From Patescibacteria group bacterium (GTDB lineage: Bacteria; Patescibacteriota; Patescibacteriia; UBA10025; JAHIVO01), in the NCBI GenBank assembly GCA_028718605.1, contig JAQULM010000001.1, positions 603,201 to 651,121 on the forward strand: a DNA stretch of 47,921 bases, given 5' to 3'. The notes beneath the pieces are model-generated. The model was not told the DNA's origin and did not search any database. It saw only the letters and a list, made by a program, of their open reading frames with translations. This document shows, piece after piece, positions 1 to 47,921 of the stretch (the stretch's first letter is position 1; every line of letters starts with the position of its first letter). A program made the position numbers and the translations under genes.

Positions 1-1665
1 TGTAAATGTCTGTTGCGGCCATGGAAGCAACGGGCTGGACGGTCGGGCGGTCGGTGGGGTAACTTGGCGTGCCTGCCTTTTCCCAGTGCACCAGGGCATT
101 GTCGAAAGCGACGTTGAAAGCGCCGGCCGAAGCAGGCCCCGTTTCCACCCAAACCGCAAGCTTTACATAATACGTACCAGCAAGCGGCAGAAAGCTACGT
201 ATATCAATGGGTCCGAATGATGCCCAGGGTGTCGTTCCGGTAAGCGGGCCTGACGTCCACACTTCCGTCCCGATGACTGGCGCGCCGGGCGCGCTGTCGA
301 CAAATACGTAGGCCTGCAACGTCAATGGCGTGCCGCTAAACGACAGCACGGACATATCAAAACTCACATTCGCGGAGTCAGGGTTATCTTCGGTTGTGTC
401 AAATCGCTGCTGGAGAAATCCGCCGACTTCATCTCGGCTGCCCCTGGGGATAGAAATTCGCGCGTATGCACCAGGATTCCCGCCCATGGCAATGCGGCTC
501 CCTGTTACGTTGACTTCGCCTCCGCCTTGGTCCCAGTCTGCGTACTGCCACGGGGTGAGAACCGTATCAAAGCCCGGGTTGGTGGTGTCGCCGGACGCAT
601 AAACACTCTGATTCTTCAGCTGTGCCTGCGAAGAAATTACCTCTACCTTGTTCGAGTCGAATGTATAGTCGGTGGGGGCATCAAACGTTGAATAGAATGT
701 TTTTACAGCTTCATACGTCACTCGCACCGTATCCAGCATCACCTGCTGCGTGCCGTCAGAGGACAGGAATGCTTTGAAGAGGAGGCGCTGCGCTGCTGCG
801 GGGAACGCGGTGATGTGGGCATTGATGTCAGAAGCGGTGTTGGAGTCTGCCGCGCTCTTCACGGCATTCCATGCGCTGCCCGTCCAGTACTGCCAGGTCG
901 CCCCGTCGTCATCCGACAACTGGTAGTAAATCTCGCCGCCATTCTTGGTCGCTGTTTCGATGAATGAATGCCAGGTGTAAATGTCTGTTGCGGCCATGGA
1001 AGCAACGGGCTGGACGGTCGGGCGGTCGGTGGGGTAACTTGGCGTGCCTGCCTTTTCCCAGTGCACCAGGGCATTGTCGAAAGCGACGTTGAAAGCGCCG
1101 GCACGCCCGCCTGTCGTATCAACCCATACCGCGAGTTTTACATAGTATGTGCCAGGCGTCGCAACAATTCCGCTGATATCAATGGGTCCGAATGATGCCC
1201 AGGGTGTCGTTCCGGTAAGCGGGCCTGACGTCCACACTTCCGTCCCGATGACTGGCGCGCCGGGCGCGCTGTCGACAAATACGTAGGCCTGGAGCCGTGT
1301 CGGGCTACTCGGAAAAGTTACGACGCGGTTATCGAACTGTACATATGCCGTTGAATCGCTTTCGGTTACCGCGAAACTCTGCTGAAAATAACCGCCAACA
1401 AGATCATCCTGTCCGCGAGGGATGGCTATGCGCGCATACGCACCGGGGTTCCCGCCAATCGCAACGCGGCTGCCGGTTACATTGACCTCGCCAATGCCCT
1501 GGTCCCAGTCTGCGTACTGCCACGGGGTGAGAACCGTATCAAAGCCAGGATTGGTGGTGTCGCCGGAGACAACAGTACTCTGGTCTTTTAGCTGGGCGTG
1601 GGAATCGGCAATATCGATTTTATTTGCATCAAAGGTGTAGTCAGTGGCGGTGTCAAAGGTTGATT
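1..1665 (-). repeat. In-frame tandem duplication inside the giant pilin-like gene, period 975 nt (972 nt in part)
   Basis: Positions 1-127 are identical to 976-1102, and 201-316 are identical to 1176-1291. A further identical block (about 529-575 vs 1501-1547) is offset by 972 nt. The segments between these blocks are clearly diverged. Confidence 0.9.
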
Positions 1666-2257
1666 CAAGAAACGACAATGCCTGTGCTTCCTCGAGTTGC
1701 ACTTCGCCGCCGTCAACAGATGCTGTCACGACAGTAGCGAGCGTACCCTGGTCAAAGTCAGCTTTCGTCGTCTGCACCCACTTCGTGCTCCGCCAGTTCG
1801 TAATATACGTTTCGGTCGTTACCCGCTCCGGCCGCGATGCGGTAAAATTCCATGTGACGTCGGTTATTACCCGCTTCGTGTCAACGTCAATCGCTCCGCC
1901 GGAATCAACAATAGCCCCCGTTTCATCGCGGTATACCGGCGCAATCGTCACTGATCGCGTATACTGGTTATCGAGTACGCTGGGTGATGCCTGGAGCTCC
2001 CACTGGCCACTCGCGCTCGTGATGCCGAACGTTCCATCCTGCATGTTGCGCCATCCGCGGTTCGCGATGCTGCGTACGGCCTCATACCCCTCCTGAGCAT
2101 AGAGCGCAGCCTTAGTTCGCTCGCCACCCTGGCGGTTCGCACTGTGCGCATCGAGCACCAGAAACATGATGCTCGAAATGACGAGGATGAAAATCACCAT
2201 CGCAACGAGCAGTTCCAGCAAACTCTGGCCATCTTGATTGTAGTGCTTATGGCGCAT
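1..2257 (-). CDS. Giant pilin-like surface protein (prepilin-type N-terminus) with tandem ~325-aa modules; 3' end runs off the left edge of the window
   Basis: It is absent from the ORF track because no stop codon is reached inside the window. My own minus-strand translation from the ATG at 2257-2255 gives MRHKHYNQDG/QSLLELLVAMVIFILVISSIMFLV..., a G-x4-E prepilin-type signal plus hydrophobic helix. The frame stays open to position 1. The start overlaps the stop of the upstream pilin gene by 11 nt. Confidence 0.7.
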   Translation of the reverse strand, partial: MRHKHYNQDGQSLLELLVAMVIFILVISSIMFLVLDAHSANRQGGERTKAALYAQEGYEAVRSIANRGWRNMQDGTFGITSASGQWELQASPSVLDNQYTRSVTIAPVYRDETGAIVDSGGAIDVDTKRVITDVTWNFTASRPERVTTETYITNWRSTKWVQTTKADFDQGTLATVVTASVDGGEVQLEEAQALSFLESTFDTATDYTFDANKIDIADSHAQLKDQSTVVSGDTTNPGFDTVLTPWQYADWDQGIGEVNVTGSRVAIGGNPGAYARIAIPRGQDDLVGGYFQQSFAVTESDSTAYVQFDNRVVTFPSSPTRLQAYVFVDSAPGAPVIGTEVWTSGPLTGTTPWASFGPIDISGIVATPGTYYVKLAVWVDTTGGRAGAFNVAFDNALVHWEKAGTPSYPTDRPTVQPVASMAATDIYTWHSFIETATKNGGEIYYQLSDDDGATWQYWTGSAWNAVKSAADSNTASDINAHITAFPAAAQRLLFKAFLSSDGTQQVMLDTVRVTYEAVKTFYSTFDAPTDYTFDSNKVEVISSQAQLKNQSVYASGDTTNPGFDTVLTPWQYADWDQGGGEVNVTGSRIAMGGNPGAYARISIPRGSRDEVGGFLQQRFDTTEDNPDSANVSFDMSVLSFSGTPLTLQAYVFVDSAPGAPVIGTEVWTSGPLTGTTPWASFGPIDIRSFLPLAGTYYVKLAVWVETGPASAGAFNVAFDNALVHWEKAGTPSYPTDRPTVQPVASMAATDIY

Positions 2258-2699
2258 CGACAACTCCTATGCCGTTAATGGTAATCGTGCGGGAGGCGCC
2301 GGTACTCGACTCGATAACAATGGCACCTGCGCCAGTTGCCGTCCCGGCCACCGGGCTGAAAACGACGGCGCTTCCCGCACCGGTCGTGATGCTCAGCGGC
2401 TGGTCAACTTCAACGCGCTCATTCATTGGATCAGCGGGGCTATACACTGCGCCCCGGAACGTTACATACTCGTGGGTTGCGAAATACACGCCCCACGCAG
2501 AGAGCGCTTCTGACGCCATGGCACGTACCTGGGCGTGGCGCAATGCTTGGACGATTTCCGCCGTACGGTTATCGACCTCGCTATCGCTCTGGAATGACTG
2601 GTAAAAAGGAATGGCGAGCCCGACGATCATGCCAAGAATCGCAATAACAACAAGCACCTCAACCAACGTGAAAGCTGCGTTGCGGCTGCAGGAATTCAT
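2247..2699 (-). CDS. Type IV pilin / pseudopilin-like protein
   Basis: The N-terminus MNSCSRNAA/FTLVEVLVVIAILGMIVGLAIP is a prepilin-type cleavage/methylation motif (F+1, E+5) followed by a hydrophobic helix. It lies directly downstream of pilC. Confidence 0.8.
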   Translation of the reverse strand: MNSCSRNAAFTLVEVLVVIAILGMIVGLAIPFYQSFQSDSEVDNRTAEIVQALRHAQVRAMASEALSAWGVYFATHEYVTFRGAVYSPADPMNERVEVDQPLSITTGAGSAVVFSPVAGTATGAGAIVIESSTGASRTITINGIGVVDAP

Positions 2700-2707
2700 A
2701 GGCTCTC

Positions 2708-3928
2708 TTACCTCCCGATTGAACCGGTAAATTGGTAAATTGGAGAAATAATCGCGACGGCAAGGAAGCCCAGCACGATGCCGATCACGATCAGCAGGAA
2801 TGGCTCAATGACCGTCGACAGGTTCTTGGTAATGGTATCGACCTCGCCTTCATAGAAACCGGCAAGATACGCAAGGCTCTCTTCTAGCTTGCCGCTTTTC
2901 TCGCCAACCCCGATCATTCTGCTGGTCATCGGAGGGATGTATCGGCGGTTCGACAGTGCTGCGCTGAGGAGCCCGCCTTGTTGAATCTGCGTGAGGGCGA
3001 ATGTACACTGCTGCTGGTAGCGGACGTTCCCGACAACCTGTGCGGTAATCGACAGGCTGTCAGTGATTGGCACGCCGCTCTTCAATAAAATATTCATTGC
3101 CCGGGTCATCCGCGCAAGGTTCATGCCCCTGAGCAACCGCCGCAACACGGGGATATGGAGCACAAGCTCATGGAGAAACGGCCGGACTGCTTTGAGCCGA
3201 CCAACAATAATGAGAACCACCACCATGACAACCGCACCGCCGAGCACGTACCAGCCATAATCAACGAGAAAAGTAGCGATATTCAAAAAAATTCTCGTTG
3301 CAAACGGCAACTCAAGCTTGAACGTTGTGAACAGCCGCACGAGCTTCGGAAGTATAAAAACCGAAAGCACGGTCCCGAGGACGATGACGCCAGACAGCAC
3401 AACTGTCGGATAGAGCATGGCCGATTTAACCTTTCGGCGGAGGTCAAAATCACGCTCAAGCTGGCCGGCAACGTAATCCAAATTACGCTCCAGCGTGCCG
3501 CTCGCCTCGCCAACGCGCACCATGCCAATGAAAATACCGGAAAAGATTTTTGGGAATGCGTCCAGGCTTGCCGCAAGGCTGCTGCCGTTCATAACATCCG
3601 TCCGTATGCTGACGATCACTTCCTGCATCTTGCCCGTTGTCTGCTCCCGAAGAACGTCCAGCGCCTCAACGAGCGGGAGCCCGGACTGAAGCATGATCGA
3701 AAGATGCCGTGCAAAAATAACGCGATCGAGGAGAGAAACACGAAAACCGCCGTGTCGTGGAGCTCCAAGGCCAGGGATCCGTGCTCCCTTGCGGTTACGT
3801 ACCTGTATGGTAATCGGAATTAACCCCAATTCCTGCAGATGCTCCTTCACCTCCTGAGGCGAAGCTGCATCGAGCGTGCCCCGCTGCATCTCGCCCGTTC
3901 GTGTTGTGGCAACGTATGAATACTGCAT
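2708..3928 (-). CDS. pilC: Type IV pilus platform protein PilC (GspF family)
   Basis: It has two GspF-like repeats and polytopic membrane segments (LYPTVVLSGVIVLGTVLSVFILPKL...). The ORF track starts at TTG 4003, which overlaps pilB. I prefer ATG 3928 (MQYSYVATTRTGEMQRGTL...), a typical PilC N-terminus. Confidence 0.85.
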   Translation of the reverse strand: MQYSYVATTRTGEMQRGTLDAASPQEVKEHLQELGLIPITIQVRNRKGARIPGLGAPRHGGFRVSLLDRVIFARHLSIMLQSGLPLVEALDVLREQTTGKMQEVIVSIRTDVMNGSSLAASLDAFPKIFSGIFIGMVRVGEASGTLERNLDYVAGQLERDFDLRRKVKSAMLYPTVVLSGVIVLGTVLSVFILPKLVRLFTTFKLELPFATRIFLNIATFLVDYGWYVLGGAVVMVVVLIIVGRLKAVRPFLHELVLHIPVLRRLLRGMNLARMTRAMNILLKSGVPITDSLSITAQVVGNVRYQQQCTFALTQIQQGGLLSAALSNRRYIPPMTSRMIGVGEKSGKLEESLAYLAGFYEGEVDTITKNLSTVIEPFLLIVIGIVLGFLAVAIISPIYQFTGSIGR

Positions 3929-3971
3929 ATAATTGCGATCAATGCGCTCCGGCGAGTAAATACCTTCATGC

Positions 3972-5663
3972 TTATTCTCGCGTCGCGCGAAGTATTTCTT
4001 CAATACTGGTGACCCCGCGGAGCGCTTTCTGGATACCGTCTTCCAGCATAGTTTGCATGCCGTTTGCTATCGCAGCAGCGCGGACATCATCACTGTTCGA
4101 CCGCTGCATGACAAGTCGGCGCACCGCTTCGCTCATTTCGAGGACTTCAAAGATGCCAACACGGCCTTCGTAGCCGGTATTGCTGCACAGTTTGCAACCG
4201 GCACCGCGGTAGAGGCGGACTCCAGGGCGGTCAATCCCAAATTTCTTTGCGCGGTCGTTCCCGATTGCCGCTACGATCCCTGCACGGTCCTCGGCAGACG
4301 GTTCGTAGCTCTCCATGCATCCCTGGTGGATGCGCCGGACGAGCCGCTGGGCGATAACGGCATTCACCGTCGATGCAATCATGAAAGGCTCGATTTTCAT
4401 ATCGATGAGACGCGGGAGCGTCGTCGGGGCGTCGTTCGCATGCAATGTCGTCAGTACCAGGTGGCCAGTCATCGCGGCGTTGATCGCGATACCTGCCGTG
4501 TCTTCGTCGCGGATCTCACCGACCATAATAATGTCAGGGTCCTGGCGGAGAATCGAACGCAGGCCGTTTGCGAATGTCAGGTTCGTCTTCGGATTCGCCT
4601 GGATTTGGTTAACGCCTTCCATGTCGTATTCGACCGGATCCTCAATCGTCGAAATGTTCACCTGCCGCGTATTCAATATCTTGAGTATCGCATATAACGT
4701 CGTCGTTTTGCCCGAACCAGTCGGCCCCGTAACAACAATCATGCCATACGGCTTATGGAACCCTCGCTGTACTTTCTTGAAATCTTCGCCCTCGAGCCCG
4801 AGGTCGGGAAGGCTGTACTGGCGTGATTTCTCTGAAAGTATGCGGAGGACGACTTTTTCGCCATCAGCAACAGGTACGATCGAAACGCGCACATCAACTT
4901 TACTCCCTTCGGCGGTAAATTCGAGCCTGCCGTCCTGCGCCGCTCGGTGCTCATCGGTACGCAAATTCGACTGGATTTTAATTCTGGTCACGAGCGAGCC
5001 ATGAATTTGTTTCGGAAGCATCACGACATCATGAAGAATGCCGTCAATCCGAAACCGTACCGCAATTTTACGTTCATGGGGCTCTATGTGGATATCCGAC
5101 GCTTTATTCTCATATGCATACTGCAGTACCGTATCAACAATCCTGATGACAGGAATGTCGCGCGCATCACCAGCTACGCGCTCTGTTTCCTGGATGCTCT
5201 TCTTGATAATGTCACCGAATTCCTCCGTGATATCTTTCCGGTACAGGCGAAAGGCAGCGGAAATATCACGCTCAGTTGCAAAATACGGTATGACGACCTC
5301 ACCCGTTTTTCGCGACAGGTGCTGGATAAATTCTTCATTATCTGGCTCGTGCAGCGCTACCTTGATGCCGTGTGCATCGCGCGCGAAGGCAATTGCGGAC
5401 TGCCGCCGGGCTACGAGCTCAGGCACAATGCGGAGCGTCGCGTCTTCAATGCTCTTCTTGGCAAGGCTGACGAACGGGACACCATACTGGTCCGCCATGA
5501 TCTGGCCAAGATTGCTGTCTGAAATGTATTCGTCCTCAATCAGCACGTGCTCAAGAGGAACGCCGCGATCCTGCGCTGCGTCCTGCGCAGCCTGCAGTTT
5601 GTCCTGCGTCAGAAGCTCTGACTGGACCAATACTGTCCCGAGCTTGTGGGGATCGAGTATCAT
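3972..5663 (-). CDS. pilB: Type IV pilus assembly ATPase PilB (GspE family)
   Basis: Walker A is VTGPTGSGKTTTLYA. It has a GspE-type N-terminal domain and a C-terminal Cys cluster (CKLCSNTGYEGRVGIFEV). A 4-nt overlap links it to the upstream receiver gene. Confidence 0.9.
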   Translation of the reverse strand: MILDPHKLGTVLVQSELLTQDKLQAAQDAAQDRGVPLEHVLIEDEYISDSNLGQIMADQYGVPFVSLAKKSIEDATLRIVPELVARRQSAIAFARDAHGIKVALHEPDNEEFIQHLSRKTGEVVIPYFATERDISAAFRLYRKDITEEFGDIIKKSIQETERVAGDARDIPVIRIVDTVLQYAYENKASDIHIEPHERKIAVRFRIDGILHDVVMLPKQIHGSLVTRIKIQSNLRTDEHRAAQDGRLEFTAEGSKVDVRVSIVPVADGEKVVLRILSEKSRQYSLPDLGLEGEDFKKVQRGFHKPYGMIVVTGPTGSGKTTTLYAILKILNTRQVNISTIEDPVEYDMEGVNQIQANPKTNLTFANGLRSILRQDPDIIMVGEIRDEDTAGIAINAAMTGHLVLTTLHANDAPTTLPRLIDMKIEPFMIASTVNAVIAQRLVRRIHQGCMESYEPSAEDRAGIVAAIGNDRAKKFGIDRPGVRLYRGAGCKLCSNTGYEGRVGIFEVLEMSEAVRRLVMQRSNSDDVRAAAIANGMQTMLEDGIQKALRGVTSIEEILRATRE

Positions 5664-6040
5664 GTTTGTGGTACGTATGATCGCACTTTTTCAACCAACT
5701 CTGCCAATGAAACATCTGATTTCACCAGGTAGTCAACGGCGCCGAGATCATTGCCGCGTTCAATATCCGCCTCCTGGCCGAGATTAGAAAGGATTATTAC
5801 TGGTACGGATTTTGTGATATCGCTCGCCTTCAACTCCTCGAGCACCTTAAAACCGTCCTTTCCGGGAAGAATCAAATCCAGGAGGACAATATCTGGCTTT
5901 TCCGTCTGCGCTTTGCGTAATGCTTCGTCACCTGTCGTCGCCGGCGATACCGCATACCCGCTGACACGCAACTTATTGCTGTAGATTTTCAACAATGAGA
6001 GGTCGTCTTCGACGAGCAGGACTTTCCGCGGTGTTGTCAT
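5660..6040 (-). CDS. Receiver-only (CheY-like) response regulator
   Basis: The sequence KVLLVEDD...DIVLLDLILPGKDGFKVLEELK...PVIILSNLG is a receiver domain. There is no output domain. It has ATGA-type overlaps with the kinase upstream and pilB downstream. Confidence 0.85.
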   Translation of the reverse strand: MTTPRKVLLVEDDLSLLKIYSNKLRVSGYAVSPATTGDEALRKAQTEKPDIVLLDLILPGKDGFKVLEELKASDITKSVPVIILSNLGQEADIERGNDLGAVDYLVKSDVSLAELVEKVRSYVPQT

Positions 6041-6852
6041 GGTGTATCCGGTGAATTCTTAGCAATGGTAAAGAAAAATGTCGTTCCCTTGCCTTCGGTC
6101 GATTCGAACCAAATCGACCCGCCATGGGCTTCAACGATGACGCGGGCGATAAACAGCCCGAGCCCGGAACCGACGGTATCTTTATGCAGGATGTTTTTCG
6201 CGCGGAAAAACTTAGTAAAAATCGCTTCCTGCTCATCCGCCGGTATGCCGACACCGTTGTCCTTGCACGCGAACAGCACATCGGTGTCCCGGTCTGTAAG
6301 CGCAATTTCAGCCCGACCCCGTCCGCTGGAGTATTTAATTGCATTCGTCAGTATGTTTTCCACGACCTGTTTCAGCTTCACGCGATCTGCGCTGATAAAT
6401 GGGCGCGATCCGGTTGGTGCCTGGAACACGAGCTCGCAGTTTGACGCCCGGGCGATTGATTGCAGCCGTTTTACCTCTTGCTCAATAAGCGCGGTAAAAT
6501 CTATCATCTCCCGCTTCAAGTCCAGTTTCTGTGCATCAAGTTTAACGATATGCAGATAATCGTTCACGAGCTCGATGGTTTCACGGTTCATCTTCAGCGC
6601 ATCGTTGACATATTCGCCCTGAGAATCATTGAGAGGTCCCAGGTCCCCCGCAGATAACGCCTCGAGGTATCCCTTGATAACCGAGAGGGGGGTGCGAAGC
6701 TGATGGCTAATAATTGAAACAAAGCTCGACCGGCGCTCTTCGGTCTTCTGGATCGACTCTGCACGCTCTCGGCGCAATCGTAGGATGAGGTAAACGATAC
6801 AGCCAAGCGCACCGGCACTACATAAGAAAAATACTGCTGTTGAAATTTGCAT
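6037..6852 (-). CDS. Sensor histidine kinase (HisKA + HATPase_c)
   Basis: The H-box is SIISHQLRTPLSVIKGYLE. The N/G boxes are NILTNAIKYS...DNGVGIP...GSGLGLFIARVIVEAHGG. One N-terminal TM segment is present. The ORF is open up to GTG 6882, but ATG 6852 (MQISTAVFF...) fits the promoter-like motif better. Confidence 0.8.
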   Translation of the reverse strand: MQISTAVFFLCSAGALGCIVYLILRLRRERAESIQKTEERRSSFVSIISHQLRTPLSVIKGYLEALSAGDLGPLNDSQGEYVNDALKMNRETIELVNDYLHIVKLDAQKLDLKREMIDFTALIEQEVKRLQSIARASNCELVFQAPTGSRPFISADRVKLKQVVENILTNAIKYSSGRGRAEIALTDRDTDVLFACKDNGVGIPADEQEAIFTKFFRAKNILHKDTVGSGLGLFIARVIVEAHGGSIWFESTEGKGTTFFFTIAKNSPDTP

Positions 6853-6872
6853 ATGATTAAAAAACCATTTTA

Positions 6873-6901
6873 AAAATAACACGAAAAAATGAATTTGTCA
6901 A
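6873..6901 (-). promoter_or_regulatory. Sigma70-like promoter candidate for the kinase/pilus operon
   Basis: The minus strand reads TTGACA, a 17-nt spacer, then TATTTT, about 20-45 nt upstream of ATG 6852. Confidence 0.3.
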
Positions 6902-6958
6902 CTTTAAAAAATCCGCCACACGAACTGACTGCTCAGTTTGAAATTATCAGCACGTATA

Positions 6959-6987
6959 TTGACGAAGAGTGTTTTTTATGCTAAAAT
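6959..6987 (+). promoter_or_regulatory. Sigma70-like promoter candidate upstream of pilT
   Basis: TTGACG (6959-6964), a 17-nt spacer, then TAAAAT (6982-6987), in the AT-rich divergent intergenic region. Confidence 0.35.
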
Positions 6988-7145
6988 TAATCTATCAATA
7001 CAAAAATACAAATGAAAAAATACCGTACAATAGCGGCAAACAAGGTTGCGTTTGCAACATTAGGCCGAAGCATTTATGCGAAGCGGAGGAAGTCAGCGCT
7101 TAGTTTAGAATTATTAATCGAGCGTTTTTTATTGCATAGGACCTT

Positions 7146-8198
7146 ATGGCAAAGATAGACACCATTTTCCAGAAAGCAATCGATAATAAAGCTTCGGACA
7201 TCCACCTTACCGCGGATCGGCCGCCAATTTTCAGGATCGACGGTGAGCTTATTGAGATGGATGGCGCAAAACCGCTGAAAGCAACCGACGTCTACAATCT
7301 TGTATTCGAAATGCTTTCGGAAAAACAACAGCAACTATTGACGCAAAACCGTGAGCTTGACCTGTCCTATGAGCTCAACGGCGGCCAGCGCTTCCGCGTC
7401 AATTGCTTTTGGGAGCGCGACAACGTTGCACTCGCTGCCCGTATCATCGCATCAGCAATTCCGACACTCGACGAGCTGTATCTCCCGAATGTCGTCCGCG
7501 ACCTCATACGCCTGAAGCAAGGCTTGATCCTGGTCACCGGCCCGACCGGCTGCGGCAAATCAACCACGCTCGCGGCGATGATCGACTTCATCAACCAGGA
7601 CCGCGGTGTGCACATCATCACGCTCGAGGATCCGATCGAATTCGTCTATCCGTCCGGCTCCGGCAAATGCCTCATCGTCCAGCGGCAGCTCGGCACTGAC
7701 ATGATCACGTTCGGCGATGCGCTGAAACATGTGCTCCGGCAGGATCCGAATGTCATCCTTGTCGGTGAAATGCGGGATCTGGAAACAATCGCCGCGACTA
7801 TTACATTAGCGGAAACCGGCCACCTGGTACTTGCGACACTGCACACATTCAATGCTGCACAGACTGTCGACCGTATTATCGACGTATTTCCACCGTACCA
7901 GCAGCAGCAAATTCGCCTCCAGTTATCACTCTTCCTCAAGGGAATTATCTCCCAGCAATTGCTTCAGAAAATTGGTGGCGGACGAATTTCAGCACGTGAA
8001 ATACTCATTAATACGCCCGCTGTTTCAAACCTGATCCGCGAGAACAAGGTGGCGCAAATAAAAACCGTGATCCAGACGAGCGCCGAAGACGGCATGTTCA
8101 CGATCGACCAGGACCTGAAACGCCTGTTTGAAAACGGGTATATCGAGAAAGAGCTCGCCAAAACATATATGGCGAACCCTTCAATGCTCGAATCATAG
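7146..8198 (+). CDS. pilT: Twitching-motility retraction ATPase PilT
   Basis: The 350-aa protein starts MAKIDTIFQKAIDNKASDIHL. Walker A is VTGPTGCGKSTTLAAMI. It also has GEMRDLETI and LVLATLHT motifs typical of the PilT/PilU family. Confidence 0.9.
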   Translation: MAKIDTIFQKAIDNKASDIHLTADRPPIFRIDGELIEMDGAKPLKATDVYNLVFEMLSEKQQQLLTQNRELDLSYELNGGQRFRVNCFWERDNVALAARIIASAIPTLDELYLPNVVRDLIRLKQGLILVTGPTGCGKSTTLAAMIDFINQDRGVHIITLEDPIEFVYPSGSGKCLIVQRQLGTDMITFGDALKHVLRQDPNVILVGEMRDLETIAATITLAETGHLVLATLHTFNAAQTVDRIIDVFPPYQQQQIRLQLSLFLKGIISQQLLQKIGGGRISAREILINTPAVSNLIRENKVAQIKTVIQTSAEDGMFTIDQDLKRLFENGYIEKELAKTYMANPSMLES

Positions 8199-8308
8199 AA
8201 CGCCTCCGGAATGCCCAACGATGTACAGGTACTGGCACGTATCCGTATTGATTTTTTCGCACGCGCGTGTTACCGTACTATCGTTATTCGTATGTTTATT
8301 TACAATCC

Positions 8309-8380
8309 GCCCCCGTGGTGTAATGGATAACACGCCAGTCTTCGGAACTGGAAATCCAGGTTCGATTCCTGGCGAGGGCA
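8309..8380 (+). tRNA. tRNA-Arg (anticodon TCG)
   Basis: Hand-folded cloverleaf: acceptor GCCCCCG/CGAGGGC (one mismatch), D stem GTGT/ACAC, anticodon arm CCAGT-CTTCGGA-ACTGG, T arm CCAGG-TTCGATT-CCTGG. CCA is not encoded. Confidence 0.85.
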
Positions 8381-8566
8381 GGGAGCGAGAACGGCGAAAC
8401 TGTTTTTCAATAGTATTTACTATCGAGGGCAACGAGCTTAGTTAGGCCGAGTCCACAAGCGAAGTGAACTGCTTCAATTCGCGCGGGACGAGGCGGGCTG
8501 GCCGATGCCGCCGATAGGCGACCGGGCAGCCCCGGATAGAGTGCCGCAGTATGACCCATTCATGTT

Positions 8567-8644
8567 GGGGTGATTAGCTCAGCTGGTTAGAGCGCTATCC
8601 TTACACGATAGAGGTCCCTGGTTCGATCCCAGGATCACCCACCA
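8567..8644 (+). tRNA. tRNA-Val (anticodon TAC), CCA encoded
   Basis: Acceptor GGGGTGA/TCACCC, D arm GCTC-AGCTGGTTA-GAGC, anticodon arm CTATC-CTTACAC-GATAG, T arm CCTGG-TTCGATC-CCAGG, then A-CCA. Confidence 0.9.
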
Positions 8645-8665
8645 TAGTAATTATTTAAAAAATCT

Positions 8666-8920
8666 ATGCGTTACTTCCTCGGTATCATTTTCATCGGCGT
8701 CGGATTCGTCATAGTCTGGAAGGCCGACTGGATCATGAATAATTTCGGCAGAATCGCGTGGGCAGAGGAGCATCTCGGCAGCGAGGGCGGCACGCGTATC
8801 ATGTGGAAATTTATTGGCATTATCGTCATCATTTTTGCATTCCTGTACATGTCTGGCGCACTCGCAGGCATTCTCCGCGGTATATTCGGACAAACCATCA
8901 CGTCGGTTAATAGTTCGTAA
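8666..8920 (+). CDS. Small membrane protein, function unknown
   Basis: The 84-aa ORF has two clear hydrophobic helices (FLGIIFIGVGFVIVW; FIGIIVIIFAFLYMSGALAGIL). It lies between two tRNA genes. Confidence 0.5.
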   Translation: MRYFLGIIFIGVGFVIVWKADWIMNNFGRIAWAEEHLGSEGGTRIMWKFIGIIVIIFAFLYMSGALAGILRGIFGQTITSVNSS

Positions 8921-8937
8921 AAGATAATTTTTCTCAC

Positions 8938-9013
8938 GGGCCAGTAGTTCAGTGGCTAGAACGCCGCATTTGCAATGCGGAGATCAGGGGTTCGATTCCC
9001 CTCTGGTCCACCA
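8938..9013 (+). tRNA. tRNA-Ala (anticodon TGC), CCA encoded; island junction lies immediately 3'
   Basis: Acceptor GGGCCAG/CTGGTCC with the G3:U70 Ala identity pair, anticodon arm CCGCA-TTTGCAA-TGCGG, T arm AGGGG-TTCGATT-CCCCT, then A-CCA. Base composition turns AT-rich right after position 9013. Confidence 0.9.
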
Positions 9014-10773
9014 GAAGTAAATTTTTGCCCCGAACCTCCGACGGGAGTAATCATTTGTCGGAGTATATCTTGGGGCAATTTTAGCTTGATATGGAGACGG
9101 TAAGGGATTTTTTGCCCCTCTTTTTTTCTGCCTGCAACAGTATCTTTCTTCTCAATCAATCTGGAATAAACAATGATCTCTTCAATCAATTCGTGTAATA
9201 GAGTATAAAGTTCCTTTCTGTCCGTAGTTATTCTGCCAAGAGCCGAAGAGTATTTTTTGGAGAATAAATCCAAGCTCTCAATATACCCCTGCGAAAGAGT
9301 ATTTTGAGTTATTTGTAATTCAATCTCTTTCAACTCTTTTTGATAATACTTTTCCTTTTCTATCAAGTCCTTAATGTCTCTCCTTAACTGAACAATATCT
9401 TTAAATCCGGCCTCGTGTTGTTCACTTAACCTCTTTCTTCTTTCTGGAATGCTGTTAATGAGTTTTACTAACTCCTCGCGCTTCGCTTTTAGGTATTTTA
9501 TTTCAGACTTTGTGGATTTTAATTTCTGCTGATGGCTATAAACCGCTATGGGGTTTACCAGTAATGTTTTAGCTTGCTCAACGATATAATCCTCTATATT
9601 CTTTGCTGGCAAAGGAATAACTTTGCAGGGAATCCCGCTTTTACTGTCCAGCTTTCTGCCACATTTGTAAAAATAAGTAAATCTGCCACTACCTTTTTCT
9701 AATTCTTTTCTCTCTCCTGACCAACGCGCCCTGCCTTGCTTATCTTTATCGGGGTTATAGCAACCATCACATCGTAGAAGACCACTTAAAAGATAAACGT
9801 GGTCGTCTTTTGCGCTTTGTCTTGTATGTTTTAATTCGGTTAATAATTTTTGGGCTTGCTCAAAGGTAAAAGGATCAATGATTAAGGGCAGTGCATAGGG
9901 CGATAATTTCCACTCGGAAACTGGCAATTTTTTACCATTTTTAACTTTATTATAATAGTATTTACCGACGTATCTTTCGTCTTGGAGTATCATTCGTATC
10001 CTCTCCGGACGCCAATAATTTATTGGGTTTTTCTTTTTTATCTCCCCAGTTCTTTTTTTATTAATAATCGCCGACGCTTCCGGGGAGGGATAATTGTGTT
10101 TAGTTAAATATTTAGCAATCTGATAAGTAGATTGTTTTTCAACTGTTAGTATACGAAAGATCATTCTTACAACTTCCGCTTCCTTTTCAAAAATTTTATG
10201 GCGTCCTAATTCGTCTTTGAGGAAACCATAACAAGCTGAATTACCCATTGCAATTCCTGATTTAACTGCCTGCTCTCTACCTGCCTGTGTTCTCATTTTT
10301 ATTGTTTCAATTTCCAATTCCGCTATAACGCCGATAATTCCAAGAATTGCCTTTCCGAAAGGTGTTGAGGTATCAAGATTTTCATTGATGGATACGAATT
10401 TGATTTCGTGGTCTTCAAAGAAATCAATAACTTCCAGTAGTATTTTTAGTTTACGAGCGAAACGATCAATTTTATAAACTGCCACTACATCAAATGGTCG
10501 ACTTCCTTCTGGTGCCAACAGAATATCTTCTTTCAACTTGGCAAATGCCGGGCGTTCTTCCAATGGAGTAGTGCCACTTATTCCTTCGTCAACATAGACA
10601 TATTCGTCGCCTGCCAAAGCCATACCACTTTCTAATTTATCCTTTGATTTGATCAAAGCCAACAACGCCTCTTTTTGAAGAGGGATACCGTATCGCTCTG
10701 TTTGTTCTTCAGTGGAAACCCGGACATACAGAGCAACTCTTAATCTTTCATTTGTCTCGTGGCTACTTGTCAT
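8956..10773 (-). CDS. Large serine recombinase (integrase)
   Basis: The N-terminal resolvase domain is LRVALYVRVSTEEQ...YKIDRFARK. It is followed by a recombinase domain, a Cys-rich zinc-ribbon region (CDGCYNP...YFYKCGRK...IPC) and a long coiled-coil-like tail. The last 19 codons (GGPEGNRTPDLRIANAAF*) are read from the antisense of tRNA-Ala. Confidence 0.85.
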   Translation of the reverse strand: MTSSHETNERLRVALYVRVSTEEQTERYGIPLQKEALLALIKSKDKLESGMALAGDEYVYVDEGISGTTPLEERPAFAKLKEDILLAPEGSRPFDVVAVYKIDRFARKLKILLEVIDFFEDHEIKFVSINENLDTSTPFGKAILGIIGVIAELEIETIKMRTQAGREQAVKSGIAMGNSACYGFLKDELGRHKIFEKEAEVVRMIFRILTVEKQSTYQIAKYLTKHNYPSPEASAIINKKRTGEIKKKNPINYWRPERIRMILQDERYVGKYYYNKVKNGKKLPVSEWKLSPYALPLIIDPFTFEQAQKLLTELKHTRQSAKDDHVYLLSGLLRCDGCYNPDKDKQGRARWSGERKELEKGSGRFTYFYKCGRKLDSKSGIPCKVIPLPAKNIEDYIVEQAKTLLVNPIAVYSHQQKLKSTKSEIKYLKAKREELVKLINSIPERRKRLSEQHEAGFKDIVQLRRDIKDLIEKEKYYQKELKEIELQITQNTLSQGYIESLDLFSKKYSSALGRITTDRKELYTLLHELIEEIIVYSRLIEKKDTVAGRKKEGQKIPYRLHIKLKLPQDILRQMITPVGGSGQKFTSGGPEGNRTPDLRIANAAF

Positions 10774-10879
10774 TTGATGTTAATAGAAAGAGAGAAGGGT
10801 AAGAATTAAACAGTATTTATTAAAAGTGAGTACGCGCGATTGAAAAATAAACCTGTATCTGATATAGTAATGTTATCAA

Positions 10880-11101
10880 ATGTTAAGTTATAAGGCAATG
10901 ATAAAAAAGAAAGAAGCCAGCAATATAGCACTACCAGAACTTCTTACCCTTCAAGAAGCGTGTAAAATCTTACGTTGCCACCCTAATACCCTTCGCCAGT
11001 GGGATAAAAAGGGTATTTTTGTTGCTGTTCGTTTTGGCGAACGCAGAGATAGGCGCTACCGTCGAGAAGATATTGAAAATTTTATTAAACATAAAAAATA
11101 A
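10880..11101 (+). CDS. Excisionase/MerR-type helix-turn-helix DNA-binding protein
   Basis: LLTLQEACKILRCHPNTLRQWDKKGIFVAVRFGERRDRRYRREDIENFI matches the excisionase-family HTH pattern. It is divergent from the recombinase. Confidence 0.65.
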   Translation: MLSYKAMIKKKEASNIALPELLTLQEACKILRCHPNTLRQWDKKGIFVAVRFGERRDRRYRREDIENFIKHKK

Positions 11102-11104
11102 ATT

Positions 11105-13615
11105 ATGGAGAAGGAAGCAAAAGCACGGATTAAAATCAACAACCTACTCCAGCAGTCTGGCTGGAAATTCTTTGACGATAAAAATGGCAAGGCAAATATA
11201 AAACTTGAAGGTAATGTTAAAATTGATGAGCTGGGAGATGACTTTGAGAAAGTTAGTACCGGATTTATTGATTATCTCTTGTTAGACAATAAAAATTTTC
11301 CAATCTGTGTTTTAGAGGCAAAGTCGGAAGACAAAGACCCACTTACCGGAAAGGAGCAGGCACGTAGATATGCAAACAGTCAAAATGTTCGCTTTATTAT
11401 ACTTTCTAATGGCAATATCCATTACTTCTGGGATAAAGAGCTCGGAAACCCTACCAGAATTTCAACGTTCCCAACTCTGGAAAGTTTACAGGGCAATAAA
11501 GAATTTACCCCCGATACAAGTAAACTCTCCGGTGAAGAAATAAAAGACAATTACATTGCTTTAACCCAAAATCCTTTTTACGAACAAGACCCTCGTTGGT
11601 CTAATGAGGATAAAAAACAACAGTTTATTTATGATACCGGCCTGCACTTTCTCCGCCATTATCAACTGGATGCTGTAAAGTCATTACAAAAAGCGGTTTC
11701 CGAAGGAAAAAATCGTTTTCTCTTTGAAATGGCGACAGGAACCGGCAAGACCCTGCTGGCCTCCGCGATAATCAAACTCTACCTTAAAACGGGAAATGCA
11801 AGGCGCGTCCTCTTTTTAGTGGATCGCTTGGAGCTTGAAAACCAAGCAGAAAAAGCGTTTAAAAAGTATTTGCAACCGGACTTCCGTGCCGTAATCTTTA
11901 AACTAAATAGAGATGACTGGCGCAAGGCTGAAATCGTGATAACCACAGTCCAGAGCATATCCCACGACAATAAATACCTGAAAATATTCACCCCCACTGA
12001 TTTTGACCTGATTATTTCCGATGAGGCTCATCGTTCCATCTCGGGGAATAGTCGGACGATTTTTGAGTATTTTATAGGCCACAAGCTTGGCTTAACCGCC
12101 ACACCGAAAGATTACCTTAAAAATCTCTCGCAAAAAGATATTGATGAACGCGATCCGCGAGAAATAGAGAGACGCAATCTATTATCAACTTACAAAATAT
12201 TCGGCTGTGAAAGTAACGAGCCAACCTTCCGTTATACGCTTATTGATGGTGCGCGAGACGGTTTCCTTATATTGCCAACGGCCATTGATTGCCGCACGGA
12301 AATAACTACCAAGCTACTATCCGACGAAGGCTATGCCGTACAAACACAAACAGAAGAAGGGGAAGAGGAACGGGTCATTTATAACCAAAGTGATTTTGAG
12401 CGTCGCTTCTTTTCCGAACAGACCAATTTTGAATTTGCCAAAGCATTTATGGAAAATGCCGAGCGTGATCCTATAACAAAAGAAATTGGTAAAACAATAG
12501 TATTCTGTGTTAGTCGAAAACACGCCTCTAAAATTACCCAAATACTGAATGAGTTTGCAATGAAGATGTTCCCTGATAAATATAATTCGGATTTTGCAGT
12601 ACAAATTACTTCCGATATTCCAAACGCACAAAAAATGACCGTAAATTTTTCCAACAATAATCTTAATGGCCATACCAAATTCATTGACGGCTATAAATCC
12701 AGCAAAACAAGGGTTTGTGTGACGGTCGGTATGATGACAACTGGCTATGATTGCCAAGATATATTAAATCTCTGTCTAATGAGGCCTATTTTCTCCCCGA
12801 CTGATTTTGTCCAGATAAAAGGGCGCGGTACGCGAACATTCACTTTTAAACATTCCAAAGGAAACGATCAAATAAGGGAGGGGAAAAAGACATATAAACT
12901 TTTTGATTTCTTCGCTAATTGTGAATACTTTGAAGAAAAATATCCTTACGATCAAGTTATTAAACTTCCGGCCAAGAAAAAAAATGCCGCTGCTGCACCT
13001 CCTAAACCTCCAGTCCAAATTGATAAAACCTCAATCAATATTCCCGATCCCTTGAAAATGATGGAGGTAATGACTTTTGAAGGGAATATAATGCGCGTTG
13101 ACAGAGAACTTTATGTCAGCCGGTTTGAAAATACGGTCAAAGAAGCTGCGAAGAAAGATAAAGAATTTAAGGAAGCAATTAAAAGTGGTGATTATGAACA
13201 GATGGAGCAGTTTATCAAGGAAAAGATACTAAACAAACCGGAGGACTTTTTTACTCTGGAGCGCATTAGGCAGGGTTATAAAACCGACCGCCATATATCG
13301 CTATGGGAGATACTGGATAAGATTTTAGGGCGTATTCCACGCTTCAAATCAAAAGATGAATTAGCACAAGAAGAGTTTGAAAAATATCTGGTCAGCTCAA
13401 AAATTAAACCGGAACTCTACTACGAAGCGCGTGAATTTTTCCGAAATTATCTGATTGACGAGAATTTCCGCGTCGTCATAAATCAGAAACGCTTTAATGA
13501 ATTAGCCGGCGATCCAACAATGACAGAAGCCCTAAAAAAGCTGGGGAAAGAAACCTACTTAACAAAAATCCCGGAATACATAAAAGACAACGTTAGATTA
13601 AACGTCTTCGCTTAA
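11105..13615 (+). CDS. hsdR: Type I restriction enzyme R subunit (EcoEI-like: PD-(D/E)xK nuclease + SF2 ATPase)
   Basis: The HsdR_N-type nuclease region is IDYLLLD...ICVLEAKSED...FIILSNGN. Helicase motifs are MATGTGKT (I), ISDEAHRS (II), LTATP (III) and QIKGRGTR (VI). A long alpha-helical C-terminal extension follows. Confidence 0.8.
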   Translation: MEKEAKARIKINNLLQQSGWKFFDDKNGKANIKLEGNVKIDELGDDFEKVSTGFIDYLLLDNKNFPICVLEAKSEDKDPLTGKEQARRYANSQNVRFIILSNGNIHYFWDKELGNPTRISTFPTLESLQGNKEFTPDTSKLSGEEIKDNYIALTQNPFYEQDPRWSNEDKKQQFIYDTGLHFLRHYQLDAVKSLQKAVSEGKNRFLFEMATGTGKTLLASAIIKLYLKTGNARRVLFLVDRLELENQAEKAFKKYLQPDFRAVIFKLNRDDWRKAEIVITTVQSISHDNKYLKIFTPTDFDLIISDEAHRSISGNSRTIFEYFIGHKLGLTATPKDYLKNLSQKDIDERDPREIERRNLLSTYKIFGCESNEPTFRYTLIDGARDGFLILPTAIDCRTEITTKLLSDEGYAVQTQTEEGEEERVIYNQSDFERRFFSEQTNFEFAKAFMENAERDPITKEIGKTIVFCVSRKHASKITQILNEFAMKMFPDKYNSDFAVQITSDIPNAQKMTVNFSNNNLNGHTKFIDGYKSSKTRVCVTVGMMTTGYDCQDILNLCLMRPIFSPTDFVQIKGRGTRTFTFKHSKGNDQIREGKKTYKLFDFFANCEYFEEKYPYDQVIKLPAKKKNAAAAPPKPPVQIDKTSINIPDPLKMMEVMTFEGNIMRVDRELYVSRFENTVKEAAKKDKEFKEAIKSGDYEQMEQFIKEKILNKPEDFFTLERIRQGYKTDRHISLWEILDKILGRIPRFKSKDELAQEEFEKYLVSSKIKPELYYEAREFFRNYLIDENFRVVINQKRFNELAGDPTMTEALKKLGKETYLTKIPEYIKDNVRLNVFA

Positions 13616-13620
13616 TCATT

Positions 13621-16059
13621 ATGCTAACGGCTGATACAAAAAAGAAAATAGATTACCTCCGCGACGTACTGGTCGGGAAAATTCCTGTACCGTCCCAGCA
13701 GATTGAACAAATCACGCTCGGTCTGATTTATAAATTTATGAGCGATATTGATGAACAGAATGAAGAGCTGGGAGGAAAATCATTTTTTAGTAACGGGTAC
13801 AAACAGTATTCTTGGAAAAAAATAATGGATCGCTCATTAGCTGGCCACGAAAGGGTTTTATTGTATTCGGAAGGATTAGAAAAAATGAGCCGAAATGAAA
13901 AGCTCCCACAGCTATTTCGAGATATTTTTAAAGGCGCGTTTCTCCCTTTTAAAGACCCGGCGGTATTAGATTTGTTCTTGAAGGGTATAAATGAATTTAA
14001 GTATGAGCATAGTGAGGAGCTCGGCAATGCCTTTGAATACCTTTTATCAACGGCCGCCTCCCAAGGAGACGCCGGTCAATTCAGAACCCCACGCCACATT
14101 ATTGATTTTATCGTTGAAGTCGTTGATCCACAGAAAGAAGATAAAATATTAGACCCAGCTTGCGGCACGGCCGGCTTTCTTGTTTCCGCCTATAAGCATA
14201 TTTTGAAAGATAATACTGACAAAAAATCAGGAAGACTGGGATCACTATTAACTTCAAGTGAAAGGAAAAAATTAACCAAGAACATTGTTGGTTATGATAT
14301 ATCTCACGAAATGGTGCGTCTTTCGCTTGTAAATCTGTACCTGCACGGCTTTGCCGAGCCAAACATCTACGAATACGACACTTTGAGTAGTTTGGAACGT
14401 TGGGACGATAATTTTGACTGTCTGCTGGCCAATCCACCCTTTATGACCCCAAGAGGCGGAATAAAACCCCACAACCGCTTTCCTATTCAAGCTAAAAAGT
14501 CAGAAGTATTATTTGTTGATTATATTACAGAACATTTATCTCCCAACGGTAAAGCCGGTATCATTGTACCGGAGGGCATAATTTTTCAATCTGGTAACGC
14601 CTATAAACAACTTCGTAAAATGTTGGTTGAAGATGGGCTCTGGGCAGTGATTTCGTTGCCGCAAGGCGTGTTCAATCCTTATTCTTTAGTTAAAACAAGT
14701 ATTTTGTTTTTTAATAATACAATCGCAAGGCAAACTAAAGAAATCATATTTGTTAAAGTCGAGAATGATGGCTATGATTTAGGCTCACAAAGAAAGCCAA
14801 TTAAAAAAGATGATTTACCGGCAAGATTAGATTTGTTGAAAAGATATAGAAAAGCGGTTCAAAAAAATAAAGCGTTTAGTTTAAGTAAAAACGAATTAAT
14901 ATTTGCAAGCGTCGTTAAGAAAGAAAAAATTGCAGCAAATGGAGATTTCAATCTTTCTGGAGATAGATATAATCAGCCAACTCAAGTATTGAATAGTAAG
15001 TGGGCCTTAGTCGAACTTGAAAAAGTTTGTGGAGTCAAAAAGGGCTCACCAATTACACAAAAAAAGGCTACAATCGGAAATGTCCCAGTTATAGCTGGTG
15101 GACAAAAACCAGCCTATTATCATAATATTGCGAATAGAAATGGGCGGGTGATTACAGTGAGTGCGTCTGGCGCCTACGCCGGTTTTGTGAACTTTTTTGC
15201 TTTACCAATTTTCGCTTCAGACTGCACAACAATTCAAACAAAAGATGAAACGTCAATCTTGACACGCTTTGTTTATTATTTACTTAAAGCAAAGCAAGAA
15301 AACATCTATAAATTACAACAAGGTGGTGGTCAACCTCACGTATATCCAAAAGATTTAGCTAAAATAAAAGTTCCATTACCCCCACTTGAGATTCAAGATA
15401 ATATTGTTGCAGAACTTGATGGTTACCAAAAAATTATTGATGGCGCGAGGCAAGTAATTGATAACTACACTCCACTCATTAAGATTGCTGCCAACTGGGA
15501 TACTATCGAAATAGAAAGTATTTGTACATTGGTTCGTGGCAGCTCACCCCGTCCACAAGGAGATCCTCGTTATTACGGCGGCAAGGTACCACGTTTATTG
15601 ATTTCTGATGTAACCAGGGATGGAATGTATGTTACGCCCACCGCTGACTTCTTAACAGAAGAAGGGGCAAAATTGAGCCGACCAATGAAAAAAGGTGAGG
15701 TTGTTATGGCAGTTAGCGGCAATCCAGGTCTTCCATCTATTTTAAAAGTTGACGCGTGTATTCACGACGGCTTTGTAGGATTCAGGGGATTATCCAAAAA
15801 AGTGTTACCAGAATTTTTATACTTCGTATTTCTATATCAAAAAGTGGTCAATAATTCTCAATCCATAGGTGCAATTTTTAAGAATCTTACCACTGACCAG
15901 ATAAAAAAGTTCAAAATCCCACTTCCACCAATCGAGGTACAGCAGCGGGTTATTGGCAAACTTAAAGAAGAGCAACGGCAAATTGAATCTGCTAAATCAA
16001 TCATCGTTTTATTTGAGCAAAAAATTAAAGATAAAATCTCCGAAGTTTGGGGAGAGTAA
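13621..16059 (+). CDS. Fused type I methyltransferase-specificity polypeptide (HsdM-HsdS fusion)
   Basis: The N-terminal gamma-class N6-adenine MTase has LDPACGTAGFL (motif I) and LANPPF (motif IV). The C-terminal half has two target-recognition-like regions, each followed by an HsdS conserved helix (LPPLEIQDNIVAELDGYQKIID; LPPIEVQQRVIGKLKEEQRQIE). The gene starts 5 nt after the hsdR stop. Confidence 0.75.
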   Translation: MLTADTKKKIDYLRDVLVGKIPVPSQQIEQITLGLIYKFMSDIDEQNEELGGKSFFSNGYKQYSWKKIMDRSLAGHERVLLYSEGLEKMSRNEKLPQLFRDIFKGAFLPFKDPAVLDLFLKGINEFKYEHSEELGNAFEYLLSTAASQGDAGQFRTPRHIIDFIVEVVDPQKEDKILDPACGTAGFLVSAYKHILKDNTDKKSGRLGSLLTSSERKKLTKNIVGYDISHEMVRLSLVNLYLHGFAEPNIYEYDTLSSLERWDDNFDCLLANPPFMTPRGGIKPHNRFPIQAKKSEVLFVDYITEHLSPNGKAGIIVPEGIIFQSGNAYKQLRKMLVEDGLWAVISLPQGVFNPYSLVKTSILFFNNTIARQTKEIIFVKVENDGYDLGSQRKPIKKDDLPARLDLLKRYRKAVQKNKAFSLSKNELIFASVVKKEKIAANGDFNLSGDRYNQPTQVLNSKWALVELEKVCGVKKGSPITQKKATIGNVPVIAGGQKPAYYHNIANRNGRVITVSASGAYAGFVNFFALPIFASDCTTIQTKDETSILTRFVYYLLKAKQENIYKLQQGGGQPHVYPKDLAKIKVPLPPLEIQDNIVAELDGYQKIIDGARQVIDNYTPLIKIAANWDTIEIESICTLVRGSSPRPQGDPRYYGGKVPRLLISDVTRDGMYVTPTADFLTEEGAKLSRPMKKGEVVMAVSGNPGLPSILKVDACIHDGFVGFRGLSKKVLPEFLYFVFLYQKVVNNSQSIGAIFKNLTTDQIKKFKIPLPPIEVQQRVIGKLKEEQRQIESAKSIIVLFEQKIKDKISEVWGE

Positions 16060-16105
16060 AATTAGTAGTAATGTTAATAATTTTGATATAATTAACTTAT
16101 CTGGT

Positions 16106-17524
16106 ATGAAAAAAACTTCTACAAAACCAAATTATGATAAATGGCCAAGACAAAAAGTTGTAATAAACGATCTCTTTCTTGACCCAGAAAATATTCGTTT
16201 AGGTGTTGAAGTCCAATCTTCACAGCAAGAAGCGCTAATAAATGATTTGTTTGCTAACGAAAATGCTATGCAGGTTTTAGAGAGCATAGCTACAAATGGA
16301 TTTTTTCCGGATGAAATACCAGTGGTCATAAAAGAAGATAATAAAATTGTTGTAATTGATGGGAACCGTAGAATTGCGGCTTTAAAGGCGTTAGCCCGGC
16401 CAGAGATTGTCCCGTCAAAAGAAACAAATATAAAACAGATACTCAAAACCACCAGCCCTCTAATTAAAAATATAGAAATTGTTGTCGCCCCAAACCGTAA
16501 TTCTGTCAGACATTTTTTAGCGAGTAAGCACACCCAGAACACAAAAAGGCCGTGGCGACCTCTTCGGCAGGCATATTTTTATAAAGCAGAGCTTGAACGA
16601 GGTAAAACTGTTCAGGATTTACGAAATGATTATCCCACCGTTGATATTGGCAAATTTCTGCGAATGATTAACATTCACAGAATTGCAAAATCAATTAAAT
16701 ACGATAATGACCAAATAACCAAAAAAGTTCATAACGAACGCACCTTCCCGGTTTCTACACTTGAAAGATTGTACGAGGATAAATATGTCAGGGAGTTTTT
16801 AGGATTTGAATTTGATGGTGATGGAGATGTCCAAGTTAAAGTAGAAAAAAATGAATTTGAAAAAGGATTTAAGAGAGTCGTTCAAGACATAGTTGAAAAA
16901 GTGATTGACACTCGTGAGTTAAATACCGAAAAAAATAGAAAAGAATATCTTGCTAAATTTTCTGCTTCAGACATTCCAAGCAAAACGAAGATTAGCAAGA
17001 CATTAACAAGTAAAGATTTTACAGAAATTCTTCCTGTTCTTACTAAAAAAAGAACAAAACTTGCGCCCAAAGACATACTTTTTACTTTGAAATACCCGGG
17101 CGTGAGAAGAATGTTAATGGAACTTCAAAATATTGATTATCATAAATTTCCAAACGCCGCACACGACTTATTAAGAAGCTTCCTTGAATGTGCACTAAAA
17201 GCATATTTTGATCAAAACGGAAATACAATCAAGCCAACAAAGGGTAAAAATTATGTTTTTTTGGACGACGTATTGAAAGCATTCAAAAATGAAATGGATT
17301 TAGCAAAAAATACTGAACTATCCCAAGTAGCACAAAAAATAATCAGCGATACGACAATGAAATCATACTCGACACAATTTCTCAATGCAACAAATCACAA
17401 CCCAAGTGTTTTTGCAGTAGACAAAGATGTTGAGGCCGCGTGGGACACAATGGAAAAATTGTTACGTCACATTCTTAATCCTGTTAAAAAAAATGATGAC
17501 AATAAATCACAAAAGAAACCATAA
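16106..17524 (+). CDS. ParB/Srx-like N-terminal domain protein with an uncharacterised helical C-terminal domain
   Basis: INDLFLDPENIR...VVIDGNRRIAALKAL is a ParB-like nuclease/NTPase-fold signature. The C-terminus (AAHDLLRSFLECALKAYF...FLNATNHNPSVF...AAWDTMEKLLRHIL) is helical and resembles DUF4145/HEPN-type layouts, though without a canonical R-x4-6-H. I moved the start to ATG 16106 (MKKTSTKPNY); the ORF-track start 15953 lies inside the hsdMS gene. Confidence 0.6.
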   Translation: MKKTSTKPNYDKWPRQKVVINDLFLDPENIRLGVEVQSSQQEALINDLFANENAMQVLESIATNGFFPDEIPVVIKEDNKIVVIDGNRRIAALKALARPEIVPSKETNIKQILKTTSPLIKNIEIVVAPNRNSVRHFLASKHTQNTKRPWRPLRQAYFYKAELERGKTVQDLRNDYPTVDIGKFLRMINIHRIAKSIKYDNDQITKKVHNERTFPVSTLERLYEDKYVREFLGFEFDGDGDVQVKVEKNEFEKGFKRVVQDIVEKVIDTRELNTEKNRKEYLAKFSASDIPSKTKISKTLTSKDFTEILPVLTKKRTKLAPKDILFTLKYPGVRRMLMELQNIDYHKFPNAAHDLLRSFLECALKAYFDQNGNTIKPTKGKNYVFLDDVLKAFKNEMDLAKNTELSQVAQKIISDTTMKSYSTQFLNATNHNPSVFAVDKDVEAAWDTMEKLLRHILNPVKKNDDNKSQKKP

Positions 17525-18341
17525 ATACCATTACAGCCCACTTCGGTATCCCGGCGGTAAAACATTTTTGTTTCCTCTTTTTGATAAGGTAATCAAAAAA
17601 TACGGACTTAAAAATGTTGTTTATATTGAACCTTTCGCCGGCGGTGCTGGCGCGGCCTTGGCCTTACTTTTTTTGGAAAAAGTAGACAGAATCGTTATTA
17701 ACGATCTTGATAAAGCAATATATTCGTTCTGGAAATCAGCTATTTTTAATTCCGATAAATTTATTAAGAAAATATACTCCACACCAATAACGATTGAAGA
17801 ATGGCGGAAACAAAAAGCTATTTACAGTGATATAAAATCAAGCGAGTTTAATTTAGGATTTGCAACTTTTTATCTTAATAGGACAAATATGTCCGGCATT
17901 TTAAATGGCGGTTTGATAGGGGGCATTAAACAGAAAGGTAAATATAAGATAAACGCCAGATTCAATAAAGATAGCCTTGCTGAAAAAATTCAACAACTAT
18001 CATTGTATAAAAATAGAATTTCAATTTTTAACAAGGATGGCGTTAAGCTAATACACAAATATTTGAACAAAGAAAACACTTTTATTTATCTTGATCCGCC
18101 ATATTATGAAAAAGGTGCGGCACTGTATTTAAACCACTTTAAAAAAGCAGATCACGAAACGTTGGCCGAGCAATTAAATAGAAACGCAGACGCCTTTTGG
18201 CTCTTGACCTATGATAATAAAAAAGAGATAAAATCACTTTATGAAGATAGAAAAATTGTTAATTTCTCACTCAACTATAATGCTTACGAATTACGTAGAG
18301 GGAGAGAAATAATGATTTTATCTGACGCGCTAACAATTTAA
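17493..18341 (+). CDS. D12-class (Dam-like) N6-adenine DNA methyltransferase
   Basis: Motifs are RYPGGK, EPFAGGAGAAL (FxGxG) and YLDPPYY (DPPY). The likely start ATGATG at 17493 overlaps the 3' end of the ParB-like gene by about 30 nt. The ORF-track start 17427 is probably too early. Confidence 0.8.
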   Translation: MMTINHKRNHKYHYSPLRYPGGKTFLFPLFDKVIKKYGLKNVVYIEPFAGGAGAALALLFLEKVDRIVINDLDKAIYSFWKSAIFNSDKFIKKIYSTPITIEEWRKQKAIYSDIKSSEFNLGFATFYLNRTNMSGILNGGLIGGIKQKGKYKINARFNKDSLAEKIQQLSLYKNRISIFNKDGVKLIHKYLNKENTFIYLDPPYYEKGAALYLNHFKKADHETLAEQLNRNADAFWLLTYDNKKEIKSLYEDRKIVNFSLNYNAYELRRGREIMILSDALTI

Positions 18342-18387
18342 TCACAAAACTTTTCAAAATAAACTAAAAAAGGTTATTATATAGACA

Positions 18388-18542
18388 CGATACCTAACCC
18401 TGTCGGTTTCCGGCAGGTATGGTACAAAATCCTACGCGACAAAGATGGTCTCCCGACCAGCACTTATTCGCGTAGGTCTATGTCCGAAAGGGCGTAGGGT
18501 GATCCCGAAAGGGGTCACTGCTGGCTCCGGAAGACCTTTTTT
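18388..18542 (+). ncRNA. Candidate structured RNA of unknown family (GC-rich, two GAAA-capped hairpins, pseudoknot potential, U-tract at 3' end)
   Basis: It is a GC-rich patch in an ORF-free stretch of the AT-rich island. The helices I could pair by hand are as follows:
- 18399-18406 with 18410-18417, extended by 18391-94 with 18421-24
- 18431-38 (CCTACGCG) with 18469-76 (CGCGTAGG)
- 18480-85 and 18490-95 around a GAAA loop
- 18498-506 and 18511-519 around a GAAA loop
- 18447-51 and 18457-62 with 18519-24 and 18532-36
The last helices are followed by T6 (18537-42). A TATTAT/TATATA -10-like box lies at 18375-83. Confidence 0.45.
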
Positions 18543-18581
18543 GTTGTGAGCTGGACAGATAACCATTAACCATAAAAATCT

Positions 18582-18836
18582 ATGTACGTGGCTTTTAGAG
18601 CGTTTAGGGGGGTACTGGTATCCATAGGGATACTACTTGCACCGTATTTTTTCTTTGAGGAGGTCTGTACCACGGTTTTTAAGATGGAGCGCGGGGATAG
18701 TCATATCTTGGCGGGCGTTATCTGGGTGGTTTATATACTGCTTCTAATAATGAAATACACGGACGAAATAGAAAGGGTAAGTCAAAAAGTCCGTAACAAA
18801 TGCCGGGAGGAATTTATCCATACTTCTGGAAAATAA
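18582..18836 (+). CDS. Small membrane protein (2 predicted TM helices)
   Basis: 84-aa ORF with hydrophobic stretches VLVSIGILLAPYFFF and ILAGVIWVVYILLLI. Confidence 0.45.
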   Translation: MYVAFRAFRGVLVSIGILLAPYFFFEEVCTTVFKMERGDSHILAGVIWVVYILLLIMKYTDEIERVSQKVRNKCREEFIHTSGK

Positions 18837-18855
18837 TTACTTTAATGCTAATTTT

Positions 18856-19083
18856 ATGGAACAAAAAAACAACCCTAAAACTACTGGATCGGTAAAAATA
18901 CCCAAGATTACCCCAGCTCCAAAAGTTAGGTGGTTACAAATGCCCCATTGGCTTGAGGTAGTTATTGTAGTATTTTGGATTTTATTTTTTCTTATACTAA
19001 TCACTCAAGCGATCCTTGGAAAAGACTTTATTATCCCTAACAAGTGGTTTTCGGGCGACTGGCTAATAGAGGAACGTCCTTAA
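18856..19083 (+). CDS. Small membrane protein (1 TM helix)
   Basis: 75-aa ORF with LEVVIVVFWILFFLILITQAIL. Confidence 0.45.
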   Translation: MEQKNNPKTTGSVKIPKITPAPKVRWLQMPHWLEVVIVVFWILFFLILITQAILGKDFIIPNKWFSGDWLIEERP

Positions 19084-19102
19084 AATCTTATAAATTATCA
19101 TT

Positions 19103-19207
19103 ATGAAAAATAATAATAGAACAAGCCGATTATTAATTCTATGGGCAAAACTGTGGCTATTATTAAAACTTAAAAAAAGAACTACACAGGCACTAAATAA
19201 AAAGTGA
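19103..19207 (+). CDS. Very small ORF (34 aa), basic with one hydrophobic stretch
   Basis: My own translation gives MKNNNRTSRLLILWAKLWLLLKLKKRTTQALNKK*. It is too short for the ORF track. It sits in the same strand series of tiny membrane ORFs. Confidence 0.25.
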   Translation: MKNNNRTSRLLILWAKLWLLLKLKKRTTQALNKK

Positions 19208-19242
19208 ATGCTTACCACTATTAATTATTAATAGAAAAACCT

Positions 19243-19488
19243 ATGGAAAAGAACCAAAAAAGCCAAAGAATACTGACTTATATTCTGTTGGCAATCAATC
19301 TGGCTTTATTGCTTTATAAGCTATCGGCACGGTGGGAAGCTAACGTTGGAATGATCATTGGGGTTGTTTTAAGCATTGTAGTTTTATTCTACTTTTATAA
19401 ATGGCTATTCAAAAAAATCAAAAAAGGATGGAGTCCAATCAATGCCGCATTAATTACTTATTTCGGGTTTTATTTACTGGCGGGCTGA
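19243..19488 (+). CDS. Small membrane protein (about 3 TM helices)
   Basis: 81-aa ORF with ILTYILLAINLALLLY, MIIGVVLSIVVLFYFY and ALITYFGFYLLAG. Confidence 0.45.
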   Translation: MEKNQKSQRILTYILLAINLALLLYKLSARWEANVGMIIGVVLSIVVLFYFYKWLFKKIKKGWSPINAALITYFGFYLLAG

Positions 19489-19554
19489 TAAGGAAATTGA
19501 CGCAACTTCCGAAAAACATTGACGAAGTTTCTGTATGCGGGATAATTAAGGTAT

Positions 19555-19986
19555 ATGGCAACTTTAAGGCAAAAAAATGCAGTCAAAAAAATCGTGGAAA
19601 ATCGTGGAATCTCCGTGAGTAAAGCTATGCGCGAAGCAGGGTATTCGGCGGCTTCTGCGAAAAATCCTAAAAACCTTACTGATAGTAAGGCTTGGCCTGA
19701 ATTAATGGACACCGCCCTCCCAGATAGCAAGCTATTAACTGTACACAAGAAATTACTCAATCATAAAGAATGGCGTGCAAATGACGCCGGCCTTGATAAG
19801 GCATATAAGTTAAAGGGGAAATATGCTGCACAGAAAGTTAAGATTGACGATATTGACGAGATTCCCGAGGAGGAGCTGGACGAAAGGCTTGCGGAGACGG
19901 AGGAAATAGCGGCCAGATACCGAAAATATGCGCTCCCGCTATTACGCGCCAGAGAGCAAAATCAAAACAGAGCGCTATGTAAGTAA
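19555..19986 (+). CDS. Phage terminase small-subunit-like HTH protein
   Basis: LRQKNAVKKIVENRGISVSKAMREAGYSAASAKNPKNLTDSKAW follows the L-x2-KQ...A...AGYS...A...N..L pattern of Terminase_2/P27-type small terminases. The tail is acidic and coiled-coil-like. Confidence 0.45.
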   Translation: MATLRQKNAVKKIVENRGISVSKAMREAGYSAASAKNPKNLTDSKAWPELMDTALPDSKLLTVHKKLLNHKEWRANDAGLDKAYKLKGKYAAQKVKIDDIDEIPEEELDERLAETEEIAARYRKYALPLLRAREQNQNRALCK

Positions 19987-19997
19987 TTATAAGCTAA

Positions 19998-20291
19998 CTA
20001 CTTCTTACTCTTCTTAAACAAGAAGTGAAGTAGAGATTGATTATCTTCTTCAACCGAGGACATCTCAACATTAATAGTTTTTTGCACATTCCTTGATTTT
20101 ATCTGCAATTTTGGTATCCTTGAAGTAAAGAAATGGCTAACCGTTCCTTGTTCATCAGACGCACTCTTGTGAGAAGCAATCAAAACCTCTGCTCCGTTGC
20201 CAAAATCAAAACTCTTCCTGATTGTTTCCCTCATTCTTTCTTCGGCCTTTGCTTTCTCCCCCGGAGTTAATTTGTTTTCCTCTTTTTTCAT
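19998..20291 (-). CDS. Hypothetical protein (97 aa), charged
   Basis: The ORF has a 4-nt overlap with the upstream 69-aa ORF. I recognise no motifs. Confidence 0.4.
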   Translation of the reverse strand: MKKEENKLTPGEKAKAEERMRETIRKSFDFGNGAEVLIASHKSASDEQGTVSHFFTSRIPKLQIKSRNVQKTINVEMSSVEEDNQSLLHFLFKKSKK

Positions 20292-20497
20292 ATTTGAGCT
20301 ATAATGGGTTGTCTATCGCTTTTTACCCCTATCCTCTGGATTTCCTTGTCTATATTATAGCAAAATAAGACCAGATTGTATTTTTCAAGGGGGAAGTTCG
20401 GGGTAATAAGTTGTTTCTCACCAAAAAACACCGTGCAAATTTTAGCACGATGTTTTTTGAAAACCGGCGTATCTCGTCTAATTGACCACGAACTCAC
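20288..20497 (-). CDS. Hypothetical protein (69 aa) at the island's right edge
   Basis: The GTG start overlaps the TGA stop of the host response regulator (GTGA). It is AT-rich like the island. The start codon is uncertain. Confidence 0.3.
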   Translation of the reverse strand: MSSWSIRRDTPVFKKHRAKICTVFFGEKQLITPNFPLEKYNLVLFCYNIDKEIQRIGVKSDRQPIIAQI

Positions 20498-20895
20498 GAG
20501 TGCGACAGAATTTCTTTTATCCGATCGAGTATTTCTTGCAGACTCGTGTCTGACTTGACGATATAATGCTTTACGCCCAGCGCTTTCGCATAATTGATCT
20601 GTTCCTGCTCATTGATATTGGACGCGACGATGACGGGAATGGTAATATTGCGCTTCATCATTTCCCGGAGCACTGCAAAGCCGTCGAGCCGCGGCATGAT
20701 CAGGTCGAGGATAATAAGATCCACCGCCCCTGCCGCAATCCTCACGAGCGCTTCCTCGCCATCTTTGGCTGATTCGACATAGTACCCGCTCTTGCTCAGC
20801 TTGTTTCGCAATGCCTCGACGAGGGACCGAACGTTCTCAACGACGAGAATTGTCTTTTTACGCGATTCCATAGCAGTTGATATATTACATAACAT
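20494..20895 (-). CDS. Receiver-only (CheY-like) response regulator
   Basis: ILVVENV...DLIILDLIMPRLDGFAVLREMMK...PVIVASN...KALGVKHYIVKS is a receiver domain. No output domain is present. Confidence 0.85.
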   Translation of the reverse strand: MLCNISTAMESRKKTILVVENVRSLVEALRNKLSKSGYYVESAKDGEEALVRIAAGAVDLIILDLIMPRLDGFAVLREMMKRNITIPVIVASNINEQEQINYAKALGVKHYIVKSDTSLQEILDRIKEILSHS

Positions 20896-21073
20896 CCCAA
20901 AAATTCAATGCCACCCCCATTGTACAGAATTACCAGCAATGCGGCAATATCATTTCCCCTACCCTTGACTTTTTTATCTATCCATGATAGTTTATTCTAC
21001 TTGCTCTTTTTCCGTAATGGCTCTTCGACAACCAATGTTTGTGTAGCATACACCGTTAACGGGGGAGGTCATC

Positions 21074-21748
21074 ATGACACTCACGATCGTACTAGCAGTA
21101 ATTTGTGGGGCGCTCGCTGTTCTCATTTTCTTTATGGGGAGGAAGCTCCTTAGGCTGGGCGCTGAAAAAAATACGCTCATGCTGCTCATCGGGTCAATCG
21201 CCAAGATCCGCGGCGGGATCAAGGCGAATTTCATGACACGCAACCTTGCCGAAGTGGACCGGGCCCAGAAACTTTTTGGACACGCGGCAGTGCTGACTTC
21301 GTCAACGATCAGTTGGGACCAGTTCCAGCAATTGCTCCTCGACACGAATCTCGTCTTTTATGTTCTCGATCTGCTGGAAAAAGTTCGCAAAGACGCGCAT
21401 CAAGGAAGCATATCATTTATTGCTTCCGAAATACGTGATGCGCTTACCGACGCAGACATATCCCCTTCTCGCGACCAGCGCATTGTCACACTTCTGACCC
21501 CTCTTCTCGCCGAGTTGGATGAGCTGGAGCGGACGGGCAACGAGGCGGAAGCCAAAAAACTCGCCGCGGAGATCGCCGCGAACCCCGAAATGTTCACAAT
21601 CCAAGACTTCCGTCGACTGGTCGCGCTCATGAAGAATGCCGGTATCACCCCGTCCACCATTGGCTTCAAGGCCAACACGCCTCCGATCGTACTCCAGATG
21701 GTCGAAACCCTATGGCAGGAAGACGCCGACGCGGCAATGAAGGCGTAA
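21074..21748 (+). CDS. Membrane-anchored hypothetical protein
   Basis: An N-terminal TM helix (LTIVLAVICGALAVLIFFM) is followed by an alpha-helical soluble region. Confidence 0.5.
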   Translation: MTLTIVLAVICGALAVLIFFMGRKLLRLGAEKNTLMLLIGSIAKIRGGIKANFMTRNLAEVDRAQKLFGHAAVLTSSTISWDQFQQLLLDTNLVFYVLDLLEKVRKDAHQGSISFIASEIRDALTDADISPSRDQRIVTLLTPLLAELDELERTGNEAEAKKLAAEIAANPEMFTIQDFRRLVALMKNAGITPSTIGFKANTPPIVLQMVETLWQEDADAAMKA

Positions 21749-21774
21749 GCAACACAAACCACACTCAAATGAAA

Positions 21775-21808
21775 AGAGCCGCATGGACACCTGTTCCATC
21801 GCGGCTCT
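21775..21808. terminator. Bidirectional hairpin between convergent genes
   Basis: AGAGCCGC-ATGGA ... TCCAT-C-GCGGCTCT forms a 13-bp stem. T/A-rich runs lie on both sides. Confidence 0.5.
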
Positions 21809-21825
21809 TACTATTTTGTATCAAA

Positions 21826-24015
21826 TTATTTATCTACCCGCGTCAGGAGGGTAAACTCCCCGCCCTGCACTGCGCTGCCGTTGCGGTCCAGGACAAACCG
21901 GTCAAAATACACGCCGGGTTCAGCGGGGGAACGGAACCTGAACTCGAACGTGCCGGTTTCTCCCGGTTTCACGCTCTGTTCTTTCAGGCGCGCTGGAGAA
22001 TAATTATTTACCCACGATATATCATGGAACCGGCTTACCGCATCGCCTAGATCGTATGCCTTTAAAACAACACTGCGGTCCCAGGTAGTTATGCCGGTGT
22101 TTTTGAATTTAATAACAACGCCCAACCGCCACACATTCATAACTGCCGCGGGGATATTGTGCTCCACGAAGGCAGCCTGCCATGGCGAATCAACGCGGGT
22201 AATCGAACGGTCCTCCTTTTGGACAACCGCCTCATCACCATGCAAACGGTAGCGGTTGTAGAATAAGCCGGGCTCGTCAGGGCTGCGAAACGTAAAGGTG
22301 AACGTTGCAAGCTTGCCGGGCTTAACCGACGCTTCGCTGAAATTAATATCACCGTACTCGCCCGGCCAGCTCGTATCACGGAACCGGCTCACGGCATCGC
22401 CTAAATCATAAATGCGTAGCTTATACGAACCGTGCTGCCATGTCTTGGTGCCGCGATTTTTAATTTTCACCGTCACCAGCTGGGTTGCATTTATAAACGT
22501 TGCCGGCTTGATCACCATGCTGTCCATAGCTGCCGCATATTCAAGGTCGGTAACGGTGGCGGTCACGGTAAACGTCGTTCCCGAGAGAACCTTCCCGTTG
22601 ATGGCGAGCGCAAACTCCTCGGTTACGTCGAGCGCATCCCGTGGCGCGGTGATGCTGAATGCAAACCGCCCGGTTTCTCCTGGCGCGACATTGGCAGTGA
22701 CCAGGGTCGGAGCGTTAGAACCACTGCCAGTGAGCTTCAAGGTTCCTGAACTCTGTGCAATCACCGTCGGCGCTGCCGGCGAATAATTGCGCCATGTTTC
22801 TGTGCCATCGTTCCGAAATTCAACCCACATCTCCTTGGTCGTACCGGCTGGCATCGTGAGCGGCTGCTCGCTCTGCCCGACAAACGTCGCCTTCACGACC
22901 GCTTGTGGCGATTTGGGAAGCGCGTCGTACTTCTCCTGCGCGGCTGTACGGATGCCCGCGAGCTTCGAATACAAATTCTTACCGGGGCAGATTGTGCAAT
23001 CAAGATCCTTGTGGCCGACAATGTTTGGGTACGTGTCCCCATGAAAAACATTTTGATCTTCGGGCCGAATGCCGAACGTCTTGCCTTTGTGCGCCGTGAG
23101 CGTCGCGATGGCCGCTTTTACCTTCGCATTGAGGGTCTGCTTTGTTTCATAATCGCCGAGTACCGCGATGCCGATCGATCCCTCATTGAAATTCACCGTG
23201 CCGTTCCCGCCGAACCGCGCCGAATTGCACGCGGCATCGCGGAACGTATGCGCGCCGATGACACCATCGCCGCCGTACCGGCCTTCGTAAATTGTGCCAT
23301 TCTGGTCAATGAGATAATTGTACCCAATATCCCCCCAGCCCAAACTGACCGCGTGCCAATAGTACACACCGCGAATCGTCGCTGCGGGATTGCTGCCTCC
23401 CGTGCCGCCCGCCGTATGGTGCACCACAAACGTGGTTGGCCACTCGTACTCGGGCGCCCACACTTCCTCGCCGTCTGAATCAAAACGCCAATCCTCATCG
23501 GCCTCCCATTCGCTCCGTGACACGACATCGAGGCCTTCTGCCGCCGCGGCGCTCTTGAAAACCGAACGAAAGAAATTACCGCCCACTGCAATTGAACCGT
23601 GCTCCGTGCCAATACATACAAACTTGATAGCTGTGATATCATCTGAGCCACCCAGCTGGTATTGAAGCTTGGTTGCTGATGCGGCGATTATCGGATCCGT
23701 CGCCATATTCCAGCCATCACGCTCAAGAGAATCCTCGGGCTTGGCGCCGAACCATCCGCCCCATGCATGGCCTGAATACAGCCGGATTGACATGTCCAAT
23801 GAGCCAGCGCCCTGCCACCCAAAACCAACGACGGTGCACGGAAAATCCATCGTTAAGATAGGGGACGTATATGCGCCGACGGGGCTGGGGTTATCGATGA
23901 CTTCACTGCTGCGAAAGGCGGGCGAAGCAGAGGCAACCCGTGTACCTAAAAAAACGATTGCCAATACAGCAACCGTGCCAAAAATAGAGAATTTCATTGT
24001 TCGAGAAACCTTCAT
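21826..24015 (-). CDS. Secreted N-acetylmuramoyl-L-alanine amidase (PGRP/Amidase_2) with C-terminal repeated beta-sandwich modules
   Basis: It has a signal peptide. The amidase core is VVHHTAGG...GWGDIGYNYLID...IGAHT...GIAVLGDY...GHKD...CPG. Three or four C-terminal repeats carry the pattern F/KNxGTxTW....YDLGDAVSRF(R/H)DxSW. Confidence 0.8.
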   Translation of the reverse strand: MKVSRTMKFSIFGTVAVLAIVFLGTRVASASPAFRSSEVIDNPSPVGAYTSPILTMDFPCTVVGFGWQGAGSLDMSIRLYSGHAWGGWFGAKPEDSLERDGWNMATDPIIAASATKLQYQLGGSDDITAIKFVCIGTEHGSIAVGGNFFRSVFKSAAAAEGLDVVSRSEWEADEDWRFDSDGEEVWAPEYEWPTTFVVHHTAGGTGGSNPAATIRGVYYWHAVSLGWGDIGYNYLIDQNGTIYEGRYGGDGVIGAHTFRDAACNSARFGGNGTVNFNEGSIGIAVLGDYETKQTLNAKVKAAIATLTAHKGKTFGIRPEDQNVFHGDTYPNIVGHKDLDCTICPGKNLYSKLAGIRTAAQEKYDALPKSPQAVVKATFVGQSEQPLTMPAGTTKEMWVEFRNDGTETWRNYSPAAPTVIAQSSGTLKLTGSGSNAPTLVTANVAPGETGRFAFSITAPRDALDVTEEFALAINGKVLSGTTFTVTATVTDLEYAAAMDSMVIKPATFINATQLVTVKIKNRGTKTWQHGSYKLRIYDLGDAVSRFRDTSWPGEYGDINFSEASVKPGKLATFTFTFRSPDEPGLFYNRYRLHGDEAVVQKEDRSITRVDSPWQAAFVEHNIPAAVMNVWRLGVVIKFKNTGITTWDRSVVLKAYDLGDAVSRFHDISWVNNYSPARLKEQSVKPGETGTFEFRFRSPAEPGVYFDRFVLDRNGSAVQGGEFTLLTRVDK

Positions 24016-24103
24016 GGCGTGCTTTTGGTATTGGTTTTTATTTTCACTCTCAATATGAATTATAGCGTATTTTAGGCATTTTGTAAATAGTAATACGTTA
24101 ACT

Positions 24104-24138
24104 AAAAGAATACGACAGACTGACTGCCGTATTCTTTT
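24104..24138 (-). terminator. Rho-independent terminator downstream of the 24162-24920 gene
   Basis: A 9-bp stem AAGAATACG/CGTATTCTT is flanked by A4/T4 runs. On the minus strand a U-run follows the hairpin. Confidence 0.5.
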
Positions 24139-24161
24139 AATAATAAACTATCTTCAAACGG

Positions 24162-24920
24162 TTAATCAAAGATAACTATCTTGTAATCGCCAGTAGTAAC
24201 GTACGTCGTAGTAATCGATCCGCCGCACAAGTGGGTGTCGGCTTTATAATAAACATAAATTGCACCGTCGGTCATGGTATAATTCGCAGACGCCCACAAG
24301 TTCTCCACGTCGAGACTCCCCGTTGCCGCATTGGTGGATATGAAGGCTCGTAATTCCATCGGGTTATCAACGCGTAATTCCGGGATTGAAATTTTTCTAT
24401 AGTGGTAGACGTACTTTTCCAATCCTTCAGGATATTCTTCTGTGCAAGTATCGCTGTAATCATTTTCTACAGTCTCATCACCGGCAGCGGTTCTATCGAG
24501 AGAACCGGAGAGTACTCTTTTTGTAGGGACATCATTGCCCCCAACTGTTAAGGTGCCCGCCACCTCCATGTCGTCATTGACGATGAACGGTTTGTCGTCA
24601 TCGAGGCCTGCGCCTGCGGTCGCGCCACGGTACACGCGGCCATCGATGCGGACGTTGTCACCGAATGTGACTGGATTATCGACACCACCAGTGCCCGTCG
24701 TGCTATTGAGAATGGTGCCGTTGAACTGCGTAACGCCGCCGGAACCCTGGCCTCCTACTTTCAGCGAGCTGACATTCATTACGCCATCAATCACAAAATA
24801 GTCTCCGGATACGCCCCCGAGGGTTGCGGTGACATTGTGAGACGTCGCTGCGTGTACGATACCTGCGGTAATGGCCGTTGAAGCGATAACCACCGCAGCT
24901 ACAATCATTGCTTTCTTCAT
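24162..24920 (-). CDS. Secreted protein of unknown function
   Basis: The signal peptide is MKKAMIVAAVVIASTAITAGIVHA. The N-terminal half is Gly/Thr/Val-rich and looks like beta-helix sequence. Confidence 0.55.
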   Translation of the reverse strand: MKKAMIVAAVVIASTAITAGIVHAATSHNVTATLGGVSGDYFVIDGVMNVSSLKVGGQGSGGVTQFNGTILNSTTGTGGVDNPVTFGDNVRIDGRVYRGATAGAGLDDDKPFIVNDDMEVAGTLTVGGNDVPTKRVLSGSLDRTAAGDETVENDYSDTCTEEYPEGLEKYVYHYRKISIPELRVDNPMELRAFISTNAATGSLDVENLWASANYTMTDGAIYVYYKADTHLCGGSITTTYVTTGDYKIVIFD

Positions 24921-24977
24921 GATATCACCCCCTTTTTGTGATATATTCTGCCACCACAGTATACCATGCGGTTATTT

Positions 24978-25007
24978 AAAAAACGAACCCCCGGGATTGC
25001 CGGGGGT
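24978..25007 (-). terminator. Rho-independent terminator downstream of the 25034-26917 gene
   Basis: A GC stem ACCCCCGG/CCGGGGGT with a 5-nt loop. On the minus strand it is followed by U6 (plus-strand A-run 24978-24983). Confidence 0.65.
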
Positions 25008-25033
25008 CCGCGTGAAATCCTGCAAATTCTTTT

Positions 25034-26917
25034 TTACTCCCAAACTTGGTAGGTCAGCGCGATCCAGTCGTCGCCGCTGTCGCCGACCATATCTTCGCCA
25101 TTATCGTCTTTCACGTCAACAAACACGACAGTATTCGGGCTGACGTAGTCGTCGGTTACGCTCCACGTAAACGTCTGCGAGGTGCTCCAGTCCTTGCCAA
25201 TTACACAGGAGCCGCCGGTCTTGCACGTCAAGAATTTGTACGTCAGCGGATCTCCCTCCTCATCAGTTGCCGTTGCGGTAAATTTTACCGTGTCGCCAAC
25301 GTGCAAAATCGGGTATGGCATTGCGTTGAAGCTATCTTCATCGTTGAGGCTGTCATTCGCGTACGATTGGTATCGGGTATTTCCCTTGTTATCGGTAACT
25401 TTGGTAAATACCGCATTGCTGCCCTCGGTGCCCTCAACCTGGTACGTAACCATAGTCCAGTCGTCCCCCTTGTCACCGGCAGCGAGGATATCATTGTTAT
25501 CCTTCACGGCAATCTCCCATTCAACACTATATCCAATGTCATCCGAGGTGACCTCCCATGTGTATGTCTTGTCCGTGCTCCAATCCTGAATCACGGGGCA
25601 GTTGCCGCTTGCATTGCAGAACATAAACCGGTACTCGAGCGAATCGTCTTCCGGGTCGGTTGCGTTCGCCGTAAGCGTAATGCTGTCGCCCACGCCCACG
25701 ACTGGTTTCACCGTATCGCCGTTGTCATCTTTATACGTGCCGAACGAACCATCCGGTATCCATGAATCTGGCTGCGTATTGCCGAGTGAATCAGTCACGG
25801 TTGATAAGGTCGCGTCTTCGTTTTCTGAATTGCTGTGGATATTGTACGTGAGGTAGGTATAATCATCCCCGAGGCCCGGTCCCATTCGCTCGATTAAATT
25901 ATTATCCTTCACCCACGCAGTTATTGGAACTTCGTGGCCGAGGTGGGCCGCATCAACCGTCCACGTAACAGTATTGCTCGTGCTCCAATCCTGAATCGGG
26001 TCCATGCTGTTGCCGACCGTAAACTTATAGAAAACCTTGTTGACAACCTTGCCGTCCTGCACTTCGATTGCCGTCGTATCGCACGCCTCTTCTACGCTCT
26101 CGTCGCCGTCAACCTCAACGTCTTCCGGAACATAGTCAAATGCGCGGACGGTGAATGTCATTTCATCGCCTGCGGTGATCGCCGGGGCGTTCTCCTGGTA
26201 CTCTTCCATGCTCCAAGCGCCTGTATTTTCGACCGCCCAGGAGTTCTCCTGCACGTTGCCCAGGGAATCTGTCACGTCAACGATGAGGGGGTTCCGGATG
26301 CCGCGCACAACATTTAAAAGGTCAGACCGAGTGTCTAAGAACTGCTCAATTTCGTCCTCAGTCGCATCGCGGCCGATCTGCTCCTCGATGGTTTGCTCGA
26401 GAGCAAGCCGCCGCTCGCTGCTCTGGTTCAAAACGTCAAGAATGTCCCCAATATCGGACCGCGTTATTTCGTAAAAATCAACCGCGGTATCCTCCGGTTC
26501 GCGGTCAAGGTACCGGTTGTACACATTGCGGATTGCGAGGCCACGCTCCATCGTATTGAAGAGCTGCTCCCGGATCCGGTTGTTGTCTGCGACCCACGCC
26601 TTGAGCTGCGCGAGTTCGCGCTCCATCGCAGCGCGCCCGAGCGCCCGCTGGTAAATAGCCTGAATCGCGAGGTCACGCTCCGGCCATGCATTGAGCTCCT
26701 TCTTGATCTCAGCGCGGCCCTTGAAGTCCGCCATATTATTCGTGTAGTCGACCGTCGACGGGTCGCGGTCGAGCATCTCCTGGAATGCGGCTTTCACCTC
26801 ATCGTGCTTTGAGAGCGCGTGAACGCCGTGCGGGAGTGACAGCCCTACGACGAGCGCAAAAACAAAAACGCCCGCGAGCGCAACGCCAGCCCCGGTTGCT
26901 ACTGTCCGTGTGTTCAT
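25034..26917 (-). CDS. Secreted/anchored repeat protein: N-terminal DUF4214-like helical repeats plus four Ig-like modules
   Basis: It has an N-terminal anchor. The sequences AIQAIYQRALGRAAMERELAQLKAWV and AIRNVYNRYLDREPEDTAVDFY are DUF4214-style. These are followed by four modules containing DSLGN..Q..SW, A.DPE(D/G)D.L.Y.F..C....C....DWS...T.TW.V. Confidence 0.65.
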   Translation of the reverse strand: MNTRTVATGAGVALAGVFVFALVVGLSLPHGVHALSKHDEVKAAFQEMLDRDPSTVDYTNNMADFKGRAEIKKELNAWPERDLAIQAIYQRALGRAAMERELAQLKAWVADNNRIREQLFNTMERGLAIRNVYNRYLDREPEDTAVDFYEITRSDIGDILDVLNQSSERRLALEQTIEEQIGRDATEDEIEQFLDTRSDLLNVVRGIRNPLIVDVTDSLGNVQENSWAVENTGAWSMEEYQENAPAITAGDEMTFTVRAFDYVPEDVEVDGDESVEEACDTTAIEVQDGKVVNKVFYKFTVGNSMDPIQDWSTSNTVTWTVDAAHLGHEVPITAWVKDNNLIERMGPGLGDDYTYLTYNIHSNSENEDATLSTVTDSLGNTQPDSWIPDGSFGTYKDDNGDTVKPVVGVGDSITLTANATDPEDDSLEYRFMFCNASGNCPVIQDWSTDKTYTWEVTSDDIGYSVEWEIAVKDNNDILAAGDKGDDWTMVTYQVEGTEGSNAVFTKVTDNKGNTRYQSYANDSLNDEDSFNAMPYPILHVGDTVKFTATATDEEGDPLTYKFLTCKTGGSCVIGKDWSTSQTFTWSVTDDYVSPNTVVFVDVKDDNGEDMVGDSGDDWIALTYQVWE

Positions 26918-27012
26918 AATTGTTTAGGTTTATTAATAAACTGCTTTCGTTATGCAATTATACCATAAAGAAACGGGGGCCTCCAACGCACTTCAGAGCT
27001 AATATAATAAAA

Positions 27013-28335
27013 CTACGATGCGGCCGTAGTCTGCTCAGTGTGCTTTTCATCAACGGCTGGAGCCGCACGGGCAGATAACCGATCGAGGACAACTAACACG
27101 CCCGCAAGTACCCAAAATTCAATCGCCAGATCATTCTTGAAATACGGCGTGTCGAAAAAACCATGCGCCAGGATAGCAACTATTGCTGCCATCAAACCAA
27201 CGGTATGCGCCCGTTCAAATTTTACGAGGGCAGCGGCTTTCCTGAAAAACTGCACAACGATGAGCACGAAAACGACAAGGCCCGCGAGCCCCATTTCAAT
27301 CCAGAGCGAGAGGATCAAATGGTCCGGATTTGGAAAGTATTCCGTATGAGACGCCTCCTTGTATTGATCATAAACGATCGGGAAACTTGCAAGCCCGGTA
27401 CCAAGGATCGGATTATCTTCAATAATCCGCCATGCGCCTTTCCACATCACAAGGTGTACATCGGTTGATACGTCCGTCGCGCTGAAAACGCCGAGTATGT
27501 TATCTCGGGTCTGGGGGATGGCAAACGCGACAACGATAATACAGGCGAGCATCGCGAGGATTTGCCAGCGGCGTTTCGAAAAAAAGCTTGCCATAACTGC
27601 TGCGGCAAATACGCCGATGAGGGCGCCGCGCGACATCGAAAAAAGCAAGCCAATGCCGCCGAACGCCACCACGCCCAATCCAAATACATTTCGCTGGATG
27701 AATTCCCAAAGCGGTTTGATTTTCCCGACTCCCCGCGTGATGAGAATTCCAAGAAACAGCGCAACGATCGGCCCGACATACTTCCCGACGGCTGTCGGAA
27801 ATGGGTAGACGGACGTCGCACGCCGCGGCGTTTCCAGGCCATACCCGGACGGAATCGAAACAATATTCAAATACTGCAGCATGGCAATAAAGCCGATGAC
27901 GACCGCGGTCGCGCCCAAGCCCCACAAAACCTGCTGCACCTGCTCGCGCGTGCGAATTACATTCACGAAGACCATGAAGAATAACACCGGCTCAACGATA
28001 TATGCCTTCCACAAACCCGCTGCTGCACGCAACGACGGGGAAACAAACATTGCGAGCACGCCGACAGCAACAAACGCAACCGCAAGCCATTTCCATGGAA
28101 ACCGCGCGGGGCACGCTTTGGTCTGCATGCGCGTGCGTACTGTACGAAATGCCCACACGGCAACGATGACCACTATCATGGCTTCCAGAATTGTCATCGG
28201 CAAAAAATCAACCCAGAACCGCAGGAGGTACGTCGGCGTAAATGCGATGCAGAGAGTTATAGCCCAATCAAGCTTCCAGATACTGATAATGGCGAAGCAG
28301 ACGACAAACAGAATAATGAGTATTGTTTCCAACAT
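27013..28335 (-). CDS. O-antigen ligase/Wzy-like polytopic membrane protein
   Basis: It has about 10-12 TM helices. Wzy_C-like elements are present (FSMSRGALIGVFAAAVM; DHLILSLWIEMGLAGLVVF). Confidence 0.65.
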   Translation of the reverse strand: MLETILIILFVVCFAIISIWKLDWAITLCIAFTPTYLLRFWVDFLPMTILEAMIVVIVAVWAFRTVRTRMQTKACPARFPWKWLAVAFVAVGVLAMFVSPSLRAAAGLWKAYIVEPVLFFMVFVNVIRTREQVQQVLWGLGATAVVIGFIAMLQYLNIVSIPSGYGLETPRRATSVYPFPTAVGKYVGPIVALFLGILITRGVGKIKPLWEFIQRNVFGLGVVAFGGIGLLFSMSRGALIGVFAAAVMASFFSKRRWQILAMLACIIVVAFAIPQTRDNILGVFSATDVSTDVHLVMWKGAWRIIEDNPILGTGLASFPIVYDQYKEASHTEYFPNPDHLILSLWIEMGLAGLVVFVLIVVQFFRKAAALVKFERAHTVGLMAAIVAILAHGFFDTPYFKNDLAIEFWVLAGVLVVLDRLSARAAPAVDEKHTEQTTAAS

Positions 28336-28364
28336 ACCCCTATTCTACCACACTGCCCCGAAAC

Positions 28365-28403
28365 AAAAAACGCCGGCACATGCGCATGCCGCCCGGTTTT
28401 TTT
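28365..28403. terminator. Hairpin with flanking A6/T7 runs (bidirectional terminator-like)
   Basis: The sequence is AAAAAA-CGCCGGCACATGCGCATGCCGCCCGG-TTTTTTT. It lies downstream of the minus-strand 28410-28790 gene. Confidence 0.5.
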
Positions 28404-28409
28404 ACATAC

Positions 28410-28790
28410 CTATTCGGCAACAGGCGAATAGACGCACCCACTAACGTAACGCTTGTTGAAACGCTCAGTAACAACCTGAATAAACTGAAGGTGCTCGCGG
28501 AGCGCTGCAATATCTTCACCGGTCCACTGGGTCAGCTCTTCGGCGGTCGGGGCCCGTAAACAATATTCAAGGAAAAGAGAAGTTACTTCATCACCTGTTG
28601 ATAGAACAACCGGACCACCGCTGTTCGTGCCTGTTTCAACGCCCAGTATTTGCTGGCTTTGCGGCCTTGTAATGAATGCGCCCGACGATATCGGGTGAAG
28701 CTGCTGCGTATAGTACCACAAAAAACCGCTGCCGCTTATTCCGACAAGCGCGATAATCGCAATATAAATAGCTGTCCCAATTCGTTGCAT
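28410..28790 (-). CDS. Membrane-anchored small protein with DUF4214-like C-terminus
   Basis: The N-terminal TM is IGTAIYIAIIALVGISGSGFLWYY. The C-terminal FLEYCLRAPTAEELTQWTG resembles DUF4214 helices. Confidence 0.5.
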   Translation of the reverse strand: MQRIGTAIYIAIIALVGISGSGFLWYYTQQLHPISSGAFITRPQSQQILGVETGTNSGGPVVLSTGDEVTSLFLEYCLRAPTAEELTQWTGEDIAALREHLQFIQVVTERFNKRYVSGCVYSPVAE

Positions 28791-28848
28791 AGATTGCTAT
28801 CATTCTGTGCTCTCCATCAAACCAAAGTACCGGAACTCCCGTGAGTTG

Positions 28849-30369
28849 TCAATCCCCGTTGCCTCGATTCTGCTCGGCAACAATAACACGGACGTTTCCG
28901 ATCGTACGCGTGCTGCGGACAGTTTCGGGCAGTATACTGTCCGGAATTGCAGCATTCCGGCCGATAAGTACCGTGTACTGAAGTGTTTCCGGCACAACGC
29001 TCGCGGCAATGTCCGCACACTCGAACACGTATTCATAGCTGCGTTCATACGCGCCCGAGGGTTCGCTTTGAAAATTAAACGTGTGGCCTTTGCTATCCTG
29101 TTTAATAAATGCCGCAACCTGCTCCATTTCTGAGAGCGTAACGGGATACGATGTCGCACGTGAACCAGTTGGCGACAGATCATGCAGCAAGCGCGTCGAA
29201 TATCCGAGTTGCAAGCCCCAGAGCACGATAACGAGCATTACAACGCCGACCCGGCCGTAGCCGCGCAGGGAATGCCAGACAAACCCCGCAAACCACCCAA
29301 AAATAATGAAAGGGGCAGGAAATACAGTGCAAAAGTAATGGACTGGAATTGCGTCTTTATACGGCACGAGGAGGCAAAAGGGAATACACAGCCACAGGAG
29401 ACACAGAATCAAAGCACGATCTTTCCGCTTGTGCTTCAATGCGCTGAAAATCCGCCAGAGTATGAATACTACCAATGCAACGATGGCAACCGCCGCCAAT
29501 TCCCGAAAGCGGCTATGGAAAAGGGTTTCATACCAAAAGCTGCGGGTCAACACGACTGCCCGCCTGAAGCGTTCAATAATGCTGATCTGGATATTGCTAT
29601 CTGACTGGGTAAGCAAGCGAATGAGGCTGCGGGTATTTCCCAGGCGGTTCGTTGCTTCATAGAGTATCAATGGAATATTCACGAATATGAGTAACGCACC
29701 GGCAATCAGATACTTTTTCCAGGGGATCCGTGGCCTTGTAATCAGCAAATACGCAGCGCAGAGAACCGGCATCGCAAAGAGCGCTGTCCCATGAAGCTGC
29801 ATAACGATGCCGAGGCTGATGGCGAGTACAAAGAGGTACCATGCATTCGCCGGCCGGTCGCGGTGCAACCCAAGCTGGAAGAGTGCAAAAATAATGATGA
29901 GCACAAAAAAGGGCACGAGATTCGGATTCCACGCCCACCTGCCATAGTACACCTCGAGAAAACTGACGCTATAGAGCATTGCAGCGATCAAGCCAGCAGC
30001 ACGGCCAAAAAATTTTCGAGCAACTGCCCAGACGAGAACAATTGTCGCGGTTGAAAATAGGGCAACGGTCACCGCGCCAGCTGATGGGCGAGAATGCATA
30101 AGCGCGTACGCCGGAGCGAGCAAGTAATAAAATGCAGGGCCCAGATGAAAATCTGAGCTGATGCTCGACGCGGCGGGACCGACGAGCTTCACATACCCAT
30201 GCTCGGCGATATCGGCGACGGTAAACGCGTCTCTGCCCTCGTCATTGCCGAAGTGCATCCATGCGCCAACGTGGTACAGGCGCACAAAACCACCAACACA
30301 CACAATACAGAGGACGATGGCGACTTCGTACTTATTGGCCCGAACCCACGCGCGGAGCTTGTTCAGCAT
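28849..30369 (-). CDS. ArnT/PMT-like (GT39/GT83-type) membrane glycosyltransferase
   Basis: It is polytopic, with a first loop HFGNDEGRDAF (DE-type motif) and a C-terminal soluble domain. The ORF-track start 30486 gives a non-protein-like N-terminus and overlaps the upstream gene. I prefer ATG 30369 (MLNKLRAWVRANKYEVAIVL...). Confidence 0.55.
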   Translation of the reverse strand: MLNKLRAWVRANKYEVAIVLCIVCVGGFVRLYHVGAWMHFGNDEGRDAFTVADIAEHGYVKLVGPAASSISSDFHLGPAFYYLLAPAYALMHSRPSAGAVTVALFSTATIVLVWAVARKFFGRAAGLIAAMLYSVSFLEVYYGRWAWNPNLVPFFVLIIIFALFQLGLHRDRPANAWYLFVLAISLGIVMQLHGTALFAMPVLCAAYLLITRPRIPWKKYLIAGALLIFVNIPLILYEATNRLGNTRSLIRLLTQSDSNIQISIIERFRRAVVLTRSFWYETLFHSRFRELAAVAIVALVVFILWRIFSALKHKRKDRALILCLLWLCIPFCLLVPYKDAIPVHYFCTVFPAPFIIFGWFAGFVWHSLRGYGRVGVVMLVIVLWGLQLGYSTRLLHDLSPTGSRATSYPVTLSEMEQVAAFIKQDSKGHTFNFQSEPSGAYERSYEYVFECADIAASVVPETLQYTVLIGRNAAIPDSILPETVRSTRTIGNVRVIVAEQNRGNGD

Positions 30370-31792
30370 GGCTGTTGAAAATAATATTTTGGCATGCAAT
30401 GATGAGGCCGACCACAAACCAAACGTGCATGATGTACAGTGTCGAAAACGTCTGGTACTGGACGAGAATCCCGAGGAGCGCGGCACTCAAACCGACCAGG
30501 ACGGCGCGGGTATACCGGTCGTTGGTAACTCGGAGCGCCCGGTATGACCGGACAAACAACACAACCAGAAAGAAAATAAAGAGCGTGAGCCCAACAATTC
30601 CCTCCTCCGCGAGTATTTCCAGAAATTCATTATTAACGATCCGCCAGCCGTCTGCGGGCATGTAGGCAGGATGGGGCGCTTCGTACGGGCCAAAACCACC
30701 GATACCAATGCCGATGAGCGGCTGCTCGCGCCATGCGGCATAGGACTGCTCAAAAGTATTTATCCGTTCGCTATATGAAGCGCCGTAGAAGGCATTCGTG
30801 ATATGCCCGGTAAATTTTTCCATGGTAAACGGTTCTCCGCTCGAGCCGAGCGTCTGCACCACAACCCACCCGACAAGAGCACCGCCGATAAGTATAGTGA
30901 CCATCGTCGGCACCGAAAGGAGCTTGCGAATGTAGAATACCGCAACCGCCAAAAGCACGACCGGGAGCGCGAGGTACCCCCCGCGGGAAACCGTCAATAT
31001 CAAATTCACGACCCCGAGGCCGAACAGCACAATCAGCCATCCGGAGCGTATGAACCGCTTCCCGGACAGGAACAAAGCAGCAAGGAGGCCGATTGGGATG
31101 AGTAGATAATTCGCGAAGTAGAGGGGTTCGTATGCCGTCGACTGGACTCGCGTAAAACCAAGGACATTCTTTGTATATAATTCACGCAATCCTGTCACCG
31201 TCGTTGGCAACCCACCCATATCACCGACAAATTGGAAAATGCCGAAAGAGGATACGAGAACAAATGAAATTATTATTGCCACAATAATCCGCTGGAGCTG
31301 TTCCCTGGTACGGACAATGTTCGGGATGACAAACGCGAGCGCGGCGGTAAATACCGTATAGGCGAGAACGACCACTGACCGGCCGGTATTCTCACTATTC
31401 ACTATTGAAATAAGGCCGCAGGCGAGAAATAAAACAAGGGGGATAAGCGCAGGGTTACCGGCGAATCGCCGCTGTCCCGTACGGAAAGCATAGAAAACCC
31501 ACGACACTGCGGTAACCGCAAAAAATATCTGCGACACGCGCACGGTCATATCACCAAGCTCATATGCTCCCAGTCGCTCAAAGGGGAGGCTCACGGCTAC
31601 CAACACGAGCCCAACAGCTGGATCGCGTAGTATAAATCCGGCGAGTATACACAACCCAATAACTCCAACAACGAGCAGCACAGGAGCCGACCCAATACCG
31701 ACTCCCGCGATACATGCAAGAACGAGAGCTCCAATGACAATACCCCACTGCCGCGCCGACATTAACTGAATGAATTGGCTGACTTGTTGCAT
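30332..31792 (-). CDS. O-antigen ligase/Wzy-like polytopic membrane protein
   Basis: It has many TM helices. Motifs are LTVSRGGYLALPVVLL and NNEFLEILAEEGIVGLTLFIF (HN.yL..l.E.GiiG-type). Confidence 0.65.
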   Translation of the reverse strand: MQQVSQFIQLMSARQWGIVIGALVLACIAGVGIGSAPVLLVVGVIGLCILAGFILRDPAVGLVLVAVSLPFERLGAYELGDMTVRVSQIFFAVTAVSWVFYAFRTGQRRFAGNPALIPLVLFLACGLISIVNSENTGRSVVVLAYTVFTAALAFVIPNIVRTREQLQRIIVAIIISFVLVSSFGIFQFVGDMGGLPTTVTGLRELYTKNVLGFTRVQSTAYEPLYFANYLLIPIGLLAALFLSGKRFIRSGWLIVLFGLGVVNLILTVSRGGYLALPVVLLAVAVFYIRKLLSVPTMVTILIGGALVGWVVVQTLGSSGEPFTMEKFTGHITNAFYGASYSERINTFEQSYAAWREQPLIGIGIGGFGPYEAPHPAYMPADGWRIVNNEFLEILAEEGIVGLTLFIFFLVVLFVRSYRALRVTNDRYTRAVLVGLSAALLGILVQYQTFSTLYIMHVWFVVGLIIACQNIIFNSHAEQAPRVGSGQ

Positions 31793-31793
31793 A

Positions 31794-32918
31794 CTAACGC
31801 CGCATAAGTAAATAGAAATCCCTGATCATGCGGTCTACGTTGAACCGTTCTTCGACGCCGCGCCGCGCTGCGACAGACATATCCTTTGCCGCTAACCGGT
31901 CATTGTACAGGCTCATGAGCTGGTCCGCCAGCGACTGGCTGGAACCCGGCTCAGCGAGCAGGCCGGTAACGCCATGCGTGACGATTTCAGGTATCCCGCC
32001 GATCCGCGATGCGACGACGGGTACGCCCGACGCCATTGCCTCAAGAATTGTGATGCCGAACGACTCGCGGATGACAGACGGGAGGCAGTAGGCGTCAAAG
32101 TATCCGTACCATTTCTCAATTTCACGCTGGCGGCCAACCCACTGGACGGCTTCATTCAGCCCGAGCCGCTCCGCGAGCCACACGAGTTTCCGGCGTTCAC
32201 TCCCTTCCCCAACGATAATTAACCGCACGTACGGTACAAATTCCCGGATGATTTTCACCGCCTGGATGAGAAACTCGAGGCCCTTTTCCTTTTCAAGCCG
32301 GGCAACGCATCCGATATTAAAGCGCGCTGCCTGCTCCCAGCGCCGGTCACGCATCACAAATTTTGTACAATCGATACCGCTGTATATGACTGTCAGTGCC
32401 CGCGCCGGTACATGAATTTCGTCTAAAAGCTGCTGCTTGACCGCATTCGAAACTGCGACGACCGTAACAAGCCGCGACACCAACCGATACCAGTATCGGA
32501 GGGGGTTTTGCGTCAGCCACCGGTCAAACGTCACGTGCTCAATCCAGAGAACCTTCATGCCAAGCATGCGGGCAGGGACCGTGGCAAGTATTTTCTCCGT
32601 CAATGATAAGCAATAGAGGATTGTGACGCGGCGCACGATACGGTAGTACACGAGCATACACACGATCGATACGCCAGCAAACAACGCCGTAAAAGGCCAC
32701 AGAACGAGGGTCCCTCGTGAAACCGGCTCGGGGCCGGCCCACCACCGCTGTGCGTGCCATTTCCGCTTCCGGAATTCATACAGCAGGACGCGGCATGACG
32801 ATGCCAAGAAAAACTCAAATCCCTTCTGCTCGAGCCCTTGGACCAGCTGGATGGTGTGCTGTTCGCCGCCGCCGAACAGCGATGAGTATGGAAATTTGCA
32901 GATTAAAATTCGTTGCAT
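31794..32918 (-). CDS. GT4-family (GT-B) glycosyltransferase
   Basis: FGGGEQHT is at the N-terminus. The C-terminal half has EKEKGLEFLIQA and PSVIRESFGITILEAMASGVPVVASRIGGIPEIV (E-x7-E). Confidence 0.8.
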   Translation of the reverse strand: MQRILICKFPYSSLFGGGEQHTIQLVQGLEQKGFEFFLASSCRVLLYEFRKRKWHAQRWWAGPEPVSRGTLVLWPFTALFAGVSIVCMLVYYRIVRRVTILYCLSLTEKILATVPARMLGMKVLWIEHVTFDRWLTQNPLRYWYRLVSRLVTVVAVSNAVKQQLLDEIHVPARALTVIYSGIDCTKFVMRDRRWEQAARFNIGCVARLEKEKGLEFLIQAVKIIREFVPYVRLIIVGEGSERRKLVWLAERLGLNEAVQWVGRQREIEKWYGYFDAYCLPSVIRESFGITILEAMASGVPVVASRIGGIPEIVTHGVTGLLAEPGSSQSLADQLMSLYNDRLAAKDMSVAARRGVEERFNVDRMIRDFYLLMRR

Positions 32919-32922
32919 ATGG

Positions 32923-34338
32923 TTATTTTATCCGAACGACTTCCCGTATCGTTTCCCGGCTTAAACCCCGGAGGAGGACCATCAAGCCCAGGTATACAGC
33001 CGCACCAATGGCTGCTGATACGACCCAGCCGACAGGGCGTGCTGCCCAGAGCGTACCGGCCATCACGGCGCACGACACGAGAGTTTTCCAGAGCACGGCA
33101 AGCGGCATCTTCACCCGCGTTACCCCGAGCACGACAGCAACCGCTGATACAGTAATCAGAAACTCGGCGCCGACCCGCACCCACGCGGCACCGAAGTAAT
33201 TATACGACGGAATAACCAGGAGGTACCCGGCAAGCGCAATGAGCGCAACCGCCAGGTAGAGCCACATCATGGTCTTTTGCCGGTTGAGGGCGACGACCGT
33301 ATTTCCAAATACGTTTCCGACGAAAATAATGCTTGTGGCGACAATCAATATCCGGAGGATGGCAGCTGAATCGTGAAACTCCGGAGCGATCAGGTCCATC
33401 ACCGGTTGCGCCACGAACCACGTGCCAACAATGAGCGGCAGGGCGACCATGAGCATCGCATCGAGCGATTTTGACAATACGCGCTGGAATTTTTCACGGT
33501 CTGCGGCAACCCACGCTGCGGTGAGGAGCGGCAATACAAGCCCGGCAAACATCGCGGGGAACGTCACCAATACCTCTAATACCTTGCTCGCTGCACCGTA
33601 GACACCGACATCGGCCTCTGAATGGTACAGCGAGAGAATAATAGTATCCGCTTTAAAGTAAATGAGATTGAATGCAATCGAGAGTGCAATCGGCCACGTG
33701 TCACGCACAACTTCTCGCCATACCCTCATGTTAAACGCGAGGGTGATATGCACAAATTGCCGGCTGTACCAAAAGGTGAGGAAGAAATTCACGGCAGAGC
33801 CGGCAACAACCGCCCCCATCACCCAGAGAAGGCCAAGGTCCTGCCGGATCGCAATCCACGTCGCGCCGATGAGGACGAATCGCCCGATGACTTCGGCGAT
33901 CACCACCTTGTCCATACGGAGATGTTTCTGAAACACACCTGACAGGGCTTGATTGAGCGTAATGCCCAGGAATGATAGGGTCGTGATCAGAACGCCCCAC
34001 TTCACCGCGGCTGCGTAGGGGAAGAAAAGGACAGCCACGGGCGCAACGCCCAGAAAAATAATGGCCGATATCAGCCGCAGCGTGAAAATATTGCTGACAA
34101 TGCTCTTCTCGTCGACGCCAGGCTCGGACATTTTTTTCACGAGGATGACATACAGCCCGAGATCAACCAGTACGCCAAACAGCTGCAGGAACGCCATGAT
34201 GGTCGTATACTGGCCAAAGCCTGCGGCGCCGAGGTACCGCGTCAGCATACCGATAACAATCACGCCGATAACGGTGCTCACCCCCTTGCCGGCGATCTGG
34301 ACTATTGTGTTGTGTGCGATCTTGCGCGTGTACGACAT
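32923..34338 (-). CDS. Wzx-like polysaccharide flippase (MOP superfamily)
   Basis: It has about 12-14 TM helices. The N-terminus MSYTRKIAHNTIVQIAGKGVSTVIGVIVIGMLTRYLGAAGFGQY is typical of the family. The ORF-track start 34404 is probably too early. Confidence 0.7.
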   Translation of the reverse strand: MSYTRKIAHNTIVQIAGKGVSTVIGVIVIGMLTRYLGAAGFGQYTTIMAFLQLFGVLVDLGLYVILVKKMSEPGVDEKSIVSNIFTLRLISAIIFLGVAPVAVLFFPYAAAVKWGVLITTLSFLGITLNQALSGVFQKHLRMDKVVIAEVIGRFVLIGATWIAIRQDLGLLWVMGAVVAGSAVNFFLTFWYSRQFVHITLAFNMRVWREVVRDTWPIALSIAFNLIYFKADTIILSLYHSEADVGVYGAASKVLEVLVTFPAMFAGLVLPLLTAAWVAADREKFQRVLSKSLDAMLMVALPLIVGTWFVAQPVMDLIAPEFHDSAAILRILIVATSIIFVGNVFGNTVVALNRQKTMMWLYLAVALIALAGYLLVIPSYNYFGAAWVRVGAEFLITVSAVAVVLGVTRVKMPLAVLWKTLVSCAVMAGTLWAARPVGWVVSAAIGAAVYLGLMVLLRGLSRETIREVVRIK

Positions 34339-34663
34339 TGCATGAATAAAAATTACCTCAACAACTACAGTACACCCCTGGTGCGGCCAAATGTATCCTA
34401 CCACGGAACCTCAATGATTGACAAACGGCTTTTTTTATGCTATCATTACTTCAGATACAGTACTATTGTCAAACAAAAACAAAACAAAGCCTCCAAGAAT
34501 ATACTCGGGGCTTACATGACCTTCGGTGCTGTATCCAAAAAATAAAAATAAAAACGAGCCCCAATCCGCGAGAGTACTGGCGAGCGCACGTCCGTTGGGC
34601 AATGAATGAGCGTCTTTTTTTGGCCGTTTCGCGCGGCGGGAGCCCCAAAAAAGGGTATACCAT

Positions 34664-36613
34664 ATGCAAAAAAATGGATACACGGTCCTCTTCACGGTCG
34701 TCATGGTGCTTTTGCTGCTGCCATTTATCCCTGAATTCATAGGGGGCCAACAGGCCAAGGCGGATACCATCGACGATTATTCGCCATTTACCGAAGCATT
34801 TGATCCTGCGAGCGCCGCGAGCGCCAGCGATGCATTCAGCGAAGGGTGTGTCGGGACGTACGGACCCCGGTCCGTGCCAGCCGTCGCGGAGGCGCCCCGC
34901 GTACTCGGCGCTACCGTCGTGAAAGCTGCTGCTGAGGAGCCTCCCGCATACCAAGCGCAGCTCACAGGAAAAAGCAATGGACTTATTACTCTCAACCCAG
35001 GCCAAGCACTCACTGTCTGGGTCGATTTTTTAAATACGGGAACTGCCACGTGGTACCGGAATGGCGACCACTTTATTGCATTGAATGTCGCTGGACCAGC
35101 AGGTCGCGAAAGCCCCTTTCAACATAAATTTTGGAATGAATACTACTACCGCCCAACGCGGCTGTTGCAGGACGAGGTAAAGCCGGGCGAGATCGGCCGG
35201 TTTCGCTTTGCCCTGCAGGCGCCTGAACAGGTTGCGACGTATTTCGAAGAATTCAGCCTGGTGGCTGAGAATCTTCTGTGGATCCCCGGGGGAAGCGTAC
35301 ATTTCACCATCGGCGTCGGGCAATCCGCAAAAGGCGTACCCTATTACCGGGCAGCGGTCGCGGGGAAAAGCAAAGGCGGCACTATAACGGCAGACCCAGG
35401 CGTCTCATTCACCTTCTGGGTTGATTTCAAAAATACCGGCTCGAAAACCTGGTACAACGCCGGCGACCATTTTATCGCACTGAACGTCGCGGACCCGATC
35501 GGCCGTGTCAGTGAATTTAAGCACGATTACTGGAATGAGTATTACTACCGGCCGGCGCGCCTCATGCAGCAGCGGGTGTTGCCCGGCGAAACGGGCCGAT
35601 TCCAATTTGCGCTCAAAGCGCCAACGGTCGAAGCATATTACACGGAAAAATTCGCTCTCGTTGCAGAAAATCTTCTGTGGATCCCCGGGGGCAACGTAAC
35701 CCTCAAATTTAAAATCGGCGACCCGCCGCAACAAACACCGGTCGAACCGATTACCGGCGAACCAACGGTGCGGATTGGCCTGTACACTACAACCGAAACG
35801 GTTACCGTTACGGCAAACGGCGCATATTCTGTCGTCACGCCTGCGGACGGAAAGCAGACTGCAAAAAAAGCGGACGTCATTACAAATATCGCGGTGAATG
35901 AATCAACGTATACGCGCATCGTGCCCGACGATCCGAACACGATCGTAGAAATCACAAGCTACCAGCACTCGCCGGGTTGGAATTCGACGCTCAATGACAA
36001 TACATTCCGCGGGAACGTTGAGGTCCGGCATTCTGCGAACACCGGCGAAACGTGGGTGATCAATGAGCTCCCGGTCGAATCATATCTCCGTGGCCTCGCG
36101 GAAGTGGTGAATGAACAGCCACCAGAATATTTGAAATCGCTCATTGTCGCGGCGCGGTCGTACGTTCTCTGGCACACCGTGCGCGGCGGGAAGCACGCGG
36201 ATAATTATTACGACATCAATGCCAACACCGACCAAGTGTACCGTGGCTATGGATTCGAGCAACGTTCAATTGACCCGCTCGCAGCAGTTATTGCAACAAG
36301 TGGCGTCGTGATCACGCATCCTGACGCGGTAACCACAATAAACCCCCAGGGTATTGCCATTGCAGCATACTCATCGGGCACGGACGGCAGGACACGGAGC
36401 TGGAATGAAGTATGGGCCGGAAGCGGATACCCGTGGCTTGTCTCGGTCGATGATCCATATGGAAAAATTTCAAACTGGAACACGCTTGAGGGAAACCACA
36501 TGGTCGGCTTGTCGGCCCAGGGCGCACGCGGGTATGCAACCGAGGAGGGAAAATCATTCGACTGGATTCTGCAACACTACTATTCAGGGACAAGTGTAGA
36601 AAAAATATATTAA
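34664..36613 (+). CDS. SpoIID/LytB-domain protein with two N-terminal repeated beta-sandwich modules
   Basis: It has a signal peptide. Two copies are present of WVDF(L/K)NTG(T/S).TWY..GDHFIALNVA.P.GR.S.F.H..WNEYYYRP.RL....V.PGE.GRF.FAL.AP....Y.E.F.LVAENLLWIPGG. The C-terminal SpoIID core is YLRGLAEV...LKSLIVAARSYVLW. Confidence 0.8.
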   Translation: MQKNGYTVLFTVVMVLLLLPFIPEFIGGQQAKADTIDDYSPFTEAFDPASAASASDAFSEGCVGTYGPRSVPAVAEAPRVLGATVVKAAAEEPPAYQAQLTGKSNGLITLNPGQALTVWVDFLNTGTATWYRNGDHFIALNVAGPAGRESPFQHKFWNEYYYRPTRLLQDEVKPGEIGRFRFALQAPEQVATYFEEFSLVAENLLWIPGGSVHFTIGVGQSAKGVPYYRAAVAGKSKGGTITADPGVSFTFWVDFKNTGSKTWYNAGDHFIALNVADPIGRVSEFKHDYWNEYYYRPARLMQQRVLPGETGRFQFALKAPTVEAYYTEKFALVAENLLWIPGGNVTLKFKIGDPPQQTPVEPITGEPTVRIGLYTTTETVTVTANGAYSVVTPADGKQTAKKADVITNIAVNESTYTRIVPDDPNTIVEITSYQHSPGWNSTLNDNTFRGNVEVRHSANTGETWVINELPVESYLRGLAEVVNEQPPEYLKSLIVAARSYVLWHTVRGGKHADNYYDINANTDQVYRGYGFEQRSIDPLAAVIATSGVVITHPDAVTTINPQGIAIAAYSSGTDGRTRSWNEVWAGSGYPWLVSVDDPYGKISNWNTLEGNHMVGLSAQGARGYATEEGKSFDWILQHYYSGTSVEKIY

Positions 36614-36755
36614 CGGAACTGATACTCGCTCCTCAGAAACACTCAAATTTGCTATACTTACCAGCGCTTTAACAAACTGACGAGGCGATAGGTCATGCCG
36701 AGCCCACGGGTTATACGGTCCCGGGGCGAGGCATACTTTATTGGAAGGGAAAGTG

Positions 36756-37463
36756 ATGAGAGGGAAACCTCTGGTTGCCCTCTCATATTACTCTATGACG
36801 CTGATCGGCCCCAACATGGAAGTTACGGAGTCCGACTGGGACAACATGAAAACCGAGCTGCAGAACTACGCGCGCGGAAAGTTTTGGCCTGACTACACCT
36901 GGCACGCGGCGCGCATGGCGGTGATTGACCCTGAGCGGTTCAAGGAAGTCCTGGTCAGTGATGATGAATGGATGGGGATGATGCGCCACCTCGAAAATTA
37001 CCGCCGCCAGCAAAACTGGGAAGCCTTTACCGCGCGGCTTGCCCGGATGAAGTTAATCGACTCGGTACGCGCTTCGCTCATCGAAATCCGCGATAATGAG
37101 TGGGCGAGCATCCTCGCAATCCTGAAAAAATGCGCAGCCCAGAACAACTGGGTCCTGTTTGCGTCCCATGCCTACCATATGAAAATAGTTGATGCCCAGC
37201 GGTTTGCGCAAATTCCAATCAGCGATACCGAGTGGGGCGGCATGATGGGCAAGCTCGAAGACTACCGGCAGCAGGACATCTCCGGCAAGTTCACCAAACA
37301 CGCGACGTACATGAAGACGATCGACCCGGCGCGGTTCAAGGCTGTCCGCATTGTCGCGCATGACTGGGAGCTCATCGCGCAGGAGTTGCAGGCGAAACGC
37401 GATAAAAACTACTGGGCCGCATTCGCTGCCCAGGCGAGCCGCATTAAAACGCTCCTCGATTAA
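36756..37463 (+). CDS. Repeat protein of unknown function (five ~43-aa helical repeats)
   Basis: The pattern (S)D.EW..M...L..YR.Q.NW.AF...A..MK.ID..RF recurs five times. ATG 36756 is preceded by a purine-rich GGAAGGGAAAG. The ORF-track start is TTG 36741. Confidence 0.6.
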   Translation: MRGKPLVALSYYSMTLIGPNMEVTESDWDNMKTELQNYARGKFWPDYTWHAARMAVIDPERFKEVLVSDDEWMGMMRHLENYRRQQNWEAFTARLARMKLIDSVRASLIEIRDNEWASILAILKKCAAQNNWVLFASHAYHMKIVDAQRFAQIPISDTEWGGMMGKLEDYRQQDISGKFTKHATYMKTIDPARFKAVRIVAHDWELIAQELQAKRDKNYWAAFAAQASRIKTLLD

Positions 37464-37493
37464 TGAACCGTTTTCTCGCGCGTAAAATAAGCA

Positions 37494-37519
37494 GAGGCCT
37501 CCGAAACTTCGGAGACCTC
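37494..37519. terminator. Hairpin between convergent genes
   Basis: GAGG-C-CTCCGA (AACT) TCGGAG-A-CCTC. The minus-strand side is followed by a U-rich UUAUUUU. Confidence 0.5.
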
Positions 37520-37542
37520 CGATTTGCAAACTGGCAAGCAGA

Positions 37543-38142
37543 CTACCGCCGTGCTGCTCTCTTCTTCTGCGCCCGAAGCCGCATGATCTTATGGTACTTA
37601 CCCTCGACCGAGTTGAGGGTCCGTTGCATACTTCGCGCAATCTGCGCGAATGATTTCCCTTTTTTCCGAAGCCGCACCAACCGACGCTCCTGCGCGGGCG
37701 TCCAGATTTTCCAGTCCGCCTTTGAGCCTGAGTACTGCGTCCGGCGAAGGCCAAGGGCTTTTGCTTTCCCATGAACCGAGTATACTGTTCGCCCAAGGCA
37801 AGCTGCAATCACCTCAACGGCAAGCCATGGATAGTTCTTGATGAGAAACAGCTCCTCTGCATGCGACCAGCGCTCACCGAGCCGGTCCCCGGACTTCAGA
37901 TGGTTGAACGGCATCGCTTTGCCTGTGGCACCGATACAATTGAGAAGCACGATCACGAGCTTCCCGAACTCAACGCCGTTCCGCGGATGCTTGCGCGCGC
38001 TCCTGAAACATTTGCGAAGCAACCGCTTTGTTTTGTAAGGAAATTTGCGGTATGCGGCTTGCAGCCCTGCGATGAGGCGTACGAGCTCTGCACTCGTAAG
38101 GCCGGCAACGCACACCCGGCCACTTTCCTTGTGGGGATTCAT
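37543..38142 (-). CDS. Myb/SANT-like HTH repeat protein
   Basis: There are two W-x18-22-(W/F)-type repeats: WSHAEELFLIKNYPWLAVEVIAACLGRTVYSVHGKAKALG and WTPAQERRLVRLRKKGKSFAQIARSMQRTLNSVEGKYHKI. ATG 38142 has a strong GAGGAGGA Shine-Dalgarno sequence a few nt upstream. The longer ORF-track start 38259 is unlikely. Confidence 0.55.
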   Translation of the reverse strand: MNPHKESGRVCVAGLTSAELVRLIAGLQAAYRKFPYKTKRLLRKCFRSARKHPRNGVEFGKLVIVLLNCIGATGKAMPFNHLKSGDRLGERWSHAEELFLIKNYPWLAVEVIAACLGRTVYSVHGKAKALGLRRTQYSGSKADWKIWTPAQERRLVRLRKKGKSFAQIARSMQRTLNSVEGKYHKIMRLRAQKKRAARR

Positions 38143-38464
38143 GTGTCCTCCTCTATTTACAATTCCTTCTGTTTCCAAAGGCCTGTTTTTCCTGCATCGC
38201 AACAATAAAAATGCGCACTGCAAGTGTACCACCGTACCACACCGCCCCGCGCTCGTCAATACGGTCTCCTGTTCTTTATTGTATCAGCATCCCATCCCCA
38301 AAGCTGAAAAAATATGGAATATTTTAACCTTTCTTTGACAAACAGTCATTGCAGAGTATTCTTTAGTTAGAAATCGCACCTTGAAAAACCCTTGGTTCTC
38401 AGTAACCGCGGGCTTTTCCGGTAAGTATGGCAATACAGTGTCAACCATAATGGGAGGTAGTAAT

Positions 38465-39193
38465 ATGGAAGCTATAGTGCAATACCCGTACGGTGCCTGG
38501 GAGCAGAAGTGCTACTACCAGAAGCATATGCTTATGGGCATTGGCTCCGCGGCTCTGCTAATGGTGCTGATAATTGTATCTGTCTGGCTGTATCGCGTCA
38601 TTACGTATGAGGATGTCGGCGGGACCACCCGGCCAATTCACATCACCATTGCCCAACTGGGGCAACCGCCTTCATTTTCAAGCAAGCTGCCACAGCCGGC
38701 TATCGCTAAGCCTGACATAGTCATGAAAAAGGTCGGTATCCCGACGCCGGTGGCCGATGAGGAAATTGCTGACGAGGACGTCGTGATCGCCACCCAGGAT
38801 GAACTGAAGGAAATTGCCGCGCCGGCAATCGCAGCTATGGCCGACCAATCCCAGGAGTTGGTGATTGATATTCCCGAGGAAGATCAAATACCAGCATCCA
38901 ATGTTTTCGTTGCGGTTGAACGGCAGCCAGTGCAAATCCGCGAGGAACAGCCGAAATACCCCGTGCTGGCTCTCGCTGGAGGCTTTACGGCAAAAGTAAC
39001 CATCGAAGCCTATGTTGGCAAAGATGGGAAAGTCAAAAAAGCCCAGGCGGTCAAATGCACCCGGCTTAACATGGGATTTGAAGAAGCCGCTATCGCAGCC
39101 GCGTACCTATGCGAATACTCGCCGGCTATCCAAAACGGGAACCCTGTCGCAGTGTGGATCGCATATACAGTGCAATTCACGCTTGTTAGGTAA
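38465..39193 (+). CDS. TonB C-terminal-domain protein (membrane-anchored, acidic/Pro linker)
   Basis: It has one TM helice (MGIGSAALLMVLIIVSVWLY) and an acidic linker. The C-terminus is PKYPVLALAGGFTAKVTIEAYVGKDGKVKKAQAVK...GFEEAAIAAAYLCEYSPAIQNGNPVAVW (TonB_C pattern). ATG 38465 follows GGGAGG. The ORF-track start is TTG 38381. Confidence 0.6.
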   Translation: MEAIVQYPYGAWEQKCYYQKHMLMGIGSAALLMVLIIVSVWLYRVITYEDVGGTTRPIHITIAQLGQPPSFSSKLPQPAIAKPDIVMKKVGIPTPVADEEIADEDVVIATQDELKEIAAPAIAAMADQSQELVIDIPEEDQIPASNVFVAVERQPVQIREEQPKYPVLALAGGFTAKVTIEAYVGKDGKVKKAQAVKCTRLNMGFEEAAIAAAYLCEYSPAIQNGNPVAVWIAYTVQFTLVR

Positions 39194-39247
39194 GCCCAAA
39201 CGAAAAAACAGTTACATCACATAACCGCCTGCTTCGGTAGGCGGTTA

Positions 39248-40255
39248 TTATAATACCAGCATCCCGTCGCCGAAACTGAAAAACCGGTACTTTTTACGTA
39301 CTGCGGTTTGGTACGCATGTAAAATACTTTTCCTGCCGGCGAATGCGGACACCAGCATCAATAACGTTGACTTCGGCAAGTGGAAATTGGTCACCATCGC
39401 ATCGACCACCGTGAACGTATACCCGGGATAGATAAACGTGTTAATCCATCCGTGAAACCCGCGCCGGTTCAACCCGACCGTCTCGAGCACCCGCACCGAC
39501 GTCGTGCCAACTGCAACGATACGTCTGCCCTCTTTTTTCGCCTGCCGCAGACGCTTGAGCGTCGCAACCGACACTTCGGCGTATTCAGAATGCATTTTGT
39601 GTTTCCTGATATCGTCAGCTTTCACCGGCTGGAACGTCCCATACCCGACGTGCAAAGTGACGTATTCAAACTGAACGCCTTTTTTTTTCAATGCTGCGAG
39701 CAACCTCTTGGTAAAATGAAAACCGGCAGTCGGGGCTGCCACTGACCCGGTCTTTTTCGCATATACGGTCTGATAGTCAACGAGTGGGGACGATTCTTTG
39801 ATGTACGGCGGCGTTGGCGTTCTGCCGATTCTGTTGCTCAAGGCAAAAACCTGCCGCGCTGTTTTATTGAACGCAACGTGCCACACGCCGGCGCCAAGTT
39901 GCTTTGTAACAGTGCACGAAAGACCCTTCTGGAACCGGATGTGCTGGCCAACCCGCCGCACCTTGCCGCCAATCAACGCTTCCCACGTAGTGCCCCGAAC
40001 CGGGCGCAGTAAGAACACCTCAATCTTCCCGCCTGTTTCCTTTTTGCCGATCAACCGCGCTTTAAATACTTTCGTGTCATTAAACACGAGCACGTCGCCG
40101 TTCCGTAAATACTTCGGCAGATTATAAAAATGGTCGTGCCGTAACGAATCGCTGCTGCGCTCCACTACTAACAGCCGCGAATGGTCCCGCGGCTTTTTCG
40201 GTACCTGTGCAATGCGTTCATGGGGCAGGTGATAGTCAAATAATGATAATTTCAC
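39248..40255 (-). CDS. queA: S-adenosylmethionine:tRNA ribosyltransferase-isomerase
   Basis: MKLSLFDYHLPHERIAQVPKKPRDHSRLLV...GDVLVFNDTKV...TPPYI...YQTVYA...GSVAAPTAGFHFT...VTLHVG.GTF.PV...H.MHSE... is full-length QueA-like. It uses a GTG start. Confidence 0.9.
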   Translation of the reverse strand: MKLSLFDYHLPHERIAQVPKKPRDHSRLLVVERSSDSLRHDHFYNLPKYLRNGDVLVFNDTKVFKARLIGKKETGGKIEVFLLRPVRGTTWEALIGGKVRRVGQHIRFQKGLSCTVTKQLGAGVWHVAFNKTARQVFALSNRIGRTPTPPYIKESSPLVDYQTVYAKKTGSVAAPTAGFHFTKRLLAALKKKGVQFEYVTLHVGYGTFQPVKADDIRKHKMHSEYAEVSVATLKRLRQAKKEGRRIVAVGTTSVRVLETVGLNRRGFHGWINTFIYPGYTFTVVDAMVTNFHLPKSTLLMLVSAFAGRKSILHAYQTAVRKKYRFFSFGDGMLVL

Positions 40256-40440
40256 AAGTAAAAGGATTTAAGGATCTTTCCGCGCTTTGCGGTGGAATCG
40301 TAGCAAAATTGAGGCGAAGAGGAGCGCTTCCCACCACGGATGGCGGGGAGGTGATCCCGCTTGCCCCTGCGATAGCAGTGGCGACCGAAGGGAGTTCGGG
40401 TCACCAGCGACGATAAGCCCAATTTTCAAGATTATGGAGC

Positions 40441-40490
40441 ATGCGCGGCGGTTCTTTTCCGCCGCTTTTCTTGGCGCCAAGAAAAGCAGC
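40441..40490. terminator. Two adjacent strong hairpins (terminator-like) in an ORF-free gap
   Basis: The first is GCGGCGG-ttcttttc-CCGCCGC followed by TTTTCTT. It is followed immediately by the perfect 20-nt palindrome TTTTCTTGGCGCCAAGAAAA. Confidence 0.45.
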
Positions 40491-41156
40491 ACATAGTAAC
40501 GCTTTAATTACATTGTAACATATACGAATAAACAAAAGGGCGATAGGAACACTGTCACCCTCCATTGAGCTCTGGAATCATCCCTTGCGTCGAGTTTGCG
40601 TTAGGACCGATTCCACCGGGTGTTGAACGTGTGCCCGCAGCTCACTTCGACCATACCGCGCCGGGTCTTCTTCGCCACCATTCCGTCCGTAACCGTGGAG
40701 GAAGGCGGGTGATGACCCCGGAAACCGCGCTTCTGCATCATGAAAACCTCCATGTGCAATGGCCCCTCTCGATTGAAGTACGTGCAAGCTGCCAGGGACC
40801 GTCGTTATCATTGTACGGACCAGACCAGTGCGCGTCAAAGTTTTATAAAATATAACGGGAGGAGACACATGATCTTCTCCCGGAATCATTACGCGCGTCC
40901 GAGGACGTGCGAGAACGATTTTTGCCGGTTCATACATTCCGGTTCGTACAGCCTGAAGGGTTGCTACGAAGTGGACATCAGAACCAGCCCGCTCAGCTTC
41001 TTCATACGACAGATACCTCCAAAAAAGAGTTTCTGCTGCCCGGGAACTAATCGACTACCTCGTTCCGGGATACTAATAGTGAACCACTATATTGAAATGC
41101 GGTCAATGTCTGCGCTGTTGAAAATCGAGAGCCCCCTTGGTACAATAAGCTCACGT

Positions 41157-41867
41157 ATGCAACTGCGGATCCAAAAAAAGAAAAAAGCGGGCTTGCGGAG
41201 CTATACGATGACAATTATCCTCGTGATCGCTGCTGCTGCCGTCGGGTATTTGATTTTTGTTAATTGGCAGCAGAGCTCGCATACGATCGACTCTGCCAAT
41301 TCCATCATTGAGGAGAATGTAAATGGGACGCACCATACGAACGCGACAAACCAAAAGCCCGAACCCGTTCCGCTTGAGACTGCCCAAGCTGATTTCCTCT
41401 GGATACCGGACCGTAGCATTGAAACGCCCATCCAGTACGTTGACGAAGCTACCGAGAAGGTGTTCCAGGAAGCGCTCACCAAAGGCGTCGTGCACTACCC
41501 GGGCACTGCCTTGCCGGGAGAGTACGGAAATCCGTACATATTCGGACACTCATCAGACTACGCGTGGAAAGCGGGGAATTACAAACAGGTTCTGAAACCC
41601 CTCGTCGATATTCCCGTCGGCACGGAAGTGCGCATTACGAACCCAGACGGTGAGCTGTTTATCTACCATGTCATCGAAACAAAAATCGTTGGCCCAAAAG
41701 ACGTCTCCGTCATGGACCAATTCAACTATGAGCGCAAGCTCCTCACACTCCAAACATCCTGGCCCGTCGGCACCGCCCTGAAACGCTACATCGCGGTGTG
41801 CGAACTCGATGAACAGGCGACATACGGCACCAGTACAAATAGTAATACCAACACTGCCCAATTATAA
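41157..41867 (+). CDS. Sortase-fold protein with Ser at the catalytic Cys position
   Basis: It has a basic N-terminus plus a TM helice (MQLRIQKKKKAGLRSYTMTIILVIAAAAVGYLIFV). Sortase elements are YIFGHSS (His), LLTLQTSWP (TLxTC with C replaced by S, codon TCC at 41755-41757) and KRYIAV (Arg). The ORF-track start 40740 adds about 139 non-protein-like residues. Confidence 0.7.
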   Translation: MQLRIQKKKKAGLRSYTMTIILVIAAAAVGYLIFVNWQQSSHTIDSANSIIEENVNGTHHTNATNQKPEPVPLETAQADFLWIPDRSIETPIQYVDEATEKVFQEALTKGVVHYPGTALPGEYGNPYIFGHSSDYAWKAGNYKQVLKPLVDIPVGTEVRITNPDGELFIYHVIETKIVGPKDVSVMDQFNYERKLLTLQTSWPVGTALKRYIAVCELDEQATYGTSTNSNTNTAQL

Positions 41868-41901
41868 AATGCGCCCCATTGCTTCTAAATGGCTGGTTTT
41901 G

Positions 41902-42924
41902 TTATACAAGCTTTGATTGCAGCGACGCGGGCGCTTCTTTACCGAGGTGTTTGTACCCTGATTCTGTCACCACGCGGCCGCGGGGCGTACGCGCAAGGAG
42001 CCCGATCTGCATAAGGTACGGCTCATACACATCCTCGAGCGTTGACTGGTCTTCGGATATCGCGGCAGCAATGGTTGTCAGCCCTACCGGACCGCCACCG
42101 AATTTTTCTATGATAATGGATAGGATTTTACGGTCAATATCATCGAGTCCCTGGCGGTCAATTTCGAGCTCCTTCAATGCTTCTGCCGCGATTGCTGGCG
42201 ATACGGTCCCGTCGCCCTTGACCTGCGCGTAGTCACGCACCCGCTTCAGGAGCCGGTTAGCAACACGCGGTGTGCGCCGTGCGCGCTTGGCGATTTCGTG
42301 CAGAGCGTCACCGTGAACCTTGATTTTAAGAATTTTTGCCGAGCGCTCAACGATCTTCCTGATATCCTCCTCCTCATAGAAATCCAGGCGGTACACGGTC
42401 CCGAAACGGTCACGGAGCGGGGAAGAAAGCAGGTGCACGCGCGTGGTTGCGCCGACGAGCGTAAACTTCGGGAGGTCGAGCCGCAGCGTGCGGGCGGACG
42501 GGCCTTTTCCAACGACAATGTCAAGCGCATAATCTTCCATGGCAGGATAAAAAATTTCTTCCACCACGCGGTTCAGGCGGTGGATTTCATCGATAAAGAG
42601 AATATCGCCATCCTCAAGGTTGGTAAGGATCGCACCGAGATCGCCGGCCTTCTCGATCGCCGGGCCTGACGTGACGCGGCAGTTGACGCCCATCTCATGC
42701 GCGATAATATGGGCGAGCGTTGTTTTCCCGATCCCCGGCGGCCCATGCAACAGCACATGCTCGAGCGGCTCGTCCCGTTGCTTGGCAGCTTTCATGAATA
42801 TTTCCAAATTCCGCTTAACCTTGCCCTGGCCGATGAATTCAGCAAGTGTTTTTGGCCGGAGGGTCAGGTCAAGGTTCTGGTCCTCCTTGTCCTCGTCCGC
42901 TGTAATAACTCGCGCTGGAGACAT
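41902..42924 (-). CDS. ruvB: Holliday junction branch-migration helicase RuvB
   Basis: [12 protein letters not shown]...[20 protein letters not shown]...[10 protein letters not shown]...TLVGATTR... is full-length RuvB-like. Confidence 0.95.
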
Positions 42925-42942
42925 ATGGCGATTTCGAATAAT

Positions 42943-43947
42943 TTACCGCCGCTTTAATGCGGAGCGTCGGCGATCCTTAAACCGTTTCACGCGGATCAAT
43001 CCTGAACAGGGAATAACCTCGACACCGCGTTTTTCAATCTCGTCCAGAAAAAAATTCATTCCAACTGAGTCCGAGGAAATGTGCCCCGCGATAATTACGT
43101 TGATATGGTGCTTCTCCGCCTCCTTCTTGTGCTCCTCCTGCATGTGCATGCCGATAATCGTCCCGATTCCAGCCTGGGCCATCCGCTCGTACATATCCTT
43201 CGACCCCTCAGTTCCACCCGTAATTTCTGTTAGCGCGATCTTGCCCGTATAGCGCTCGGGTGTACCAGTGAAAAGCATCGGGCCTGCTTTCAAACGAATA
43301 GCGGCGCGGTATTCCGGAATTTGTTTCAGGAGCTTCATCACGTCTCCGACGCGTTCGATGTTCCTGCTCTCGCGTTTCAGGAGCCTATGCAAGTAATTCG
43401 CCAAATTATTATCGGCGGCTGTATGTACGCAAATAATGTCCTGTTTAAGGAGCGCTGCCGCATCAACGGTCTTGTAATGGTTCACTGCGGAGATGGAACG
43501 CTCAACTTCATCGAGCCGGAGCTTGATTAAACTCTCAGCAATGGTAATGGGCACGCCATACTGTGCGAGCACCTCTGCCTGGAGCTCCATCACTTCGTGC
43601 AGGCCGGCAAGGGCTGACCCGACAGGATGATGAGCAATAATGAGGTCAATCGGCTTTTCGCGCGATAGCTCATGTGCGAGGAGCACCTCCTCCGCTTCAA
43701 TATCAATACCGGCAAGGACACGACGGACCGGCGTTTTGGGGTCACGCACATACATGCGCGTATCAGAAAACGGATTGGTCAGCCGTTCGCGGTCATACTC
43801 GCTCTTCTGCTCACGCGTCAGCTGGTCATACAGCATCCGTTCGCGTTTCAGCTTCTTCCGGACAGCGGCAGCGCCGCGCAAGTCGTTCTGGATCCCGAGA
43901 GAAATTGCGAGCTGATAAATTGCCTCGATAGTCATCATAAACAACAC
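42943..43947 (-). CDS. NIF3-like (dinuclear metal centre) family protein
   Basis: IDLIIAHHPVG and the C-terminal NVIIAGHISSDSVGMN resemble the two His-containing motifs of NIF3/YbgI proteins. The assignment is tentative. Confidence 0.45.
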   Translation of the reverse strand: MLFMMTIEAIYQLAISLGIQNDLRGAAAVRKKLKRERMLYDQLTREQKSEYDRERLTNPFSDTRMYVRDPKTPVRRVLAGIDIEAEEVLLAHELSREKPIDLIIAHHPVGSALAGLHEVMELQAEVLAQYGVPITIAESLIKLRLDEVERSISAVNHYKTVDAAALLKQDIICVHTAADNNLANYLHRLLKRESRNIERVGDVMKLLKQIPEYRAAIRLKAGPMLFTGTPERYTGKIALTEITGGTEGSKDMYERMAQAGIGTIIGMHMQEEHKKEAEKHHINVIIAGHISSDSVGMNFFLDEIEKRGVEVIPCSGLIRVKRFKDRRRSALKRR

Positions 43948-43992
43948 GTTTAATGATTAACGCACTTACATACTACCATCGCGGAGGCACTC

Positions 43993-44021
43993 TTGACAAG
44001 TTTTCCAAACCATGATATCAT
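43993..44021 (+). promoter_or_regulatory. Near-consensus sigma70-like promoter with no ORF behind it
   Basis: TTGACA (43993-98), a 17-nt spacer, then TATCAT (44016-21). Confidence 0.4.
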
Positions 44022-44251
44022 GGCATGTTCATTAAAAAATGACTCTTTTTCTTATTAATTTTCGCCCTCAATAAAAAAGGCAGCTGGAATCCTACCCATA
44101 TCGGTGATGGCCGGCGACCTGCAGTCACGACAAGCATGGGGGTTGCTCTCTACGGATGGTCGGGGTGCTAACCCACCTTAACCACTCCTGGGAGCAATCT
44201 TCTTGACTGCAGATCGCCTATCATACACAGTGTATTCGTCAGCTGGTCTTT

Positions 44252-44279
44252 TTTACATATATCAGCAAATAGTTATACT
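44252..44279 (+). promoter_or_regulatory. Sigma70-like promoter candidate for the 44318 gene
   Basis: TTTACA, a 16-nt spacer, then TATACT, about 40 nt upstream of the AGGAGG RBS and GTG 44318. Confidence 0.35.
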
Positions 44280-44317
44280 GAGAGGAAACTACATACATCC
44301 ACGAAAGGAGGCACTCC

Positions 44318-44608
44318 GTGGATACTTCATTCCTTGCCCAGTATTTACTCTACCAGACACACCTCTCGACGATGTGCTTGGTGGGATGCGCCGGCGTCAT
44401 CTTGTTCCTTCTCAAGGTGGCGTTTCCGAGCGAAGACCCTCGAGGAAAAATGAGTGTCCTGCTCGGTGCGATCGCATTGATTCTCGTACTGGTATTTGCC
44501 TTTAACATCGGCTGGTTCGCCCGCGACAAATCGTGGGGGTGCGAGCAGGTCCAGCAGGACCGCCAGACCGAAGTCCAACGGCTCAACAATGAGCTCAAAG
44601 GCAAATAA
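44318..44608 (+). CDS. Small membrane protein, function unknown
   Basis: The GTG start lies 7 nt after AGGAGG. It has two TM helices (MCLVGCAGVILFLLKVAF; VLLGAIALILVLVFAFNIGWF). Confidence 0.55.
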   Translation: MDTSFLAQYLLYQTHLSTMCLVGCAGVILFLLKVAFPSEDPRGKMSVLLGAIALILVLVFAFNIGWFARDKSWGCEQVQQDRQTEVQRLNNELKGK

Positions 44609-44712
44609 CCAAAAACAAACAGGAGTACATTGGAATGACTTCCTCAATTCGCTAACGCGCCCGGAACACTAATAGGATTGGTGGACCGGGTTTTTCATTT
44701 CTAGCAATTCTG

Positions 44713-46527
44713 CTACTGCGTCGCTTCTGGCGACAGTTTTTCGACGCCGACAAGGCACACTGCCTGCCACGGCACGTAGTGGCTCGTGAATGTGTCTGTT
44801 TTTTTCGTACCATCCGCGGCACTGACCGTCCGCGTAAATTCAGCATCCGCACCGGCGTGCGCCGATTCGGTGCATTTCGTCACTCCCGGCTTCTGGTCGA
44901 GTGTTTCAATGTACTTCGTCGGTCCCGGCTGTACCTGGTTATAAATCCGCGGTGCAGTCTGCTCTACGATCCTTCCGTCGCTCGTCCCATAGAACCGAAA
45001 GTACAGGTCATCGCCCGACAACTCGGTTGTAAATAAAACATAGTGTTCGGTATCATTTACAAACCGTAAATCGGGTTTTGGATCGTAAATGGTTGCGTCC
45101 GTGCCCGCAGGCTCATAGTATGACACGCGGTACGAATGGCTTTTCCGCTCGAGAATCGGGAACCCAGCGTCAAGCGCCACGCGGAATGCCGTCGTGCCGA
45201 TCTGGCACAACCCGCCCCCGTACTCGGGAATCGTTTTATTGCCCTTGATAACCAACTCGGGCAAATACCCCGTTGACGCTTCGATTTTCCCGAGCGCTTT
45301 CACGAGTGAAAATTCCTCTCCCGGCTTTATGAGGAGGCCGTTCAAGGAATCTGAGCCGACTTTGATGTTGTGCCGGCGATTCTGGGGGCTGCGGGCGAAA
45401 TTCGAATGCCCCTCACCGATGAGCTCCTGGATGCCAAGGTTATTCACATTATCAGTGGTAATAGTCGGCTCGGTTTCGGCAACAATTAAGTCAATCTCCT
45501 GAATGCCGACTTGGCGGATTTTTTCATTTATCATGCGCACCGACTCCTGGATATCCAGTTCGCGGCCCGTCTGGGAGGGCTGAAACTCCGTCACGCGCCC
45601 ATTATCCATCGTAAACTTCGCCTCACGCACCTCAACATTAATCTCTTTCCCAATTTCCTCAAGGCGCGCTTGCAGCTGTTGCGGCGCGAGCCCGACGGTT
45701 GTTTGGCCGTCAACTCGTGCGAAGGTGAGCCACGAACGTACCTGTTCCTGCGTCAACTCCCAGGACCGGTCGCCGGATACTAAAATAAAGGGAGTTGATT
45801 TCAGCACTTGGTGCGCCAGGTCAAGGGCTTCGGACGCGCCCGCTGCTGTAATTTCAGGAATGTCCGGCTCAAGTTCAACTTCGATCGTTTGCGCCGCGAA
45901 GCTGTTCAGGTGCCGTTGAACGGTTTTGGCAATCCCGTCGTAATCGAACGTTCGGCCCGCTGTTTCTGCTGCCACTGACATTACGTCGCCGTCTCCAATG
46001 ACGAGCTGCGCATCCTTCGCTGGCTCCTCGTACGATGACAGCTTTAAACGGAGCGCTTCGATGAGCGCTTCGCGATCAATTGACACAACAGGAACGACAT
46101 TCCATCCCCGTATCCAATAAAATATATGCTCTGCTTCACTCTGCGCGCGCGTTGCTGCCTTAACACGCGCAATAGTCGCATCAATATCATATGAAAAGAT
46201 CCGCCGTGCAAGCTCAGGGTTTGTGGGATCGCTGATCGTTGAAAAAATTACAAATGCGTCATCCCCATACCGGAACGTAAGTCCTCGGTCTGCCAGCTCA
46301 TTCATGGACTCCTGGAGCTGGGCGCGTGCGGCTGCATACGTTTTCCCTCCGAGATCAAGCTGCCCAACGTGGATTCCGGGGAACAGAGAGTCACGGTATG
46401 CGCCGCAGAAAATAAAAACAAACGCAATCAGCGCGGCTGCAGTTGTTACAAGGCAAAAAAGAGTGATGAGAGTGCCCCGGAATTCCGGTGCAGGCGCAGC
46501 GTTTTGCTTTTTTTTATTCATTGCCAA
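44713..46527 (-). CDS. VanW-family protein with N-terminal anchor
   Basis: The TM anchor is LITLFCLVTTAAALIAFVFIF. The VanW core is GEEFSLVKALG...GYLPELVI...EYGGGLCQIGTTAFRVALDAGFPILERKSHSYRVSYY. Confidence 0.8.
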   Translation of the reverse strand: MAMNKKKQNAAPAPEFRGTLITLFCLVTTAAALIAFVFIFCGAYRDSLFPGIHVGQLDLGGKTYAAARAQLQESMNELADRGLTFRYGDDAFVIFSTISDPTNPELARRIFSYDIDATIARVKAATRAQSEAEHIFYWIRGWNVVPVVSIDREALIEALRLKLSSYEEPAKDAQLVIGDGDVMSVAAETAGRTFDYDGIAKTVQRHLNSFAAQTIEVELEPDIPEITAAGASEALDLAHQVLKSTPFILVSGDRSWELTQEQVRSWLTFARVDGQTTVGLAPQQLQARLEEIGKEINVEVREAKFTMDNGRVTEFQPSQTGRELDIQESVRMINEKIRQVGIQEIDLIVAETEPTITTDNVNNLGIQELIGEGHSNFARSPQNRRHNIKVGSDSLNGLLIKPGEEFSLVKALGKIEASTGYLPELVIKGNKTIPEYGGGLCQIGTTAFRVALDAGFPILERKSHSYRVSYYEPAGTDATIYDPKPDLRFVNDTEHYVLFTTELSGDDLYFRFYGTSDGRIVEQTAPRIYNQVQPGPTKYIETLDQKPGVTKCTESAHAGADAEFTRTVSAADGTKKTDTFTSHYVPWQAVCLVGVEKLSPEATQ

Positions 46528-46539
46528 TGCATTAAGAGG

Positions 46540-46923
46540 CTACCACGGCTGGATCAAATACGCCAGCACCGGAAGAAATAACACTGATAGTAAAAAAAGT
46601 AGCGTTAGCTTCAAGCGTGACTCATGCCGGGCCATGGCAGCGCGCCTGAGCTTCACAACATCGTAACAGAGCTGCACTGTCGTAACAACGAGCAGGGCGA
46701 CACCGACCAAGAAAAGACCAATTGTCCCGGCAATAATACCGCTCATGACCTGGTCGGAAAGTCTCATCTGCGGGCTCAGTGCGAACGCGGCGACGAAAGC
46801 AATTGGCACGGCCGCGAGGACGATAAAGGGCCAAAAAAAGAGTCCTGGCGGCGGTAAGAGCAGCCGAATTTCCTGCGCCGGAAGGCTTGGCGCCGGCTTG
46901 TTGGACGCGAGAAGTTTTGGCAT
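46540..46923 (-). CDS. Membrane protein, function unknown (3 TM helices)
   Basis: Hydrophobic helices are GLFFWPFIVLAAVPIAFVAAFAL, IIAGTIGLFLVGVALLVVTTV and LTLLFLLSVLFLPVLAYL. Confidence 0.5.
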   Translation of the reverse strand: MPKLLASNKPAPSLPAQEIRLLLPPPGLFFWPFIVLAAVPIAFVAAFALSPQMRLSDQVMSGIIAGTIGLFLVGVALLVVTTVQLCYDVVKLRRAAMARHESRLKLTLLFLLSVLFLPVLAYLIQPW

Positions 46924-46926
46924 ACG

Positions 46927-47160
46927 CTACCCTTGGAGCAGTGTATTGATAATATCACGCTTGAGTTGCTCGCGTTCAGCCTCTTCCGAATGCGCATTCG
47001 ATACGCGGAGGTGCATCACCATTCCTTCCCTGACGTCGTTCGGGAGCTTTTTAATAGGCCAGCGGAGCACCTGAGTATCGTCAACTTGAAGCACTGCATT
47101 CGTATTTTCAAATCCGATAATCGTTGCCACCCGCTGAAATTCTTGGTCGTTCGATGGCAT
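46927..47160 (-). CDS. Small DUF3006-like protein
   Basis: MPSNDQEFQRVATIIGFENTNAVLQVDDTQVLRWPIKKLPNDVREGMVMHL resembles the DUF3006 pattern. The start was moved to ATG 47160, because the longer ORF-track version overlaps the Hsp20 gene. Confidence 0.45.
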   Translation of the reverse strand: MPSNDQEFQRVATIIGFENTNAVLQVDDTQVLRWPIKKLPNDVREGMVMHLRVSNAHSEEAEREQLKRDIINTLLQG

Positions 47161-47165
47161 GGCGG

Positions 47166-47672
47166 CTATTCCTCCTTCACCTTGACAACAGTTACCTTGC
47201 TTACTTTCGTTGCTTTCGGCAACACGATGTTGAGAATGCCGTTCTTCATTGTCGCCCGTATCCGATCTACTTTCACTTCGCACGGCAAGATGATTGAACG
47301 GGAAAAGCCGCCCCAATAACATTCCCGATAAAAATAGTCATCCTCTGCCACTACTTCCTCGTGGGTTCGCTTGCCGCGGATAGTTATCATGTCATTGTTG
47401 ATTGAGATGTCGATATCCTCCGGCTTTACTCCGGCGATTGTGGATTTGATGACAATATCATCTCCAGACTGGTACACGTCAACAGCAAGCTGGCCAGCAT
47501 AGTCCTCGCCCGCGAGCCAGTCGCCTTCTTTCGCGTTCGGCTCCTCTGAATTGCGGGGTGGGGTTGAGCTAACGCTCGTTTTCGTTGCGTTGTTGAGGAA
47601 ATTGTATTCGTACGCTCCGGTGTTTCCCTTTGGTTTTGTCATGGCGTCATTCATAGTAAACAAAGGATTCAA
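47166..47672 (-). CDS. Hsp20/alpha-crystallin small heat-shock protein
   Basis: The alpha-crystallin domain is LAVDVYQSGDDIVIKSTIAGVKPEDIDISINNDMITIRGKR...FSRSIILPCEVKVDRIRATMKNGILNIVLPK. Confidence 0.85.
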   Translation of the reverse strand: MNPLFTMNDAMTKPKGNTGAYEYNFLNNATKTSVSSTPPRNSEEPNAKEGDWLAGEDYAGQLAVDVYQSGDDIVIKSTIAGVKPEDIDISINNDMITIRGKRTHEEVVAEDDYFYRECYWGGFSRSIILPCEVKVDRIRATMKNGILNIVLPKATKVSKVTVVKVKEE

Positions 47673-47849
47673 ATATACCTACAGTATAATACAAGCGGCG
47701 GTGCCGCGCAACGCGCCCTCTGCGATCATTGACAGGATGCACCCGCTCCGTTATCATACTGTATTGTCTGCGGCGCCCATCGCTCAGGAGGCCTCGGACT
47801 CCACCCTTTCATGCCTGCGTCCGCATTTTGGCAAACGACAATTCCATAT

Positions 47850-47921
47850 GGCCCTATCGTCTAATGGTTAGGACATTGGCTTTTCAAGCCAACAATCGGG
47901 GTTCGATTCCCCGTGGGGCTA
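47850..47921 (+). tRNA. tRNA-Glu (anticodon TTC)
   Basis: Acceptor GGCCCTA/TGGGGCT (two G-U pairs), D arm GTCT-AATGGTTA-GGAC, anticodon arm TTGGC-TTTTCAA-GCCAA, T arm CGGGG-TTCGATT-CCCCG. It ends with the discriminator A at the window edge. Confidence 0.85.

Follow-up and report, generated by a model that had tools for sequence, protein, structure and literature searches.

What do two genes that directly follow a type I restriction-modification system in a Patescibacteria genome do, and do they belong to that system? The window analysed here, a 47,921-nt stretch of one contig, encodes on its forward strand a 472-aa presumed effector (gene A, 16106..17524) and a 282-aa D12-class N6-adenine DNA methyltransferase (gene B, 17493..18341). 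A preliminary description of this locus proposed a novel methylation-linked defence or counter-defence module that is appended to the type I operon. The best explanation as a whole is that the two genes form an autonomous PD-lambda-5 cassette, which has its own promoter and works by a restriction-like mechanism; we put the probability of this reading at roughly 0.7.

Identity of the gene pair

The ATG of gene A (16106) lies on the same strand as the fused hsdMS gene, 46 nt after its stop codon (16057-16059), and the coordinates agree with those first described. A longer ORF initiated by TTG at 15953 was dropped, as homologues in the alignment begin at the MKKT position. A public gene call (L086) gives the identical gene A protein the same length of 472 aa and the same 32 nt overlap with gene B. 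Gene A carries the motifs DGNRR (residues 85-89), HDLLRSFLEC (353-362) and LNATNHNP (426-433). The ATG of gene B is at 17493 and the gene A stop is at 17524, which gives an overlap of 32 nt (about 30 nt in the preliminary description), and all three methyltransferase motifs reported for gene B were located: YPGGK at residues 19-23, FAGGAG at 48-53 and DPPY at 201-204. Gene B scores 75 bits against Pfam PF02086 MethyltransfD12 (cut-off 22) and matches the PDB adenine methyltransferase 7m6b (E 8e-18). Its score of 61.8 bits against the TIGR00571 dam model is below the cut-off of 114.85. Gene B is a D12-class enzyme and, on these profile scores, not a member of the Dam (GATC) subfamily proper.

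Both genes are recognized by the PADLOC profiles of PD-lambda-5. Gene A matches 25 PD-Lambda-5_A models, the best with an E of 3.4e-56 (PDLC03998), and a full-length match to PDLC04017 (E 1.9e-43) aligns residues 9-436 with profile positions 5-443 of 473. Residues 13-281 of gene B align with positions 4-274 of 291 in PD-Lambda-5_B (E 6.1e-108). The profile matches, the architecture and the synteny together indicate that 16106-17524 and 17493-18341 are almost certainly a Patescibacteria member of PD-lambda-5. Gene A has 322 close homologues and matches PHROG 9592; its family comprises 423 clusters (50% identity) at E<=1e-30, which puts the observation far beyond chance. General profile libraries detect little of this family. 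Pfam returned no ParBc match on gene A and only sub-threshold ELP3_N and G6PD_C, which were taken as noise, NCBIfam returned nothing but a sub-threshold parB_part, and the family profile found nothing useful among PDB sequences (best E 0.15).

Vassallo et al. 2022 (Nat Microbiol) present PD-lambda-5 as a two-gene anti-phage system that was validated in E. coli. The validated pair derives from E. coli ECOR7 (RCQ13837.1 and RCQ13838.1), is labelled 'ParB/HEPN, methyltransferase', and has HHpred assignments of ParBc (96.4%), DUF4145 (35.6%) and MethyltransfD12 (99.9%) (Vassallo et al. 2022). Cloned alone, the pair protects its host: plating or plaque size changed for all but one of ten phages, with the strongest effect on T-even phages and restriction of T7 as well (Vassallo et al. 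2022). The domain reading of the preliminary description (ParB/Srx, DUF4145/HEPN-like, D12) is thus the same as the published annotation, and its notion of a defence module that is linked to methylation and pairs an effector with self-marking is supported. Its claim of novelty falls, as the pair is already named, experimentally validated in E. coli and modelled in PADLOC. Identification in itself has little discovery value, because current defence-finding software would call the locus automatically.

The window pair and the E. coli system have an identical domain layout, in which adjacent same-strand genes encode first a protein of ~470-530 aa with a ParB N-terminus and a weak DUF4145/HEPN match and second a D12-class adenine methyltransferase. 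Both are carried by mobile elements, a prophage in E. coli and a recombinase island in the window. The window pair differs in its Patescibacteria (CPR) host, in the insertion of its serine-recombinase island at a tRNA-Ala gene and in its co-cargo, a type I system and a LOOT RNA. The window clade has 60-93% identity across several uncultured phyla, compared with ~25-30% identity to proteobacterial members. A blastn search with a related pair from a Kosakonia plasmid against 5,426 E. coli genomes found only related methylases with an ATP-dependent nuclease or an AAA ATPase, and in a tblastn search of phages the P2-like phages matched at the N-domain only.

Domains of gene A and the proposed mechanism

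Foldseek comparison and conservation delimit an N-terminal domain of A (residues ~15-145; 16148..16540, + strand) that is predicted to be of the NTP-binding ParB/Srx type. The AlphaFold2 model of gene A (pLDDT 79) matches ParB-CDP (6sdk), ParB-CTPgammaS (7bnr) and Noc (7ol9) with a probability of 1.0 and an E of 1e-4, and 1vz0 is also matched by the N-domain at a probability of 1.0. The domain contains D26-x2-N29-x-R31 and an [E/D]-G-N-R-R motif at residues 85-89 (nt 16358-16372). Among 133 family members with a median identity of 30%, N29, R31, G86, N87, R88, R89 and H142 are 100% conserved. The model thus places the N-terminus in the ParB/Srx fold superfamily, conserved arginine patch included; the preliminary description had assigned this fold, which is invisible to Pfam. 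The CTP-dependent DNA clamps ParB/Spo0J, Noc and KorB are the best structural matches to the N-terminal half, and they share with A a G-x-R-R arginine patch that opens the helix after a β-strand. In contrast to these clamps, the box III equivalent of A reads K-H-T-Q, and a C-terminal dimerisation domain is missing, with a HEPN-like domain in its place.

The C-terminal helical domain (residues 322-462; 17069..17491, + strand) was defined from a domain model (pLDDT 88, pTM 0.85), Foldseek and conservation. Its top Foldseek matches are nearly all HEPN, the nearest folds being HEPN RNase toxins and Csm6, but none is significant (E 0.37-1, probability <=0.75, TM <=0.59). The family alignment reveals conserved E339, R357, E361, H431 and N432. 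The canonical R-x4-6-H motif is absent from the family: H431 (98% conserved) is preceded by L426 and N427 at -5 and -4, and the conserved R357, on the first long helix of the C-terminal domain, lies 74 residues before H431. As to the proposed DUF4145/HEPN-like C-terminus, the absence of R-x4-6-H is borne out and the fold is consistent with HEPN, but the match falls short of significance. A recognised restriction-nuclease fold was not found in A (Pfam; PD-(D/E)XK, HNH, GIY-YIG and PLD all absent).

Other defence proteins combine similar parts. GmrSD/BrxU, SspE and PD-T4-2 resemble A in an N-terminal ParB/Srx-fold domain (DUF262) with a D-G-x-x-R type motif, and this domain is believed to link the binding or hydrolysis of NTP with the action of the C-terminal effector (PMC5512222). 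The fold of A is nearer to true ParB CTPases than to DUF262. GmrSD/BrxU and SspE lack a paired D12 methylase, GmrSD/BrxU target modified DNA, and the effector domain of the GmrSD/BrxU type is an HNH-type DUF1524 instead of a HEPN-like bundle. PD-T4-2A joins DUF262 to HEPN (Vassallo et al. 2022). The same domain pairing in restriction-modification contexts was catalogued earlier, as ParB-HEPN fusions of the Saro_3948 type and as HEPN genes in ParB and methylase operons of the MAE_28990 family (Anantharaman et al. 2013). The HEPN domains of that survey were described as 'mostly active', whereas the gene A family is without the arginine of R-x4-6-H.

In the mechanism that we favour, B, as an alpha-class D12 m6A methyltransferase, would methylate a short motif on resident DNA and thereby mark self. 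A would be the effector. Its ParB/Srx domain would bind nucleotide through the invariant GNRR arginine patch and serve as an NTP-regulated DNA-engaging or nicking module, with DNA contacted by the central helical region. The HEPN-like bundle, with its own conserved polar site (E339, R357, E361, H431), may provide a second catalytic or regulatory activity. Incoming unmethylated DNA would be attacked and methylated host DNA spared. Precedent exists in the ParB/Srx domains of GmrSD, Osa and a B. cereus ParB-methylase, which are NTPase-linked and largely nonspecific DNases or nickases (PMC5512222). Like a type II restriction-modification system, the pair couples a methyltransferase tightly to a co-inherited putative nuclease and is mobile among restriction systems. 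Methylation of the host chromosome would be a further shared feature. Mrr restricts DNA that carries foreign adenine or cytosine methylation. PD-lambda-5 had to be cloned in MG1655 without the mrr region (Vassallo et al. 2022), and together these points imply a non-Dam target site for B on the chromosome.

Unlike in type II systems, the presumed effector combines a ParB/Srx NTP-binding fold with a HEPN-like bundle and has no classical nuclease domain. T-even phages and T7 are restricted by the E. coli homologue but mostly not by classical type II systems; the modified DNA of T-even phages resists most classical restriction enzymes (Vassallo et al. 2022). Protection against T-even phages fits an abortive second arm or a cytosine-free motif better than a plain type II mechanism. 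The lack of a recognised restriction-nuclease fold, the absent R-x4-6-H, the statistically weak HEPN assignment and the low identity of this clade to proteobacterial members (~25-30%) also count against the best explanation, and the restriction-like logic, in which the methylase protects and A attacks unmethylated DNA, is held as probable with somewhat less assurance than the explanation as a whole. We found no paper in the literature that resolves the mechanism of PD-lambda-5.

The strongest competing reading adds abortive infection to restriction: the ParB domain and the methylase would discriminate self from non-self as in restriction, and a HEPN-like RNase would shut down the cell if restriction fails. 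Vassallo et al. 2022 suggested such a reading, and a later review places PD-lambda-5 among HEPN-containing systems. It would account for the proximity of the C-terminal fold to HEPN RNase toxins and Csm6, for the strongly conserved polar site and for the range of the E. coli homologue against T-even phages and T7, and it has a parallel in the ParB-HEPN fusions from restriction contexts (Anantharaman et al. 2013). However, the HEPN fold match is not significant (E >= 0.37), and the catalytic R-x4-6-H motif is absent, with L426 and N427 before H431. We regard this dual system as a rather unlikely alternative. It differs from the best explanation only in the role of the C-terminal domain of A. 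The GNRR residues, H142, R357 and H431, conserved across the family, are concrete targets for mutagenesis.

Synteny, mobility and the adjacent type I system

In a search of 185,579 species genomes, at least 514 matching stretches encode a relative of gene A. At 78 of 80 related loci, which come from many phyla, gene A is directly followed by a gene B homologue in the same orientation. The two genes overlap at 52 of 76 junctions (42 by 4 nt), and gaps of 0-25 nt separate them at a further 22. The single complete locus without gene B (L042) has a gene A that is broken by a DDE transposase. The pairwise distances among A proteins track those among B proteins (r = 0.956), a value reached by 0 of 999 permutations; this correlation partly reflects a shared history of horizontal transfer and not necessarily physical interaction. 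The pair is inherited as a unit, and it is an autonomous, horizontally mobile cassette with translationally coupled genes.

The nearest neighbours of these relatives (139 neighbours) are restriction-modification and mobile-element genes, the latter including serine recombinases, tyrosine integrases, TrwC relaxases and HTH_17 genes. A large serine recombinase is the immediate neighbour of the pair in L096/L097 and L001, where the annotation shows no further restriction or defence gene in the vicinity, and in L096/L097 a tRNA gene also adjoins the pair. The relative pair on the Kosakonia conjugative plasmid adjoins a resolvase. These arrangements, and the near-constant residence of the pair on mobile elements, would suit a selfish addiction module of the island, in which loss of the cassette exposes an unmethylated chromosome to residual A and defence is a side effect. 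Against this stands the E. coli homologue, which protects against phages when cloned alone. We consider addiction improbable as the main role; since addiction and defence are not mutually exclusive, this rival is a matter of emphasis and no true alternative.

The window itself contains such an island. A large serine recombinase (8956..10773, - strand; Pfam Resolvase, Recombinase and Zn_ribbon_recom) runs with its 3´ end into a tRNA-Ala gene (8938-9013, + strand). A small HTH_17/MerR-type DNA-binding protein, which is excisionase-like, follows at 10880..11101 (+ strand; Pfam HTH_17, E 5.7e-12), and HTH_17 genes recur in related islands. HsdR (11105-13615, + strand; Pfam ResIII and HSDR_N, PADLOC REase_I) and the fused HsdM-HsdS (13621-16059, + strand; Pfam N6_Mtase and two Methylase_S, PADLOC MTase_I and Specificity_I) constitute the type I system. 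The island has a GC content of 0.375 compared with 0.53 in the flanks. In the search for a right-hand attachment site, a guessed tRNA 3´ pattern was unmatched, and the end of tRNA-Ala is not convincingly repeated; such an absence is to be expected with serine recombinases, and the right boundary (~20.5 kb) is set by GC only. The A-B pair is carried by this serine-recombinase island, which is inserted at the tRNA-Ala gene.

According to the preliminary description, the four genes look like one operon, and the pair may serve the type I system as a back-up or a sensor. The genes do share a strand with short gaps (5 nt and 46 nt), and the scan detected no terminator-like site in the gap from hsdMS to gene A. 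The strongest promoter-like site of the region is located upstream, at 10840-10868 before the HTH_17 gene, in a scan that did not exceed shuffles. However, the gene-neighbourhood census does not bear this reading out. Type I genes occur within 10 kb of the pair at only 4 of 80 related loci (L007, L015, L016 and L041); they adjoin the pair there, with varying order and side, and the other 76 are without them. HsdM-type genes account for 3 of the 139 nearest neighbours. Relatives with 75-82% identity are located beside MutH-like or AlwI-type type II systems or beside none, and close relatives are otherwise flanked by tyrosine integrases or accompanied only by a serine recombinase. The functioning of the E. 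coli pair on its own also speaks against dependence on type I genes.

An extended -10-like element, TGATATAAT (16084..16092, + strand), precedes the start codon of gene A by 13 nt and is the inferred own promoter of the cassette. Five close relatives with differing upstream genes, including L096 with its GC-rich upstream region, have a TATAAT or TAAAAT box 6-27 nt upstream of the gene A ATG. A generic -35/-10 scan missed the element at 16084..16092; as promoter and terminator scans performed no better than shuffles, the argument for an own promoter rests on this cross-locus comparison. The synteny, the co-evolution, the four type I loci among 80, the varied neighbours and the TATAAT box establish the pair as autonomous; it is neither appended to the type I system nor a sensor for it, and that system is a separate, independent cargo of the island. 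The census has largely refuted the type I reading, and we now consider it very unlikely.

Still less probable is a phage or plasmid counter-defence system, in which a split ParB-methylase would methylate its own DNA to evade host restriction. ParB-methylase fusions exist, one of them with a nicking ParB domain (PMC5512222), and full-length relatives occur in Marinobacter phage AS1 and a few viral contigs. These amount to a single record among 50,697 from phages and to ~12 contigs among 2.9 million from viruses, a rarity that contrasts with the abundance in species genomes; the AS1 pair adjoins an integrase, as prophage cargo would, and the phenotype shown for the E. coli homologue is host defence. 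Least probable of all is a partition or KorB-like regulator with an orphan methylase for epigenetic regulation: the ParB CTPase-type fold, the HTH-like middle region in the fold comparison and the NCBI name of homologues ('ParB/Srx family N-terminal domain-containing protein') recall one, but the candidate is contradicted by a score of 18.1 bits on the TIGR00180 partition ParB model (cut-off 58.45), by the absence of ParA from the families that recur most often among the 139 nearest neighbours and from the flanks of the pair in the window, by the extra conserved HEPN-like domain and by the defence phenotype of the family.

LOOT RNA and the Patescibacteria clade

A full-length LOOT RNA (Rfam RF03000; 18391..18516, + strand), followed by a T-run, is located 50 nt downstream of gene B and scores 72.4 bits against a gathering threshold of 46.4 (E 2.5e-12). 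LOOT also occurs in three related islands (L087, L092 and L017), where its positions and orientations differ. The RNA is associated with the island, and we do not claim that it is a member of the A-B pair. The four LOOT copies share too few fixed bases for a pattern that beats chance in 596 Gb. A published function for LOOT was not found in the literature, and its recurrence in related islands is a small new lead.

It is possible, although we hold this only tentatively, that A represents a new class of methylation-sensitive restriction effector, and that in Patescibacteria the minimal tRNA-targeting serine-recombinase islands, some of them with the orphan LOOT RNA, have the pair as their main cargo. 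If true, the effector would join a nucleotide-gated DNA-engaging ParB domain to a non-canonical HEPN-like site, in which R357 and H431 are on different helices instead of in R-x4-6-H. Such LOOT-carrying islands, if real, would for the first time place LOOT in a functional context, as an RNA linked to mobile islands or to defence. For the family, the finding means that a system validated in E. coli has a highly conserved clade, and that small recombinase islands carry this clade between Patescibacteria and further uncultured phyla.

Assignment of the gene pair to PD-lambda-5

Gene A (16106-17524 (+)) begins with the ATG at 16106 and encodes a 472-aa protein on the same strand as hsdMS, whose stop codon (16057-16059) lies 46 nt upstream, as the preliminary description placed it. 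A longer, TTG-initiated ORF from 15953 is unsupported because homologues of A start at the same MKK position and the identical protein in a public gene call is also 472 aa in length. Protein A contains the motifs DGNRR (residues 85-89), HDLLRSFLEC (353-362) and LNATNHNP (426-433). The gene A stop codon (17522-17524) falls 32 nt inside gene B (ATG 17493; 17493-18341 (+)), in agreement with the overlap of about 30 nt described earlier. Gene B encodes a 282-aa D12-class methyltransferase in which the YPGGK, FAGGAG and DPPY motifs were all located, and its product matches Pfam PF02086 with 75 bits (cut-off 22). Protein B is not a match to Dam proper, for which the dam model score lies below the cut-off.

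Twenty-five PADLOC models named PD-Lambda-5_A match protein A, with a best E of 3.4e-56 and a full-length match at 1.9e-43, and protein B matches PD-Lambda-5_B over its full length (E 6.1e-108). PD-lambda-5 was isolated from E. coli ECOR7 through a functional selection; the system is listed as 'ParB/HEPN, methyltransferase', with HHpred values of 96.4% for ParBc, 35.6% for DUF4145 and 99.9% for MethyltransfD12, and the pair alone protects E. coli against phage (Vassallo et al., 2022; PMC9519451). Later papers repeat the original reading and add nothing to it, and a literature search found no mechanistic study of PD-lambda-5. The defining features tested at the locus, which are both profile matches, adjacency and architecture, were all found. 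With a probability of approximately 95%, the A-B pair is PD-lambda-5, as judged by profile models and gene layout. Given the PADLOC matches and the published architecture, the preliminary description, which had only the sequence to go on, therefore rediscovered the architecture of a known system: its methylation-linked module is real and of the defence type, but it is not novel, since the pair is already a named system with PADLOC models.

Linkage of the two genes and their neighbours

Related loci were taken from one-genome-per-species contigs as the best 80 of at least 514 matching stretches. In 78 of these 80 loci, A is followed immediately on its 3´ side by a same-strand B homologue; the two exceptions are L024, at a contig end, and L042 (L numbers denote individual loci retrieved for comparison). 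Among 76 A/B junctions, overlaps account for 52 (42 of them the classic 4 nt) and gaps of 0-25 nt for 22. Pairwise distances among A proteins track those among B proteins (r = 0.956), a correlation reached by none of 999 permutations. That A and B work as one unit is shown or strongly implied.

Several loci depart from the two-gene layout. In L042 (9911-12425), which is the sole complete locus without a methylase among the 80, a DDE_3 (IS630-like) transposase truncates gene A beyond the position matching residue 367, so that the effector is naturally disrupted where B is missing. Six neighbour ORFs in the actinobacterial loci L018, L019, L020, L023, L027 and L030 match PD-Lambda-5_A models (E about 1e-20); these are apparently the ~355-aa ORFs right after the methylase (about 12380-13460 (+)), and, if so, the loci appear to carry a three-gene A-B-A´ variant. 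The L018 ORF of this group has no Pfam match. On two E. coli chromosomes (L084, 2930-5579; L085, 2924-5636), D12 methylases related at the DNA level to a Kosakonia PD-lambda-5-like methylase are partnered with an 'ATP-dependent nuclease' or 'AAA family ATPase', not a ParB-like protein; their locations are an integrative conjugative element and a site adjoining an integrase. One methylase lineage seems to have differing effector partners.

The type I system in the window includes an 812-aa HsdM-HsdS fusion (13621-16059) with N6_Mtase at residues 132-455 and two target-recognition domains at ~458-607 and 621-802; HsdR (11105-13615) matches an EcoAI-family model only below the cut-off. Because no terminator was found between the type I genes and the pair in the window, transcriptional read-through into the pair is possible. 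The proposal that the pair backs up or senses the type I system is unsupported as a functional dependence: of the best 80 of at least 514 matches, only 4 have type I genes 10 kb or less from the pair, on varying sides, and the pair lacks the defining feature of type I accessory genes.

The comparison relatives, which are 75-82% identical or belong to Kaiserbacteria, have varied neighbours. The pair is flanked on both sides by tyrosine integrases in L087, and lies beside a HARE-HTH gene in L090, a MutH-like nuclease and N6_N4 methylase with a serine recombinase and HTH_17 in L092, and an AlwI-type endonuclease and N6_N4 methylase in L094. A serine recombinase is beside the pair in L096, L097 and L001, where no other restriction or defence gene is annotated nearby. 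A census of 139 nearest-neighbour ORFs from 76 loci, based on crude ORF calling, most commonly returned TrwC relaxases, other-class DNA methylases, HTH_17, ResIII, Eco57I-type enzymes, Schlafen-AlbA and integrases. Together, these neighbours indicate that A-B is autonomous cargo sharing mobile islands with interchangeable restriction systems. Across these contexts, gene A is preceded by a TATAAT-type box, 6-27 nt before its ATG (five close relatives compared; TGATATAAT at 16084-16092 in the window), and this comparison between loci suggests a candidate promoter of the pair's own. A partition or regulatory role for protein A is disfavoured, as the partition ParB model scores below its cut-off and no ParA was found among the 139 ORFs.

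The HARE-HTH protein (247 aa) is directly upstream of A on the same strand in L090 (333-1076) and L092 (7211-7954), whose A proteins are 81-82% identical to that of the window, which has no such gene. In the Kaiserbacteria-type loci L096 (7764-11567), L097 and L001 (2967-6629), a large serine recombinase adjoins the pair directly within a span of <4 kb, with a tRNA gene just upstream in L096 and L097; this arrangement may represent a mobile defence island of very small size.

Fold of protein A and possible mode of action

Protein A has 322 close homologues (55-93% identity), most of them unnamed metagenomic proteins, with Patescibacteria, Zixibacteria and Firestonebacteria among the source groups, and its family comprises 423 clusters (50% identity) at E<=1e-30. 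In the AlphaFold2 model (pLDDT 79), the N-terminal half matches ParB-CDP, ParB-CTPgammaS, Noc and Spo0J structures (probability 1.0, E 1e-4), which bears out the ParB/Srx fold proposed earlier. The C-terminal domain (residues 322-462), modelled alone with pLDDT 88 and pTM 0.85, has almost exclusively HEPN structural neighbours (HepT toxins, 4nqf, 1wol, Csm6, sacsin). With E of 0.37-1 and TM of at most 0.59, these weak matches are consistent with the HEPN-like assignment of the preliminary description but fall short of proof; the absence of the canonical R-x4-6-H motif, also described there, is confirmed.

Among 133 family members, whose identity to protein A of the window has a median of 30%, conserved residues comprise D26, N29, R31, [E/D]85-G-N-R-R89, H142 and W150 in the N-domain, R270 in the middle region, and E339, R357, E361, H431 and N432 in the C-terminal domain. 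His431 occupies the histidine position of the HEPN motif. Because the arginine position is Leu/Asn and the sole conserved arginine of the domain, Arg357, sits elsewhere, in the bundle's first long helix, the alignment points to a conserved polar site that differs from the canonical HEPN one.

The restriction range of Mrr is known and, together with the need for an mrr-deleted cloning host, implies a non-Dam methylation pattern for B. The cloning host was MG1655 deleted for the mrr region, and methylation of host DNA by B in E. coli is shown or strongly implied (PMC9519451). A restriction-like logic, in which B would mark self DNA and A would attack unmarked DNA, is moderately favoured. A restriction-modification pair operates likewise, yet A-B has no recognised restriction-nuclease fold. 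For GmrSD, Osa and a B. cereus ParB-methylase, the ParB/Srx domains are reported to be DNases or nickases that are largely nonspecific and NTPase-linked (PMC5512222). Given the invariant GNRR patch and the predicted ParB-CTPase-like fold, an NTP-regulated DNA-engaging or nicking role would be the most economical reading of the N-terminal half. The C-terminal domain may be a second nuclease, the abortive RNase arm suggested by the PD-lambda-5 authors (PMC9519451), or it may be a regulatory module; its non-canonical site does not decide between the two.

The host island, LOOT RNA and viral relatives

The pair resides in a low-GC island (~9.0 to 20.5 kb; GC 0.375 vs 0.53 in the flanks) that carries, in order, tRNA-Ala at the left edge, a large serine recombinase, an HTH_17 gene, HsdR, HsdM-HsdS, A-B and a LOOT RNA. 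No direct repeat flanking the island was found. The host genome belongs to the Patescibacteria, and its PilB shares 67% identity with MAG proteins of that group. The recombinase ORF (8956-10773 (-)) enters tRNA-Ala (8938-9013 (+)) by 58 nt, so that the tRNA gene encodes the C-terminal end of the recombinase; the related island of L092 has a similar overlap of 12 nt.

The LOOT RNA (Rfam RF03000) is full-length at 18391-18516 (+), scores 72 bits (gathering score 46), and starts 50 nt past the methylase stop, with a promoter-like site just upstream (18353-18380) and a T-run after it. Downstream of it, still within the island, are four ORFs (18582-19986) that lack a significant Pfam or PHROG match: three short ones of 84, 75 and 81 aa, predicted to be membrane-like, and one of 143 aa. 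LOOT RNA occurs in 4 of 19 loci scanned, namely the window and three of 18 related loci (L087, 12314-12428 (+); L092, 4262-4380 (-); L017, 9494-9610 (+)). Every copy is near an A-B pair, but position and orientation differ, which suggests that the association is with these mobile islands of Patescibacteria and not with A-B as such. No published function for it was found.

Among 50,697 phage records, a full-length relative with its methylase was found only in Marinobacter phage AS1, next to an integrase, and full-length relatives are present on about a dozen of 2.9 million viral contigs. A Kosakonia conjugative plasmid has the order resolvase-A-methylase. This distribution fits defence cargo of temperate elements rather than the phage counter-defence gene considered as an alternative in the preliminary description. 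In P2-like coliphages, similarity to A is limited to the ParB N-domain and the layout is different: at the hotspot beside portal gene Q, as in Escherichia phage vB_EcoM-12474III (L081, 3974-7010), a ParB N-domain protein of 373 aa and an unknown protein of 331 aa are accompanied by a DNA methyltransferase encoded on the opposite strand.

As a further member of an already known system, the locus is of modest interest overall. Its value lies in the residue conservation map, an aid to dissecting PD-lambda-5, for which no resolved mechanism was found, in the association of LOOT RNA with the islands, and in the Patescibacteria and mobile-island context of the pair.
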